Shown: piece after piece, positions 1 through 64,000 of the stretch | Layout: each line of letters starts with the position of its first letter | Numbering within the stretch: the first letter of the stretch is position 1 | Assembly (NCBI GenBank): GCA_030390025.1 | Contig: CM059432.1 | Location: forward strand, 21,702,001 to 21,766,000 | DNA length: 64,000 bases | From: Squalus acanthias | Lineage: Eukaryota | Reading direction: 5' to 3' | Program-made: the position numbers and the translations under genes | The notes under the pieces: model-generated | The model's input: only the letters and a program-made list of their open reading frames with translations | What the model was told of the DNA's origin: nothing | Databases searched by the model: none

Positions 1-19
1 GTGATCAGAAGTTGAAGAA

Positions 20-340
20 GAAAGAAAGAACTTGCCTTTATTTAGTGTCTCAGGATGCCCAAAACAATTAACAACCAATGCATTACTTTTGAAGTGCAGG
101 TACCGTTATATAGCAGGCGGACGTTGCAGCCAATTTGTGCACAGCAAGGTCGCACAGACAACAAGTGAATGAATGACCATATCATTATTTTTTTATGAAG
201 GGGTTGAGGGAGGAATGTTAGTCCCTTCTTTTTGTTAAATAATATTATGTAATCTTTTACCTCCACCTGAACACACAGATGGACCCTAATTTAACAGTTC
301 ATCCAAAAGACAGCACCTCTGGCAATGTAGCACTCCCTAC
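20..340 (-). mobile_element. Deu-domain SINE, decayed copy
   Basis: Reverse complement resembles the body and tail of the SINE at 1290-1745; (AGAA)n tail at the left end. Confidence 0.7.
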
Positions 341-369
341 CTGACTTGCTGAGCTGAACTTGTTTTAAC

Positions 370-640
370 TGAAAAAAAAATTGAGAGAAGACATGATCTG
401 ACTCTTAACAGTCTAAAAGGCATAGATAATGCAGAGTAATTAAATTCTTTGACCTACACAGTTAGCCCAGAACTAGAGGACAAGCCTAAAGTAAGATGAA
501 AGATTAGAAGAATTGTTTCTCACTAGAGTGATGGTGATACAACCTCTCAACAAAAGCAGTGGAGGCAGTGTCGATTAACCGCTTAGAACATGATTAGAGA
601 TTTTTGGATACGATATTGAAATGATTAAATGCTCCAATGA
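370..640 (+). mobile_element. Old CR1 LINE 3' fragment
   Basis: Decayed matches to the CR1 ORF2 C-terminal sequence seen in younger copies (gaactagaggacaagc, gcagtggaggcag). Confidence 0.5.
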
Positions 641-837
641 TCCTCTGCTGTTTGAGGAGAGCAGCATATCAGGGTTGATTAATAGAGATGTGAGTATGCA
701 TGAATATTTTGCTTGATTATTTTTGGGAATCAGAGGATACAACAGAACTTTCTCTCAGGAGATTAAGTGGGTTGGTGGCGCCCATGATAGGATAAGATAC
801 ATTGCCGTGGAAAATAGCGGACTTAATAAGGCATATA

Positions 838-1894
838 GCCCTATAAATTTGGCCGCGAGGCGTCCATTTTTTGGGTGTTAACTGGCTTATAAGCTCCCAT
901 TATGGCGGGTAAGAAGCGTACGCCCATTTCCGGCCGATTGCGCCACCTGCCATATTGAGAAAGGAAAAAAAGAGGTGTTCTTTATCCATACCTGAAGCAG
1001 GCATTAGGCCCTTTGCGTATGCAAATAAGGAGCCTAATGCCTGTTTGAGGACTCCACTTCAAGATTGGTTTTCCCTGAGGCAGGCTGCACCCGCACCAGC
1101 TGCACTCAGGGAAGCCAGGCCTTGGGATCGCCTGTGACCTACAAGGTAAGTTATTTACATTTACTGTCCTGAATGTGGAGCCAGGAGGAGCAGGAGTGCT
1201 CCTCTGGACCTCACAGTTAATCTTCCAGCAGAGGTCCGATCTAGTAGTCTGCTTTGTAGTGTCATAGTGTATTTGTAGTCAAGTTGGAGTGTCAGCTGTG
1301 GCTCAGTTGGTAGCACACTTCGCCTCTGAGTCAGAAGGTTGTGGGTTCAAGTCCCACTCCAGGGACTTGAGCACATAAAGCTAGGCTGACGCTCCAGTGC
1401 AGTGCTGCACTGTCGGAGGTGCTGTCTTTCGGATGAAACGTTAAACTGAGGCCCCGTCTGCTCTCTCAGGTGGATGTAAAAGATCCCACGGCACTATTTC
1501 GAAGAAGAGCAGGGAAGTTATGCCCGGTGTCCTGGCCAATATTTATCTCTCAAACAACATAACAAAAACAGATTATCTGGTGATTATCACATTGCTGTTT
1601 GTGGGAGCTTGCTGTGTGCAAATTGGCTGCCGCATTTCCCACATTACAACAGTGACTCCACTTCAAAAAGTACTTCATTGGCTGTAAAGCACTTTGAGAC
1701 GTCCGGTGGTCGTGAAAGGTGCTATATAAATGCAAGTTTTTCTTTTTTGCCGGTGGGCTGCTGCACTTCACCGGCTTCATTATAATGAGGCCCAAGGCCC
1801 AATGCAGGGGCGCCTCGGACCTCTCCATTCAGGTGCACAGTCTTACCCTGTGCCTTCCACTCATCCAAAAATGGGGGCGCCCGAATTTCTAGAC
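838..1894. mobile_element. Non-autonomous Harbinger-type MITE with a SINE nested inside
   Basis: Left end gccctataaatttgg...gcgtccattttttgggtg is an imperfect inverted match to the right end catccaaaaatgggggcgcccgaatttctagacc. Confidence 0.6.
1290..1745 (+). mobile_element. tRNA-headed Deu-domain SINE (SacSINE1/AmnSINE1-like), full length
   Basis: A box tggctcagttgg, B box ggttcaagtcc, central Deu-like core (gtaaaagatcccacggcactatttcgaagaagag) and L2-type tail aaaggtgctatataaatgcaag; near-identical copy at 38030-38520. Confidence 0.85.
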
Positions 1895-2227
1895 CATAGG
1901 CTTATCTTGTTTTCTTATGCTCTTATTTATCCCTGCTTTTAAAAGATGACTTTTGACATGAATCTTGTTATTCATGTTTGAAGTAATACTGGGCGGCCTG
2001 CTGGTGGCGCTGTCCAGGGAGAGTATAAATACTCGGGCATGAGCCCAGCTTGCTTAGGACATTCCTCAACGGGAACTAGTGAAGGACACAACTAGATCTC
2101 CATGTTGTAAAACAGTTGATTAAAGCTTTGTTTAACAGTTAGATCAAGTGCCTAGTAGTTTTCTTACGTCAACTTTCATTTATAATTTGCTGGGTGTTTG
2201 GACACGAATGTTAACCTGTTATATTAA

Positions 2228-2405
2228 AAAAAGAAAGACTTACATTTATATAGTGCCTTTCACAAACTCAGGATGTTCCAAAGTGCTTTACTTTTGAAGT
2301 GGAGTCACTGTTGTAATTTAGGAAACACGGCAGCCAATTTGCGCACAGCAAGGTCCCACACTCAGCAATGTGATAATGACCAGATCATCCGTTTTAATGA
2401 TGTTG
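2228..2405 (-). mobile_element. Deu-domain SINE 3' half
   Basis: Reverse complement of the SINE 3' region (catttatatagtgcctttcac...gcagccaatttgcgcacagcaagg). Confidence 0.75.
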
Positions 2406-2755
2406 GCTTGGTGGAAGTATGGTTTGCAACATCATGTAGTGGTGGGTAGGTCCTAAACACATTATAGCAAACCACATTGCTTATACTTTTGTTGCTATAA
2501 TGAACTCAACATTAAAGTCAAAATTTAGTGAACAGCATGCAGAACTCCAGCCTCTGGGCAGCACAGTTATTTCTCCGAAAAGGCTTGTTCTTATTGTAGC
2601 TGCTGCTGTGCTGCTACACATTGCAACTCATTTTATACATTTCTTTCTGTCACTTTCCGATTTCATGCCACGTGTTAGCGGTGATGTACTCTTTCAGTGC
2701 CATTTTGACTTTATTGAAATTAGTAATTCTTGAGGAGGATCAAAAGAACGACAGA

Positions 2756-3594
2756 GGGCTGGATTTTGCCGGCGCTCAGAGGGTGGGTTTCGAGGCGGGT
2801 CGAAGGTTAAAACCCGCCTCCAAACAATTTTCCCAAATGTCGGGTCCCCGATTTGCGAATAGACTAGACACCTAGTGGTGGGAAGAGGATTAAAGGCAAT
2901 TTCCTGCCTATTAACAGGTAGTTGTCAGTAGTTGACAGCCTATTTTTGAATTTTGCCGTCTCTGGCTCGGGTTTCCCGACGTCCGGACACCACGCCAGGT
3001 AAGTGTGGCGAGTTGTGAGTCTGCTGTAATGTTTCTGGATTGATGACAGCTGCAGAAGTGGTGTGAAGGATCCAGTGTTGCACATGGTGAGTCTCAGAGG
3101 AAAGAAAATGTTGGGAATTGCATTTTTAATACATTTACACTTTTCTTTAGGTTACAAGTTTTTAAATCCATGTCCAATGCTACCTCATTGGGAGAACCTC
3201 TCTCATCAGTGAGAGATCGCTTCTGCCACCTCACCTGCAGTTGCCATCTATTCCAGCCTATGGAAGGAGTCATTGGAGAACCTGGGTGCAAGAGGTCACC
3301 TTTGTGCAATGATTGTCAGTATTTTCAGCACCCCAATGCTGTCAAACACTGAGAAATCAACTGTCAAAATAAAATTGTGCGTCGTCCCTTTAAGGAAACT
3401 GGCAGATGACGCGTCATCAAATGACATCATCTGCCCTGCTTCCTCTTAATTGGCCGCCAAGCCCGCAGGGCGGGCTTAACAAGGTCAATCAAGGCAAAAT
3501 CACGTCTGTGGGCTGGATGCAGCTGGGGGCGGGACTGGAAGCCAGAAACCATCTGTCCCGCACCCAGCCCGCCTCCATTGATAAAATCGCGGCC
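2756..3594. mobile_element. Non-autonomous Harbinger-type element (MITE)
   Basis: Imperfect TIRs gggctggatttt / aaaatcgcggcc with GC-rich subterminal gcggg/cccgc motifs. Confidence 0.6.
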
Positions 3595-3674
3595 AGAAGT
3601 TTACACCACAGAAGGAGGCCAACATGTCTGTGCCAGCTCTTTCGTAGGGCAATCCAAAACTAATTCCACTATCA

Positions 3675-3930
3675 ATAACAACAAGAAATACTTGTATTCA
3701 TATCGAGCCTTTAATGTAGCAAGATGTCCCAAGGTGCTTCACAGGAGCGCTATCAAACAAAATTTGACACCAAGCCACATAAGAAGATATTAGGACAGAG
3801 GTAGATTTTAAGGTGCGTCTGAAAGGAGGAGAGAGAGGTAGAGAGGCGGAGATGTTTAGGGAGAGAATTCCCGAGCTTAGGGCCTCAGCAGTTGAAGGCA
3901 AGGCTGCCAATGGTGGAGCGCTTAAAATCG
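3675..3930 (-). mobile_element. L2 LINE 3' end
   Basis: Matches the 3' end of the L2 at 9148-10790, including the (CAA)n tail. Confidence 0.75.
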
Positions 3931-4211
3931 GTCTCTCCCCATAGCCCAATATCTTTCTCTGCTTCAAATGTTTAGCCACTTTTCCTTTAAAAGATGCGAT
4001 GGAATCTGCCTCAAATTTTCCCTGTGGCAAAGCGTTCCGTGCTCCAACAACCTGTTCCGCACTTCACCTTTTCTTGGTGACCATACCAGTCCACAATCTA
4101 ATTGAATGGATACCCAACATGATCCCTCTGTAGAAAGGTCCGTGCATCAGTGATGAAAGTTCACATGCAGTGCAGGCGATGATTCACCTTTTTGAGGTTC
4201 AATAGTTGTTG

Positions 4212-4388
4212 CTGGGTCAAAATCCTGGAACTTCCTACCTAACAGCATTGTGGAAGCACCTTCACCACAAGGACTGTAGCGGTTTAAGAAGAAGGTTCAC
4301 CACCACCTTCTCAAGGGCAACTGGGGATGGACAATAAATATCAGCCTTGTCAGCAAAGCCCACATCCCGAGAATCAATTAAAAAAAAA
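4212..4388 (+). mobile_element. 3' end of a non-LTR LINE (same family as 62955-63930)
   Basis: gggtcaaaatcctggaac...caccaccaccttctcaagggcaact...poly(A) is the reverse complement of 62955-63130. Confidence 0.75.
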
Positions 4389-4449
4389 TTCTACGTCTCC
4401 TGGCTCAGTCGTATTTTCAATCAATGTTTCCACACCATGCAAAGTATTT

Positions 4450-4830
4450 ATCAAGTTGCATGGTGCTACAATCCATACATGAAGTGGATCCACCCTAATA
4501 ACAACACTGGGGATGACTGCCATGGACAGTTGAAATAATATGTTGAAAGCTGTGTAGCAAGGTATTTAAAATAATGTACATTGATCTATAAGTACTCTAA
4601 TCTTGTTGTCCATAATATGCTGCACAACCAGAAATCAGTTGCCAACATTGACAAGATTGTTGATGAGATCTACGGGTATTCCCATGCTCAATGAAAGCCA
4701 CAGAGCAATTCAAACACTTCCATAAAGAATACAAGCAGCCAGAACAACATCTGTTACAGGACATTACGACTGGATAGAACCCTACTTTTACATATTTGAC
4801 TGACTAGTTGAGCAAAATAAAAAAATGAGA
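4450..4830 (+). pseudogene. hAT-superfamily (Ac/ZBED-like) transposase fossil
   Basis: Manual translation through stops and frameshifts gives DS*NNMLKA (cf. DNAANMVKA), NLVVHN (after the CxxH region) and LLQDITTG*NPTF/YIFD*LVEQ (cf. LIQDVPTRWNSTFYMLERLVEQ), in the expected order. Confidence 0.7.
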
Positions 4831-5149
4831 CTGTGAAACCATCTGTTCTATAGTAATATGAGATAACTGGCATCTTAATATATAGCTAGTGAACTATCAT
4901 GGAGGAGACTCTCAATCTGCTGAGGTCCTTTAACAAGCATTTAGAGTGTCGTGTGCCACTTTAACTTCCTGCAGCAAATCACTCCAGTAATATGTATAAT
5001 TTCGGTGCATAATAACTTTAGAAATAAAATGGCCCGTGCCTCCAGTGAAGTATTAGCTACTGTTATGTGTTTTCTAAAGATGATCACACAGGTTATGATT
5101 CCTCGTTAAAGAAAATTAATAGGCGTAGCCACATTGCGAGACCTCTTCT

Positions 5150-5480
5150 TGAACGTGTTGGTTCATTAATCCTTACCCTTTGAACTCTCTCTCTCCCCGA
5201 CTCAATTTTTCTTGCCTTCCTCTGTTTGTTTATGGGATTAAGGTCAGTGCTCCTCTGAAGATTCCTCTCTTGTTCCGCATGAACTGAAAATAGACAGCTC
5301 CAATGTGTTTAGTACTTTCTGAATTCCAACTGTGTTGTAATCAAAACTCTTTGCATTGTCTTCTAATCTAACTGATTCTTTCCCAGAACTGGAAACTATG
5401 GAACTCCTTACTTTCCTTAGTCTTTTCTCTCCATAGTCTTCTAGTTTTTACATCCAAGCTCGCCATTAGCCAATCACTGC
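5150..5480 (+). mobile_element. Ancient LINE ORF2 C-terminal fossil
   Basis: Manual translation gives LNSLSPRLNFSCLPLF, GQCSSEDSSLVP and FFPRTG.LWNSL, motifs typical of CR1/Jockey-group ORF2 C-termini. Confidence 0.55.
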
Positions 5481-5579
5481 TTCTTTATTCATCTTCCCTT
5501 GTCTCTACTCTTTCAACTTTAATGGTGTCCTGCACTATGGACTTTGACCTTTTAGCTAGGGTTCTCAATTTAAATTTCC

Positions 5580-5755
5580 CAGCCAATATTCATCCCTTAA
5601 CCAACAACACTAAAACAGATTATCTGGTCATTTATTTCATTACTGATAGTGGGACCTTGCTGTGCACATATTGGCTGCCACGGTTCCTACATTACAACAT
5701 TAACTATACCTCAAACGCACTTAGTTGGCTGAGAAGTGCTTTGGGACGTCTTGAG
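5580..5755 (+). mobile_element. Deu-domain SINE 3' fragment
   Basis: gccaatattcatccct...aaaacagattatctggtcatt matches the full-length SINE. Confidence 0.7.
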
Positions 5756-5964
5756 TCTAGCTGTGTGATAATGACCTGGTGGTGATTTTCTGACTTTACG
5801 CCACTTTCCCATGTTTTTGTGACTCTTCCGCTAAAGTTATAGCAAGTGGGAGAATCCTGTGGAAATTTACTGCCTCGTAAATGACAGCCCTTTAGCAAGT
5901 GAAAAGCTTGCCTCCTTGACATTTTTGAGGAATTGATATCCTGAGTGGACATGAAAAAACATAT

Positions 5965-6460
5965 GACATGGTGTACTTATATTTACAAAAAAACCTTTGG
6001 TAAAATTCCCCATGAAAGGCTGCGAATGAAACTAAAAGCAAGGGCGATTCAAGTAAAACTTTGGTGTGAATAAGGAATTGGCTAAAAGCATTGGTTATCT
6101 GTTATTGGTGTGATGTTGGGTGAGGGTGGGATGGGTGGTTGGACTGAATGGATTTCCTCAGGAAACACTGCTGGGACATCGACTGTTCATATTCTACAGC
6201 AATGATTTGGATTCAGAACTCTAACTCATACTGGTCAAATTTAAAAGTGGTACTAAACTAGGGAAACAGTCGAGTCAGCAGAAGCAGCCAGGGCCTATAA
6301 AAGGAGATAGATAAAATCCGCAAATGGGCAAATCAGTGACAGATAAAATTCAATACAGACAAGTGCAAGATATTACACAATTAAGTCAAAATGGACTGCA
6401 TATTATACTATGGATGGTGCAGAAATAACTGGAAGCGGAAAGGGATCTAAGGGTGATAGA
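5965..6460 (+). mobile_element. Old CR1 reverse-transcriptase fragment
   Basis: Reads DMVYLYLQK/TFGKIPHERL (cf. [19 protein letters not shown]) and later KWANQ*QIKFNTDKCKILH. Confidence 0.7.
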
Positions 6461-6688
6461 TTCAAAATGAATAAACTATACTATATATTACCGGGTCAAT
6501 TAAGCATAAGTTGAAAGATGCCATACAAAACCATGCTTCGGCCTGGACAAATCATTTTAACTTTTGGTGCGAAACGGATGGTTGGCGGGTGGGATGTACT
6601 CACTGCCCGTCTGTTGTTGCTGTTGTGAAGCCCGAGCAATTCTGCATCAATCCCGTGTGTTGTACAAGCCTAATCGAGGCTCCAATGC

Positions 6689-8517
6689 TTCCCACCTACA
6701 TCCGCGACTCTTCCGACGCCCTCCGCCACTTTAACAGTTTCCAGTTTCCCGGCCCCAACCGCCTCCTTTTCACTACGGACTTACAATCCCTCTACACCTT
6801 CATCCCCCACCAGGATGGCCTGAGGGCGCTCCGCTTCTTCCTTGAACAGAGGCCCAACCAGTCCCCATCCACCACCACCCTCTTCCGCCTGGCTGAACTT
6901 GTTCTCACATTGAACAACTTCTCCTTTGACTCCACCCATATCCTCCAAATCAAAGGTGTTGCTATGGGTACCCGCATGGGTCCTAGCTATGCCTGCCTTT
7001 TCGTGGGATATGTGGAACACTCTTTGTTCCAGTCCTACTCGGGTCCCCTCCCCCACCTCTTTTTCCAGTACATTGATGACTGTATCGGTGCCGTCTCCTG
7101 CTCTCACCCTGAACTAGAACATTTCATTCACTATGCTTCCAATTTCCACCCTTCCCTCACCTTCACATGGCCCATCTCTGACTCGACTTCTCCATCTCCA
7201 TCTCTGGGGATAGGTTATTGACTAACATTCACTACAAGCCCACTGACTCCCACAGCTACCTGGACTACACTTCCTCCCACCCCGCCTCCTGTAAGGACTC
7301 TATTCCATTCTCCCAGTTTCTCCATCTCCGCCGCATCTGCTCTGACGATGCCACCTTCCATACCAGTGCTTCCGACATGTCTTCCTTTTTCCTCAACTGA
7401 GGATTCCCCTCTACCGTGGTTGACACGGCCCTCGACCGTGTCCGTTCTATCTCCCGCACTTCTGCCCTCACCCCTGCCCCTCCCTCCCGGAACCACGATA
7501 GAGTTCCCCTTGTCCTCACCTTTCACCCCACCAGCCTTCACATTCAACGGATCATCCTCCGCCATTTCCGCCACCTCCAGCGTGATCCCACCACCAAATG
7601 CATCTTCCCCTCACCTCCCCTTTCAGCATTCCGCAGGGACTGTTCCCTCTGCGACACCCTGGTCCACTCCTCTATCACCCCCAGCATCCCTTCCCCTTTG
7701 CCCGGCACCTTCCCGTGCAAGCGCAGGAGATGCAACACATGCCCTTATACCTCCCCTCTCCTCACTGTCCAGGGCCCCAAACACCCCTTCCAGGTGAAAC
7801 AGCGATTTACTTGTACTTCCTGCAATTTAGTATACTGTATTCGCTGCTCACGATGTGGTCTCCTCTACAATGGGGAGACCAAACGCAGATTGGGTGACCG
7901 CTTTGCGGAACACCTCCGTTCAGTCCGTAAGGGTGACCCTGAGCTTCCAGTCGCCTGTCATTTTAATTCTCCACTCCACTCCCACTCTGACCTCACCGTC
8001 CTCGGCCTCTTGCATTGTTCCACGGAAGCTCAGCGTAAGCTCGAGGAACAGCACCTCATCTTTCGTTTAGGCACTTTACAGCCCTCTGGACTCAACATAG
8101 AGTTCATAAATTTCAGATCATAACCTTGGCCCCTATCACATATATATACTTTTTTATTTTAGTTTTTCATCCACCCTTTTGTTTGGCCTTTTTTTTCCCT
8201 CCCAGAAGCTGGCAGCTGTCCTTCATTCTGCCAGCGCATTTCACACTTCATCTAGCCTCTACCTGTCATATTAACACTTCCTCTTGCCTTGATTATCTCT
8301 TTATGTCTCTTAATCTCTCCTATCCCACCACTGACCTTGCCTTTTGTTCTTTCATCCTCTCCCCCTTTTCCAAGTATTATACTTGCTTTAAATCTATTTC
8401 ATTTCCTGCTTTTTTCCAGTTCTGACGAAAGGTCTTCGACCTTAAACGTTAACTCTGTTTCTCTCTCCATGGATGCTGCCTGGCCTGCTGAGTTTTTCCA
8501 GCATTTTCTGTTGTTAT
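6689..8517 (+). mobile_element. Penelope-like retroelement family 1 (RT + GIY-YIG), 5'-truncated and disrupted
   Basis: RT motifs (DLQSLYT, GVAMGTRMGPSYA, YIDD) in ORF 6511-7221; GIY-YIG region (NLVYCIRCSRCGLLYNGETKRRLGDRFAEH) in ORF 7416-8123; 9-bp duplication CTCCAATGC at 6680-6688 and 8518-8526. Confidence 0.92.
8418..8454 (+). ncRNA. Minimal hammerhead ribozyme motif, G12 mutated
   Basis: AGTT-CTGACGA-A-AGGTC ttc GACCT-TAAA-CGTT-AACT; the core GAAA is changed to TAAA. Confidence 0.7.
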
Positions 8518-8526
8518 CTCCAATGC

Positions 8527-8940
8527 AACTCACTGGTTTGGGAAGGTGGGCCAACAGTCCAGGCCCTTGGGGGGCAGGGATTGGGACGGGGAGTTGGTCC
8601 CGGAGGGGGTCACACACTGATCGGCAGTGGGCTGGAGTATTTTTGTGGGGCAGGAGGAGCAGGGCCAGGAAGATCATTCCTGCTCGTCCTGGCCATACAA
8701 AAAAATAAAAGCTGAAAAAGGTTTTGGGCCATTTGTCGAGTGACACAGGACTTCGATTTACATATTAAAAGTGACCGTCCGCCTGAAACAGGCAGGCGCA
8801 TCAGCCGTCCACGTAAAGGCCTCCACCAAGATGCTGGCAACCAGTGTTTCACTGTAACTGGTGCAACAAGTTACCCTATGCTATTATTGGGGTGCTACCG
8901 CGCTATTTATGCCGGGCGGCTGCAGTTAATATTGGCCCTC
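8527..8940. mobile_element. Right part of a Harbinger-type MITE split by the Penelope insertion
   Basis: Contains the ggcaggaggagcagg motif shared by local MITEs and ends in ttaatattggccc. Confidence 0.5.
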
Positions 8941-9147
8941 GGACTGTGCTCACTCTTTGCCACAAAGTCAAAAAGTAAGCATTCAAACCATGGAAGGGGT
9001 GCAGAGATGAGTCATGAGGCTCATCCCTAGATTCAAAATATTGAGTTTTAAATAAAGACTTGCAATTGTGGCCCTTTTACCTTGAAAAGAGACAGATGAG
9101 TGGGGAACCTTATAATAGTATACAAGGCATTAAAAATGTATAGGGTT

Positions 9148-10790
9148 GCAACAACAACAACAATTTGTATTTATATAGCGCCTTTAACATAGTAAAACGT
9201 CCCAAGGCACTTGACAGGAGTGTTATAAGGCAAAGATTTGACACCAAGCCACATAAGGAGAAATTAGGGGAGATGACCGAAAGCTTGGTCAAGTGGTAGG
9301 TTTTAAGGAGCGTCTTAAAGGAGGAAAGAGAGGTAGAGAGGCGGAGAGGTTTAGAAAGGGAATTCCAGAGCTTAGGGCCTAGGCAACAGAAGGCACGGCC
9401 TCCAATGGTTGCGCGATTATAATCAGGGATGCTCAAGAGGGCAGAATTAGAGGAGCGCAGATATCTCGGGGGCGTTGTGGAGCTGAAGGAGATTGCAGAG
9501 ATAGGGAGGGGCAAGGCCATGGAGGGATTTGAAAACAAGGATGAGAATTTTGAAATCGAGGCATTGCTTAACCGGGAGCCAATATAGGTCAGCGAGCACA
9601 GGGGTGATGGGTGAACGGGACTTGGTGCGAGTTAGGACACGGGCAGCCGAGTTTTGGATGACCTCAAGCTTACGCAGGGTAGAATGTGGAAGGCCAGTCA
9701 GGAGTGCATTGGAATAGTCAAGTCTAGAGGTAACAAAGGCATGGATGAGGGTTTCAGCAGCAGATGAGCTGAGGCAAGGGTGGAGACAGGCGATGTTATG
9801 GAGGTGGAAATAGGCGGTCTTGGTGATGGTGCGGATATGTGGTCGGGAGCTCATTTCAGGGTTAAATATGACACCAAGGTTGCGAACGGTGTGGTTCAGC
9901 CTCAGTCAGATGCTAAGGAGAGGGATGGAGTGAATGGCGAAGGAACGGAGTTTGTGATGGGGACCGAAAGCAATGGCTTCGGTCTTCCCAATATTTAATT
10001 GGAGAAACTTTCTGCTCATCCAGAACTGGATGTCGGACAAGCAGTCTGACAATTCAGAGACCGTGGAGTGGTCGAGAGAAGTGTTAGTGAGGTAGAGCTG
10101 GGTGTCATCAGCGTACATGTGGAAACTGACCCCATGTTTACGGATGATGTCGCCAAGGGGCAGCATGTAGATGAGAAATAAGACTGGGCCAAGGATAGAT
10201 CCTTGGGGGACACCAGAGGTAACAATGGGGAGCAGGAAGAGAAGCTGTTGCATGTGATTCTCTGGCTATGATTAGATAGATAAGAATGGATCCAGGCGAG
10301 TGCAGTCCCACCCAGCTGGACAACTGTGGAGAGGCGTTGGAGGAGGATGGAGTGGTCAACCGTGTAAAAGTCTGCAGACAAGTCAAGAAGGATGAGGAGG
10401 GATAGTTTACCTTTGTCACAGTCACAAAGATGTCATTTGTGAGTTGATGAGAACCGTTTTGGTACTGTGGCAGGGTTGGAAACCCGATTGGAGGGATTCA
10501 AACATGGAGTTGCGGGAAAGATGGGCACGGATTTGGGAGGCGACAGCACATTCAAAAACTTTGGAGGTTGGAGATGGGGTGGTAGTTTGCAAGGACGGAG
10601 GGGTCAAGGGTTTTTTTGAGGAGAGGGATGATGACAGCAGATTTAAAGGAGAGGGGGACAGTACCTGATGAGAGAGAACCGTTAACAATGTCAGCTAACA
10701 TGGGAGCCAGAAAAGGAAGTTGGGTGGTCAGCAGTTTGTTGGGAATAGAGTCGAAGGAGAAGGAAGTGGGTCTCATGGGCAAGATGCTCT
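9148..10790 (-). mobile_element. L2-clade LINE, 5'-truncated and frameshifted
   Basis: [49 protein letters not shown] and PKLWNSL on the minus strand; (CAA)n tail at 9148-9162. Confidence 0.92.
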
Positions 10791-10874
10791 AGAATACTGC
10801 TTTAAAATACTTCAGGATACTAGAACTAGGAGACATAGGATACAACTGATGAAAGGTATTATCAGGCAGTATCA

Positions 10875-11020
10875 TTTTTTGTGTATTTGTTCTTGCGATG
10901 TGGACGATGCCGGCAAGGCTGCATTGCATTTTATTGCCCATCTCTTGTTGCCCTGAAAAGGTGCTGATGGTCCTTCTTCAACTGTTGCAGTCCTTGAGGT
11001 GATAGTGCTCCCACAATGGT
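10875..11020 (-). mobile_element. LINE 3' end (same family as 62955-63930)
   Basis: Decayed match to 62955-63100. Confidence 0.6.
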
Positions 11021-11159
11021 TAACTCATTCAAGAGACAGATGATGTGGGGAATGTAAGTTTTTTCGGGATGGTTGAGCAAATATGACCAAGAGGCATCCT
11101 TCATCTCTATGTATGTGATATGGTGAAATCGGATAAAGCCCCTTCTTCATTCAAATCTA

Positions 11160-12335
11160 TCTTGTGGTACGTGAGCCTAGACAGTAAAAGACTCCTGGCA
11201 TCGAGTCTCACTTGTCATTAGCATGGGAGTTACGACTATAACTGTTGGGCTGATTCTGCAACCTCCGCTCCTGTCTAGTGATACTCAACTCCAAGTGGGA
11301 AAAATTCGCTAGCGACCATTTTGGGTTGCTAACATCTCCTGGGCGCTAAATTTAGCGCCTGGCAAAAAATAGCGCCGGCGATCGGTAAATTCAGTTTTAG
11401 CGCCCCAAGAGGGAGGTGGAGCGGTAATTCAAGCTCTCCACTTCCTTCTTAGTGCGCTAACCTCGAAAATCGGAGCAGTGCATTCTGCAGCGCTGCGCAC
11501 TGGGCCACGTAGCACTGCCGCATGGAAGGGCTCTTTCCCTCATTAAAGGGGAGGGCCCAAGCCCACAACTCTGCGGGGCCTACCTGGACCACCAGGTAGC
11601 GGGGTGCCGTGCCAGCAGCCTGGCACACAAGAGGAGTGCCGGGCTGCCAGATCGCGGCACGGACTCCGCGTTCAAAGAGGCAACGGGCCGCGACAAGTAA
11701 GTCGGACGATTTTTTTTCCCGCCCGCCCCTTCCCCTTTACTTATCACCCGTGAGCCTCCTGTTGCTCTGTTTCCGCCCGCTGAATCGGTCGCTGTCATCG
11801 CCCAGCGCAGATTCGGGGGGCGCGGGCCAATTTTGCAGGCGGGGTGAAAACGGGGCGCTGCGCATCACCTGCGCAGTGGAGTGGGGCGCTACCGGTTACC
11901 GCCGTCGCTAAACTCCCGCTGAATTTAGCGGGAGTCGTTAGCGGCGCCGTGCCCGGCCGAAAAGTCGGTTTGCGCCCCGTTAGCGCCCCCCGGAGGAGCT
12001 AACGAGAGGCGCAAATGCACCAAATTTCTAGCCCTTAAGTGCCTTATCTCACAAATTTAGCCAAGCGGCCGCAGTCTATTCTACGGATGAGGTCATCACA
12101 GCAAGTGCAATGCTCTTCTCACCTGACAGCTATTTTCCACCAACTGTGACTGGACAGTGTTCAGGAACTGAAACTCTTTCCTAACCCAGAAACACTGATG
12201 GTAGCATCCCCAGCCAAAGCTTTGGTGAGATCAAATAAGTCAGTACAGACAAGGGATCAAAAGTGGAAGCTTTCTGGTCAATCTGATTCAGTACCGCAGT
12301 CGTAAATCACTTACCGGCACAGTCACGAGGGGAGC
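11160..12335 (-). mobile_element. Ancient tRNA-headed SINE (resembles AmnSINE2), split by a MITE
   Basis: Segments 11160-11290 and 12040-12335 resemble copies at 25780-26610, 42600-42850, 55050-55330 and 58080-58500; family name from recall. Confidence 0.5.
11295..12034. mobile_element. GC-rich palindrome-rich MITE (Harbinger-type)
   Basis: Ends in aaatttctagccc; many gcgcta/tagcgc dyads; homologous along its length to 56348-57058. Confidence 0.75.
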
Positions 12336-12618
12336 TTAACCTTTATTCCTGATTTTCATTATTTATCATAGCGCAATGCAAAATGGACCCATTAACTTGG
12401 AAGTTGGGAGAATTTCGGTGCTCGTTACCGAGTTGTGATTGATAGCAAAGCAAAATCAAAGCACAGCACAACTGCCTGCAGATTTTGCCCCCACCTGCCA
12501 GGTTTACTGAGTCCCCACAGGCCAGGTAAACATTTCAACGTTGAAATATGAATGAAAGGAGCTAAAACACACAATGCAAAGTAATTTATTTCTCTTTATT
12601 GATAATGGGACAGATAAT

Positions 12619-12755
12619 GGGCTCGATTTTCAACTGGCCACCTGGGTGTAAGACTGGCATTGCGAATCAGCCACCCATTGATTGCAGTTGCTGTAACAGA
12701 CGGCCGATCCACAGTGTCAGTTTTACACCTGAGTGGCAAGTTGAAAATCTACCCC
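12619..12755. mobile_element. Short hairpin MITE (about 135 bp)
   Basis: gggctcgattttcaactggccacctgggtgtaagactggca pairs with tgtcagttttacacctgagtggcaagttgaaaatctacccc. Confidence 0.8.
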
Positions 12756-13075
12756 GAAAGTCTTCCCTTCAGCTATAATCTACAGGCTTCTAAAGTCCAA
12801 GCTTGGCAACATTTGACCATTATCTCTTGCTTTATCTTATCTTTTTTCCTGTGCTTTTCAGCTTGGGTGGCGTCTTGCACCTAGTGCACTGGCCTTTTAT
12901 CTAGGTTTCTCAATCATTACAAAATTGGTTTCTGTAGACTGTTAAACAACTGCCTGGATTGAAAGCATATCATCTACATAGATACATAGATACATAGAAG
13001 ATAGGAGCAGGAGTAGGCCATCCGGCCCTTCGAGCCTGCTCCGCCATTTAATGAGATCATGGCTGATCCTCCAAT

Positions 13076-16043
13076 TCAGTATCCCGTCCCCGCCTTCTCT
13101 CCGTAACCCTTAACCCCTTTTGCCTGTAGAAATATATCTAATTCCCTCTTAAATATATTTAATGAGCTGGCGTACACTGCCCTCTGTGGCAATGAGTTCC
13201 ACAGGTTCACCACCCTCTGAGTGAAGAAATTCCCCCTCATTTCTGTCCTAAATGGTTTAGCCCTTATCCTTAAATTATGTCCTCTAGTTCTGTTCTCACC
13301 CGCCAAGGGAAACATTCCTTCTGCATCTAGTCTGTCTAGACCTGTCAGAATTTTATACACTTCTATGAGGTCCCCTCTCAATCTTCTAAACTCCAGTGTG
13401 TACATCCCTAAACTACATAGTCTCTCCTCATAGGTCAATCCCGCCATTCCTGGTATCAGCCTGGTGAATCGCCGCTGCACCCCCTCCATGGCAAGAACAT
13501 CTTTCCTCAGATGAGGCGACCAAAACTGTACACAGTACTCGAGGTGTGGTCTCACCAGTGCCCTGTACAGCTGCAGCAAGGTATCCCTGTTCCTGTATTC
13601 CAACCCTTTTGCTATGAAGGCCAGCATACCGTTTGCCTTCTTGACCGCCTGTTGCACCTGCATGCTCGCCTTCAGTGACTGGTGTACAAGAACACCCAGG
13701 TCTCTCTGTACTTCCCCCTCTCCCAATTTATTGCAATTTAAATAATAATTTGCCCTCCCGTTCCTGCACCCAAGGTGGATAACTTCACACTTGTCCACAT
13801 TATAGTGCATCTGCCATTTATCCGCCCAATCACCCAGTCTGTCCAAATCGCTCTGGAGCTTCCTGGTCTCCTCCTCTGAGCCCACCCCCCCCTCCTAGTT
13901 TAGTGTCGTCTGCAAATTTGGAAATGCTGCATCCGACTCCCTGATCCAGGTCATTAATGTAAATTGTGAACAGCTGGGGACCCAGGACAGATCCCTGTGG
14001 TACCCCACTTGTTACTGCCTGCCATTCAGAAAATGAGCCGTTTATTCCAACTCTCTGTTTTCTATCTGACAGCCAGTTCTCTATCCACATCAATACTTTC
14101 CCCTTTATCCCATGAGCTTCAATTTTCCATGCTAATCTTTTATGTGGGACCTTGTCGAAGGCCTTTTGGAAGTCCAGGTACACCACATCTACTGGCTCTC
14201 CCCCATCTATTTTACCAGTTACTCCCTCAAAAAATTCCAATAGATTAGTCAAGCACGATTTACCCTTTGTAAATCCATGTTGACTCTGTCCTATCCTGTC
14301 CCCATTTGCTAAGTGCTCCGCTATTTCATCCTTAATGATGGACTCCAGCATTTTGCCCACAACTGATGTAAGGCTTACAGGTCTGTAATTACCTGCTTTT
14401 TCCCTACCCCCCTTTTTGAATAGTGGGGTAACGTTAGCTACCCTCCAATCCATGGGCACTGTTCCCGAGTCTAATGAATTCTGAAAAATCATTCTTAGTG
14501 CATCCGCTATCTCTAGGGCCACCTCCTTCAGTACCCTAGGATGCATGTTATCAGGCCCTGGGGATTTGTCCGCCTTCAATCCCTTTAGCTTCCTTAACAC
14601 CATATCCTTAGAGATATTGATTTGCGTCAGTTCCTCCTTTGCCAATGTCCCTATTTTTCCCGATATCCCAGGGAGGTTTTTTGTGTCTTCCTTCGTAAAG
14701 ACTGACCCAAAGTATGCATTTAGTTGGTCTGCCATTTCCTTATTTCCCGTTATATATTCCCCCGTATCTGACTGCAATGGACCAACTTTGGTTTTCACCA
14801 GTCTTTTCCTCTTGATATACTTATAAAAGCTTTTGGAGTTAGTTTTTATATTTTCCGCCAGCTTGCTTTCATAAGCTATTTTGCCCCTCTTGATTAAGCC
14901 CTTTGTCCTCCTTTGCTCTATCTTAAACTGTTCCCAATCTTCCGCTCTGGCGCTTTTTTTGGCTATTTTATACGCCCTATCTTTGGATTTTATGTTGTCT
15001 CTAATTTCCCCTGTTATCCACGGTTGAGTCACCTTTTTAGATTTCCTTTTATGCCAGATTGGTATAAACAATTTTTGCAATTTTGTCATTCTATCTTTAA
15101 ATGCTTGCCATTGTTTATCTACCTCCAGTCCTCCCAGGAACGTTGTCCAATCAGACCTACTCAGTTCCCGTCTAATGGCATCATAATTCCCCTTGTTTAA
15201 ATTCAGGACCTTAGTCTCTGAGTCAATTTCTTCGCTCTCCATTTCGAGTGAGAAATCGATCATGTTATGATCGCTCTGACCCAAGGGTCCCCGTACAACA
15301 AGATTACTAATTAGTCCCTTCTCATTGCACAGTACCCAGTCCAATATAGCCTGTTCCCGAGTTGGTTCCTCGACATATTGATCCAGATAACCATCCCTTA
15401 AACACTCAAGGAATTCCTCCTCCTCATTATTTTTACTGATTAGGCTAGTCCAATCTATATGTAAGTTAAAGTCACCTATGATGACAGCTGTGCTCTTATT
15501 GCACGCTTCTCTAATTTCCCTCGTGATGCCCTCCCCAACCTCTATTTTACTATTTGGAGGCCTATATACCACTCCTATTAATGTTTTTCGCCCCTCGCTA
15601 TTTCTTAGCTCCACCCATATAGATTCTGTATTAACTGAGTTAATATCCTTCCTTTCAATTGCATTTATCCCCTCTTTTACCAGCAATGCTACCCCTCCTC
15701 CCTTTCTTTTTTGTCGATCCTTCCTAAATACTGAATACCCCTGTATGTTAAGCTCCCAGCCCTGCTCACCCTGCAACCATGTTTCCGTAATCCCAATTAG
15801 ATCATAATTATTAACCTCTATTTCCACAGCTAATTCATCTACCTTGTTCCTGATGCTTCTCGCATTAAGGTATAAAACCCTCAGGCTTTTTTTATGCTCA
15901 CATTTTTTATGAATTAGTTTGGCCCTTTGTTTTTTGTTCCTCACCCTTTTACCATTTATTTCTGTCTGCCTTTCACTTTCCTCTATTTCACTACATAGGT
16001 TTCTAGCCCCCTGCCATACTAGTTTAAATGCTCCCGAACTGCT
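13076..16043 (-). CDS. CR1 ORF2: APE endonuclease + reverse transcriptase, with one +1 frameshift in a G8 run
   Basis: YLNARS, ITETW, GDFN and SDH endonuclease motifs; [19 protein letters not shown] and FADD RT motifs. ORFs 13830-15944 and 13076-13885 join if one C is removed from the C8 run at 13885-13892. Confidence 0.93.
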
Positions 16044-16966
16044 TTATCAAAAATTACCGCGAGAACATCAGTTCCATCTTTGCACAGGTGTAGACCGTCC
16101 CTTTTGTATAGGTCACACCTACCACAAAACTGGTTCCAATGCCTCAAAAATTTAAAACCCTCCCTCTTACACCACTGCTCAAGCCACGTATTTAGCCTAA
16201 CTATCCTGTTCTCTGTACTCTTACTAGCACGTGGCACTGGTAGTAATCCAGAGATTACTACCTTCGAGGTCCTACTTTTTAGCTTGGCTCCTAACTCCCT
16301 AAATTCTACTTGTAGGACCTCTTCCCTTTTTTTAGCTACGTCGTTGGTACCAACATGTATCACGACAACTGGCTGTTCCCCCTCCCCCTCCAGAATGTTC
16401 TGCACCCGCGCCGAGACATCCTTGACCCTTGCACCAGGGAGGCAACATACCATCCTGGAGTCTCGGTCGCGACCACAGAAACCCCTATCTATTCCCCTTA
16501 CAATCGAATCCCCTATTACTATAGCCCTGCCACTCTTTTTCCCTCCCTTCTTTGCAACAGAGCCAGTCATGGTGCCATGAGCCTGGCTGCTGGTGCCTTC
16601 CCCCGATGAGTCATCCCCCCCGACAACAGCACCTAAGGCGGTGAACCTGTTGCTAAGGGAGACAACCCCAGGGGATTTCTGCACTACCTTCCTGCCCTTG
16701 CTCTGCCTTTTGGTCACCCATGTACTATCTACGCTGGCCTTAACCTGCGGTGTGACCAACTCACTAAATGTGCTATCCACAACCCTCTCAGAATCGTGGA
16801 TGTTCCAAAGTGAGTCCATCCGCAGCTCAAGGGCCGTCATGCGGTCCCACATGAGCTGCAGCTGGACACACTTCCCGCACACATGGTTGTCAGGGACACA
16901 GGAAGCGTCCCTGATTTCCCACATGTTACAGGAGGAGCATGACGCAGGTCCGAGCTCTACTGCCAT
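16019..16966 (-). CDS. CR1 ORF1: CxxC..CxxC zinc finger/leucine zipper + SGNH esterase (315 aa, intact)
   Basis: CSSC...CGKC, heptad leucines, and GDSIVR, HVGTND, DGLHL SGNH blocks. Confidence 0.93.
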
Positions 16967-17407
16967 GACTTAACCCTTATATTACTTTTTAATTTTCTAG
17001 TTTTAGTTTATTTATTGACTTTTGTTTTCCCAAAGCTTACTTAGACCAATGTATACTGTACTCCTCTTATTCCTTTTTAAACTAACCAAATCCCACTAGT
17101 TTTAGTTCTACTTTCTAGGAAGGTTTGAGGAAAGTACTTACCAGTTAGTCTTACCTCCCTGGTCTTTCGCTGACTTCCCGGTCTTGTGTCCCCTTGGTCC
17201 TACGCCGACTTCCCGCTCCTCCCGGTTCCTGCCCTGCTGAAAAGAAACTGAGACCAAAAAATTTGTGACCTTTGTTTTTAGACTGCTAAAAGACTAGTAG
17301 GTTAGAGGAGGAGGGCGGGTGGGGGTTCCTACTCTGTAGGAACTCGGGTTTAAGCCACCACCCTCCTTAAATGCCATTCACCTGGGTGCTTCCCACCTGG
17401 TCCGCTT

Positions 17408-19008
17408 CCGGTCTCGTCGCTCCCGACAACAGCCTGTGAAGAAAAGCCCGCGAAAGTGAGTTCAAATACTCACAGCACCTCACAGCACCTCCGGTCTCGT
17501 CGCTCCCGACAACAGCCTGTGAAGAAAAGCCCGCGAAAGTGAGTTCAAATACTCACAGCACCTCACAGCACCTCCGGTCTCGTCGCTCCCGACAACAGCC
17601 TGTGAAGAAAAGCCCGCGAAAGTGAGTTCAAATACTCACAGCACCTCACAGCACCTCCTGTCTCGTCGCTCCCGACAACAGCCTGTGAAGAAAAGCCCGC
17701 GAAAGTGAGTTCAAATACTCACAGCACCTCACAGCACCTCCGGTCTCGTCGCTCCCGACAACAGCCTGTGAAGAAAAGACCGCAAAAGTGAGTTCAAATA
17801 CTCACAGCACCTCACAGCACCTCCGGTCTCGTCGCTCCCGACAACAGCCTGTGAAGAAAAGCCCGCGAAAGTGAGTTCAAATACTCACAGCACCTCACAG
17901 CACCTCCGGTCTTGTCGCTCCCGACAACAGCCTGTGAAGAAAAGCCCGCAAAAGTGAGTTCAAATACTCACAGCACCTCACAGCACCTCCGGTCTCGTCG
18001 CTCCCGACAACAGCCTGTGAAGAAAAGCCCGCGAAAGTGAGTTCAAATACTCACAGCACCTCACAGCACCTCCGGTCTCGTCGCTCCCGACAACAGCCTG
18101 TGAAGAAAAGCCCGCGAAAGTGAGTTCAAATACTCACAGCACCTCACAGCACCTCCGGTCTCGTCGCTCCCGACAACAGCCTGTGAAGAAAAGCCCGCGA
18201 AAGTGAGTTCAAATACTCACAGCACCTCACAGCACCTCCGGTCTCGTCGCTCCCGACAACAGCCTGTAAGAAAAGCCCGCGAAAGTGAGTTCAAATACTC
18301 ACAGCACCTCACAGCACCTCCGGTCTCGTCGCTCCCGACAACAGCCTGTGAAGAAAAGCCCGCGAAAGTGAGTTCAAATACTCACAGCACCTCACAGCAC
18401 CTCCGGTCTCGTCGCTCCCGACAACAGCCTGTGAAGAAAAGCCCGCGAAAGTGAGTTCAAATACTCACAGCACCTCACAGCACCTCCAGTCTCGTCGCTC
18501 CCGACAACAGCCTGTGAAGAAAAGCCCGCGAAAGTGAGTTCAAATACTCATAGCACCTCACAGCACCTCCGGTCTCGTCGCTCCCGACAACAGCCTGTGA
18601 AGAAAAGCCCGCGAAAGTGAGTTCAAATACTCACAGCACCTCACAGCACCTCCGGTCTCGTCGCTCCCGACAACAGCCTGTGAAGAAAAGCCCGCGAAAG
18701 TGAGTTCAAATACTCACAGCACCTCACAGCACCTCCGGTCTCGTCGCTCCCGACAACAGCCTGTGAAGAAAAGCCCGCGAAAGTGAGTTCAAATACTCAC
18801 AGCACCTCACAGCACCTCCGGTCTCGTCGCTCCCGACAACAGCCTGTGAAGAAAAGCACGCGAAAGTGAGTTAAAATACTCACAGCACCTCACAGCACCT
18901 CCGGTCTCGTCGCTCCCGACAACAGCCTGTGAAGAAAAGCCCGCAAAAGTGAATTCAAATACTCACAGCACCTCACAGCACCTCCGGTCTCGTCGCTCCC
19001 GACAACAG
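17408..19008 (-). repeat. 83-bp tandem monomer array (19 units plus a partial unit) forming the CR1 5' UTR
   Basis: Unit starts at 17408, 17491, 17574 and so on to 18984; units are nearly identical, with no unique spacers. Confidence 0.97.
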
Positions 19009-19294
19009 TCTGATGAGGAAAGGTAACAGTCATTCCATTTGATTCATCTCATGAAAACTATAACCTACTGTTGTGTGCAAGTCGAAGGTTAATGGTGGTT
19101 GGCGATTAGTTTTTGAGAATAGAAACACCAAGCCAATTATCCTCATGTTCTGGATTTGGATTCCATGTGCTTTCTGTTTGAACTCCTGCCTGCACAGTGA
19201 GCTGGTTAATGAAGAGATAACACTATTTAAGCAACTGACTTAAATAGCTGCATTGAAACTGCAGGTGCGCTTTTGCAGTGCAAAATTGCCAGAA

Positions 19295-20205
19295 GATGGA
19301 GGCTCATTGGTAGCACTCTCACCTCTGAGTCAGTAGGTCGTAGTTTCAAGCCCCACTGACTCCAGAAGCTTGAGCACATAGTCGAGCATGACACTCAGTG
19401 CAGTACTGAGGGAATGCTGCACTGTTGGAAGTGCTGTCTTTGAGATGAGATGCTAAACTGAGGCTCTGTCCATCCTCTTGGGTGGATGTAAAAGATCTCA
19501 TGGCACTATTTGAAGAAGAACAAGGCTTATCTGACCAACGTTTATTTGTCAATCAACATCACTAAAACAGATTACATGGTTATTTATCTCATTGTTGTTT
19601 GTGGGACCTTGCTATGCGCAAGTTAACTGCTTTGACCACGCTCGATCAGCTCCGATGGACGGGTCACATTGTCCGCATGCCCGATACGAGACTCCCAAAA
19701 CAAGCGCTCTACTCGGAGCTCCGGCACGGCAAGAGAGCCCCAGGTGGGCAGAGGAAACGCTTCAAGGACACCCTCAAAGCCTCCTTGAAAAAGTGTAACA
19801 TCCCCACCGACACCTGGGAATCCCTGGCCCAAGACCACACAAAGTGGAGGAGAAGCATCCGGGAAGGCGCCGAACACCTCGAGTCTCTTCGCCGGGAGCA
19901 AGCGGAAGCCAAGCGCAGGCAGCGCAAGGAGCGCACGTTAACCCAAGCACCCCACCCACCTGCTCCTTCAACCACCATCTGCCCCACCTGTGACAGAGAC
20001 TGTAGGTCCCGCATTGGACTCATCAGTCACCTGAGAACTCATTTTTAATGTGGAAGCAAGTCATCCGTGGTTCCGAGGGACTGCCGAAGAAGAAGATTCC
20101 TATAAAACTAAAGTGACTGCACTACACTTCAAAAAGCAGTCATTGGCTATGGAGATATTTGGGATATTGTAAATAGGACTACATAAATCCAGGTTCCTTC
20201 TTTCT
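19295..20205 (+). mobile_element. Deu-domain SINE interrupted by an RTE insertion
   Basis: SINE head and body at 19295-19630; tail resumes at about 20097-20205. Confidence 0.75.
19630..20096 (+). mobile_element. RTE-clade LINE 3' end
   Basis: QLRWTGHIVRMPDTRLPKQALYSEL...GGQRKRFKDTLK, C-terminal CPTC..HLRTH zinc finger and (GAA)n tail. Confidence 0.9.
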
Positions 20206-20479
20206 ATGTAGTACTGGAGCTGATAATCTTCTGTTGGACTGAAGGGCATAAAACCGCTGTGTAGAGCAAGCCTAGCAGCAGATGACAGACACTGGCAATG
20301 CTGTCTGCATGACCAGAGGACCAGGATCCAAATTTGCAGCAATACTGCAGACCTGAACAAGCTAGGTAAGCTGAAGAACAACTTTCTAAGCAAATAATTG
20401 TCCCCAGCATGCATGCTGTAAGGTGATTCACATCAATCTGCCCCATCCAAAGCTTTTATAAATACCTTATCCTGTGCGC

Positions 20480-20690
20480 TGGTATGGTTGCCTAGTGGTT
20501 ATGGTATCTGATTAGCAACCCTGAGGTTGTGAGTTCATAATCCCACCATGGTAATTTGTGAAACTGAATTCAGTAACTCTGGTATTTTGTGGCTGGCACC
20601 AGAAAAAACGAACGCTTCCAGATTGTTGTTAAAAACCCAACTGATTAACTAAGGTCTTCCAGGGAAGGTCAATTGACACCCCTACCCTTT
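20480..20690 (+). mobile_element. tRNA-derived SINE (different family), decayed
   Basis: A/B-box-like tgcctagtgg and gagttcataatccc followed by a non-tRNA body. Confidence 0.5.
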
Positions 20691-20709
20691 AGACTACCTA
20701 TCTGCTTCA

Positions 20710-20926
20710 TCAGTCATCGAAGCTCCACACTCTAGAATTCCCTTCCTAAAACCGTCCACCTTTCCATCTCCCTAACCTCCTTTAAGACCCTCCTTAAAAC
20801 CTACCTCTTTGACTAAACTTTTGGTGACCCTTCCTTCTTTCGCTCGGCATCCACTTTTATCTGATTACAGCTCTATGAAACTTCTTGGGGCATTTTTCAA
20901 TGTTAAAGGCGCTATATAAATGCAAG
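20710..20926 (+). mobile_element. L2 3' end
   Basis: ctctagaattcccttcctaaa...ttaaaggcgctatataaatgcaag. Confidence 0.7.
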
Positions 20927-21403
20927 GGAATAAAAGGGACGTTGGCAGCATGGACACAAAATTGACTAAGTGACAGGAAACAGACAGTAGTGGTGAACGG
21001 TTGTTTTTCGGACTGGAGGAAGGTATACAGTGGTGTTCCCCAGCGGTCGGAACTAGGACCACTGCTTTTCTTGATATATATTAATATCTTGGACTTAGGT
21101 GTACAGGGCACAATATCAAAATTTGCAGTTGACACAAAACTTGGAAGTATAGTGAACAGTGAGGAGGATAGTGATAGAATTCAAGAAGACATAGACAGGC
21201 TGGTGGAATGGATGGACACGTGGCAGATGAAATTTAATGCAGAAAAGTGTGAAGTGATACATTTTGGTAGGAAGAACGAGGAGAGGTAATATAAACTAAA
21301 AATTCTAAAGCTGGGGGTATATGTGAACGAATCATTGAAGGTGGCAGGGCAGGTTGAGAAAGTGGTTAAAAAAGCATATGGGATCCTGGGCTTCATAAAT
21401 AGA

Positions 21404-23600
21404 ATGTCACCCGAGCACAACGCAACGCCATCCACGCTCTCAAGACCAACCGCAACATCGTCATCAAACCAGCGGACAAAGGAGGAGCCATCGTCATACA
21501 GAACAGAATGGACTATTGCAAAGAAGCATACCGACAACTGGACAACCAGGAACACTACAGACAGCTACCCGCAGATCCGACCAAAGAACACACCCGCCAA
21601 CTCAATAGACTGATCAAGACCTTCGATTCAGACATTCAAAACATCCTACGCGCTCTCATCCCACGTACTCCCCGCGTAGGAGACTTTTACTGCCTCCCAA
21701 AGATACACAAAGCCAACACACCCGGACGTCCTATCGTATCAGGCAACGGAACCCTGTGTGAGAACCTCTCTGGGTACGTCGAGGGCATCCAGAAACCCAT
21801 CGTACAGGGAACCCCCAGCCTCTGTCGCGACACTACAGACTTCTTGCAGAAACTCAGCACCCATGGACCAGTTGAACCAGGAACACTCCTCGCCACGATG
21901 GACGTATCGGCACTCTACACCAATATCCCCCACAATGACGGCATCGCTGCGACAGCCTCAGTACTCAACACCAACAACAGCCAATCTCCGGACGCCATCC
22001 TACAACTCATCCGCTTCATCCTTGACCACAATGTCTTCACCTTCGACTACCAGTTTTTTACCCAAACACACGGAACAGCCATGGGGACCAAATTCGCACC
22101 CCAATACGCCAACATCTTCATGCACAAGTTCGAGCAAGACTTCTTCGCTGCACAGGACCTCCAACCAACGCTGTACACCAGATACATCGACGATATCTTC
22201 TTCCTTTGGACCCACGGCGAAGGATCACTGAAAGGACTACATGATAGCATCAACAGGTTCCATCCCACCATCAAACTCACCATGGACTACTCCTCAGAAT
22301 CGGTTTCATTCTTGGACACACGAATCTCCATCAAAGACGGACGCCTCAGCACTTCACTCTACTGCAAGCCCACGGACAACCTCACGATGCTCCACTTCTC
22401 CAGCTTCCACCCTAACCACATTAAAGAAGCCATCCCCTATGGACAAGCCCTGCGAATACACAGGATCTGCTCAGACGAGGAGGAACGCGATGGACACCTA
22501 CGGACACGGAAAGACGCCCTCGTAAGAATGGGATATGACGCTTGACTCGTCGATCGACAGTTCCGACAGGCCACAGCGAAAAACCGCATAGACCTCCTCA
22601 GAAGACGAACACGGGACACAACCAACAGAGTACCCTACGTCGTCCAGTACTTCCCCGGAGCGGAGAAACTACACCATGTTCTTCGCAGCCTTCAACATGT
22701 CATCGATGACGACGAACACCTTGCTAAGGCCATCCCCACGCCTCCACTACTCGCCTTCAAGCAGCCGCCTAACCTCAAAAGTACCATCGTTCGCAGCAAA
22801 TTACCCAGCTTTCAGGAGAACAGCGACCATGACACCACACAACCCTGCCACGGCAACCTCTGCAAGACATGCCAGATCATGGACACATATACCGTCATCA
22901 CACGTGAGGACACTACCCACCAGGTACATGGTACATACTCATGTGACTCGGCCAACGTTGTCTACCTGATACGTTGCAGTAAAGGATGCCCCAGAGCATG
23001 GTACATCGGCGAGACCATGCAGACACTGAGACAACGTATGAACGGACACCGCGCAACAATCGCCAGGCAGGAGGGTTGCCTCCCAGTCGGGGAACACTTC
23101 AGCAGTCAAGGGCATTCAGCCTCGGATCTGCGAGTTAGCGTTCTCCAAGGCGGCCTTCGGGATACATGACAACGCAAAATCATCGAGCAGAAACTGATAG
23201 CCAAGTTCCGCACTCATGAGGATGGCCTCAATCGGGATATTGGGTTCATGTCATGCTACAGAACGTGACTTGACATCGTTGCCAGTCTTTCCAGCTTCTT
23301 AAAAAAACAAACACAAGAAACAAACACAAGAAACAAACCCAAATGGAGAGGATATGCAGCCAGCAGGTGTTTTGACATGTTGGACCCCCTGGGACACATC
23401 TCATTGTCTTGGCTGTGCTCTTAGTATGTCTTTGATGTAGGGATAGATTGAATCTCTGCATTTTCTCTGTGTTTATATTCTGTGAATTCTGGTAGATTGT
23501 CTCACAGTAACTCTACCTGAGGAAGGGGCGACAGCTCCGAAAGCTTGTAATTTTAAATAAATCTGTTGGACTATAACCTGGTGTTGTGCGACTTCTCATT
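21404..23600 (+). mobile_element. Penelope-like retroelement family 2 (RT + GIY-YIG), disrupted
   Basis: RPIVSG, MDVSALYTNI, GTAMGTKFAP, RYIDD; ANVVYLIRC..WYIGET; 12-bp TSD TTCATAAATAGA at 21392-21403 and 23601-23612. Confidence 0.93.
23514..23549 (+). ncRNA. Minimal hammerhead ribozyme motif
   Basis: TAC-CTGAGGA-A-GGGGC gaca GCTCC-GAAA-GCTT-GTA. Confidence 0.75.
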
Positions 23601-24310
23601 TTCATAAATAGAGGCATAGAGTACAAAAGCAAGGAAGTTCTGATGAACCTTTATAAAACACTGGTTTGGCCTCAACTGGAGTATTGTGTCCAACTCTGGG
23701 CACCGCACTTTAGGAAGGATGTGAAGGCCTTAGAGAGGGTTCAGAAAAGATTTACAAGAATGGTTCCAGGGATGAGGGACTTCAGTTACATGGATAGACT
23801 GGAGAAGCTGGGGTTGTTCTCCTTAGAGCAGAGAAGGTTGAGAGGAGATTTGATCGAGCTGTTCAAAATCATGAGGGGTCTAGACAAAGTAGATAGAGAG
23901 AAACTGTTCCCATTGGCGGAAGGTTCGTGAACCAGAGGACACAGACATGAGGAAAAACATTTTTATGCAGTGAGTGGTTAGGATCTGGAATGCACTGCCT
24001 GAAAGGGTGGTGGAGGCAGACTCAATCATGGCTTTCAAAAGGGAATTGGATAAGTACCTGAAGGAAAACAAATTGCAGGGCTACGGGGAAAGGGCAGGGG
24101 AGTGGGACCAGCTGAAGTGCTCTTGCAGAGAGCCGGCACGGGCTCGACGGGCTGAATGGTCTCCTTTTGTGCTGTAACCATTCTATGATTCTAAATTGTT
24201 GTTGTACAGTTTATTTATGATTTTGGTTCGGACATATCTTCAAAAGATATTGAAAACATGTTGGTTAAGTTATATAGCATCAATGAAGAAACAAAGCATA
24301 CCTGGGCTGG

Positions 24311-24390
24311 TGATTGACAGCAGTGTGTGAAAGGGCAGAATCAATGATTGGCAATTGTCCTTTGATTGACAGCTCTGTGGCCTTTGATTA
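24311..24390 (+). promoter_or_regulatory. Candidate enhancer: 2x TGATTGACAG, 2x CCTTTGAT and a CCAAT box
   Basis: Exact motifs at 24311-24320, 24363-24372, 24359-24366, 24381-24388 and 24345-24352, in sequence not recognised as repeat. Confidence 0.4.
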
Positions 24391-25948
24391 GGAGATTATC
24401 TATAGTTGTCTGATCCCAGCTAGTCAACACAGTCTGCAACCAGCAGAGGATCTGTGCCAGTTTGACTCAGTGGTAATGTTTGACCCTGTAAGAAATGGAC
24501 ATCATTTTGAGGGATCTACTTTTGTCAAAAGATAACTCAAGCCAAATATAAAGTATACCTTAGTTTTCTTTGGGAGCCAGAGAGAAATTTTCCAGATCTT
24601 TCCCTCAGACGATGAAGTAAAAGGGCTTGAGTCCAAAATGTGTAGACGGCACATGGTCTCTGGAAGGAGCAGGCTTGATGAGTGGCACACACAACCCACA
24701 GGATAACCCATCTTGAAGGTACCAAATTCGGGCCACAAACCTGGTTGTCACCTCTCGTGCCAGCCGCCTCCCCTCTGCCACTGTTGATTTGATCCTCCCA
24801 TGACTGGAATACCCCTCCCACAACACCTGGCTCAACCCCCTTCCCTCCATGATTGGAAACCCCCGAGCATGACCCCTAACCTGAGCTTCTGCTTTGAGTC
24901 CGAGGTTTGACCCACCCCTCCCCAGAATACCAAAACCCATGTTCCCAACCATTGCTGGGAACCAGGTCCAAATTCTTCTGTGCTTTTGAAAAAAAATTGA
25001 AGCATTGGGTACAATGATTATCATACAAGTAGTGGCGACTGAATATATCACAAGAGCCACGAGTATGATTAATGTCCATCTCACATAAGCAATAAATTCC
25101 ATTTTGAACATTTGTGTATCTAGCACTTACCATAAATTGTGTGTATTTCTGCGGTTGAAGTGGAAGTATTTGTCGTGTTTAATGACTTTTTTTTCAGGAG
25201 GCTATTGGGAGTGGATTGTTAGTGGAGCACAAGGATCCTTAGTTATTTATTAGTGACAGCTGATAGTGGAAAAGGAGAGTCTTTTGAGAGGATTTTAAGT
25301 AATTGCTTCACATGGGTAGAAGGATTGTTCTTTAGTGACAATTGTGTTAGTTGTTTTATTGGTACCGTCAGCAAGAGAGATTAAAGGTGGCCTCCAAGGT
25401 ATCTAAGACATTATTTACACTTTAAGTACACAACGTAGCTAGATCTGAGTTGGGAGAAGTGCTGATTCTGGCACATTGTTATTCTATTCCCTCAGCTATA
25501 CTTTAGTTGTTGGAAAGAACATAAATGAATCAGGGACCTAACTTAATAACTTATTTTCAATTCTGTAACTGAAGAAGGTAGAAGAAGTTATATTATTATA
25601 GATACTTTGATTATTTGTAGTCTTACCCATTAGCAGTTGTGAAAGGGAATATATAATGTACTGAAACATCATATACTTCAAAATGTTATAAAGCGAGATG
25701 TCTGCACATTTTTCAACATCTCTCAGTCACCTAACATATTTTATGCTTTAACACTATTAGTTTAGCAGGTATTTCTTTTCAATTTTTCTCCCTTTTCTCT
25801 TACCTGACTCCTGCTATGCTAGAATTCCACTGAGACGGCAGTCCTTATTTAGCTCGCTGACGTGGCCTTGTGAGCATAGTCAGTAAATGTTGGTAGGCTA
25901 TTCTATCACGTGAAGGCAACACAGCCAACCCCGATCTTGTTCTAATTC

Positions 25949-26386
25949 CCATGATGCGGAGATGCCGGTGTTGGACTGGGGTGGACAAAAGTGAGAAGTC
26001 GCACAACACCAGGTTATAGTCCAACAGCTTTATTTGAAATCACAAGCTTTCGGAGCACTGCTCCTTCGTCAGGTGAAGTGAAGAAATACAAATGGTCACT
26101 GCATATATAGACAGAGAACAATGCCTGTGCAGAGAACAATGCCAGACGACTACAGTTAATCTTTCTAACTGCCCTTTATCACACCTCGGCAGAGAGACAA
26201 TCACGGCAATCAAATCCAACCAGGTCAGTCAGGAAGACATTACATCAAAGACAATAGCAAACTACAACAAAGCCAATGAGGTGGGGTCACAGGGGGTCAA
26301 ATGTGGCAGATGCTGCAGTCTGTATGGAAAACCAAAAACTTTAAACTTTTTACTTTTTTTACTGGAAATCACAGCAGGTCCTGCCG
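25949..26386 (-). mobile_element. Short non-coding Penelope family-2 derivative inside an old SINE
   Basis: Shares the 3' terminal sequence of 23510-23600; 10-bp TSD GTTCTAATTC at 25939-25948 and 26387-26396. Confidence 0.8.
26040..26076 (-). ncRNA. Minimal hammerhead ribozyme motif, intact core
   Basis: Minus strand TCAC-CTGACGA-A-GGAGC agt GCTCC-GAAA-GCTT-GTGA. Confidence 0.8.
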
Positions 26387-26934
26387 GTTCTAATTCAACA
26401 CACACGCACACACAGAGCACTTTCCAGCAGGTCACTGGCTAGTGATCAGGAGCAAGAACATTGGCTTTTGGTTCCCCCCCCGCGCCTCTCCCTAGCCTGG
26501 AGGCACCTGAGATTGTAGCACTGCAACTTCTAGCCCAGTTAAGATCAGTTACCTCGGTGTGGATTGGGAAGTGAGTCTGGGGCCTTCGGGTTCAGAGTGC
26601 TGAGTACTTACAAGAGGGGTATAGCTTTTGATATTAAAGCTCCGAGTTTATGAAACTTTACGACCTGTTTTCCAGTGGTTTCTGAGTGCATGGGTGCAGG
26701 AAATGGTATGGGGATCAATTCCGTTAGCTCCCTGGCTATCACCACCACTGCCACGATTTTCTGCCTAATTGGAAAATTCAGGCTTGCGTGTTGAAGGCTT
26801 CAACACAAAATATGTTAACAAAAACTCTGTAGTGCCATCAAAACTGTCAATTGGTGACAATTTCAAAAAGCTCAGCTGGGCTGGTGAAAACACATGACCA
26901 AGTGGTAACCCCAGACAGTGAGAAGCACATTTTT

Positions 26935-27260
26935 GTGGGGGAATCTAGAACTAGGGGGCATAATTTCAGAATAAGGGGGCACCCATTTAAAATGGAAATG
27001 AGGAGGAATTTCTTCTCTCAGAGAGTCGTGAATCTTTGGAATTCTCTTCCCCAGAGAGCTGTGGAGGCTGGGTCATTGAATATATTTAAGGTGGAGATAG
27101 ACAGATTTTTGAATGGTAAGGGAGTCAAGGGTTATGGGGAGCGGGCAGGGAAGTGGAATTGAGGCCAAGATCAGATCAGGCCATGATCTTATTGAATGAC
27201 GGAGCAGGCTCGAGGGGCCAAATGACCTACTCCTGCTCCTACGTCTTATGGTCTTATTAT
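26935..27260 (+). mobile_element. CR1 3' end
   Basis: GESRTRGHNFRIRG...[14 protein letters not shown], 3' hairpin and tail. Confidence 0.88.
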
Positions 27261-27974
27261 GTCACTGGAGCAGACCTCTAGCCCCTTTTACCCGTCCTGA
27301 TCCCTAAATGCCAGGAGGGCAACAGAGGCGCATTTGGATGCCAGCAAGAAACCTACTCACTGAAGTCGGGGATTTCCTAATTGGATGTGGGTGGGTGCTT
27401 ATTGGCGCAATTAACGTACTTTAGGAGATGTTAATGAGGTACTTTTAGATTGTGTTTAACTTAGCTCCAAATTTAAATTGAGCAGCACGGGTTTCCCAGG
27501 GGAAACTGACCAGGGAAATAGAGGCGAGTTTGAGCCTCCATGGTGGGTATATAAACTTGTCATTGTCCCATCTGAATAAAAGCTCACTTATTGCAGCTGG
27601 TGTCTCAGTTACCTCTGGCAAAGGTTTGACAGAGAGTGCTTGGGGGTATATTTTAACCTCCAAAAACAGGTGGGTTTGGGTCGGGTGGGAAGTTAAAAGT
27701 TGAAAATCTGAAACAGGGACCGACCCCGCCTTGAACCCACCCACTTCTCATTTTAACGAAGGCGGGACGAGGGGCGGGCGACTAATCAGCTCTCAGGAGG
27801 CGGGTCGGTCTTTGAAACCTTTTAAGGAGGCTGCGTGTTACTCTTTTTACAGGCTTTTTATATTTTTGACCCATGTTGGCCGTATTTCCCGGGCCTCCGA
27901 AAATCCAGCAGGTAAGAGGCGGCAAGAAGGGCTGGATCAATCAGGTAAGTGCCTTTATAACACTGCTTGTGGGC

Positions 27975-28697
27975 CAGGAGGAACACCAGCAGCAGCAGCA
28001 ACCACAAAGAAGCCTTCTCCTCAACGACCTGATGCTCCACAGGAGAGAGGGCATCAGCACAGGGCTGCACCGCGCCGGAGGCGATACCCCCAACACAGGG
28101 TATACAGGCAGAGGATGAGCTTCCACAACATGACTGAGCAGCAGTGCTTCAGGAGGCTCAGGCTATCACGCCAGGTCGTCACAGACATTTGTAGCTTGCT
28201 GGAAGAAGACCTGCTGCCCAGAGGACCTGGTGGACACGCCTTACCAGTGGCTGTCAAAGTTACCACCGCCCTCCGCTTCTTTACCTCAGGCTCCTTCCAG
28301 GGATCTGCAGCAGACATTTGTGGCATCTTGCAGTCGGCTGCCCAAAAATGCATCACACAGGCAACTGATGCCATGTATCTGGTTGGGTCCTCGACATATT
28401 GGTCCAGGAAACCATCCCGTAAACACTCCAGGAATTCCTCCTCCACAGTATTGTTACTAATTTGGTTAGCCCAATCTATATGCAGATTAAAGTCAACCAT
28501 GATGACTGCTGTGCCCTTATTGCACGCTTCTCTAATTTCCCTTTTAATGCCATCCCCAACCTTCGCATTACTGTTTGGAGGTCTATATACCACTCCCACT
28601 AACGTTTTCTGCCCCTAAGGTGGAGATGGCACTAGCAGCGGTGCACATTGCTACCTGGGAGACCCGGGATGGCCTCATAATGGCCAGATTTACTTAG
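27975..28697 (+). pseudogene. Harbinger transposase with its catalytic core replaced by a CR1 fragment
   Basis: [30 protein letters not shown] to 28378; the C-terminus [10 protein letters not shown] resumes after 28616. Confidence 0.82.
28379..28616 (-). mobile_element. Internal CR1 endonuclease fragment
   Basis: [28 protein letters not shown], homologous to 15360-15595. Confidence 0.88.
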
Positions 28698-29087
28698 CTT
28701 GCACCAGTGTACCCATATGGCTGCCAGATGCTTTACCAAAATTCACCTCCCTAACAACACCACAAAGCAGTCCTACAATGACCAAACCATTTCTATCACC
28801 CAAACCCCCATTGCTCGAGGCTAAGTGATGTCTCACCATTCACTCTAAGTGACAAAGCCACTTCCCAGGTAGCAGGCAAAAATGGAAAGACGGGAAAGTT
28901 GTGCAAAGAAATAAATTTATGTGCGTCATAAATATAACTGAAACTGAACATTAACATTTTTTCATACACTCATGTGCATTCACCTTTGCATCTAGGATTG
29001 TGTCTTTTTTCTTTTCTGAGTGCTTCTACGAGGTGCAACCCCTGTGGCTTCAACAGAGGTAGAGGCAGGCTGTTCACTTCCCTGCTT

Positions 29088-29250
29088 AGAATCATAGAAG
29101 AATCATAGAAAGTTGCAGCACGGAAGGAGGCCATTTCGGCCCATTGTGTCCGCGCCAGCCAACAAAGAGCTATCCAGCTTAATCCCACTTCCCAGCTCTT
29201 GGTCCGCAGTCCTGCAGGTTACAGCATCCCAAGTGCACATCCAAGTACTA
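29088..29250 (-). mobile_element. CR1 3' end
   Basis: agaatcatagaa tail and CR1 3' UTR in reverse. Confidence 0.75.
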
Positions 29251-30527
29251 TAGACATTTTTGGTGGACGTCCTCTGGGTTTTGGAGCCTGTGAGGGCCCC
29301 GCCAAAGACTGCTCCTCCTGCAAGGGGTAAACTCGGCCATCGGGATCCGAGACAGCATGTGGGGCTCTGACCGAGGAGTTGGCAATAGGGGAGAAGTGTG
29401 AGCGCTTTGAGAGGAGCCCCCACTTATATGTTCTCTCACACCATCATCCCTCTCATGGGCCACCGCACTTCCCTGCTAGCAAAAGAGTTGGAGAGCACCC
29501 TGCTGCACATCAGTGGGGCGAGAAATGCACAAGCCTAGTTTAATATCCCTCCTCGAGGTGAGGTCAATGAGCGTCTGCAATCTGTTGTGCACAGCAAACA
29601 TGTGCTCATGTTCCTGTGCATTTGATGCTCCATGCACATTGTCGCCATCGCCTGCGAGATGGTAGTGCTCACGTTGGAGATGGACTCCTCCATTCTCTGC
29701 ACATTTGCAGACATTGCGGCTGCAAAAGCTGCCAGAGCCTTAAGCAATTGTTGCTGCCCTACAAGATTACCCTCTTTCTCGATGGCCCCTGAGGTTCAGC
29801 ATCTGCATGCAGCTCAGCAGAGCTTGGAGCGTCCTGTGCCCTCCAGCGAGGAGTCTCCACTGCTGTCCCTGTCAACACCATCTGCTCTTGCTCACTTGTG
29901 AAGTGTGAGACACCAGGTGACAACACTACTCTATCTCGCACAGGACCCACTAAGGTGTGCGTATCTGCACTGGTGTTGGGTGCGCTTGGGTCTGGTGACG
30001 GTTCACCCTCAGAAACTGAAGCTTCCTCTGAGAAGTCCTCTTCCTCCTCTGGCTGACACTTGATGGACCTGTCGGAGAGTAAAGAGATGAATTAGAAGTG
30101 TTATGATAAGAATGGGCAACGGTACCATTATGCACATGATAACATTTCACTGGCTGCTGACATCAGTCACCATATGGGTGATTGTTGTATGCTATGTGGC
30201 TGAATGAGATTTAATTCTGTCACCAGGTTGCTGGTAGCCCCCCTCTCTTGGTCTCCCACTGGCAGCAGCTCTGCAACTCCAGAGATCTCTAGGGTCTCCC
30301 CCTCTGCTAGAGTCAAATTTGTGAATACTAGAGGGCCACTTCTGGTTCTCTGCTTCTCCCTGTTGTTGTGGGCTCTCTTCTCCTGCAAGGAGGGAAAGAA
30401 GAGAACTTTGAGTGAGAGTGATGGAATGAGTGTAAGGAATGGATGGGCTACATCTGTAGAGGTGACTATGAGGGAGTATTGTGACATTGCTAAATGGCCT
30501 CCTTCTGTGGTGTTACTTGCTATGATT

Positions 30528-31872
30528 GAACATAAGAACATAAGAAAGAGGAGCAGAATTAGGTCATTTGGCCCTTCAAGCTTGCTCTGCCATTCAACAA
30601 GATCATGGCTGATCTTCTACCTCAACTCCACCTTCCCACACTATCCCCATATCCCTTAATTCCTATCGTTCCCAAAAATTTATCGACCTCTGTCTTGAAT
30701 ATACTCAATGACTGAGCATCCACAGTTCTTTGGGGTAGAGAATTCCAAAGATTCACAACCTTTTGAGTGAAGACATTTCTCGTCATCTCAATCCTAAATG
30801 GCCGACCCCTTAATTCTGTGACTGTGACCCCGTGTTCTAGATTCCCCAGCCAGGGGAAACATTTTCCCAACATTAACCCTCTCAAGCCCCTTAAGAATTT
30901 TCTATGTTTCAATTAGATCGCCTCTCATTCTTCTAAACTCTAAGGAATATAGACCTAGTCTACTCAATCGCTCCTCATAGGGCAATCCTCTCATTCCAGG
31001 AACTAGTCTAGTGAACCTTCGCTGCACTCCCTCATTGTGTCCTCTTCACAGCTTACTTTCCCATCTAGCTTTGTATCATCAGCAAACTTGGATACGTTAC
31101 ACTCAGTCCCTTCATCTAAGGTTTTAATATAGATTGCAAATAGCTGAGGCCCAAGCACTGATCCTTACGGTACCCTGCAAGTTACAGCCTGCCAACCTGA
31201 AAAAGTCCAGTTTATTCCTACTCTCTGTTTTCTGTCCATTAACCAATCCTCAATTCATACTAATACATTACCCCCAATACCATGAGTCCTAATTTTGTGT
31301 AATAACCTCTTATATGGCACCTTATCGAATGCTTTTTGAAAGTCCAAATATACTACATCCACTGGTTCACCCTTATCCATCCTACGAGTTACATCTTCAA
31401 AAAACTCTAACAGATTTGTCAAACATAATTTCCCTTTTATAAAGCCATGTTGACTCTGCCTAATCACATTATGATTTTCGAAGTACCCTGTTACGTCCTT
31501 AATAATAGATTCTAGCATTTTACCTCCTACTGATGTCAGGCTAACTGGCCTATATTTCCCCGTTTTTTCTCTTCCTCCTTTCTTAAATTGCGATGTTATG
31601 TTTGCAACCTTCCAATCCTTGGGGACTGTTCTAGAATCTAGGAAATTCTGGAAGATTAATACCAGTGTATCTCTGCAGCTACCTCTTTTAAAACCCTAGG
31701 ATGCAGATTGTCAGGTCCAGGGGATTAGTCACCACTTAGTACCATTCATTTCTCCAGTACTATGTCTTTACTTATACTGATTTCTTTAAGTTCCTCATTC
31801 TCTCTAGACCCTTGGCTCCCCATTATTTCCGGAATGTTTTTTGTGTTTTCTACCGTGAAGACAGATACAAAG
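30528..31872 (-). mobile_element. CR1 LINE, truncated and internally deleted
   Basis: [40 protein letters not shown]; (CATAAGAA)n tail. Confidence 0.9.
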
Positions 31873-31899
31873 GATTAGGATGAAGGTGAGTGTCAGTGG

Positions 31900-32908
31900 T
31901 GTAATCGGTTTCTGCGGTGGCCAATTTCCTATAGGCCCTGCCGCAATCGCCAATTATTGTAAGTGGTTTCGCCCCACCCGTAGCGAGCACACAAACCCCC
32001 TTACTACAAGTTCTGGACGATAGGGATTACTGAGGACAGATTAGAATACAGACAGCGTTTTCGGGCTCACCCGTTCAGTGTTTATTAAGGTTGACAAAAC
32101 CACTCCACTCGCATACAGTACGAGCGGTGTTAACACAACAGTACAGTTTGAAACAGTACAACCCTGACTTGTCCAACAAGCCCCCGTGCTGACTTACCAC
32201 AGCCTAAAAACACCCTCCCGTGAACTAAACTATCACAGGACCCTTCCAACGCTAAACCCCCTCTGGTTTGGTAGGAACATACAGGCACCCCCTCACACAG
32301 CTAAGTGATCTTGTGGGTGTGCAGGCTTGGCAATGCTCACCTAGATTGCCCTTGATCTTGCTTGCAGCTTCCTCCCGTACATCTCGGCTACTTGGTTCCG
32401 TACCGGCCTTGCGGCATGCGAGTCCCAGTCTGAGTCGAAGTCCGTCTCGGTTGGAAGAGCAAGGCTCAGCTCCTCTTGACGTTGCCTGTGGGGAGGGCAG
32501 GAAAGAGAGAGAGAGCTATCCAAACTGCTCTCTGATACACCCCCCCAATACACAGACCGCTGTCTGTGGTTTTAATGGACACATGGCCTCAGGGAAATGG
32601 TTTCCAGGCCTCCTCCCAGGTTTGGATGGTTTAGATCTCGTTTCGATCTCCCAGCCGATTTAACTTAACGAGCTCATCTTCTTCAGAAACAATGAGTCGC
32701 CAGCCTCGTTATTCATGACTTGGGAGTGGGCCTCTCGGGCCATTGTTCCCAAGGACAGTCCGTTACCATACGAATGCAACCTGGTTACGTCAGCCACCTT
32801 CAGCTTGAGTGTTTTTCCATAGCTTCCCCCCCAGATAGCCTGTCCAGTTTTTAATAAGGGTATATGTTGGTAATCTAAAAATCCATAGAGTCTGCGCTGA
32901 CTGCTACA
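31900..32908 (-). mobile_element. Solo LTR (1009 bp) of an LTR retrotransposon or ERV
   Basis: Begins TGTA and ends TACA; 4-bp TSD GTGG at 31896-31899 and 32909-32912; AATAAA on the minus strand near 32081. Confidence 0.72.
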
Positions 32909-33821
32909 GTGGTGGTTAGTCAGATGGGGATCTGAGTAGTGAGTAGACAGTGAGGGAAGGGTGCACGGTCAGTTGGTGTGAGGAGTGATATGCAGGAGTA
33001 GGCTTGGGAAGGCAGAGTGATGGGGTTGGGGTGACAGGTACATCAGCATGTAAGTGAGTGTGGCATTGCACTCACCTTTCCTGACCTCATGAGATCATTG
33101 AATCCACTTGCGGCACTAGATCCACGTTCTCCTCACCACATCCCTGCTGCTGACCTCCTCTGCAATGTCTAGCTGTGCCCTCTTTGTCTCTTTTGCTGGT
33201 CTTTTTCTGCCATCCGCAGGGAAGAGGATCTCCCTGCGTGCTCTTACTCCCTGGACGAGCACTTCCAGGGAGGTATCTGGGAATCTTGGGGCTGCCCTCT
33301 GCCTTTCGGTCTCCATGACCCACAGAATTGTCAATGATATTCAACAATTTAGAGCTCTGGAAATCACCTTCAACACTCCTTCAGCAACCTTCAAATGAGA
33401 TGGGTGTAAGGCTTTTTTAAATATCCGAGCTGTAAACGAGTCGTTGGCGACATTATCAGACCCGCTCCATTTAATTGGGCTGGGAAACGCACATGACGCT
33501 TTTAATTGGTGCCATTGAGTTAAACGCGCAGTGCAGAAGGCGCTGTTCAAATCTTCGGGATGCCGGCCCGCTACGCAGCCTGCATGCACCCGACCCGAAT
33601 CCAAGGTAAAGATTCTGGCCAATGTTCTAATAGCAGCCTACCTCATGCTTTGTACAGTTTTAACATTACTTCTTTGCTTTGTTATCTATGTCCCCATTTA
33701 TAAAGTATGTCAGATGCTTTGTCCTATCTTCAAAACTCCTGAATCTATCCTTGCACCTCCATTGTTCAATTCTCGCCTGTTGCCTCAGCTGATAGAAAAA
33801 GAAAATCTGTTGGACATGAAT

Positions 33822-34484
33822 GCCCCGACTTTAACCTCCCTGTGCCCAATGAGACTGGGGAATGTGGGGGATTAAAATAGGAGCAGAGTACCTACCTCCA
33901 CATTTGCACCGCATTCTCGCCTGCTGCCAATTTAACTCTCGTGCAGCCCAACTCTTCATAAATATCCAATAGTCGGGGTCCTGTGATGCAAACAGGACCC
34001 TGGAAACAATTTGAACGCGCGGTCGCACGACTCTCGGTGAGTGCTGGACCCGGCGGAGAAAGCTGGCAGCAAAGGGATCCAGGGCCAGAAGAGGCGTAGC
34101 AAGTTTCCAAACGTTCTTTGAATAGTTTCCGTGTGGTCTAGGAGAAGGAGGAGTGCTCCTCCAGGACCCGCCCCGGGCTTCTCCCCACCTTCATCCCTCG
34201 ACTGAAATCATAATCCGACCACCCCCCCCCCCCAACACCAGCCCCAATCGCCACCTTTCCCTTCCCAGAGACTTACCTTAGTGCCGGGGATTGTTCCTTT
34301 GAACCGAAACAGGTATTGATTCCACTCGGTTCCGGTGGGAGTCTTGATTCCAGGTTGCAGATAGGACCCAGTGCTTAAAATGGGTCGGGTCTCATGTCGG
34401 CGAGGTCGTGAGGCCTTGTCGCTCGCTCTGGCTCTTCCCCCACCCCACCACGCTGCGCTCGCTCCCTGAGTTAAAATCAGGGCT
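33822..34484. mobile_element. Harbinger-type MITE
   Basis: TIRs gccccgactttaac / gttaaaatcagggc. Confidence 0.7.
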
Positions 34485-34739
34485 GAGGAGTCCACACCCA
34501 CAGCATTAGCCTGGTAACAATTACCTTCTTTTCTCTTTACAGACGATGAAAGATCTCTGTTTATTTTTAGCATTTTCTGCTTTTACTTCCAGCAGCTGCC
34601 GTTTATTTCCTATTATTGGTCACAGATGATATTTCCTTGGCCCTGCAGCACAGCGCCTTCATGTTCCATTAAGTCTTTGATCCTCTGGCTCTATTTATCT
34701 TTTTAACCTTCCTTCAATCTCCTTTCTAACCGGGATATC

Positions 34740-35010
34740 AAATCGTAGAAATTACAACACAGAAGGAGGCCATTCAGCCTGTCGTACTTGTGCCAGTGGT
34801 AGCTCATTTACTGGAGCTATCTACTCTAATCTGAATCCCTTGCAGCATTCTTTTCACATACTTATCAATTACTTTCTAAATGGTGTTATCATCTCTGCCT
34901 CAACAGGCAGTTGTGGTAAAGCATTGCACGATCTAATGACCCTTGAAGCGAAAAGGATTCTTCTAAGTTTGCCCTGCATTCTAGTGTTAATCTTCAGTTG
35001 ATGCCCCCTT
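34740..35010 (-). mobile_element. Old CR1 3' end
   Basis: acaacacagaaggaggccattcagcc is the CR1 3' UTR in reverse. Confidence 0.6.
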
Positions 35011-35049
35011 GCGGGCAGAAATGTTGTGGCACTGATTTACGTGACAGAA

Positions 35050-37490
35050 TGACATCTCGTACAACCACACGGCATACATCAATCACTCCTATGGTGACTG
35101 ATGTCAGCAGCCAGTGAATTTTCATCATGTGCATTATGGTAACGTTACCCATTCTTAATACAACACTTCTAAATCATCACTTAAACTCTCCCACAGGTCC
35201 ATCAAATTCCCCCCACTGTCCAGCTGCAGGAGGAAGAGGACTCCTCAGAGGAACCTCCAGCCTCTTTGCAGACTTTGGCGGGGCCATCAGAGGCTCTAAA
35301 ACCCAGAGGACTTCTGCAAAAAGTGTCCAACCAGTCACAGCAGGGAAGTGAGCAGCCTGCCTCTATCTCTGCTGAATCCACAGGGGTTGCACCTCGTAGA
35401 AGCACTCAGAAAGGAAATAAGACACATAAGTAGATACACAAGGGTATGCACCATGTATGAAAAAATGTTAGTGTTAATTTTCAGTTATTTTGATGAATCC
35501 GATAAATGCACCTCTTTCTGGTCTTGTCCATTTTTGCCGGCTACCTGGGAAGTGGCTTTGTCACTTGGAGTGAATGGTGAGACATTACTTAACCTCGAGC
35601 ATTGGGGGTTTGGGTGAGAGGAATGGCTTGGTCATTGTAGGGATGCTTTATGGTGTTGTGGCAGAGGGGAGGGGGGACTTAGTACAGCATGTGGCAGCCA
35701 TATGGGTGCATTGGAGCAGGTTAAGTAAATCTGGCCATGATGAGGCCATCCCGGGCCTCCCGGGCAGCAATATGCGCTGCTGCTGGTGCCATCGGCACCT
35801 CAGGTTCCTCCTCCTCTTCTGCCTTGTCTTGCACTTGCTCCGCCTCCTCCTCTGATGATGATGAAGAGGCTCTGCGTTCTGTGCCTTGATCCTCCTGCAG
35901 CTCCAATCCCTGCTGCTGAGCTATGTTGTGCAGCACGCAGCAAACAACGATGATTCTGGAGACCCTGGCTGATGAGTACTGAAGGACTCCTCCAGATCTG
36001 TCAAGGCATCTGTAGCGCATCTTCAGCATGCCTATTGCTTGCTTTATGGTGGACACGTGGCTGTCATTATAGCGCTCCTCGGCCTCAGTACTTGGCGTCC
36101 TCAAGGGTGTCATCAGCCATGTCTTCAGTGGATAGCCCTTGTCTCCAAGCAGCCAGCGGGTAAGTCTGTTTGGAAGTGCGAAGAGCTGAGGGAGGGTGGA
36201 CTGGCGCAGCATGAAAGAGTCATGACAGCTGCCAGGGAATCTGGCACACACATGCATGATGATCTTTTCATGGTTGCAGATGTGCTGCACATTGAGGGAG
36301 TGGAAGCCCTTGCAGTTCACAAACACTCCTGGGTGATGACGTGGTGCCTTCATGGCCACATGTGTGCAGTTGATGATGCCCTTCACCTGTGGGTAGTCAG
36401 CCAGAGCCACAAAGCTGAGGCCCGCTCAGTAACATTGGCTTAATCAGTGGCAAAGTTGACATAATTGGCTGACTTGTGAAACATGGCATCGGTCACCTGG
36501 GTGATGCATCTGTGGGTGGCCGACTGTGAGATCCCTCAAATGTCTGCTGCAGATCCCTGAAAGGAGCCTGAGGCGAAGAAGTTGAGAGCAATGGTGACTT
36601 TGACAGCCACTAGTAAGGAGTGTCCACCAGGACCTCTGGGCAGCAGGTCTTGTTCCAGCGAGCTACAAATGTCTGCGATGACCTGGTGCAATAGGCTGAG
36701 CCTCCTGAAGCACTGCTGCTCAGTCATATTGAGGAAGCTCATCCCCTGCCTGTATACCCTGTGGTGGGGGTTTCTCCTCCAGTGTGCTGCAGCCCTGTGG
36801 TGCCCGCCTCTTTCCTGTGGAGCATCAGATCGTTGAGGAGAAGGCTGCTCTGGTGGTTGCTGCTGCTGTTGCGGCTGCTGGTGCTGATACTGCTGGTGCT
36901 GGGGTTCACCTTGGTCCGATTCTGAAGACCAAGGTGAGACAGTATAAGCAGCACCCATGCTGATGTAGTAGATGGCAGGTAAAATGGAGATGAGAGGGCC
37001 CATCTCTCAGTGTTGTGATAGTGAGTAGCAATATGGTGAGAGTGGCTTCCGAGGTTTCAGAAATAACCTGCAAACTGCTGACACCTATATCTGTGGACAA
37101 AACGGAGTCAGCAAGCGCCTTTCAAGGCAAGTAATGTGGGAGTATTTATGTGCTTCTCCCAGCTCTCAATGAATGAAATCGCCAATGGCCTCTGAACTCC
37201 CGCCTCCCCTTCACAGGCGAGGTTCCCGAGCTGCATGAATCCCATGCTCCTGCAGTAAAAGTCGAAAGCTGGTGTTAAAAACCTTCTTAAGGGTCTCTCA
37301 ACAAGCAGTTAATGACTTGAATGATGTTGCCCACCTCTGCCGAATGGGTTTGTGTCGCGCCTTCAAAGCCGCCTGAGTTAAATGTGTGAGGTTGTCGGTG
37401 GGTTCCCGATGCGCTGGGAATTTCGGGGATTTTTCCTCTGCCGACCCGCCCCCAAACCCGCATGCTTGGCAACGGGAAAATTCCAAAGCT
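35050..37490 (-). mobile_element. Harbinger transposon with a nearly complete but broken transposase and a deleted Myb-like gene
   Basis: ORFs 36536-37003 and 35721-36410 ([29 protein letters not shown]); 35060-35700 is homologous to 28700-30200 in inverted orientation. Confidence 0.88.
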
Positions 37491-38029
37491 ACAGTCCCAC
37501 TATCATAGCATCTATCTGCCTCTTAAATAATACAACAGCTAATTCTAGTACATTGCAAGAAAACATTGAGGTAGGAGGGAAATAAGGTCAATAACACAAA
37601 TTAAGGGTTTACATGACATGCATATATCATTCTTGGAGATGATTGGACCTTCTCAACCATATTATTGCCTTGAAACTACCACTGCCCTATTCAATATCTT
37701 ACATTTGAAATATGCAGCATTTATGATTCTCTTGAAGTCAATGGAAATAAAATCGGAAGAGATGTAAAACGGGTTGCTGGCTTGCTATCGGCCAAAGTCA
37801 AAATTACCCCCATTACTTTTCAAACTAGAGGAAAATTATACTAGTCTTTCATATAGAGTGATTTAGCAGATGGCAAAGACACTCAGTGAATTTTAGTATA
37901 TGTGATTAATTTGTGTCTCTCAGTATCCTGCATTTATCCTTTGATGCTAGTTTGATATGAGACTAACACGAGATGTGATATACGCTGTTCAGTGTTCCTG
38001 GCTAACTCTTGCAAAGTGTTTTTCACAAT

Positions 38030-38520
38030 GGGTATCAGCTGTGGCTCAGTGGTAGCACACTTGCCTGAGTCAGAAGGTTATGTGTTCTAAGTCCCACTCC
38101 AGGGACTTGCGCACATAAAGCTAGGCTGACACTCCAGTGCAGTGCCGAGGGAGTGCTGTACTGTCAGAGGTGCCGTCTTTCAGATGAGACGTTAAACCGA
38201 GACCCCGTCTGCTCTCTCAGGTGGACGTAAATGATCCCATGGCACTATTTCGAAGAAGAGGAGGGGAGTTATCCCCGGTGTCCTGGCCAATATTTCTCCC
38301 TCAACCAACATAACAAAAACAGATTATCTGGTCATTATCACATTGCTGTTTGTGGGAGCTTGCTGTGCGCAAATTAGCTGCCGCCTGTCCCACATTACAT
38401 CAGTGACAGTACTTCATTGGCTGTAAAGCGCTTTGAGACATCCAGTGATCGTGAAAGGTGCTGTATAAATGCAAGTCTTTCTTTCTTTCTGTCTTTCTTT
38501 CTGTCTTTCTTTCTTTCTAT
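38030..38520 (+). mobile_element. Deu-domain SINE, full length
   Basis: High identity to 1290-1745; (TCTT)n tail. Confidence 0.88.
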
Positions 38521-39380
38521 GTCACTCATCTGGGTACACATCAAACGTCTGGATCTTCTTAAAGGCCCTTTCAAAAAGCTTTGGGTCAGTTTAATGGTAC
38601 TAATCACACAAAACTAACAGCTCCCAAGAGAGATGTTTTAAATAGGTGTACTTATAGTAATAGATTGGCTAATTTGGAATAATGGTTAAAAACTTAGATC
38701 TTTCTAGTTGTTTTCATTGTATTATGCAGGCATTGCTGAAGGCAGGTTGGCATGGTGAGAGGAGTAGCAGAGATAATGATGCCCTTTCTGTTGCATCAGA
38801 AAGGTTTTTTTTACTGTTATTATTTTTCCAATATTAAAATCTTTGTTGTTCCATTGTCCAGAAATTGATAAACATAATTGTTTGCCCTTGCAAGTTCATG
38901 AACAGTTAACATTATGGGGTCAACTTGAACTTCTCTTATCTCCCTTGGCAGAAACCAGGCTGACTTCCTGGTCATTTTTGGTCAGGATGTCAGCTAGTGG
39001 CATGCTAATGAGGCCCGGCCATTAAAGTTGTCCGGGCCTCACTGTTTCTGCTTCCAGATGGGCTGGCCACTCGCTTTGCCGCGTTCCCGAGTTAAAATTG
39101 CATCTTGTGTGTCAACTGTTCCAGAAGTCAGTTCATTTTGAAATTCCATCAAAAATTCATACTTATCTTGTCAATGGATAGTTGACAGGAACTATTGGTA
39201 CAGGAATAATTTCAGAATTCAGAATTTAGAAACACTTGCACTAAGAAGCAGATGTTTTTATGGCACATCTCCGAATTGAAATTCAACTATTTAATGAAAT
39301 GTTAGGTTCATGGTGCAATATCTACCACTGTCCACTATTTACAAGTGAAATAGTACAGCTGATTTTATTTTGTTATATAT

Positions 39381-40135
39381 TGGCCCGGATTTTCCGGGGC
39401 CTATGACTGCCTACATTGTGTGTACGCTGCCGTAAGTGCCCCGCAAGTTCCGGGTTTCCGCATGCGATGCGCATGCGCAAAAATCCGGAACTTGCGATCT
39501 GTCAAGAATCTTCTTGACAGATTATCTGCATCCCTGGGAAATGAACATTCGCTGGCGGAGAGCTATTTGCCCAACTACTGCCCAACGAATGCCCATGAAG
39601 CTCTTACTCCTGGTAAAAGGCAGGCGTAAGGCCTTCTTTTACCAGCGTAAGGGTTTAAATAAATATTAAAATACATTTTTAAAAATCATTTTAACATTCA
39701 AAAATAAGTTTAGGTTATTTTTGGCTCCTTGAAAAATGTTTAAATTTATTTTTCAAAAAATTAATATTTAGTTTTAAATGTTTAATTAAATTGTATTTTA
39801 ATTAATTTTAAACATGCAATTTTTTTTATTTCAATGTAGTGTACATGTATTTTTTGGATGATTCCTATTATGGTTATGAGGATTCCGTACATAAATGGAA
39901 TCCCCATACGCCTAATGGGAATCCCTTTTCTGATTGGTTGGGCCGGCCCACGTGATCCCAGGGACACTTGTGAACCGCATGTGCCTCTGGGATACGTGGG
40001 CCTTTACACTGGTGTATGCGTAGAGACCCAGGAGCGCGAGTCTCCAAGGATCCAGAACCATCAGGTAGGTTCGTAGTTTTAATGTGGTTCGGAGGCATCC
40101 GCCCGCGAGAAGCCTCCGACCACAAATTCAGGCCC
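39381..40135. mobile_element. Harbinger-type MITE with AT-rich centre
   Basis: TIRs ggcccggatttt / aaattcaggccc. Confidence 0.7.
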
Positions 40136-40904
40136 ATTATTTCACAGTTGCTGTCCCTCTATTTTCGGCCTAGTTTTTCTCTTTGGGCCTTTCAGTACGT
40201 GTCTGAGGAAGCAAGAAGGTGAACAGCTTCCAGGCCTCCTACCTTGGCACACTAAATCTGAGGTTGGAAGGCAAGTGAAGCCAGCCAAGAGCCAACTCCC
40301 TCCTCTTCCCACCTGCTGCTTCTTAGGCCCGTTGTGAAGAAAGTGGATGCGCTGTGCCTCCTCACAGTGACGCAGCTGAGAACATAAATTCAGAAGGCTG
40401 GCAGAATTAAACTTAAGTCCAACCATTCTGATGATGTCATACATTGGTGACACAACACGGGACACCACTGTATTGCCCTGATTAATTGATCCTGGCATTC
40501 TCCTGACAAAATAGCTTGTCGAATGGCCTCCTTCTGTGCCGTTATGACTCTATGACTATGATTAAGCTCAATGGATAATTTGTATGCAGTAGGTACAGTA
40601 CTTTAGTTGTTAATAGAACAAGACATTGGGTTCATATATGTGTTGAAATATTTTCTGCTGTGGTAGGCTGGTTGGAGTTCTCCACTGAGTTGCTATAAAA
40701 TAAAACATTGTCTATGATGCTACATCCATTAAGATTCTCAAATATTTAAATTTTTGCTGATGCTACTCTAGTTGGGATGGTGAAGCAACGGTGTTGCAGA
40801 CATCAACCATTAGTTACTGAACCAAGTGTAAAATTGGTTGATTTTCTCGGCATATTTTAAGCCTTTCTATAGTAGAGCGTTTATTCAAGTGTTTGAATGT
40901 TTAC

Positions 40905-41025
40905 GATCGACCCGAAACGCTAACTTTGTTTCTCTCTCAACAGATACTGTCTAACTTGCTGAGTGTTTCTAGCATTTTCTGTTTTTTTTATTTCAGATTT
41001 ACAGCATCCGCTGTATTTTGCTTTG
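40905..41025 (+). mobile_element. Penelope family-1 3' terminal fragment
   Basis: Matches 47905-48020; includes the 3' half of the hammerhead. Confidence 0.7.
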
Positions 41026-41500
41026 CTGAATTATAGGTTATTTTCACTGTCTCTGAAATTGATCTCGATGCTTAACAGCTAATTGTTGCTGAAACTTTGC
41101 AGGCTGATTTGTTCAATGAATTACTTGCAATCAAATGTAGCAAGTAATATCTGATCTCTTGGCTCTCTTGCATTCCCAGAATCGTGGCAATTCCAAGTAC
41201 AAGGTTGTTTTGCTATTGGTGTTCAGTAACATTTGAGTTCTACTTTATATACTTGCTTATTTTGGTGATCTTTATTTCAGACCAGTGTGTAAACAAGCAC
41301 TTGTTGGTATTCTAAAAATAAAGAATTCCCAATTTTCCCCTCTCCTCTGCTGCATTACGGTTTCATTTATCCCTGAGAGGAGCACATTTTGGGCATTCAT
41401 TCCTGAGAGTTATGACAATGAGATTTGTATTTATCATAATCTTAGTGTATCAAAACACCTCAAAGCGCTTTACACATTGAATTACTTTTTAAAATACAGT

Positions 41501-41681
41501 GGGGGTGATTATGACTGGGTGATAGTGTAAAATGGGTGATATCGATTCAGCCGCCCATTATACATCTTTCCCGATTTTCATTTGCATTACCGACAGCATA
41601 ATGAAAATCAGGAGAGATGCGCAAAAGCGGCTGAATCGATAGTGTCCGTTTTACACTCGCACCCAAAATCAAAATAACCCC
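41501..41681. mobile_element. Hairpin MITE (about 180 bp)
   Basis: ggggtgattatgactgggtg...tcgattcagccgc pairs with gcggctgaatcga...cacccaaaatcaaaataacccc. Confidence 0.78.
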
Positions 41682-42284
41682 AAGTAATCAAAAAATCTTC
41701 CTGTCCATAAAACGGCTGTCATGTTTGCCTACATCACAGTGACTGTTAAACTGCAAAGTAATTCATTGTATTGAAGCACTTTGAGATGTTTCTGAGGGAC
41801 GTGCTAAGGTGCTATATAAATAGAATTCTTATACTCCATAGGATAGTTGCTCTTGCCATCTGGATGATATATTATGTACTGAGATTCTCCAAGCCCCTTC
41901 TGTTTACAGTTTGTTGGATTCAAAGCGCCCAGCTTAACCAGCTGTGCTTTTGTTTTGGGAGGTACATCCAGAAAATTGCTTTAAATACAAATGCGAGAGT
42001 ATGGCAGGGAGACACAGATAGAAGCTAGTCAAAGGTAAATTTAGGACTGAGTACAAGAGGTTCTTCACACCAAGTGCGATCAATACACAGAGTGGACATC
42101 CAGGCAGAGTTGTGAAGACTAAAAACTCTGGAATCATTTAACAAAATAAACTGGATGGGCAAGGACCGCCATCTAACGCCTCGGCTAACTGGCGCGTCAT
42201 CGTGCATAAGCCTGAGAAGTGGCTTGAAGCAGATTATTTAATCATGTGGGGCATCACAGTTAAGTCATACTACAACAAATACAA

Positions 42285-42597
42285 AAACAAAATACTGCGG
42301 ATGCTGGGAATCTGAAATAAAAACAGAAACTGCTGGAAATACTCAGCAGGTCAGGCAGCATCTGTGGAGAGAGAAACAGAGTTAACGTTTCAGGTCAACG
42401 ACCCTTCGTCAGAACTGGAAAAAGTTGGAGATGGAGCAGGTTTTTAAGCAAGGGTAGGGGCAGGGAAAGGGGGGAGGGGAGGAAAGAACAAAAGGGAAGG
42501 TCTGCGATAGGCTGGAAGGCAGGAGAGATTAAGAGACAAAAGGGATGGTGGTGCAAGACAAAAGGAGATGGTAATGGGACAAGTTAAGAAACAAAAG
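42285..42597 (-). mobile_element. Penelope family-1 3' UTR copy
   Basis: Reverse complement of 47715-48020. Confidence 0.88.
42380..42416 (-). ncRNA. Minimal hammerhead ribozyme motif, intact core
   Basis: Minus strand AGTT-CTGACGA-A-GGGTC gtt GACCT-GAAA-CGTT-AACT. Confidence 0.8.
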
Positions 42598-43493
42598 TTC
42601 TATCCTAGCCTGTCCTGATGTCCATATTTGTACACTTTGTATGCAGAGTCACTGGGTAGCAATCAGGATTGGTGATGGCGACTCTCATTGATTATGTATT
42701 TTTTTCCTCTCTCTAAACTGTATGTCATTACTGGCAGCCAGGTTGTGATTAGATAGCTCTGCAGAGAGCAGTGATCAAACCTAGAATCCTCCCAGTCTGT
42801 ACAGCTCTGGTCCACACTAAACAAAGCCTCCAACAACTGAGCCACAGAGGAAGCTCTGAGCTTGTGTTTAAAAACAAATGTTAATGAAAGGCTATTTTTC
42901 ATTGTGATTATTGAATGCTGCTTACAGATTTTCTGAGACCAAGCAGTTCAAAACTTGTATATTCCACTTCAAGTCTGATGGACTTGATTAAGAATGAGTC
43001 GGAAAAAAAACCCAGATTGTAATTTTTTACAGGGTTTCAAGACAGATTCAAATTAGTTTTGTGAGATGGTGACTCATAGCAGTCCACGGGTATACACAAC
43101 TTTTTGCAATTGAACAGAAGAATTGAAAGCTTACCATTCTTAATGGTCAAGATCGTTCAGCCTGACAGATGCCATTTAATGCAAAATGGCTAAGCTCCTG
43201 TATGAATCTTGATGGCTAAGCTATTAAAATTCATACTTTTTTCATGAACACTCTAGGTAGCGGATAATCATTTCAGCAGTTTACTGTAGTAGAATAGATG
43301 GTTACATAATAGATACCGCGGCTGCATAATTTTGCTCCCCAGACATAAAATTATCATCTAATTTAGTATTATTTATAAGGGTATTCTGACCCAATAGAAG
43401 AGAGTATTTTTCAGTAAAGTGCTCTTTGTGTGACATGTTAAATATTTGTGGTAAAGCTCTGTGCTCATGGGTAACAATCTTATAAATCTCCTT

Positions 43494-43712
43494 ACACAAT
43501 AGCAAAATACTGCAGATGCTGGAAATCTGAAATGACAACAGAAAATGCTGGCAACACTCAGCAGGTCAGGCAGCATCTGTGGAGAGAGAGACAGAGTTAA
43601 CGTTTCAGGTCGATGACCTTTCGTCAAAGGTCACAGACTTGAAACACTAACTCTGTTTCTCTCCACGGATGCTGCCTGACCTGCTGAGTGTTTCCAGCAT
43701 TTTCTGTTGTTA
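43494..43712. mobile_element. Fold-back insertion of two inverted Penelope family-1 termini
   Basis: Minus copy 43494-43626 joined to plus copy 43627-43712; 14-bp TSD TTATAAATCTCCTT at 43480-43493 and 43713-43726. Confidence 0.88.
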
Positions 43713-43869
43713 TTATAAATCTCCTTCTTGCTCTTACATGATGTGTAGCTGCAGTGCAAAATCTGATCGGCGTGATGGTGAGAATAATCAGTAATAAGCT
43801 GCTAAATTTGCCAGCTAACACAATGGTCTGAGCCGGAGCAGAACAAGCAGGCGAGGACTGGGAAATCAG

Positions 43870-44400
43870 ACAACAACAGCAACAACTTGTATTTATATAG
43901 CGCCTTTAACGTAGTAAAACATCCCAAGGCGCTGCACAGGAGTATTTTAAGACAACAAATTTGACACCGATCCACATAAGGATAAATTAGGGCAGGTGAC
44001 CAAAAGCTTGGTCAAAGAGGTAGGTTTTAAGGAGCGTCTTAGAGGAGGAAAGAGAGGTAGAGAGGTGGAGAGGTTTCGGGAGGGAATTCCAGAGCTTAGG
44101 GACGAGGCAACAGAAGGCACGACCACCAAAGGTTGAGCGATTATAATCATGGATGCTCAAGAGGGCAGAATTAGAGGAGCGCAGATATCTCAGGGGGTCG
44201 TGGGGCTGAAGGAGATTACAGAGATAGGGAGGGGCGAGGCCATGGAGGGATTGGAAAACAAGGATGAGAATTTTGAAATCGAGGCGCTGTTTAACCAGGA
44301 GCCAATGTAGGTCAGCGAGCACAGGGGTGATGGACGAACGGGACTTGGTGCGGGTTAGGACACGGGCAGCTGAGTTTTGGATGACCTCAAGTTTACGTAG
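43870..44400 (-). mobile_element. L2 3' portion
   Basis: LADLHWLLVKQRLDFKILILVF..PKLWNSLP; high identity to 9148-9680. Confidence 0.9.
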
Positions 44401-44699
44401 GTAAAGAATCGTTTCACCAGATCGCCATTCAAATCGCGCAGCACTAACCTACTTTACGCCAGCCTCAAGTGCCCGCGCATATACTGCACAAGGGTTTCAT
44501 TCCAATGTGGAAATCAATAAAGATGAGCTTAAAATTAGATTGGGCGCGATTCCCCAATCAGCTCATCAAATCGGAAATGTATGATGAAGACAAAGCACAT
44601 TCTGGGATAACAGGAACTGAGAACTTTAAAGCTGGTTGTTGGATTTCTCATTGCTGTAACCTAAATTTTTCAAATAGGTTTTAGATTGAATGTTCCTCG

Positions 44700-45530
44700 C
44701 TGAGATTTCTGGAGGTGAAAACATCAAATGTATGGATGGGCGAGAGGCATGTTCGCCTGCGCCAGAGATGGCGTGCTCCACCTGCCATTATCCACACAGT
44801 CGTGTCTACAGGCTCAAGCGTACCTACCTGGGAATGTCCAAGGATACCTATCTTGGCAGGCTCCGCTTCACCAGGGAGGCAGTGACTGAGTTATGCCATT
44901 TTCTGACCTGCAAACAATGGGATGGCACTGCCAGTCACAGTTACGATTACCACAAGCCTTTGTGCTTCTGGCTCATTCCAAGCTACTTCTAGGGACATCC
45001 GATAGTGCGCACAAAGATCGAGCAGTTGACTAATTTATTGTTTGGCAGGACAAGTGCCTTTCACATGGGAAATCAGCAGCAAACAGAACACAACGCATTT
45101 TTTCCACATAGCAGGCTTCTCCAAAATCTCAGGTGTAACTGATGGCCCCCATGTGGCCATCCATGCCCTTGCTGATAATCCCATGGTTCTTGTGAACCAC
45201 AAGGAGGTGCTGTTTTACAAAGTGCAGGTGGTCAATGATCATGACCACAGGACCGTGCAGGCCAATTCCCACTTCTCAGACAAGTCATGATTTCTTTATT
45301 TGAAGATAATTCTCTGTGCCTGGTTATTTGAAGGAGAAGCCAGACTGGAAGCGTGGCTTCTCGGAAACAAAAGGCTATCCTCCTCTGCCTAGCTCATGAC
45401 ATCCTTCTGCAGATACAGCAAAGCCCATGCAACCACCAGGATTGTACAGGATATTGAAGGCAACCTGAAGCACTTCTTCTGATGCCTTGTCAGATCATTG
45501 TTTACTGTTACATGCTACAGTATCGCCCAA
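44700..45530 (+). pseudogene. Old Harbinger transposase
   Basis: RVYRLKRTYL..RLRFTREAVTELC, AGFSKISGVTDGPHVAI and WLLGNK. Confidence 0.75.
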
Positions 45531-45654
45531 TGAGGTATTCATTGAGTGACTTATCTGCCAAAAGCTTGGCAGCCAATGTTCTGTAATTAGCATAAGTAAC
45601 ATACATTTAGAATACAAAGCATGTTAATATATTGTACATTTATGAAACAGTATT

Positions 45655-46480
45655 CATAGAATCATAGAAACTTACAGCACAGAAGGAGACCATTCAGACG
45701 GTCGTGCCTGTGCTGGCTCTTTGAAAGTGCAGTCGTGCTTAGTCTCACACCCTCGCTTTTTGTCCGTAACTCTGTAAGTTCCTCATCCTCAAGTACCTGT
45801 CCAACTCCCTTTTAAAATTATTTATTGAATCAGCTTCCACCACCTTTTCAGGTGGAGCGTTCCAGATCCCGATAACTCTCTGGGTGAAAAATGTCTCCCC
45901 CTCTCCCCTCTAGATCTTTTGCCAATGATTTTAAATCTATGACCTCTGGTTGTTGACCCACTCGCCCGAGGGAATAGTTTTTCCCTATCTACTCTATCAA
46001 AACCTCTCATCATCTTGAAACCCTCTATTAAGTCACCTCTTAACCTTCTCTGTTCCAATTTCCATTCTTTTATGACTCTGATGCTTGTCTGTGATTCTGC
46101 AGTGTTCTTAAATAGAAAAAAGTTGTACTTAATATGTTAGTGCGGTTAATAATATTAATATGTATATATATATTGCAGTATAAGGAAGAACTTACATCCC
46201 AAACTGGTATAATCCTTGTAAATCATTTTTGCACTTTCTCCAGTGCTTCTATATCCTTTTGTCTAATATGGAAACCAGAACTGTGCACAGTACTCTAAGT
46301 GTCGTCTAACCAAGGTTCAATATAAGTTTAACGTAACTTATCTGCATTTGCATTCTATTTCTCTAGAATGAACCTCAGTGCTTTGTTTGCACTTTTTATG
46401 GCTTTGTTAACCTGCGTTGCTACTTTTAATGATTTATGAAACTGTACCCTGAGATCCCTTTGCGCCTCTACCCCATTTAG
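45655..46480 (-). mobile_element. CR1 fragments
   Basis: [19 protein letters not shown] with tail at 45655; LEYCAQFW-like segment near 46280. Confidence 0.8.
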
Positions 46481-46647
46481 ACTCTTTCGGCTAAAACCAA
46501 AGAAAGCCAATAAAGTTGCTGGTGTCACCAGCAACTGGAGTTAATAGCCGCCGAAAATGTCCGCCACACTTAGCCGAGTAAATTTGTCTGGGGGGTTGGA
46601 GAATGGTGGCACAGCACTTACCTTGTGTGCAACGCCCTCCCGGTGGC

Positions 46648-48020
46648 ATTAAACCTGCTGACAAGGGTGGCGCTGTTGTTGTTTGGCAAACCGACCTCTA
46701 CCTAGCGGAGGCTGAACGCCAACTCTCTGACACCTCCTCCTACCTCCCCCTGGACCATGACCCCACTACCGAACATCAAGCCATCATTCCCAAGACTGTC
46801 ACTGACCACATCTCCTCTGGAGATCTTCCCTCCACAGCCACCAACCTCATAGTTCCCCAACCCTGCACAGCCCGCTTCTACCTCCTTCCCAAGATCCACA
46901 AACAGGACTGCCCTGGTAGACCTATCGTTTCAGCCAGTTCTTACCCCACGGAACTTATCTCTTCCTATCTCAACTCTATTTTTTCTCCCCTTGTCCAGTC
47001 TCTTCCCACCTACATCCACGACTCTTCCGACGCCCTCCGCCACTTTAACGGTTTCCAGTTTCCTGGCCCCAACCGTCTCCACCACCACCAAACACATCTT
47101 CCCCTCACCTCCCCTTTCAGCATTCCTTAGGGACCACTCCCTCCGCGACACCCTGGTCCACTCCTCTATCACCCCCAACACCCCTTCCCCTTCGCCCAGC
47201 ACCTTCACGTGCAAGTGCAGGAGATGCAACACATGCCCTTTTACCTCCTCCCTTCCCACTGTCCAGGGCCCCAAACAATCCTTCCAGGTGAAACAGCGAT
47301 TTACTAGTACTTCTTGCAATTTAGTGTACTGCAATCGCTGCTCACGATGCGGTCTCCTCTACATTGGGGAGACCAAACGCAAATTAGGTGGCCACTTTGT
47401 GGAACACCTCCGTTCAGTCCGTAAGGGTGATCCCAATCTTCCGGTCGCCTGTCACTTTAATTCTCCACTCCACTCCCACTCAGACCTCACCATCCTCGGC
47501 CTCTTACACTGTTCCAACGAACCTCAATGTAAGCTCGAGGAACAGCACCTCATCTTTCGATTAGGCACTTTATAGCCTTCTGGACTCAAGATCGAGTTCA
47601 ACAATTTCAGACCATAACCTCGGCCCCTATCTTTTTTTTTCCATTTTTTTTTCTCTCTCATATGGCAGCTGTCGATCATTCTGCCAGTGCCATTTAAACT
47701 TCATCTAGAGTCATCTTTTGTTTCTTAACTTGTCCCATCTCCTTTTGCCTTGCACCATCATCCCTTTTGTCTCTTAATCTCTTCTGCCTTCTATCCTATC
47801 ACAGACCTTCTCTTTTGTTCTTTCCTCCCCTCCCCCTTTCCCTGCCCCTGTACTTGCTCAAAAACCTGTTCCATCTCCAACTTTTTCCAGTTCTGACGAA
47901 GGGTCATCGACCTGAAACGTTAATTCTGTTTCTCTCTCCACAGATGCTGCCTGACCTGCTGAGTATTTCCAGCATTTTCTGTTTTTATTTCAGATTTCCA
48001 GCATCCGCAGTATTTTGCTT
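46648..48020 (+). mobile_element. Penelope family 1, internally deleted
   Basis: KPADKGGAVVV, FYLLPKIHK, GRPIVS; RT core deleted near 47080; GIY-YIG region in ORF 46991-47575; 3' UTR present. Confidence 0.9.
47889..47925 (+). ncRNA. Minimal hammerhead ribozyme motif, intact core
   Basis: AGTT-CTGACGA-A-GGGTC atc GACCT-GAAA-CGTT-AATT. Confidence 0.8.
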
Positions 48021-48024
48021 TCAC

Positions 48025-48385
48025 ACTTACCCTATATTGAAATTCATTTTCCAGTTACACACCCATTCTGTAAGTTTGTTAACATCTTCTTGTATTTTTT
48101 TGCACTCTTCCTCAGTATTTACTATACGCCCCAATTTGGTGTCATCTGCAAATTTTGATATTGTACTTCCAATTCCTGAGTCCAAATCATTTATGTAAAT
48201 GGTGAACAACAGTGATCCCAGCACCACTTCCCACCTTCTGCCAGTCTCAGTAACTACCTTTAACCCCTGCTCTGTTTTCTGTTTTGTAGCTAATTTGCTA
48301 TCCATTCTGCTACTTGTCCGCTGACTCCACACGCTCTGACCTTAGCCATGAGTCGACTATGCGTTATCTTGTTGAAAGCCTTTTG
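48025..48385 (-). mobile_element. CR1 RT fragment
   Basis: [22 protein letters not shown]. Confidence 0.85.
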
Positions 48386-48544
48386 TCCTGTTGGCTACAA
48401 CTGTTCAGTGTCTGGAATATTTAGCCATGTGTGGGATTCTTTTCTTCCCTTGCTCTTGGTAGCATTAATATATTCATGTGGAGGGTGTCTTGGCTTGTGC
48501 CAGTTACACCAACTAAATTATTTCCCCCATGTTGATTGTGGGAT

Positions 48545-49230
48545 CACCATCACCACACGGATTGCAGCAGTTCAAGGAGCAAGCTCACCACCCCCTTCTC
48601 AGGGCAACTAGGGGTGGCCAATAAATGCAGCCTTGCCAGTGTTACCCACATCCCGATAGAAAATATAAAAATGTCAAAATTGGACTTTTATCCATTTCCT
48701 ACAAAGGGTTGTGGAAATCTGGAACTCTCTCCACCGAAAAGCTGTGGATACTGGATCAATTAAAACTTTCAAGACTTAGATCGATCATTTTTTGTTAGGT
48801 AATGGTATCGAGGATTATGGAGCAAAGGCGGGTAAGTGGAGTTGAGGTACCGATCTAATTGAATGGTGAATCAGGCATGGTGGGCTGAATGGCGTACGCC
48901 TGTTCGTATGTAGAATAATGCATTAATATAATGGAGTCCAAATACAGTGAAAGTGCTTTAATTGAACAGACTATTTGCCAGCAAAATGTATTAATACAAT
49001 GTATGAGGGGGATTGATAAAGTAAATCAGAAAAAAAATAATTGCACTGGTTACCAGAGGACATAAATTTCAGAACAAAGGGAGGGGTTAGGAGAAAATTA
49101 TTTATACAGAGGATTGTTAGGACATGGAATGTCCTTCCCAGAAACAATGGTGAAAGAATTCATAATAGCTTTTAAAGGGCAAGTGGATAAATAATTGTAA
49201 AAGCAAATAAATTAAGTGTATGGGGAAAGG
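48545..49230 (+). mobile_element. Cluster of decayed LINE 3' ends (62955-type and CR1)
   Basis: caccacccccttctcagggcaactagggg followed by CR1-like gggttgtggaaatctggaactctct and 3' UTR remnants. Confidence 0.6.
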
Positions 49231-50016
49231 CCCTACCATCCCTTACTAAATCCTGTTCAGCTGTCCACATTGACCTCTATTTGTTCCAGTCCCCAAAGCT
49301 CTGAATAAAATTTCTTATCCTCTGAAATTGGATGGTGTAGCAATGGAGGATGAGGGAAAATAGGTCAAGAAGGTATCATTCCCACTCCTGAAATAGACGC
49401 CACAAATTTTCTTCCACTCCCAAGCACAGAAGCCGGCTGCCCAACCCAGTCCTCTGAGGTTTTTTCCGAAGTTATGGCAGATGACTGGGAGAACCCTCAT
49501 AGAAATCCCAGGTGCAGGAACCTGCCCTCCCCCCAGTGAACCAACCCTCACCTTCTACCCCTAGTTCTGGAAAGCCTCAGGTTCCCTGTCCACCGTGATG
49601 CCAGATCAAAGCACCTCCCTTGCTGCCAAACTCCATCAGCCCCACGGCAAAACTATCCAACTCCTGGATCCGCACCTCAGTTCTGGCAAACTCCAGGACC
49701 ATTCTGCAGTGCCACAAAAGCCCAGGACCATCACTCAGTACTATCACATCACAGGACTGTCCCCATATGCAGGGAGACGCCATTCTCTCTCCCCAGTACT
49801 GCTAAGTAGCAGTGCCAGTCATTTTCACAGTGGTTCTCCCACTCTCCCAGTGTAACTTTGTTTCTCCAGGTTTCCCCTGAAATTTTAGTAGAAGGTCGGG
49901 AAATTCTGACAAAATCCTACCACACCAACTACCTACAATTGGTGAAACTTGTATATCACCTTGCTGTATATTTTCTGCTTTCGGGCTTAACGGGCCGAAT
50001 GGCCTCCTTCTGTGTT

Positions 50017-51482
50017 AGAAACATAGAAACATAGAAAAATAGGAGCAGGAGTAGGCCATTTGGCCCTTCGAGCCCATTCAATATGATCATGGCTGATCCT
50101 CTATCTCAATACCATAGTCCCGCTCTCTCCTCGTACCCCTTGATGCCTTTTGTGTCTAGAAATCTATCTATCTCCTTTTTAAATATATTCAGTGACTTGG
50201 CCTCCACAGCCTTCTGTGGTAGAGAATTCCACAGGTTCACCACCCTCTGAGTGAAGAAATTTCTCCACATCTCAGTCCTAAATGTCCTACCCCGTATCCT
50301 GAGACTGTGACCCCTCGTTCTAGAGTCCCCAGCCAGGGGAAACATCCTCCCTGCATCCAGTCTGTCTAGCCCTGTCAGAATTGTATACGTTTCAATGAGA
50401 TCCTCTCTCATTCTTCTAAACTCTAGTGAATACAGGCCTAGTCGACCCAATCTCTCCTCATACGACAGTCCTACCATCCCAGGAATCAGTCTGGTGAACC
50501 TTCGCTGCACTCCCTCTACGGCAAGTATATCCTTTCTTAGGTAAGGAGACCAAAACTGCACATCGTACTCCAGGTGTGGTCTCACCAAGGCCCTGTACAA
50601 CTGTAGTAAGACATCCTTGCTCCTGTACTCAAATCCTCATGCAATGAAGGCCAACATACCATTTGCCTTTCTAACTGCTTGCTGCACCTGCATGTTTTCT
50701 TTCAGTGACTGGTGTACAAGGACACCCAGGTCCCTTTGTACATCAGCATTTCCCAATCTAGCACCATTTAAATAATACTCTACCTTTCTGTTTTTCCTAC
50801 CGAAGTGGATAACTTCACATTTATCTATGTTATACTGCATCTGCCATGTATTTGCCCACTCACTCAACTTGTCTAAATCGCCTTTAAGCCTCTTTGCATC
50901 CTCCTCGTAACTCACAATCCCACCTAGTTTTGTGTTGTCAGCAAACTTGGAAATATTACATTTGGTTCCCTCATCCAAATCATTGATATATATTGTGAAT
51001 AGCTGGGGCCCAAGCACTGATCCCTGCGGTACCCCACTAGTCACCGCCTGCCACCCCAAAAAAGACTCATTTATTCCTACTCTCTGTTTCCTGTCTGTTA
51101 ACCAATTTTCAATCCATGTCAGTATATTACCCCCAATCCCATGTGCTTTCATTTTGCACACTACCCTCTTATGTGGGACTTTATCAAAGGCTTTCTGAAG
51201 ATCCAAATACACCACATCCACTGGTTCTTCCTTATCTATTCTACCAGTTATATCCTCAAAAAACTCCAGTAGGTTTGATTTCCCTTTCATAAATCCATGT
51301 TGAATTTGTCTAATCCCGTTGATATTTTCTAAATGTCATGTTATCACATCCTTTATAATAGACTCTTAACATTTTCCCTACTACAGATTTTAGGCTAACC
51401 AGTCTGTAGTTCCCTGTTTTCTCTCTCCCTCCTTTTTTAAATAGTGGGGTTACATTTGCCACCCTCCAATCTGCAGGAACTG
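50017..51482 (-). mobile_element. CR1 LINE, 5'-truncated
   Basis: ORFs 50637-51290 and 50106-50600 (RT and C-terminus); (AAACATAG)n tail. Confidence 0.92.
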
Positions 51483-51829
51483 CAACCATTCTATGATTCT
51501 ATGAAAAATGTTAAGGGATATAAATTCAATACATGGACAACTTAATTTATATTAAAATATAAAGGACAATCATTTTCTACAGAATAATGGACAAGATATA
51601 TGGAATTCAATTCCCAAAATACCAGGAAAAAAATCACAGTATGTCATAACATAAAAAGGGAATTTGACTTATTCAGTCATTTAAATCAGTAGCCCTGGTG
51701 ACATAGGTATTCCTATTGCTATGCAACAAGGTATGATCCAACTCACCATGAGCACCAGTACAGGATATTTATTAGTAATCTTTAAAGCATTGTACTGTAT
51801 AAATATTAGACATAATTTGCTGTAGCAGG

Positions 51830-52560
51830 GCAACAAACGGCATCCACCGTTAGTTAGACTTGTTCTTGCCTGTTTAATCGTGATGATTTTTTGCCACAAG
51901 TTGCTGAAAGTGCGAGCTAATAATGTCGCAGCAAGTGAAACCGGGCATCTGGGACCTGAGTGAACAAGACAATCAACTGTGTATCTCCTTAACCAATCAG
52001 ACTGAAGGATTGTGAAATTAACAGCACAAGGACTGAGAAGGAAGCGTAAATTAGAGTGGGTGAAGTCAATGCCAAATCAGGTACAGAAAGAGAGGGAAAG
52101 AAAGATCGGATTAACAGAGAGTGAAAAAAGAAACAGAAAGGAAAAGTACCCAAAAAATTAAATTTAACACTTTTTAAAACTCCACCGTCAATTAAAGGAA
52201 TGAAACTCCGCACTTGTAATAGGTAATTTTCAGTGCCAGAGAGGTTGTTTGGCAGTAATTAATACTTATTAAGTCGTTAAAAGGGTACTTAGACTGAAAT
52301 GGACAAGAATAACTTTCTGTGGTGAGTTTAGTTCATGTCTACCGCGCAAATACAGCAACTTCACATCGTTCAATGCATTTCAGTGGTGAGGCAGACAGAG
52401 AGATGGCGTTTTTGTGAAACTAACAGCGGAGCGGTGCAACTCGGACAGCAACTTTTGGATTTCCGCGTTTAGCCTTGCATTTGCCCTCACCTGGAGTTGC
52501 TGTAGCACTTGCACATAAATAACGGCAAGCGCCATTAGCCTCACCGAAAATTATAGCCCA
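51830..52560. mobile_element. Non-autonomous DNA element remnant
   Basis: Ends in aaaattatagccc, like the local Harbinger-type TIRs; left TIR not found. Confidence 0.45.
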
Positions 52561-52946
52561 ATATAAAAATGCCAGAAATTGAATGAATAGATATAATATA
52601 ATATTATCTCCTTATTCTGATAATGCCCATGAATTATTCAAGTTAGTTACAGTATTTGTGTTAAATTCCTGTCTGTGCTGCTTTACCACGTTGAAAATTG
52701 CTAATAATAGCATTGTGCTGAAAACAGTGCACAGAGAAAATTAAACCCTGAAGTCTGATCCAAATGGCTGGAATTGAAATTTTCAATAAGAGATTTTTGG
52801 AAAAGAAATCAGTTTGATTAATAGTTTCGGTCACTGAAATACAAATTAATATCTGAGCGGCGTGTTAGCTGACCCTCGGTTTGGCCAAGCTATCCATAGT
52901 CAAATGAGCTCACAATTCTGGCCCTAGGCTTTCCCTCACCTCTGCT

Positions 52947-53497
52947 TTGGTGATGGTGAAAGTGATGGTGAAAGTGGAGGTGACGGTGGAGGCAGAGATG
53001 ATTCTGGAGGTGGGAGTAGAGGTGGAGGTGGAGATGCAAATGATGGTGTGGATGAAGGTGATGGTGGAGTTGAAGGCGCTAATGGAGGTGATGGTGGAGG
53101 TGGAGATGATTCTGAAGTTGATGGTGGAGGTGGGGCAGAGATGGAGGTGAAGATAATGGAGATGGAGACGGAGGTGATGATCGAGGTAGAGGTGGAGGTG
53201 GAGATGAAAATGATGGTGGAGATAAAGATAATGGAGGTGAAGGTGATGGTGGAGGTGGAGATGATTCTGGAGTTGATGGAGGTGGGGTAGAGGTGGAGTG
53301 GAGATAATCGAGATGGAGGTGGAGGTGATTATAGAGGTAGAGGTGGAGGTAGAGATGAAAACAATGGTAGAGATGAAGATAATGATGGATGTGAAGGTGA
53401 TGGTGGAGATGGAGATGATGCTGGAGATGGAGGTGGAGTTGGAGATGATGCTGGAGATGATGGTGGAGGTGGAGGTGGAGACGGAGGTGTTGGTGGG
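52947..53497 (+). repeat. Degenerate GTG/GAG/ATG trinucleotide low-complexity tract
   Basis: About 550 bp with almost no C on the plus strand. Confidence 0.9.
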
Positions 53498-53664
53498 GAG
53501 AAATTTTAAGTACAGAATCTCATCTCAATACTTATACCTTCGTGCATAACAACAAGGTCAATGGTGTTGAAGTTCTGGACCGTAAGTTGTGTCTATAGAA
53601 AGAGAATGGGATGGAGGGAAAAGTTTATTGAGCTGGGACAGAATTTATTGTGTTGGAATGAATG

Positions 53665-54060
53665 GGGTGTATTGCTATAGTTATGAGGAGAGACTTAAGA
53701 TACTGGAACTATTTCTATTACATCAGAGAAGGCTAAGAAGAGATTTAATAGACGATTTTAAAATTATGAAGATTTTGATAGAATAGCGAAAGAGTATTTC
53801 CTCTGGTTGGGAGTCAGTGATGGGCGCCCACTAATTTAAAATTATCACTAAAATTGTGAGGAGAGAGACTAGGAGAAAATTCTTCAATTAGAGGCTTTTA
53901 GAGAATGTTATATTTTGTGGTAGGGAGTTGAGGCAGAGACCACGGCATCTTTTAAGAGAAAAAGGATACATGTTTGAAGTGGAGGAAGATACAGGGCTAT
54001 GGAGAGAGAGAGCAGGCGGCGGAGCTGGTTTCGGATTGTTCCAGTAAACAGGTAGCCAAA
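53665..54060 (+). mobile_element. Old CR1 3' region
   Basis: YSYEERLKILELFLLHQRRLRRDLI. Confidence 0.75.
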
Positions 54061-54300
54061 GCACAATAGGGGAGATTCCGTTCAGTGGAAACAGCGCACT
54101 AGCCCCCCCAAAATGGTGGGGAACAGCTTACCCCCCCCCCCTTTCCTGTCCCTCATCTGGTTGACATCGGCTTTGGAATGACCTACCGCTGGGTGGGTGT
54201 CCGGAACACCTGTCTGTTTGAGGCAGTAAGCCCTTTTACACTGCAAATCGGTGTCCGATGACAGACGTAGGACTTTGTTAAACCTTGTCTTAAATCAACT

Positions 54301-54493
54301 TAAATCTGCTGTGTCTTTGATGTAATGCCTCCCTGACGGATTGTATCTCTGCAGACACATTGTTCTCTGTCCATATATGCTTTGTAACTGATTTGTATTC
54401 CCTCACTTTACCTGACGAAGGAGCAGCACTCCGAAAGCTCGTAATTTCAAATAAAACTGTTGGACTATAACCTGGTGTTGTGCGACTTCTCAT
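54301..54493 (+). mobile_element. 193-bp non-coding Penelope family-2 derivative
   Basis: Same terminus as 23510-23600; 11-bp TSD TTAAATCAACT at 54290-54300 and 54494-54504. Confidence 0.85.
54408..54444 (+). ncRNA. Minimal hammerhead ribozyme motif, intact core
   Basis: TTAC-CTGACGA-A-GGAG cagca CTCC-GAAA-GCTC-GTAA. Confidence 0.8.
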
Positions 54494-54755
54494 TTAAATC
54501 AACTGGGCAGTATCCCATCAACCTTATAGTTTGGACTTCAATCATCTTTAAGCAGAACTTTGTACTGTGAATTAAACAGATGGAACTTGATAAAGTTACA
54601 AGATCTTTCAATGCCATTGATTAAATCATAACACAAGTAAGGATTCAGTCACAACTTAAAAACAACCAGGACACAGGCCTGTAATATCAGGTTATGTGAA
54701 AAGATGGCAGATGGTGAGTGGGTTTCTCCAAAGGTTCATTCACTCGAGTTGCGTT

Positions 54756-54771
54756 AGTGCCCTCTGCTGGA
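54756..54771 (-). promoter_or_regulatory. CTCF core motif
   Basis: Minus strand TCCAGCAGAGGGCACT fits CCASYAGRKGGCRC. Confidence 0.45.
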
Positions 54772-55579
54772 AGGCGCTGCATCCTTCATGCCTGCAATAC
54801 CACTATTTCTAGTTTAGGGCTTACAAGGTGTAATAGAAATTAATAAACAGAGGATCTATCACAGCCAGCTACGCAATGAGATGGCTCTCTCCATAAGTGA
54901 GACTCAGTGAATCGCTTTGTCATTCCATTTATATTTTCAACAATTATTTTGGAAAAAATTATAATGAGTAGTTTTCATAGCCTGAGAAAATCAGCTGAAG
55001 GTACTTTGTGATGTATTAGCTTGACATCGTGCATGTAGAAATGCAACTTCTCCCCCTCCAATTGTACTGACTGACATTTCCATGGGCACCAGCCACGCTG
55101 TTACCTCACTCACGTGTGAGTGTCAGTGTACTTAACCTGAATGGGGAGGAGGGTAGACATCAAAGCTGATCCTGATCCTAACCCCGTTCAACATGCACCA
55201 AGACAGCAGAGAATACTGGATAGCGATTAGAACCAGCTACCCTGGCTGTGTGTTTTTCTTGCACTGTCTATCCCAAGGTTACTGAGACGATTTGATTCTA
55301 ACACCTTAGATGCCAACAGCACAGAAGGATGCAATTCAACCAGCTCTTTGCTAGAAGCTGGTGGGAGCCTCATTACTGTTTGCAAATTGGGGTTCTTACG
55401 ACATGCATAGTACCCCAATTGCAATATCGAAGTGGAGGTGGTCAAAGCGCACACGGTGCATGCTCCACCCAGTTGTACCTCAGTGGTGAACGGTCTAACC
55501 AGCGGTCCTTAAAGGAAACACTAGAGGCCACTGTGAAAACGTCTCAGGAATCTATTTTTTGGGAGGGCCGGGAGCACCA

Positions 55580-57290
55580 GGAGTCACATCGGATGACATT
55601 GGTGGCTTTGATTGGGGCCATTGCAGTACTGTGGCACGGTGGAAACCTGATTGAAGAGGTTCAAACATAGAGATGTGGGAAAGACGAGCATGGATTTGGG
55701 AGGTGACAAGACATTCAAGGACTTTGGAGAGGAAAGGCAGGTTGAAGATGGGGCGGTAGTTTGCAAGGACAGAGGGTTCAAGGGTGTTTTTTTTTGTGGA
55801 GAGGGGTGATGACGGCAGATTTGAAGGGGAGGGGGACAGTACTTGAGGAGAGGGAACCTGTTACCAATATCAGCTAACATGGGGACCAGGAAGGGAAGTT
55901 GAGTGGTCAGCAGTTTGGTGAGAATAAGATCGAGGTAGCAGGAGGTGGGTCTCATGGACAAGATGAGCTCAGCCAGTGCATCATGGAAGATAAGAGAGAA
56001 AGTAGAGAAAGATGCAAGTTCAAGGCTAGGGCAGGGGGAATTTTAGAGGAAGTTTGGCCCGTTGGGCTAGGAGAAGGGACGGATGTGGCAGAGGCAGCTG
56101 AATGGATGGTCTTAATCTTAGTGACAAAGAAGTCTATGAGCTTCTCGCACTTGTTGTTGGAGGTGAGGGAGGGGGCGTGGGGGCACAGATGAGAGGGATT
56201 TAAGAAGATGGTTGTTAGTGGAGAAGATCCTGGGGTAATGAGCAGTTATGGTAAAGGATAGTAGGACCCAATATTGCTTTATGTGCTCCAACCAGAACTG
56301 GCGATGATGGCTAATCCAGTTATCCGCCATTAATGTAAAAGTCTACAGGGGACAAATTGGGTCGCGCCCCCTTTGGGGCGCTAACTTCGCCGGGGCGCTA
56401 CTTTTAGCACCCCGAAAAAATTAGCGCCCCCGTGGCCAGAATTCACCGGTAGCACCCCAAGAGGGAGGCAGGACGCTACTGCAAGCGCCCCACCTCCCTC
56501 TTGGGGCGCTGCGAGTGAATATCACAGCGCTACGTGCTGCGGTCCTGCAGGCCTTCCTCCCCTTATTAAAGGGGAGGGGCCCGGGGCCTGGCTGGGCCAC
56601 CAGGGATCGGAGTGCCGGCACTCAAGAGAAGTGCCGGGCTCATGGAGCGCAGCCGGCACTCCGCGGGGGGGCTGCTCAGGAGGCCGGGTACGGCAACGGG
56701 GGCAGGTGCTGGCAGGTGGCCAGTAACAAAAATGGCCGCCCGGCACCTCCCCATTAATTTGCACCACCCCGGCCACAGGTAGGACCCCCTGAACCCGTCA
56801 GACATAGCATCCGGCGGTAAGTCAGGGGGCACTACCGAAGATTGCGGCCGGGGCGCGAGCAGGGCGCTGCGCACGGCGATGACGTCATCGCCGGTGGCGC
56901 AGCGCTACAGGGCGCTAACGGTTACGGCCGCCGCTAACCTCCCGCTGAATTTCGCGGGAGGCGTTGGCGGGCTGCACCTGGGTGCTAGTTGCTATGCGCC
57001 CCGTTAGCGCTCTCTTAGGGCACTAACGGGAAGCGCAAAACAACTGAATTTTCAGGCCTAAGGGTTTTACTGGGGACAAGGACATCAGAGGTTGAGGTGA
57101 GGGTGTGATTGAGCAGATCAGTAGCTGCAGAAATATCATGGCGAATGGAGGGCCAAAAGCTAGACAGGAATTTGAACGCGGCATTGTAAGTGACTTGGGG
57201 GAGCGGTGTATCCAGGGGCGGACACAAAAGGAAGTGGGGCTAGAAGGGGGAAGGGGAATGTGAGTGGAAAGGGATACAAGGATGTGATCA
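55580..57290 (-). mobile_element. L2 internal fragment split by a MITE
   Basis: 55580-55970 is homologous to 10430-10790 (MRPTSC.LD.I.TKLLTTQLPFL); L2-like sequence continues after 57060. Confidence 0.75.
56348..57058. mobile_element. GC-rich palindrome-rich MITE (same family as 11295-12034)
   Basis: Shared blocks (ccccaagagggagg, taaaggggagggccc, tcccgctgaattt); ends in aattttcaggcc. Confidence 0.75.
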
Positions 57291-58079
57291 GAGATGGCCT
57301 TACTAAATTATTTTCGATGACAGATGCTGACTGATCTGCTGTGCCTTTCCAGCATTTTATTTTCATTTCAGATTTTCAGCATTGATGTTTCTTTTTATTT
57401 GACCATTTTAAGGAGTTAGTTCAGGTCTTCTGTTCATTGGCTGTGTTATAGTTGCTAAGGGAAACTGCATGGTTTTCTACAGTGAGTGAGTGAAGGGAAA
57501 TCAAACATTAAAACATTCAGTGAATGCTAGGATGAGGAATGAAATTAGGTTCATGTACTGAGTATTACAGCTCAGCGCATAAATAGGCAACTAACCTAGT
57601 CTGTATTATGATAAAATATATCGGACTATCCACAGGTAAGAACCATCCTTTCCCGAGAAATACCTTGAGTTAGATAAATTACTACTGTATGGGATATTCA
57701 GCAACATGTTATACAGTGGTTATTGACCGGTCGCTAGATAATTCAAGAAGTTTCACAAATTGCATACAATCAGCATACAAATTTAATTAGTTTATTTCAC
57801 TCTCCCATCGATTGTGATCCATCTATGTTTAAAGGTTTTCCATCTCCCACTCCAGGCATCACACTCCAGATGTTACACTTCATCACAGATCCAAAATAAT
57901 CTTCAAAATAAAGAGAAGGAAAGCCAGTCATTTTATCTCTGGTTCTTCTGACCTGGATCTTGAAATGCATAAGCAATTTACTTTTTCAGTCAAATTCTCA
58001 TTCAAAAAAATTTTTTTGGATTTGGAGAAAAAAATTATTTAGTTATTACAGCTTTATTTTTTCATGGTAACGTTAATGG

Positions 58080-58500
58080 GAAGATGTTTTTCCTGCCAGT
58101 TTCTCTCCTCCCTTCCTCTACTTGAAGATGTTGACTTCTTGCTGGGGTACAGTTTCATAGCTTCCAGGTGCCCTCTGCTACCCTGCCCCAGTGCCCATTA
58201 TTCATCAGTGAGCCACCAAGCATCAGTAGGCTATTTGGCCACAGGGCATCAAAGCCAAGCCAAACTCTGTCCTAACTCAATGTTGACAGACATTCACTTC
58301 CAGCATGGGTAGCTAGATAGCAATCAGGAGCAGGAACCTTAGGGGATTTTCACCTCCCTAACACATGGGCACCAACTTATTTATAACTCCCCAGCACCTC
58401 TTTATCTGAGACTGGCTAATTTAGTACAGACCAAGAATTGAAGTAGGGACTTTACTGGTCTAGACAGTTCACTGTTTTGGCCAGCTGAGTCATTGAGTAG
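58080..58500 (-). mobile_element. Ancient tRNA-headed SINE (resembles AmnSINE2)
   Basis: Shares gatagcaatcaggagcaggaac and cagaccaagaattgaa blocks with other local copies; name from recall. Confidence 0.55.
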
Positions 58501-58679
58501 CAAATCCATTTCATTTTTTTGTAGAAGAATATATATTTGGTTGAAATAAAAATAGATGTGGGAAGCAGGTAAAACCATGTGAAACAAATCCTATACTTGA
58601 ATACCAGCTATTGGTGGAATAGTACGTCAAAAGTTAGAGCATTGTTTTGAATATTGTGCATCCCCGACTTCCATTGATG

Positions 58680-59190
58680 GCCGTGCCTGGAGCAGTCTAG
58701 GCCCAACGTTCTTGAATTCCCTCCCTAAAATTCTCCATCTGCCTCTCCTCCATTATGATCCTCCTTAAAGCCCTCGTCTTTGACTAAGCTCTCCTAATAT
58801 ATCCCTCTTTGGCTTGGCATTGATTTTTGTCTGATTACATTTCTGTGAAGCACCTTGGGACATTTCCAGCTATATGAATGCAAGTTGTTGTTACTGTGAC
58901 CATGACGCCTCTCGGTGATTTTTTACATATGTCCAAGTCAGGATGGTGTGTCATTCGGAGTGGAAACTGGAAGTGATGCTGTTCCTGCGACTTGGCTGGT
59001 CTTGTCCTCCTCAGTGTTAGAGGCCACGAGGCTGAGAGGTGCTATCAAAGTAAGCCTTGTGAGTTGCTGCGGTGCATCCTTATAGACACTACTTACGGCA
59101 GCCACAGTGCACCAGTGGTGGAGGGGGTGAATAATGATCCAGTATCAGGGGAATCAATTCCTAGATGGTGTTGAACTTCTTGAGTGTTTT
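58680..59190. mobile_element. L2 3' end (plus) abutting a decayed 62955-type LINE (minus)
   Basis: gaattccctccctaaa...tgcaagttgttgtt, then ccaagtcaggatggtgtgt...gagttgctgcggtgcatc. Confidence 0.65.
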
Positions 59191-59599
59191 TGTGTGGGAC
59201 TGGGTCTTCTAACCAGAAACTGGCGTGAAGTATTAGACTATCTAAAGAAGGGGGGGAAATGGAAAACAAAGAATAAAACAAAATCAGGCCAAGAATGATA
59301 GTCACACTACCATTGCTTGAGACCTGGACTGCTTTGAATTGTTTTTTCCCCCCATTGATAACAAGGAAGCAATCTTTCTTTCTTTCTTTCTTTCTTTCCC
59401 TTAGACTTATTTTATTCTTTCATTGGAATGCAGAAATAACTATTTGCTTAATCCAAAATATTATTACGCAGAACCAGACATTTCCATAGAAGAGGCTAAC
59501 TAGAACTGCTATATTACAGGCTAATTTCACAAGTGTGAATGGCCTTTAGTTTATAAATAAATACTGAGCATTCAGTGTTTATTTAAAGAAATAAGAAAT

Positions 59600-61860
59600 T
59601 GGGTCAATTTTTTTCTCAGGTTCGCCAATGCTACTTTGGAGGCCCTGGTCCAGGTGGTGGGGGAGGAGGGAGATTATGTTCCCCAGAGGGGGCAGAAAGC
59701 CTTTGAAGAAAAATCTTTGCCGCCAGTGGGAAGAGGTCACTGGGGAGGTCAATGCCAGGACCTGGGCTCCCAGGCCAAGGCTGCAATGCTACAAAAAGTT
59801 CATTGATCTCCCCAGTGTTGCCAAGGTAAGAATATTGCTCTCTTACTCTTTGCTCACACCTTCACCCCCTCCAGCCTCACTATTCACATTACTTCTCTTC
59901 CCTGCTTCCCTTCACTCTCCATGAACACGACAGTGACAACTACCATGATAGAGCCTCTGCAGACAGCTTTGACAGCTGCCATGGAAGCTCAAATGGCTGC
60001 CATCTTGGCTCTGGGTGACCAATGTTGACAGCAGTGTTCAGAGCATCACATCCCTCTTGCACTCTGGGGATACACTTCGTAGGTGCACTAGGATAAGTAA
60101 TGGACCACAGAAGACAGGTGGTTGTACAAGGGCGATTCTAATTTTTTTTTCCAGTTAATTATTAGACACAGATGGAATTGAGTTGTGGGATAAATTTGTT
60201 TTTTTGTTCTAGATTTGCTGTTGGTGTTTATGCTTGTAGTGATTGAGAGCAAGATCCATAAGGCTGGACTGAATAGGATGGTAGGAGTAAAGACGGTGGT
60301 GATAAGGATTTCGGGATTGTTGGTATATTAGGGATGGTTACTGTGAAAAGCTCTGGGATGAGCTGCTTTCTGAGAGCTCTGGCAGCTACGGGCACTGGTG
60401 GTCGATGCTGCTCTTCCTCCTCCTTCTCCTGCTGCAATTCTTGCTGCCCGGGTGGCGCTAAGGGCTGGTTCCTCATGATGACAAAGTTATGCAGCACGCA
60501 GCAGATTAGCATAAATCTGGATAACTGCTCAGGGCTGTACTGCAAAGCTCCTCCTGGACTGTCTGATCGATGATGTTTCTAGTGGCAGCATGGCTCTCTT
60601 TGCAGGCCAGCTCCGCAGCTGTGCCCGGGATCCTGGCAGGAGTCATGAGCCAAGTCTGAAGGCGATAGCCCTTGTTGCCCAGTAGCCAGCCTGTAACCTG
60701 ATGGCCTAGTTGGAAGAAAGGCGGCACAGAGGGGTGGCGCAGGATGAATGAATCATGACTGCTGCCAGGAAACTGGGCACAGACTTGCATATAATGCTGC
60801 CTGTGGTCACAAACCGGCTGGAAGTTGAGGGAGTGGAATCCCTTTCTATTCAGAAAGATGCAGGTTGGTGATGAGGAGCACTCAAGGCAATGTGGGTGCA
60901 GTCTATGGCACCTTGCATCCTGGGGAGGCCTGCAATGCAGTCAAAGTTTAGTGCTCTCTCCTCCTGCTTCACTCTGTCCATGGGGAAAAAGTGTCGGTGT
61001 TCCTCCGGCAGTAGAGAGCTTGGCGACCTCCCTGGTGGACTGCAAACTGGGAAATGAGACTGATGTCACCTGTTGCAGCTTGGAAGGAGCTTGTTGCATA
61101 AAAGTTAAGGGCCACGGTGAGCTTGACAGCCCCAGGCAGTGCTGTCCGTGCACTTGGGTTATGGCTGCAGCAGGTGGCGTAGCTCGGTGATGGCCTCCTT
61201 GGTGAAGTGACATCGCCTGATACATTGCTCCTCAGTCACGATCAGGTAGCAGAAGTGCTCCCTGAAGACCCACTGTGTGTATGACCTCCTGTGCAGTGGC
61301 CTCCTTCTTCCTCTTCTCTCAGCTGCTCCTGCTCTCTCCTGTCTCCTTCTCATCCTGCAGTCCCAAAGGCAGCCACATCAGACCACCTATGACTGCAGTG
61401 AAACTGTTTTGAAAGCAGTCAAGAGCAATGCGGCACCAACATAAATTTCCTTCTGAGTCATCAGTTCTAGAGCTCAGAAATTAGGCCAGAAAATGCCTAG
61501 AAGTTAACCAGTAGACTAAAAGGTTAAACCATCAAATAACCTCTATGTAGTGGATGAGCATTTTAAATGGCGCTGCTGAAGGGCCCTTACTACCTGTTAG
61601 CGCCATGAATTGCTGAGCGAGTTTGTCACATGGCGAATCAGGCACTGAAAAAAAAATGTACGTAAGACCCTTATTCAAATATTTTTATTACTGTTTTGAA
61701 CACTTCTGGTGCGTGCCCTGGGCGACTACTGAGGAATCCAATCCAATATGGCGGGTGCCACACTTCAGGTGCAGGACGGGTGCGCACGCACCGCAGGCCA
61801 CATCTGATGCTTAGGTACCCGTTTTACACCTGGGTTCGCCGCCAACAAATTTCTAGGCTA
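59600..61860 (-). mobile_element. Decayed Harbinger transposon (transposase on minus, Myb/SANT-like exon on plus)
   Basis: Minus: EEQCIRRCHFTKEAITEL, FPGSSHDSFIL, WLLGNKGY, CCVLHN. Plus 59612-59825: REIMFP..WEEV..QCYKKF then AAG|GTAAGA. Terminus aaatttctaggc. Confidence 0.82.
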
Positions 61861-61899
61861 GTCAATTGTAAATTATCCAGATTTGAAGTTCTGAAATTA

Positions 61900-62225
61900 G
61901 AAGATACACATCATGCCCACCTTCCCATGAGTTCTTCATTACACCCTTCACAGCTGCATTGACTCCAACATGAGTCTATTCAGCTCTGTGTTATCCAGAT
62001 TTGAAATTGTGTGAAGCAAATCCCATTCTCTGCAAATTGTCTGACCTCAGCATTTGAAAACTGTGACCCATTGTCACTGAACGCTATTAGATGTTTCATG
62101 TCTGGAGAAAATAGCTTTCATGCAATTTATCACTGTTTTGCTTGTAGTTTTGTGCATTGTAGTAATCGGTCACTATCAAATAGTTCTTCTGCTGCCATTA
62201 GAACAGATCAATACCAACGTTCCAG
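61900..62225 (-). pseudogene. Ty3/Gypsy integrase (rve) fossil
   Basis: Manual translation gives VGIDLF*WQQKNYLIVTDYY, TTSKTVINCMKAIFSRH, FSDNGSQFSNAEVRQFA and WDLLH. Confidence 0.78.
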
Positions 62226-62954
62226 TATAGTCAATGCTGTTTTAATGATGCTATTGTTGTCGTTTGCCTCCTATTCTGACGCAATCTTAGCCAGGACCCT
62301 AAAATTGCAAACCCCCTACCTTCTACAGAATAGGGAATAATAGTCATTGGCCATAAGTTTCAGGATAAGAAAAGGGAAATAAAAGAATTATAGTGGCTTA
62401 GAGGCATTAAAATTTGGGAAGGCAGGTATTACGTGCTGCTTACCTATGTAAAAGGAGAATGGGGAAGGACTAAAAAAGGAAAGTAGACTGACAGCCAAAT
62501 GGAACAGGCTTAAACGATAATTCAGAAAGCAATGGCAGAATGTGTAACTAGGAACCATTGGAAGAATAGAAGGCAGAAGGTAGCCAAGGGAAGGTAAAGA
62601 AAGCTATTAGGGATAAAGCAAAGATATCCTTTTGCTATAAGTTGTCAGTGACAGAGGCTAATAAGCACCATTATCAAGAATCACTCAAATAAAGCTGTGA
62701 AAAAATATAATGGAATTCTGGGTTTTATCTCAAGAGGCTAGGGGCTAGAAATTCATTATAGCCCAGGAATGGGCGGTCTCTTTAGAAAAGTTTGAGAATT
62801 AGCGCCAGGCGCTAATGCTTTCGAGTGCACGCAAAATTCATTCCCACTGCTCAAAGAAATGATTGGGGTGCTAAATCAAGTCTTAAAGGCCTAGCTCAGT
62901 GGCGTTACACTGAAAGGGTAGGACCAATATCGGGTGCAGTCTATTGCCACAGGC

Positions 62955-63930
62955 TTTTTTTTTATTCGTTCATGGGATGTGGGCGTCGCTGACAAGGCCA
63001 GCACTTATTGCCCATGCCTAGTTGCCCTTGAGAAGGTGGTGGTGAGCTGCCGCCTTGAACCGCTGCAGTCCGTGTGGTGAAGGTACTCCCACAGTGCTAT
63101 TAGGAAGAGAGTTCCAGGATTTTTGACCCAGTGACGATGAAGGAACGGCGATATACTTTCAAGTCAGGATGGTGTGTGACTTGGAGGGGAACTTCAAGGT
63201 GGTGGTGTTCCCATGCGCCTGCTGCCCTTGTCCTTCTAGGTGGTAGAGGTCGTGGGTTTGGGAGGTGCTGCCAAAGAAACCTTGGCGAGTTGCTGCAGTG
63301 CATCTTGTAGATGGTACACACTGCAGCCACAGTATGCCGGTGGTGGAGGGAATGAATGTTTAAGGTGGTGGATGGGGTGCTAATCAAGTCGGCTGCTTTG
63401 TCTTGGATGGTGTCGAGCTTCTTGAGTGTTGTTGGAGCTGCACTCATCCAGGCAAGTGGAGAGTATTCCATCACACTCCTGACTTGTGCCTTGTAGATGG
63501 TGGAAAGGCTTTGGGGAGTCAGGAGGTGAGACACTTGCTGCAGAATACCCAGCCTCTGACCTGCTCTTGTTGCCACTGTATTTATGTGGCTGGTCCAGTT
63601 AAGTTTCTGGTCAATGGTGACCCCCAGGATATTAACGGTAGGGGATTCAGTGATAGTACTGCCGTTGAATGTCAAGGGGCGGTGGTTAGATGCTCGCTTG
63701 TTGGATATAGTCATTGCCTGGCACTTGTGTGGCACGAATGTTACCTGCCAATTATCAGCCCAAGCCTGAATGTCGTCCAGGTCTTGCTGCATGCGGGCAT
63801 GGACTGCTTCATTATCTGAGGAGTTGCGAATGGCACTGAACACTGTGCAGTCATCAGCGAACATCCCCACTTCTGATCTTATGATGGAGGGAAGGCCATT
63901 GATGAAGCAGCTGAAGATGGTTGGGCCCAG
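62955..63930 (-). mobile_element. Non-LTR LINE 3' portion (CR1/L2/Jockey supergroup), RT C-terminal half
   Basis: MFADD, WADNWQVTF..KCQAM, ILGVTID.KLNW, YKAQVRSVMEYSPLAW; poly(A) tail at 62955-62963. Confidence 0.88.
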
Positions 63931-64000
63931 TAATTAAAGGGGAGGTTCATTGATACTGTAGCACCTCATTCTCAGCATTGCTGGCTGTGCAACTGCCTCA

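Follow-up and report, generated by a model that had tools for sequence, protein, structure and literature searches.

A conserved slippery heptamer at the ORF1/ORF2 junction of CR1 LINEs: a probable site of programmed -1 frameshifting

How a LINE produces its ORF2 protein is treated as an open question in a passage of one review (PMC3894237). The same question is raised by an element on the minus strand of the window, a stretch of 64,000 nucleotides from Squalus acanthias, in which ORF2 lacks a start codon ahead of its endonuclease. CR1 dominates among the LINEs of sharks, reptiles and birds and is abundant in sharks and other vertebrates; in sharks and rays, CR1-group elements account for 22-34% of the genome, according to part of a 2026 survey (PMC13343379). 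The portions consulted of that survey's main text mention neither frameshifting, slippage, overlap nor translation, those of PMC4120745 mention neither frameshift nor overlap, and those of a 2016 frameshifting survey name only HeT-A, TART and L1 among non-LTR elements (PMC5009743). No report of CR1 frameshifting was found in the literature searched; the original CR1 descriptions lie outside that literature and may already contain a comment on the overlap.

A preliminary description of this locus proposed that ORF2 is reached through a coronavirus-type slippery site at the end of ORF1. On the comparative sequence evidence presented herein, a programmed -1 frameshift at the CR1 ORF1/ORF2 junction, giving an ORF1-ORF2 fusion of ~1,300 aa, is very likely. 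If true, the ORF2 protein of CR1 would be redefined as an ORF1 fusion, the missing ORF2 start codon would be explained, and a criterion for intact elements would be gained.

The element and its junction

The element is a full-length LINE extending from ~19020 to 12975 of the window on the minus strand. Pfam places an SGNH esterase in ORF1 and an APE endonuclease and a reverse transcriptase (RT) in ORF2, which together indicate an esterase-type CR1 LINE. The same architecture is described in part of PMC13343379, and by-eye comparison finds the junction to be closely like rows labelled CR1 in the examined portion of its supplement. The nearest named relatives of ORF1 come from sharks and rays, and its N-terminal Cys pairs are zinc-finger-like. 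The parts of the element are as follows.

17407..19021, minus strand: tandem array at the 5' end of the element, with an 83-bp unit repeated 19.5 times
16019..16966, minus strand: ORF1, 315 aa from Met, with N-terminal Cys pairs and an SGNH/GDSL esterase, ending in ...REHLN*
16022..16028, minus strand: slippery heptamer T_TTA_AAC in X_XXY_YYZ phase
16019..16021, minus strand: ORF1 stop TAG, directly 3' of the heptamer
16007..16011, minus strand: G-run GGGGG, starting 10 nt 3' of the heptamer, a candidate stimulator
15885..16018, minus strand: variable linker from the ORF1 stop to the endonuclease, with -1 as its sole open frame and without ATG in the window's subfamily
13830..16043, minus strand: ORF2 frame (APE endonuclease and RT), -1 relative to ORF1, with its first ATG at 15263
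13076..13894, minus strand: 3' part of ORF2 beyond the break
12975..13075, minus strand: 3' UTR with terminal short ATCTATGT-type repeats, read directly

The minus strand at the junction reads ...GAG CAT TTA AAC TAG TAT GGC AGG GGG. As the preliminary description had it, ORF1 ends in CAT TTA AAC TAG, the heptamer (16028-16022) is in X_XXY_YYZ phase and is followed by the stop at 16021-16019, and the -1 frame opens five codons before the heptamer, after TGA TAA. The GTG at 15944 and the first in-frame ATG at 15263, which lies past the SDH motif of the endonuclease (15275), were found again at the same places. As an ORF2 start, the GTG was rejected: it is located inside the variable linker and is one of ten near-cognate codons there. 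In the window copy the ORF2 frame is itself interrupted near 13890, at a G homopolymer, which had escaped the preliminary description.

Conservation of the heptamer and of the -1 phase

Copies were collected with a degenerate pattern for the DGLHL motif of ORF1, which lies ~60 nt upstream and is blind to the junction, so that the sample is unbiased in this respect. The pattern matched the genome 32,721 times, versus 209 for the control, and the first 100 matches listed were taken as the sample. The heptamer was exact in 85 of these 100 copies and was followed by TAR in 83; 95 carried it with at most two mismatches. An endonuclease match was present in 87 of the 100, in the -1 phase in 68 of the 87, and the frame was open in 62 of those 68. 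The 19 out-of-phase copies are interpreted as dead ones that carry private indels.

Genome copies are related by descent, and the comparison between subfamilies is therefore the real test. Twelve subfamily representatives, all natural copies, are 41-94% identical over the last 111 residues of ORF1; several form close pairs, leaving perhaps six or seven independent lineages. Their four-fold third positions are alike in 54% on average, and a single codon is kept in only 2 of 24 invariant-residue columns, namely a His (CAC) and the terminal Leu. This Leu is TTA in all twelve, seven other invariant Leu columns use two to four codons each, and the codon preceding TTA ends in T in 12/12, across the residues G, A, H, D and V. 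The ORF1 stop of other subfamilies is TAA or TAG, with TGA in a few copies. This comparison of codons shows the heptamer to be conserved beyond the need of the protein, at the RNA level. The junction alignment for TTTAAAC-TAG that had been proposed as a check thus speaks for the earlier claim, as both the heptamer at synonymous positions and the -1 phase are kept.

Selection on the proteins themselves could also be considered, with a C-terminal Leu-Asn required by the esterase, a Gly by the N-terminus of ORF2, and ORF2 made otherwise, e.g., from an internal start. In agreement with such a role, LN is found exactly 21 residues past the DGxHL motif in 27 representatives and could end a structural helix. 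Nonetheless, the fixed synonymous positions are not accounted for in this way, and the codon counts largely refute it. Moreover, the residue before LN is variable, yet it permits a final T in 96 of 97 cases (E, K, Q, M or W make up 41% and 31% at the two positions before), and equally long L2-type fish esterases have other ends, mostly Thr. Conservation driven by protein is therefore very improbable.

ORF1 homologues ending in LN occur in alligator, lizards, turtles, snake, swallow, rays and sharks. Among 140 distant representatives at 50% identity, 89 have an intact-looking end; the terminal tripeptide is slippery-compatible in 57 of these 89, versus 4.6% of internal positions, and is not so in 26. 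With codons deduced from the protein only, the compatible ends are LN (T_TTA_AAC), QGN (G_GGA_AAC) and SKN (A_AAA_AAC). Q precedes the terminal GN in 9/9 GN-ending proteins. Fifteen further relatives, again known as protein only, end in xGN (9), QGN plus one residue (2), QEN (3) or otherwise (1); G_GA is a known deviation in the first triplet of the heptamer, according to part of PMC5009743.

Published consensus rows give a similar picture for DNA. The search covered the initial 400 letters of every row in the supplement of PMC13343379; these rows drop bases, so counts from them carry no phase. A motif search gave 23 matches, and among the 22 listed 16 were ORF1-end junctions and 6 were not. 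Rows with TTTAAAC and a stop come from alligator, crocodile, bullfrog, coelacanth, bowfin, elephant shark, rays and sharks, with one labelled Crack, and the bearded-dragon row has the heptamer with TGA (PMC13343379). The junction search gave 0 matches in the portion covered of the PMC4255032 supplement, and two in the part searched of the PMC4316615 supplement, both in 3' ORF2 and neither a junction.

Searches at the DNA level for distant relatives gave one useful locus (L033) and five degraded distant LINE copies without a readable junction in a metagenome scan, a single fragment in genome contigs, and no match in viral contigs (two alignments); a pattern search of viral contigs gave 62 candidate matches. 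The P0011 query had zero matches in the genome at the strict cut-off used, and when proteins containing ORF1 but longer than it were sought, the 13 obtained were gene-model chimeras and uninformative.

The phase of the linker was studied in the 100-copy sample, the best-hit loci of four families and the metagenome locus L033, 183 copies in all, which fall into 19 linker classes. From stop to endonuclease, the modal length is 3n+2 in 16 of the 19 classes, over a range of 80-194 nt. Three classes depart from this: one is a tie between two copies (161/162), one a single copy with a deletion, and one an old class. This old class (three copies, 241-243 nt) has no in-phase member and counts against the frameshift interpretation. 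Over the 16 in-phase classes, the median stop count of the -1 frame is zero in 14, compared with 1-11 stops in the +1 frame; for each class, the probability that a shuffled linker is open is 0.004-0.47. An in-frame ATG is missing from the best copy in 9 of the 19 classes and occurs at scattered positions in the remaining classes. Because the -1 phase and openness are kept while ATG is scattered or missing, the linker is coding, free in length, and tied in phase to the heptamer and not to a start codon. The earlier statement that AUG initiation cannot make the endonuclease agrees with this absence of a conserved AUG start across the classes.

Two unbroken copies belong to two subfamilies other than the window's. 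In L278, 965 codons are open from the heptamer, with the endonuclease from codon 45 and the first Met only at codon 166; in L279, 997 are open, which predicts a fusion of ~1,309 aa, close to the length first proposed.

An open and phased linker is equally well explained by termination-reinitiation in the -1 frame at or near the ORF1 stop, in the style of UAAUG in SART1 or of AUG-independent L1. ORF2p would then be a protein of its own, and the role of the heptamer and the G-run would be to signal reinitiation. The overlap geometry, TA[R NN], equals that of UAAUG, and passages of two reviews provide precedents in SART1 coupling (PMC3894237) and in AUG-independent initiation of L1 ORF2 (PMC5009743). 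SART1 and mammalian L1 also resemble CR1 in being bicistronic LINE RNAs, and SART1 ORF2 likewise lies -1 at the stop (PMC3894237, in part); a slippery heptamer is not described for either in the passages cited. Unlike SART1, CR1 has ATG as the commonest codon at the stop overlap in only 1 of 19 classes, TAATG being present in one class (4 copies) and one further copy. The codon at this position is often not even near-cognate (GCT, GTA, AAA, AAT, ACT, GAA, GTT), and reinitiation leaves unexplained both the X_XXY_YYZ pattern and the switching between LN, QGN and SKN in distant relatives. On balance, we consider reinitiation, the foremost alternative, unlikely.

Alternatively, the frame might be corrected at the RNA level, be it by splicing or by a slipping polymerase or an editing event at the T/A runs, or ORF2 might be transcribed separately. 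Slippage is conceivable at T3-A3 runs, although nothing direct points to it. Two raw RNA runs from a related organism, with reads that mix many dead copies and both strands, showed no splice joint at the junction, as the preliminary description would predict, and no heptamer indel of at least 5%, which is weak evidence against such correction (depth on the two strands of the junction bin, 49/34 and 35/59). In addition, altered RNA would be copied back, yet genomic copies retain the unspliced junction. The chance that the frame is restored in this manner appears very slight.

Signals 3' of the heptamer

The G-run at 16011-16007 (+11..+15 from the heptamer) was not part of the preliminary description. 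TTTAAAC-TAR-N7-GGGG matched the genome 35,250 times versus 49 for the reversed control, and the junction pattern is thus in excess of chance. Of 95 copies, 81 have GGGG at +11..+14 and all have three G or more. In the -1 frame the run is read as xxG GGG G; its Gly codon is GGG in 12/12 representatives, and the third position of the preceding codon is G in 12/12, for Q, G, A and K. None of ten other invariant Gly columns keeps one codon, some being strongly biased. Of the 16 published junction rows, only 7, alligator and crocodile among them, have the exact 7-nt spacer with GGGG, and most of the others have G-runs nearby (PMC13343379, portion examined). The conserved junction signal as a whole spans 22 nt.

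The preliminary description had suggested that the adjacent stop may provide the pause. As a signal the stop is retained; that it is the only 3' signal is improbable, because the G-run at its fixed 10-nt spacer is conserved as well. The G-run is a candidate stimulator of frameshifting, and may instead act by pairing in trans or as a G-quartet.

A conventional stimulator was searched for in 20 elements, from which L286 was left out since the motif filter had missed its junction. Folding of the sequence 3' of the site, in which a pseudoknot would show only indirectly, gave z-scores of -0.98 to +1.6 against shuffles, none of the elements standing above them, and a canonical stem-loop or pseudoknot stem 5-9 nt downstream was not found, in keeping with the earlier remark that no strong downstream pseudoknot is seen. 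Long-range pairing of the G-run had no common partner, the best partners lying at differing places; a weak recurrent partner ~390-415 nt upstream, in the CLPG codons of ORF1, was not counted as evidence. A three-tier G-quadruplex pattern was present in 0 of 20 elements, and a two-tier pattern in 13 of 20, the window's family not among them.

Known systems and the proposed mechanism

Of the features of a canonical -1 frameshift site, an in-phase heptamer, a long ORF in the -1 frame and conservation beyond protein need are present in CR1. With the known U_UUA_AAC systems in part of the heptamer list of PMC5009743, CR1 shares the heptamer, its phase and the order of a structural ORF followed by a polymerase ORF in the -1 frame. 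It differs from them in that no stem-loop or pseudoknot was found 5-9 nt downstream, which is the usual spacer between heptamer and structure (PMC7618472, in part), in that the stop adjoins the heptamer, and in being a non-LTR element without a protease.

Fusion of ORF1 to ORF2 may not be foreign to LINEs. Zebrafish ZfL2-1, an esterase-type element, reportedly uses stop-codon suppression for ORF2. A passage of PMC5405496 proposes +1 frameshifting/reinitiation or readthrough for ORF2 of Paramecium non-LTR elements. Both differ from CR1 in frame and signal, and together they suggest that ORF1-ORF2 fusions recur in LINEs. There is also precedent for -1 frameshifting itself in Dictyostelium TRE5-A/TRE3-A, APE-type non-LTR elements whose ORF2 requires a -1 frameshift according to a figure legend in one review (PMC5911963); the portion consulted of another review states only that the ORFs overlap (PMC5633606). 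These elements belong to another clade and have another type of ORF1, and the passages cited give neither a shift site nor a stimulator.

For a structure-free stimulator, the nearest parallel is the nsp2 -2/-1 frameshift of PRRSV, where nsp1beta and PCBP bind a CCCANCUCC motif 10 nt from the shift site, according to passages of PMC7618472 and PMC5009743. PRRSV and CR1 both lack an RNA structure and carry a short single-stranded motif whose distance 3' from the shift site is 10 nt. As in protein-stimulated frameshifting, CR1 thus has a conserved motif ~10 nt from the site, which is G-rich, not C-rich. CR1 further differs in its heptamer and in the stop that follows it, and a protein binding its G-run is only putative. 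Stimulation of the PRRSV kind would be an analogy for CR1, not a test.

In the mechanism that we propose, the ribosome would pause at U_UUA_AAC because of the stop next to it and of a G-run lying at the mRNA entry channel. The tRNA-Leu and tRNA-Asn would then re-pair on UUU AAA, the next codon read would be CUA, and the peptide across the junction would be ...REHLN-LVWQG.... The slipped fraction would yield a fusion of ORF1, linker, endonuclease and RT, while most ribosomes would terminate and release ORF1p, giving a ratio like that of Gag to Gag-Pol.

We take the CR1 junction to be a real and deeply conserved signal, very probably for recoding, with a kind of stimulator that may be new; if true, a bare G-run would be a stimulator undescribed for natural sites in the portions of the reviews consulted. 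How the pause arises is proposed more tentatively: slow termination together with a single-stranded G-run lying in that channel's entrance, to which a protein is probably attached, is the likeliest single arrangement, though less likely than all others taken together. A broader proposal is more speculative still and, as a whole, rather unlikely to hold. It supposes that, ever since jawed vertebrates arose, CR1 has relied on one structure-free -1 frameshift cassette made up of a slippery heptamer, a stop, 7 nt and a G-run, that the heptamer was exchanged in more distant relatives, and that the G-run binds a trans-acting protein, either a host G-tract binder or ORF1p. This would amount to regulated, protein-stimulated frameshifting outside RNA viruses, by which endonuclease and RT would be tethered to a membrane-binding esterase in a Gag-Pol-like manner.

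At the other end of the element, the 83-bp tandem array likely represents promoter monomers; the unit or a variant of it was present at 16 of the 33 sister-copy loci tested.

Possible coupling of ORF1 to ORF2 in linker variants and L2 relatives

In one class of linker (the stretch from the ORF1 stop to the ORF2 endonuclease) and in one further copy, TAATG is found at the ORF1 stop and the T_TTA_AAC heptamer is retained (copies L114, L152, L184, L180 and L162). Because the two signals coexist, both -1 frameshifting and stop-start reinitiation could operate in these copies. In an old class with linkers of 241-243 nt, all three copies (L077, L150 and L072) are out of phase, with breaks at differing sites, and no intact member was seen among them.

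In about 19 L2-type esterase ORF1s of fish (among proteins P0062-P0114), the C-terminal end is Thr, not LN. One such copy, P0110, runs on in frame at the protein level (...VRT-W-L-TGAQ...), an extension that would fit an in-frame ORF2 following a UGA-CUN readthrough stop. Together, the Thr ends and this continuation suggest that ORF1 and ORF2 may be fused via readthrough in L2 relatives.

The 5' array and other repeats

Mouse L1 promoters are monomeric, and the 5' array of the full CR1 element resembles them. Sister copies of the element carry either the 83-bp unit or a ~74-bp variant. A CR1 survey mentions 5' arrays for ORF1-less elements only (PMC13343379). Five 5'-truncated fragments of other CR1 subfamilies share 69-85% identity with the full element.

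Repeats in the window
17407-19021, 5' end of the CR1 element (minus strand), 19.5 near-identical units of 83 bp
26947-27241, 5'-truncated fragment, other CR1 subfamily, similar to the full element
28382-28616, likewise
30530-31875, likewise
48135-48224, likewise
50018-51471, likewise
52949-53489, degenerate GGT/GAT-rich tandem repeat, periods 6-36 bp

CR1-like ORF1 sequences under bacterial names

CR1-like ORF1 sequences are also recorded as a Pseudomonas aeruginosa protein (P0010) and on a short Providencia contig (L109); both are likely host-DNA contamination.

Follow-up and report, generated by a model that had tools for sequence, protein, structure and literature searches.

Here, we describe a CR1 retrotransposon of Squalus acanthias that begins with a tandem array of 83-bp units. 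Judged by its motifs, the array probably works as a stack of core promoters, in which each unit is the predicted core promoter for the next one. The array heads a near-full-length LINE of 6033 bp on the minus strand of the window (the whole 64,000-nt stretch of DNA that was analysed). The parts of this element and its borders are as follows.

19009..19021, minus strand: 5' junction, flank with microhomology to the unit end
17407..19008, minus strand: 5' array of 19 complete units (83 bp) and a partial unit of 27 bp; 55% GC, 112 CpG
16967..17406, minus strand: tether, the non-repeated 5' UTR, 440 nt
17300..17351, minus strand: tether box, consisting of AAACCCGA, a stem-loop and CCTCCTCTAACC; common to published shark CR1 5' UTRs
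16019..16966, minus strand: ORF1, 315 aa, intact, with a Cys-rich N-terminus and an SGNH/GDSL esterase
13076..16043, minus strand: ORF2, coding for APE endonuclease plus reverse transcriptase in two frames, with a break near 13890 in a run of G
12976..13075, minus strand: 3' UTR, three terminal TCTATGTA-type octamers, without poly(A)
19009..19011 and 12973..12975 (3' copy), minus strand: possible 3-bp target duplication AGA, too short for certainty

An earlier sequence-only reading of this DNA had counted 19 tandem units of 83 bp. TRF (17407-19021, period 83, 19.5 copies, 98% matches) and manual phasing on the minus strand (a 27-bp partial unit at the tether side plus 19 full units, about 19.3 x 83 bp) agree on this count, and the proposed continuity with the CR1 5' UTR is confirmed by a gapless joint to the tether. 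Ten of the 19 units are identical to the consensus, and nine carry private changes (11 substitutions and one 1-bp deletion in all); an extra mismatch at 19009 may belong to the flank rather than to the array. As that reading had also stated, there are six CpGs and an E2F-like site, TTTCGCGG, on the sense strand of the element in each unit; both were counted in the phased units, and the site is intact in 15 of 19. The CpG observed/expected ratio is 1.00 in the array and 0.46 in the 64-kb window. No further copies of the unit were found in the window outside the array, and no longer target duplication was detected beyond chance within 4 kb upstream. The unit patterns had 0 matches among metagenome contigs and viral contigs, Rfam gave 0 matches over 16900-19300 at E<=5, and the RNA fold of two units was ordinary (z=0.40). 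A hammerhead-like reading of the unit was dismissed by eye.

Several other elements are present in the window. A Penelope-like element (RT and GIY-YIG-like frames, by eye) lies at 21403-23600 inside a plus-strand CR1 fragment, with a hammerhead-like motif near 23516-23544 in its region and pieces resembling it at 6475-8123 and 46582-47575. Harbinger-like nuclease fragments were seen by eye at 27704-28618 (interleaved with a CR1 endonuclease piece), 35721-37006 and 60506-60940, as was the 3' fragment of an RTE-like LINE at 19566-20090, about 550 bp past the array. A degenerate GA-rich tract with 6/12/18-bp repeats occupies 52949-53489.

Based on its sequence features, we call the element a CR1 of the elasmobranch type, probably a canonical one, and a member of a young family. 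ORF2 matches RVT_1 and Exo_endo_phos of Pfam, and the best matches of its reverse transcriptase are bird RT proteins (up to 59% identity), whose LINEs we take to be CR1. A 3' tail of octamer repeats without poly(A) is a feature of the CR1 clade. ORF1 is of the esterase type (Pfam Lipase_GDSL_2; ORF1 protein of PDB 4c1b, E=2e-29), which is another feature of this clade according to the available part of PMC13343379, and its nearest named relatives are shark and ray proteins (one of a sawshark at 66-68%). A 12-mer of the tether box is present in seven consensus rows of three sharks (supplement of PMC13343379, first 400 nt of each row), which indicates that the tether is a true CR1 5' UTR. The box is possibly a structured RNA element, although its fold is not significant (z -1.2) and has no Rfam match; its stem letters vary among families, and by eye the pairing seems to be kept.

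Some additional observations concern ORF1 and the leader. At 16019-16028 (minus strand), ORF1 ends with TTTAAAC and a stop, overlapped by the open frame of ORF2. A search for ORF1 with flanks in metagenomes gave two distant loci at 32%, of which L001 has no array upstream; the search elsewhere gave four bacterial esterases and no viral relatives. One record filed as a Pseudomonas aeruginosa SGNH hydrolase (P0010, 4-kb contig) is 57% identical to ORF1 and is probably shark or ray DNA. Pieces of CR1 ORF1 also occur in ray and sawfish gene models (P0024, P0058 and P0099; RPS24, TMEM204 and ABHD14A-like isoforms), as a result of either exonisation or annotation error. A lack of upstream ATGs was considered as well: both leader ATGs are private changes, and shuffles of the tether contained 1.4 on average, with a probability of 0.20 for none. 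The idea was dropped because the depletion is not significant.

We have little doubt that the array is part of the element. It differs from its own consensus by 12 changes in 1602 bp (0.75%). In the tether and part of ORF1 (16600-17406), nearly all contigs of other samples differ from the window at 7 of 807 positions (0.87%), and the two divergences are alike (p=0.81). This equality suggests that the array was probably inserted together with the element; in the simplest scenario, the array was homogeneous when it came in with the element and decayed afterwards.

The decay is concentrated at CpG sites. Of the 11 substitutions, six fall on CpG bases, of which there are 228 among 1577 (odds ratio 7.3, p=0.002 in Fisher's test), so that the mutation rate at CpG sites of the array is about seven times that of other sites. 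CpG deaminations were identified at 17784, 17913, 17950, 18488 and 18945, three of the five inside TTTCGCGG (P about 0.06), and the variants near 17784, 17913 and 18488 had rightly been described as CpG transitions before. Silencing by methylation had also been proposed; decay of the methylation type is supported by this substitution spectrum together with the CpG observed/expected ratio of 1.0. It is likely that such a CpG-dense array is a target of host methylation.

To compare the array with other samples, contigs of runs X5, X7 and X9 (from 24 runs listed) were aligned to 16600-17530, a stretch that takes in 1.5 units, the whole tether and the adjoining portion of ORF1; no listed run is recorded as RNA, and the labelling of X7 and X9 as RNA is conjectural. 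At least half of the words of 12000-20500 were found in 18 of the 24 listed runs (organisms A-F and two further rows), a share that would be about the contribution of the CR1 body. For exact 31-mers of the same region the share was 0.53-0.56 in runs of at least six organisms, so that this CR1 family hardly differs among them. Close kinship, slow evolution and horizontal transfer are alternative explanations for this.

In X7 (organism C), a 243-nt contig over 17227-17460 spans the joint between tether and unit, with three other letters and one gap, and one further joint goes back by 83. X9 (organism A) and X7 also contain one 113-nt contig each (83+30) that is identical to the unit, the one in X9 corresponding to 17407-17519. 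These contigs show tandem copies of the unit in two other samples, and a unit next to the tether in a different organism. Two other contigs of X9 (records 22 and 23) reveal that unit and tether are not always paired: one contains the unit end and 30 nt of tether followed by other sequence, and in the other the tether is preceded by a different, T-rich sequence. Leader sharing between elements may be reflected here. X5 provided 12 contigs of a variant unit, in which the GTGAGT part (see below) is kept and TGTCGGGAG lies 10 nt closer to it; a further 83 loose contig ends exist beyond those described. The unit length of 83 bp is close to eight helical turns, and the variant unit of X5 differs by 10 bp.

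These data bear on two further explanations. One is that the array is a one-off, either because a UTR unit was expanded locally after insertion or because the CR1 lies beside, or has captured, an unrelated satellite. The 19 units are indeed far above what is usual in mouse L1, in which young subfamilies average 3-4 monomers and 7 of 5765 loci exceed 10 (available part of PMC9022269), and the summed depth in X5, which is not a copy number, reaches 788,765 in one unit bin compared with at most 179,284 in the tether bins. However, array and body diverge equally, no variants are common to neighbouring units, the tandem form and the tether junction recur in organism C, and a homologous tandem unit opens one of the CR1 consensuses of the catshark (ScyCan_CR1-19; PMC13343379, visible part). 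We therefore regard a one-off origin as quite improbable. The other explanation is that the array length is an assembly artefact, considering that no spanning read or contig stands behind the count of 19. Equal divergence and the lack of variants common to neighbours argue against assembly expansion as well as against later local growth. Moreover, nine of the 19 units have private, CpG-biased changes, no variant block recurs among the 19, and tandem adjacency was found in two other samples, leaving an artefact with hardly any probability.

The candidate core promoter within the unit comprises the following motifs, given for one example unit.

17456..17473, minus strand: inverted repeat GTGAGT-6 nt-ACTCAC, unit positions 44-61, RNA pair probability 0.89-0.94
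17461..17468, minus strand: TATA-like box TATTTGAA, unit positions 49-56, best sense-strand site, two mismatches to the TATA consensus
17448..17455, minus strand: E2F-like site TTTCGCGG, unit positions 62-69, not conserved in relatives
17434..17447, minus strand: pyrimidine run with initiator-like TTCACA, ending in CAG, also splice-acceptor-like

The motifs were judged against the known TATA and initiator consensus motifs. The inverted repeat alone is not significant, as it arises in 9.4% of shuffles. The A of the initiator-like motif is unit position 80 and follows the T of the TATA-like box (position 49) by 31 nt. A TATA-like and initiator pair at such spacing occurred in 0.16% of 5000 shuffles, and in 0 of 5000 when the edge also had to fall within 6 nt; both figures are post hoc. 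The CAG microhomology can be read in more than one way, which places the outer edge of the array anywhere from unit position 81 to 2 and thus 1-5 nt behind the predicted start; the chance of an edge in a given 7-nt window is 8%, and one 5' edge is available. The sequence-only reading had the array stopping mid-unit, which holds in the phase of the tether, but the edge coincides with a particular motif.

Published consensuses (PMC13343379, Supplementary Table 2, first 400 nt of each row) were compared by eye. ScyCan_CR1-19 of the catshark starts with a tandem unit of 80 bp. In it, as in the 83-bp unit, TCGGGAGC precedes the same arms by 36 nt, and the loop between the arms contains a perfect TATA box at the equivalent place. 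RhiTyp_CR1-2a, -7 and -8 begin 32, 35 and 28 nt, respectively, past the position that a TATA-like box occupies within a comparable inverted repeat, the box of RhiTyp_CR1-8 being placed by analogy with RhiTyp_CR1-11. The same arms around an AT-rich core occur twice in a caecilian L2 (RhiBiv_L2-6). The 18-bp core of the 83-bp unit was not found within these 400-nt rows. The comparison suggests that the TATA-like box in the inverted repeat, and not the E2F-like site, is the conserved part of the unit.

This bears on the previous idea of TATA-less, additive CpG monomers driven by E2F and hence tied to the cell cycle. TTTCGCGG is kept in 15 of 19 units and arises in 1.9% of shuffles, and both the CpG observed/expected ratio of 1.0 and the three of five deaminations at this site (P about 0.06) fit such a role. 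However, the motif was picked post hoc and has 12 same-pattern matches elsewhere in the window. It is also absent from the homologous ScyCan_CR1-19 unit and from the first 400 nt of every shark consensus in the supplement, where its two matches are in turtle and sardine. The proposed cell-cycle link finds no comparative support in these visible shark 5' ends, and we consider E2F-driven monomers unlikely.

A role of the unit as a splice cassette has about the same low probability. Under this explanation, splicing from unit to unit, or from a host exon onto a unit, would set the 5' edge and resize the arrays. The 5' arm GTGAGT looks like a splice donor, and the other parts would be a branch-like CTCAC, the pyrimidine run and CAG. 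Donor and acceptor occur together in 0.22% of shuffles; the acceptor passes a looser rule of 9/11 pyrimidines but fails a strict one of 10/11. In addition, the array edge falls at CAG, the variant unit of X5 diverges exactly upstream of GT, and by eye donor- and acceptor-like motifs recur in the units of RhiTyp_CR1-2a, -7, -11 and LeuEri_CR1-1 (visible part of the supplement). On the other hand, the intron within a unit would be 40 nt, and usual vertebrate introns are longer. The donor is paired in the hairpin (0.89-0.94), all 19 units are unspliced, the one joint listed in X9 and X7 is the go-back and not a skip, and no distant target duplication was found that would point to the capture of a host exon. 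The conserved TATA box would also be left unexplained.

We thus return to the stack of core promoters. In this model, the TATA-like box and the initiator would direct RNA polymerase II to begin where the next unit joins, so that the transcript omits the firing unit and retains every unit downstream. A new copy would begin at a unit junction and still carry promoters for later rounds; such retention of the promoter through copying would solve the promoter-loss problem of LINEs. Since at least one unit would be lost per round, arrays would have to regrow, for which slippage, template jumping or unequal exchange may provide routes. Several observations count against this model: the box is two mismatches off the TATA consensus, the pyrimidine-CAG motif is equally readable as a splice acceptor, and the X9 contigs have unit and tether unpaired. 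Moreover, three of the six motif-bearing consensuses do not start near +30, namely ScyCan_CR1-19 (+22), LeuEri_CR1-1 and CarCar_CR1-14, although published consensus starts are soft (PMC13343379, first 400 nt of each row).

A more far-reaching version, which we put forward only tentatively and as a whole, is that vertebrate CR1 and L2 have in common an old, as yet undescribed promoter cartridge, composed of a TATA box in an inverted repeat and an initiator about 30 nt on. The 5' arm might then act as a splice donor, which the hairpin would hide so that RNA started upstream escapes being spliced to pieces; the 3' arm presumably resembles the 5' end of U1 snRNA. Stacked cartridges might be disposable, one being spent per retrotransposition round. 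If true, the array length would be a count of the rounds left to the lineage.

How promoters are retained through copying has been little studied in non-mammalian LINEs. The 83-bp unit is short and near-perfect, has a predicted start and belongs to a young family found in multiple organisms, which makes the question directly testable. The subject concerns abundant elements, as CR1-group elements account for 22-34% of shark and ray genomes (PMC13343379, available part).

The closest functional parallel is mouse L1. As in mouse and rat L1 (A, Tf, Gf), tandem CpG-rich units lie at the extreme 5' end and are followed by a tether and ORF1 of a two-ORF LINE. In mouse L1 the 5' edge is taken as the start of the parent, and duplication maintains the promoter; the same is proposed here. 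According to the accessible part of PMC6454616, truncation sites of mouse L1 mark start sites, and the layout was called a special feature of the mouse; short duplications of 70-100 bp are described for other mammalian L1 (PMC5381506, accessible part). The present element differs in belonging to the CR1 clade, in its unit length (83 bp instead of about 200 bp) and in having 19 units instead of a mean of 3-4. Mouse L1 Tf and Gf have a YY1 site near the start, whereas no YY1-like motif is present in the 83-bp unit; instead, a TATA-like box and an initiator-like site are seen at the unit junction. The previous comparison with additive internal promoters of mouse L1 is therefore acceptable for the monomer-plus-tether layout, but 'additive' is too simple, as monomer activity in mouse is non-linear (PMC9022269, accessible part), and 'internal' does not suit a unit whose conserved part, the TATA-like box, lies ahead of the likely start. 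Our verdict, by analogy, is that the array would work like a mouse L1 monomer promoter without being a member of that system.

Within the CR1 group, some ORF1-less elements carry repeated subunits close to the 5' UTR (1-5 of them, each 100-500 bp long); their function is not given in the available part of PMC13343379, and its main text never uses the word 'promoter'. These are likewise tandem and belong to the same LINE group, whereas ORF1 is present here along with 19 units of 83 bp. By eye, duplicated 5' units are visible in 11 of 63 CR1 rows of whale shark, catshark and dogfish in the supplement of that paper (first 400 nt), many of the remaining 52 rows starting inside ORFs. Consensuses with 5' units include ScyCan_CR1-19, -6, -7a and -7b, SquAca_CR1-7, -9 and -15b, and RhiTyp_CR1-2a, -7 and -11; in these, duplicated units precede a CR1 tether as they do here, but with 2-3 units instead of 19. 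ScyCan_CR1-19 is the closest, having the arms, the spacing and the TCGGGAGC block in common with the 83-bp unit. Tandem units also open TacAcu_L2-1 (echidna), SphPun_L2-6 (tuatara), CalMil_L2-1 (chimaera) and RhiBiv_L2-6 (caecilian) in the same supplement. Independent evolution of the monomers, as claimed before, may hold relative to mouse L1, but 5' units are widespread within the CR1 group. Monomer leaders could thus be a solution that LINE clades have found repeatedly.

In chicken, the 5' UTRs of CR1-B and CR1-F act as promoters of weak activity, that of CR1-B being 241 bp long and containing E boxes (PMC2734521, available part). The likeness lies in a CR1 5' UTR in which subfamilies differ, but activity was measured in chicken only; no array is reported in the available part of that paper, and the 83-bp unit lacks an E box. 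For related phenomena, cases of satellites derived from transposable elements (PMC9659126) and HER1 as the name for a shark LINE (PMC3747384) are found in the available parts of the respective papers. Among open PMC papers and bioRxiv preprints, we found none that describes a promoter array of the monomer or TATA type in a CR1 with ORF1.

In Drosophila HeT-A, with its promoter in the upstream neighbour, and in Dictyostelium TRE5-A, with its A-modules, the promoter is partly outside the element's own RNA and is kept by tandem arrangement. Both belong to other clades, and HeT-A forms tandems of whole elements at telomeres. In summary, the tandem 5'-unit layout is already known and common in the shark CR1 consensuses covered, which limits the surprise. 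What appears to be new, from the sequence, is a very long array on an ORF1-bearing CR1, together with evidence for a conserved unit with a TATA box in a hairpin that points to a precise start.
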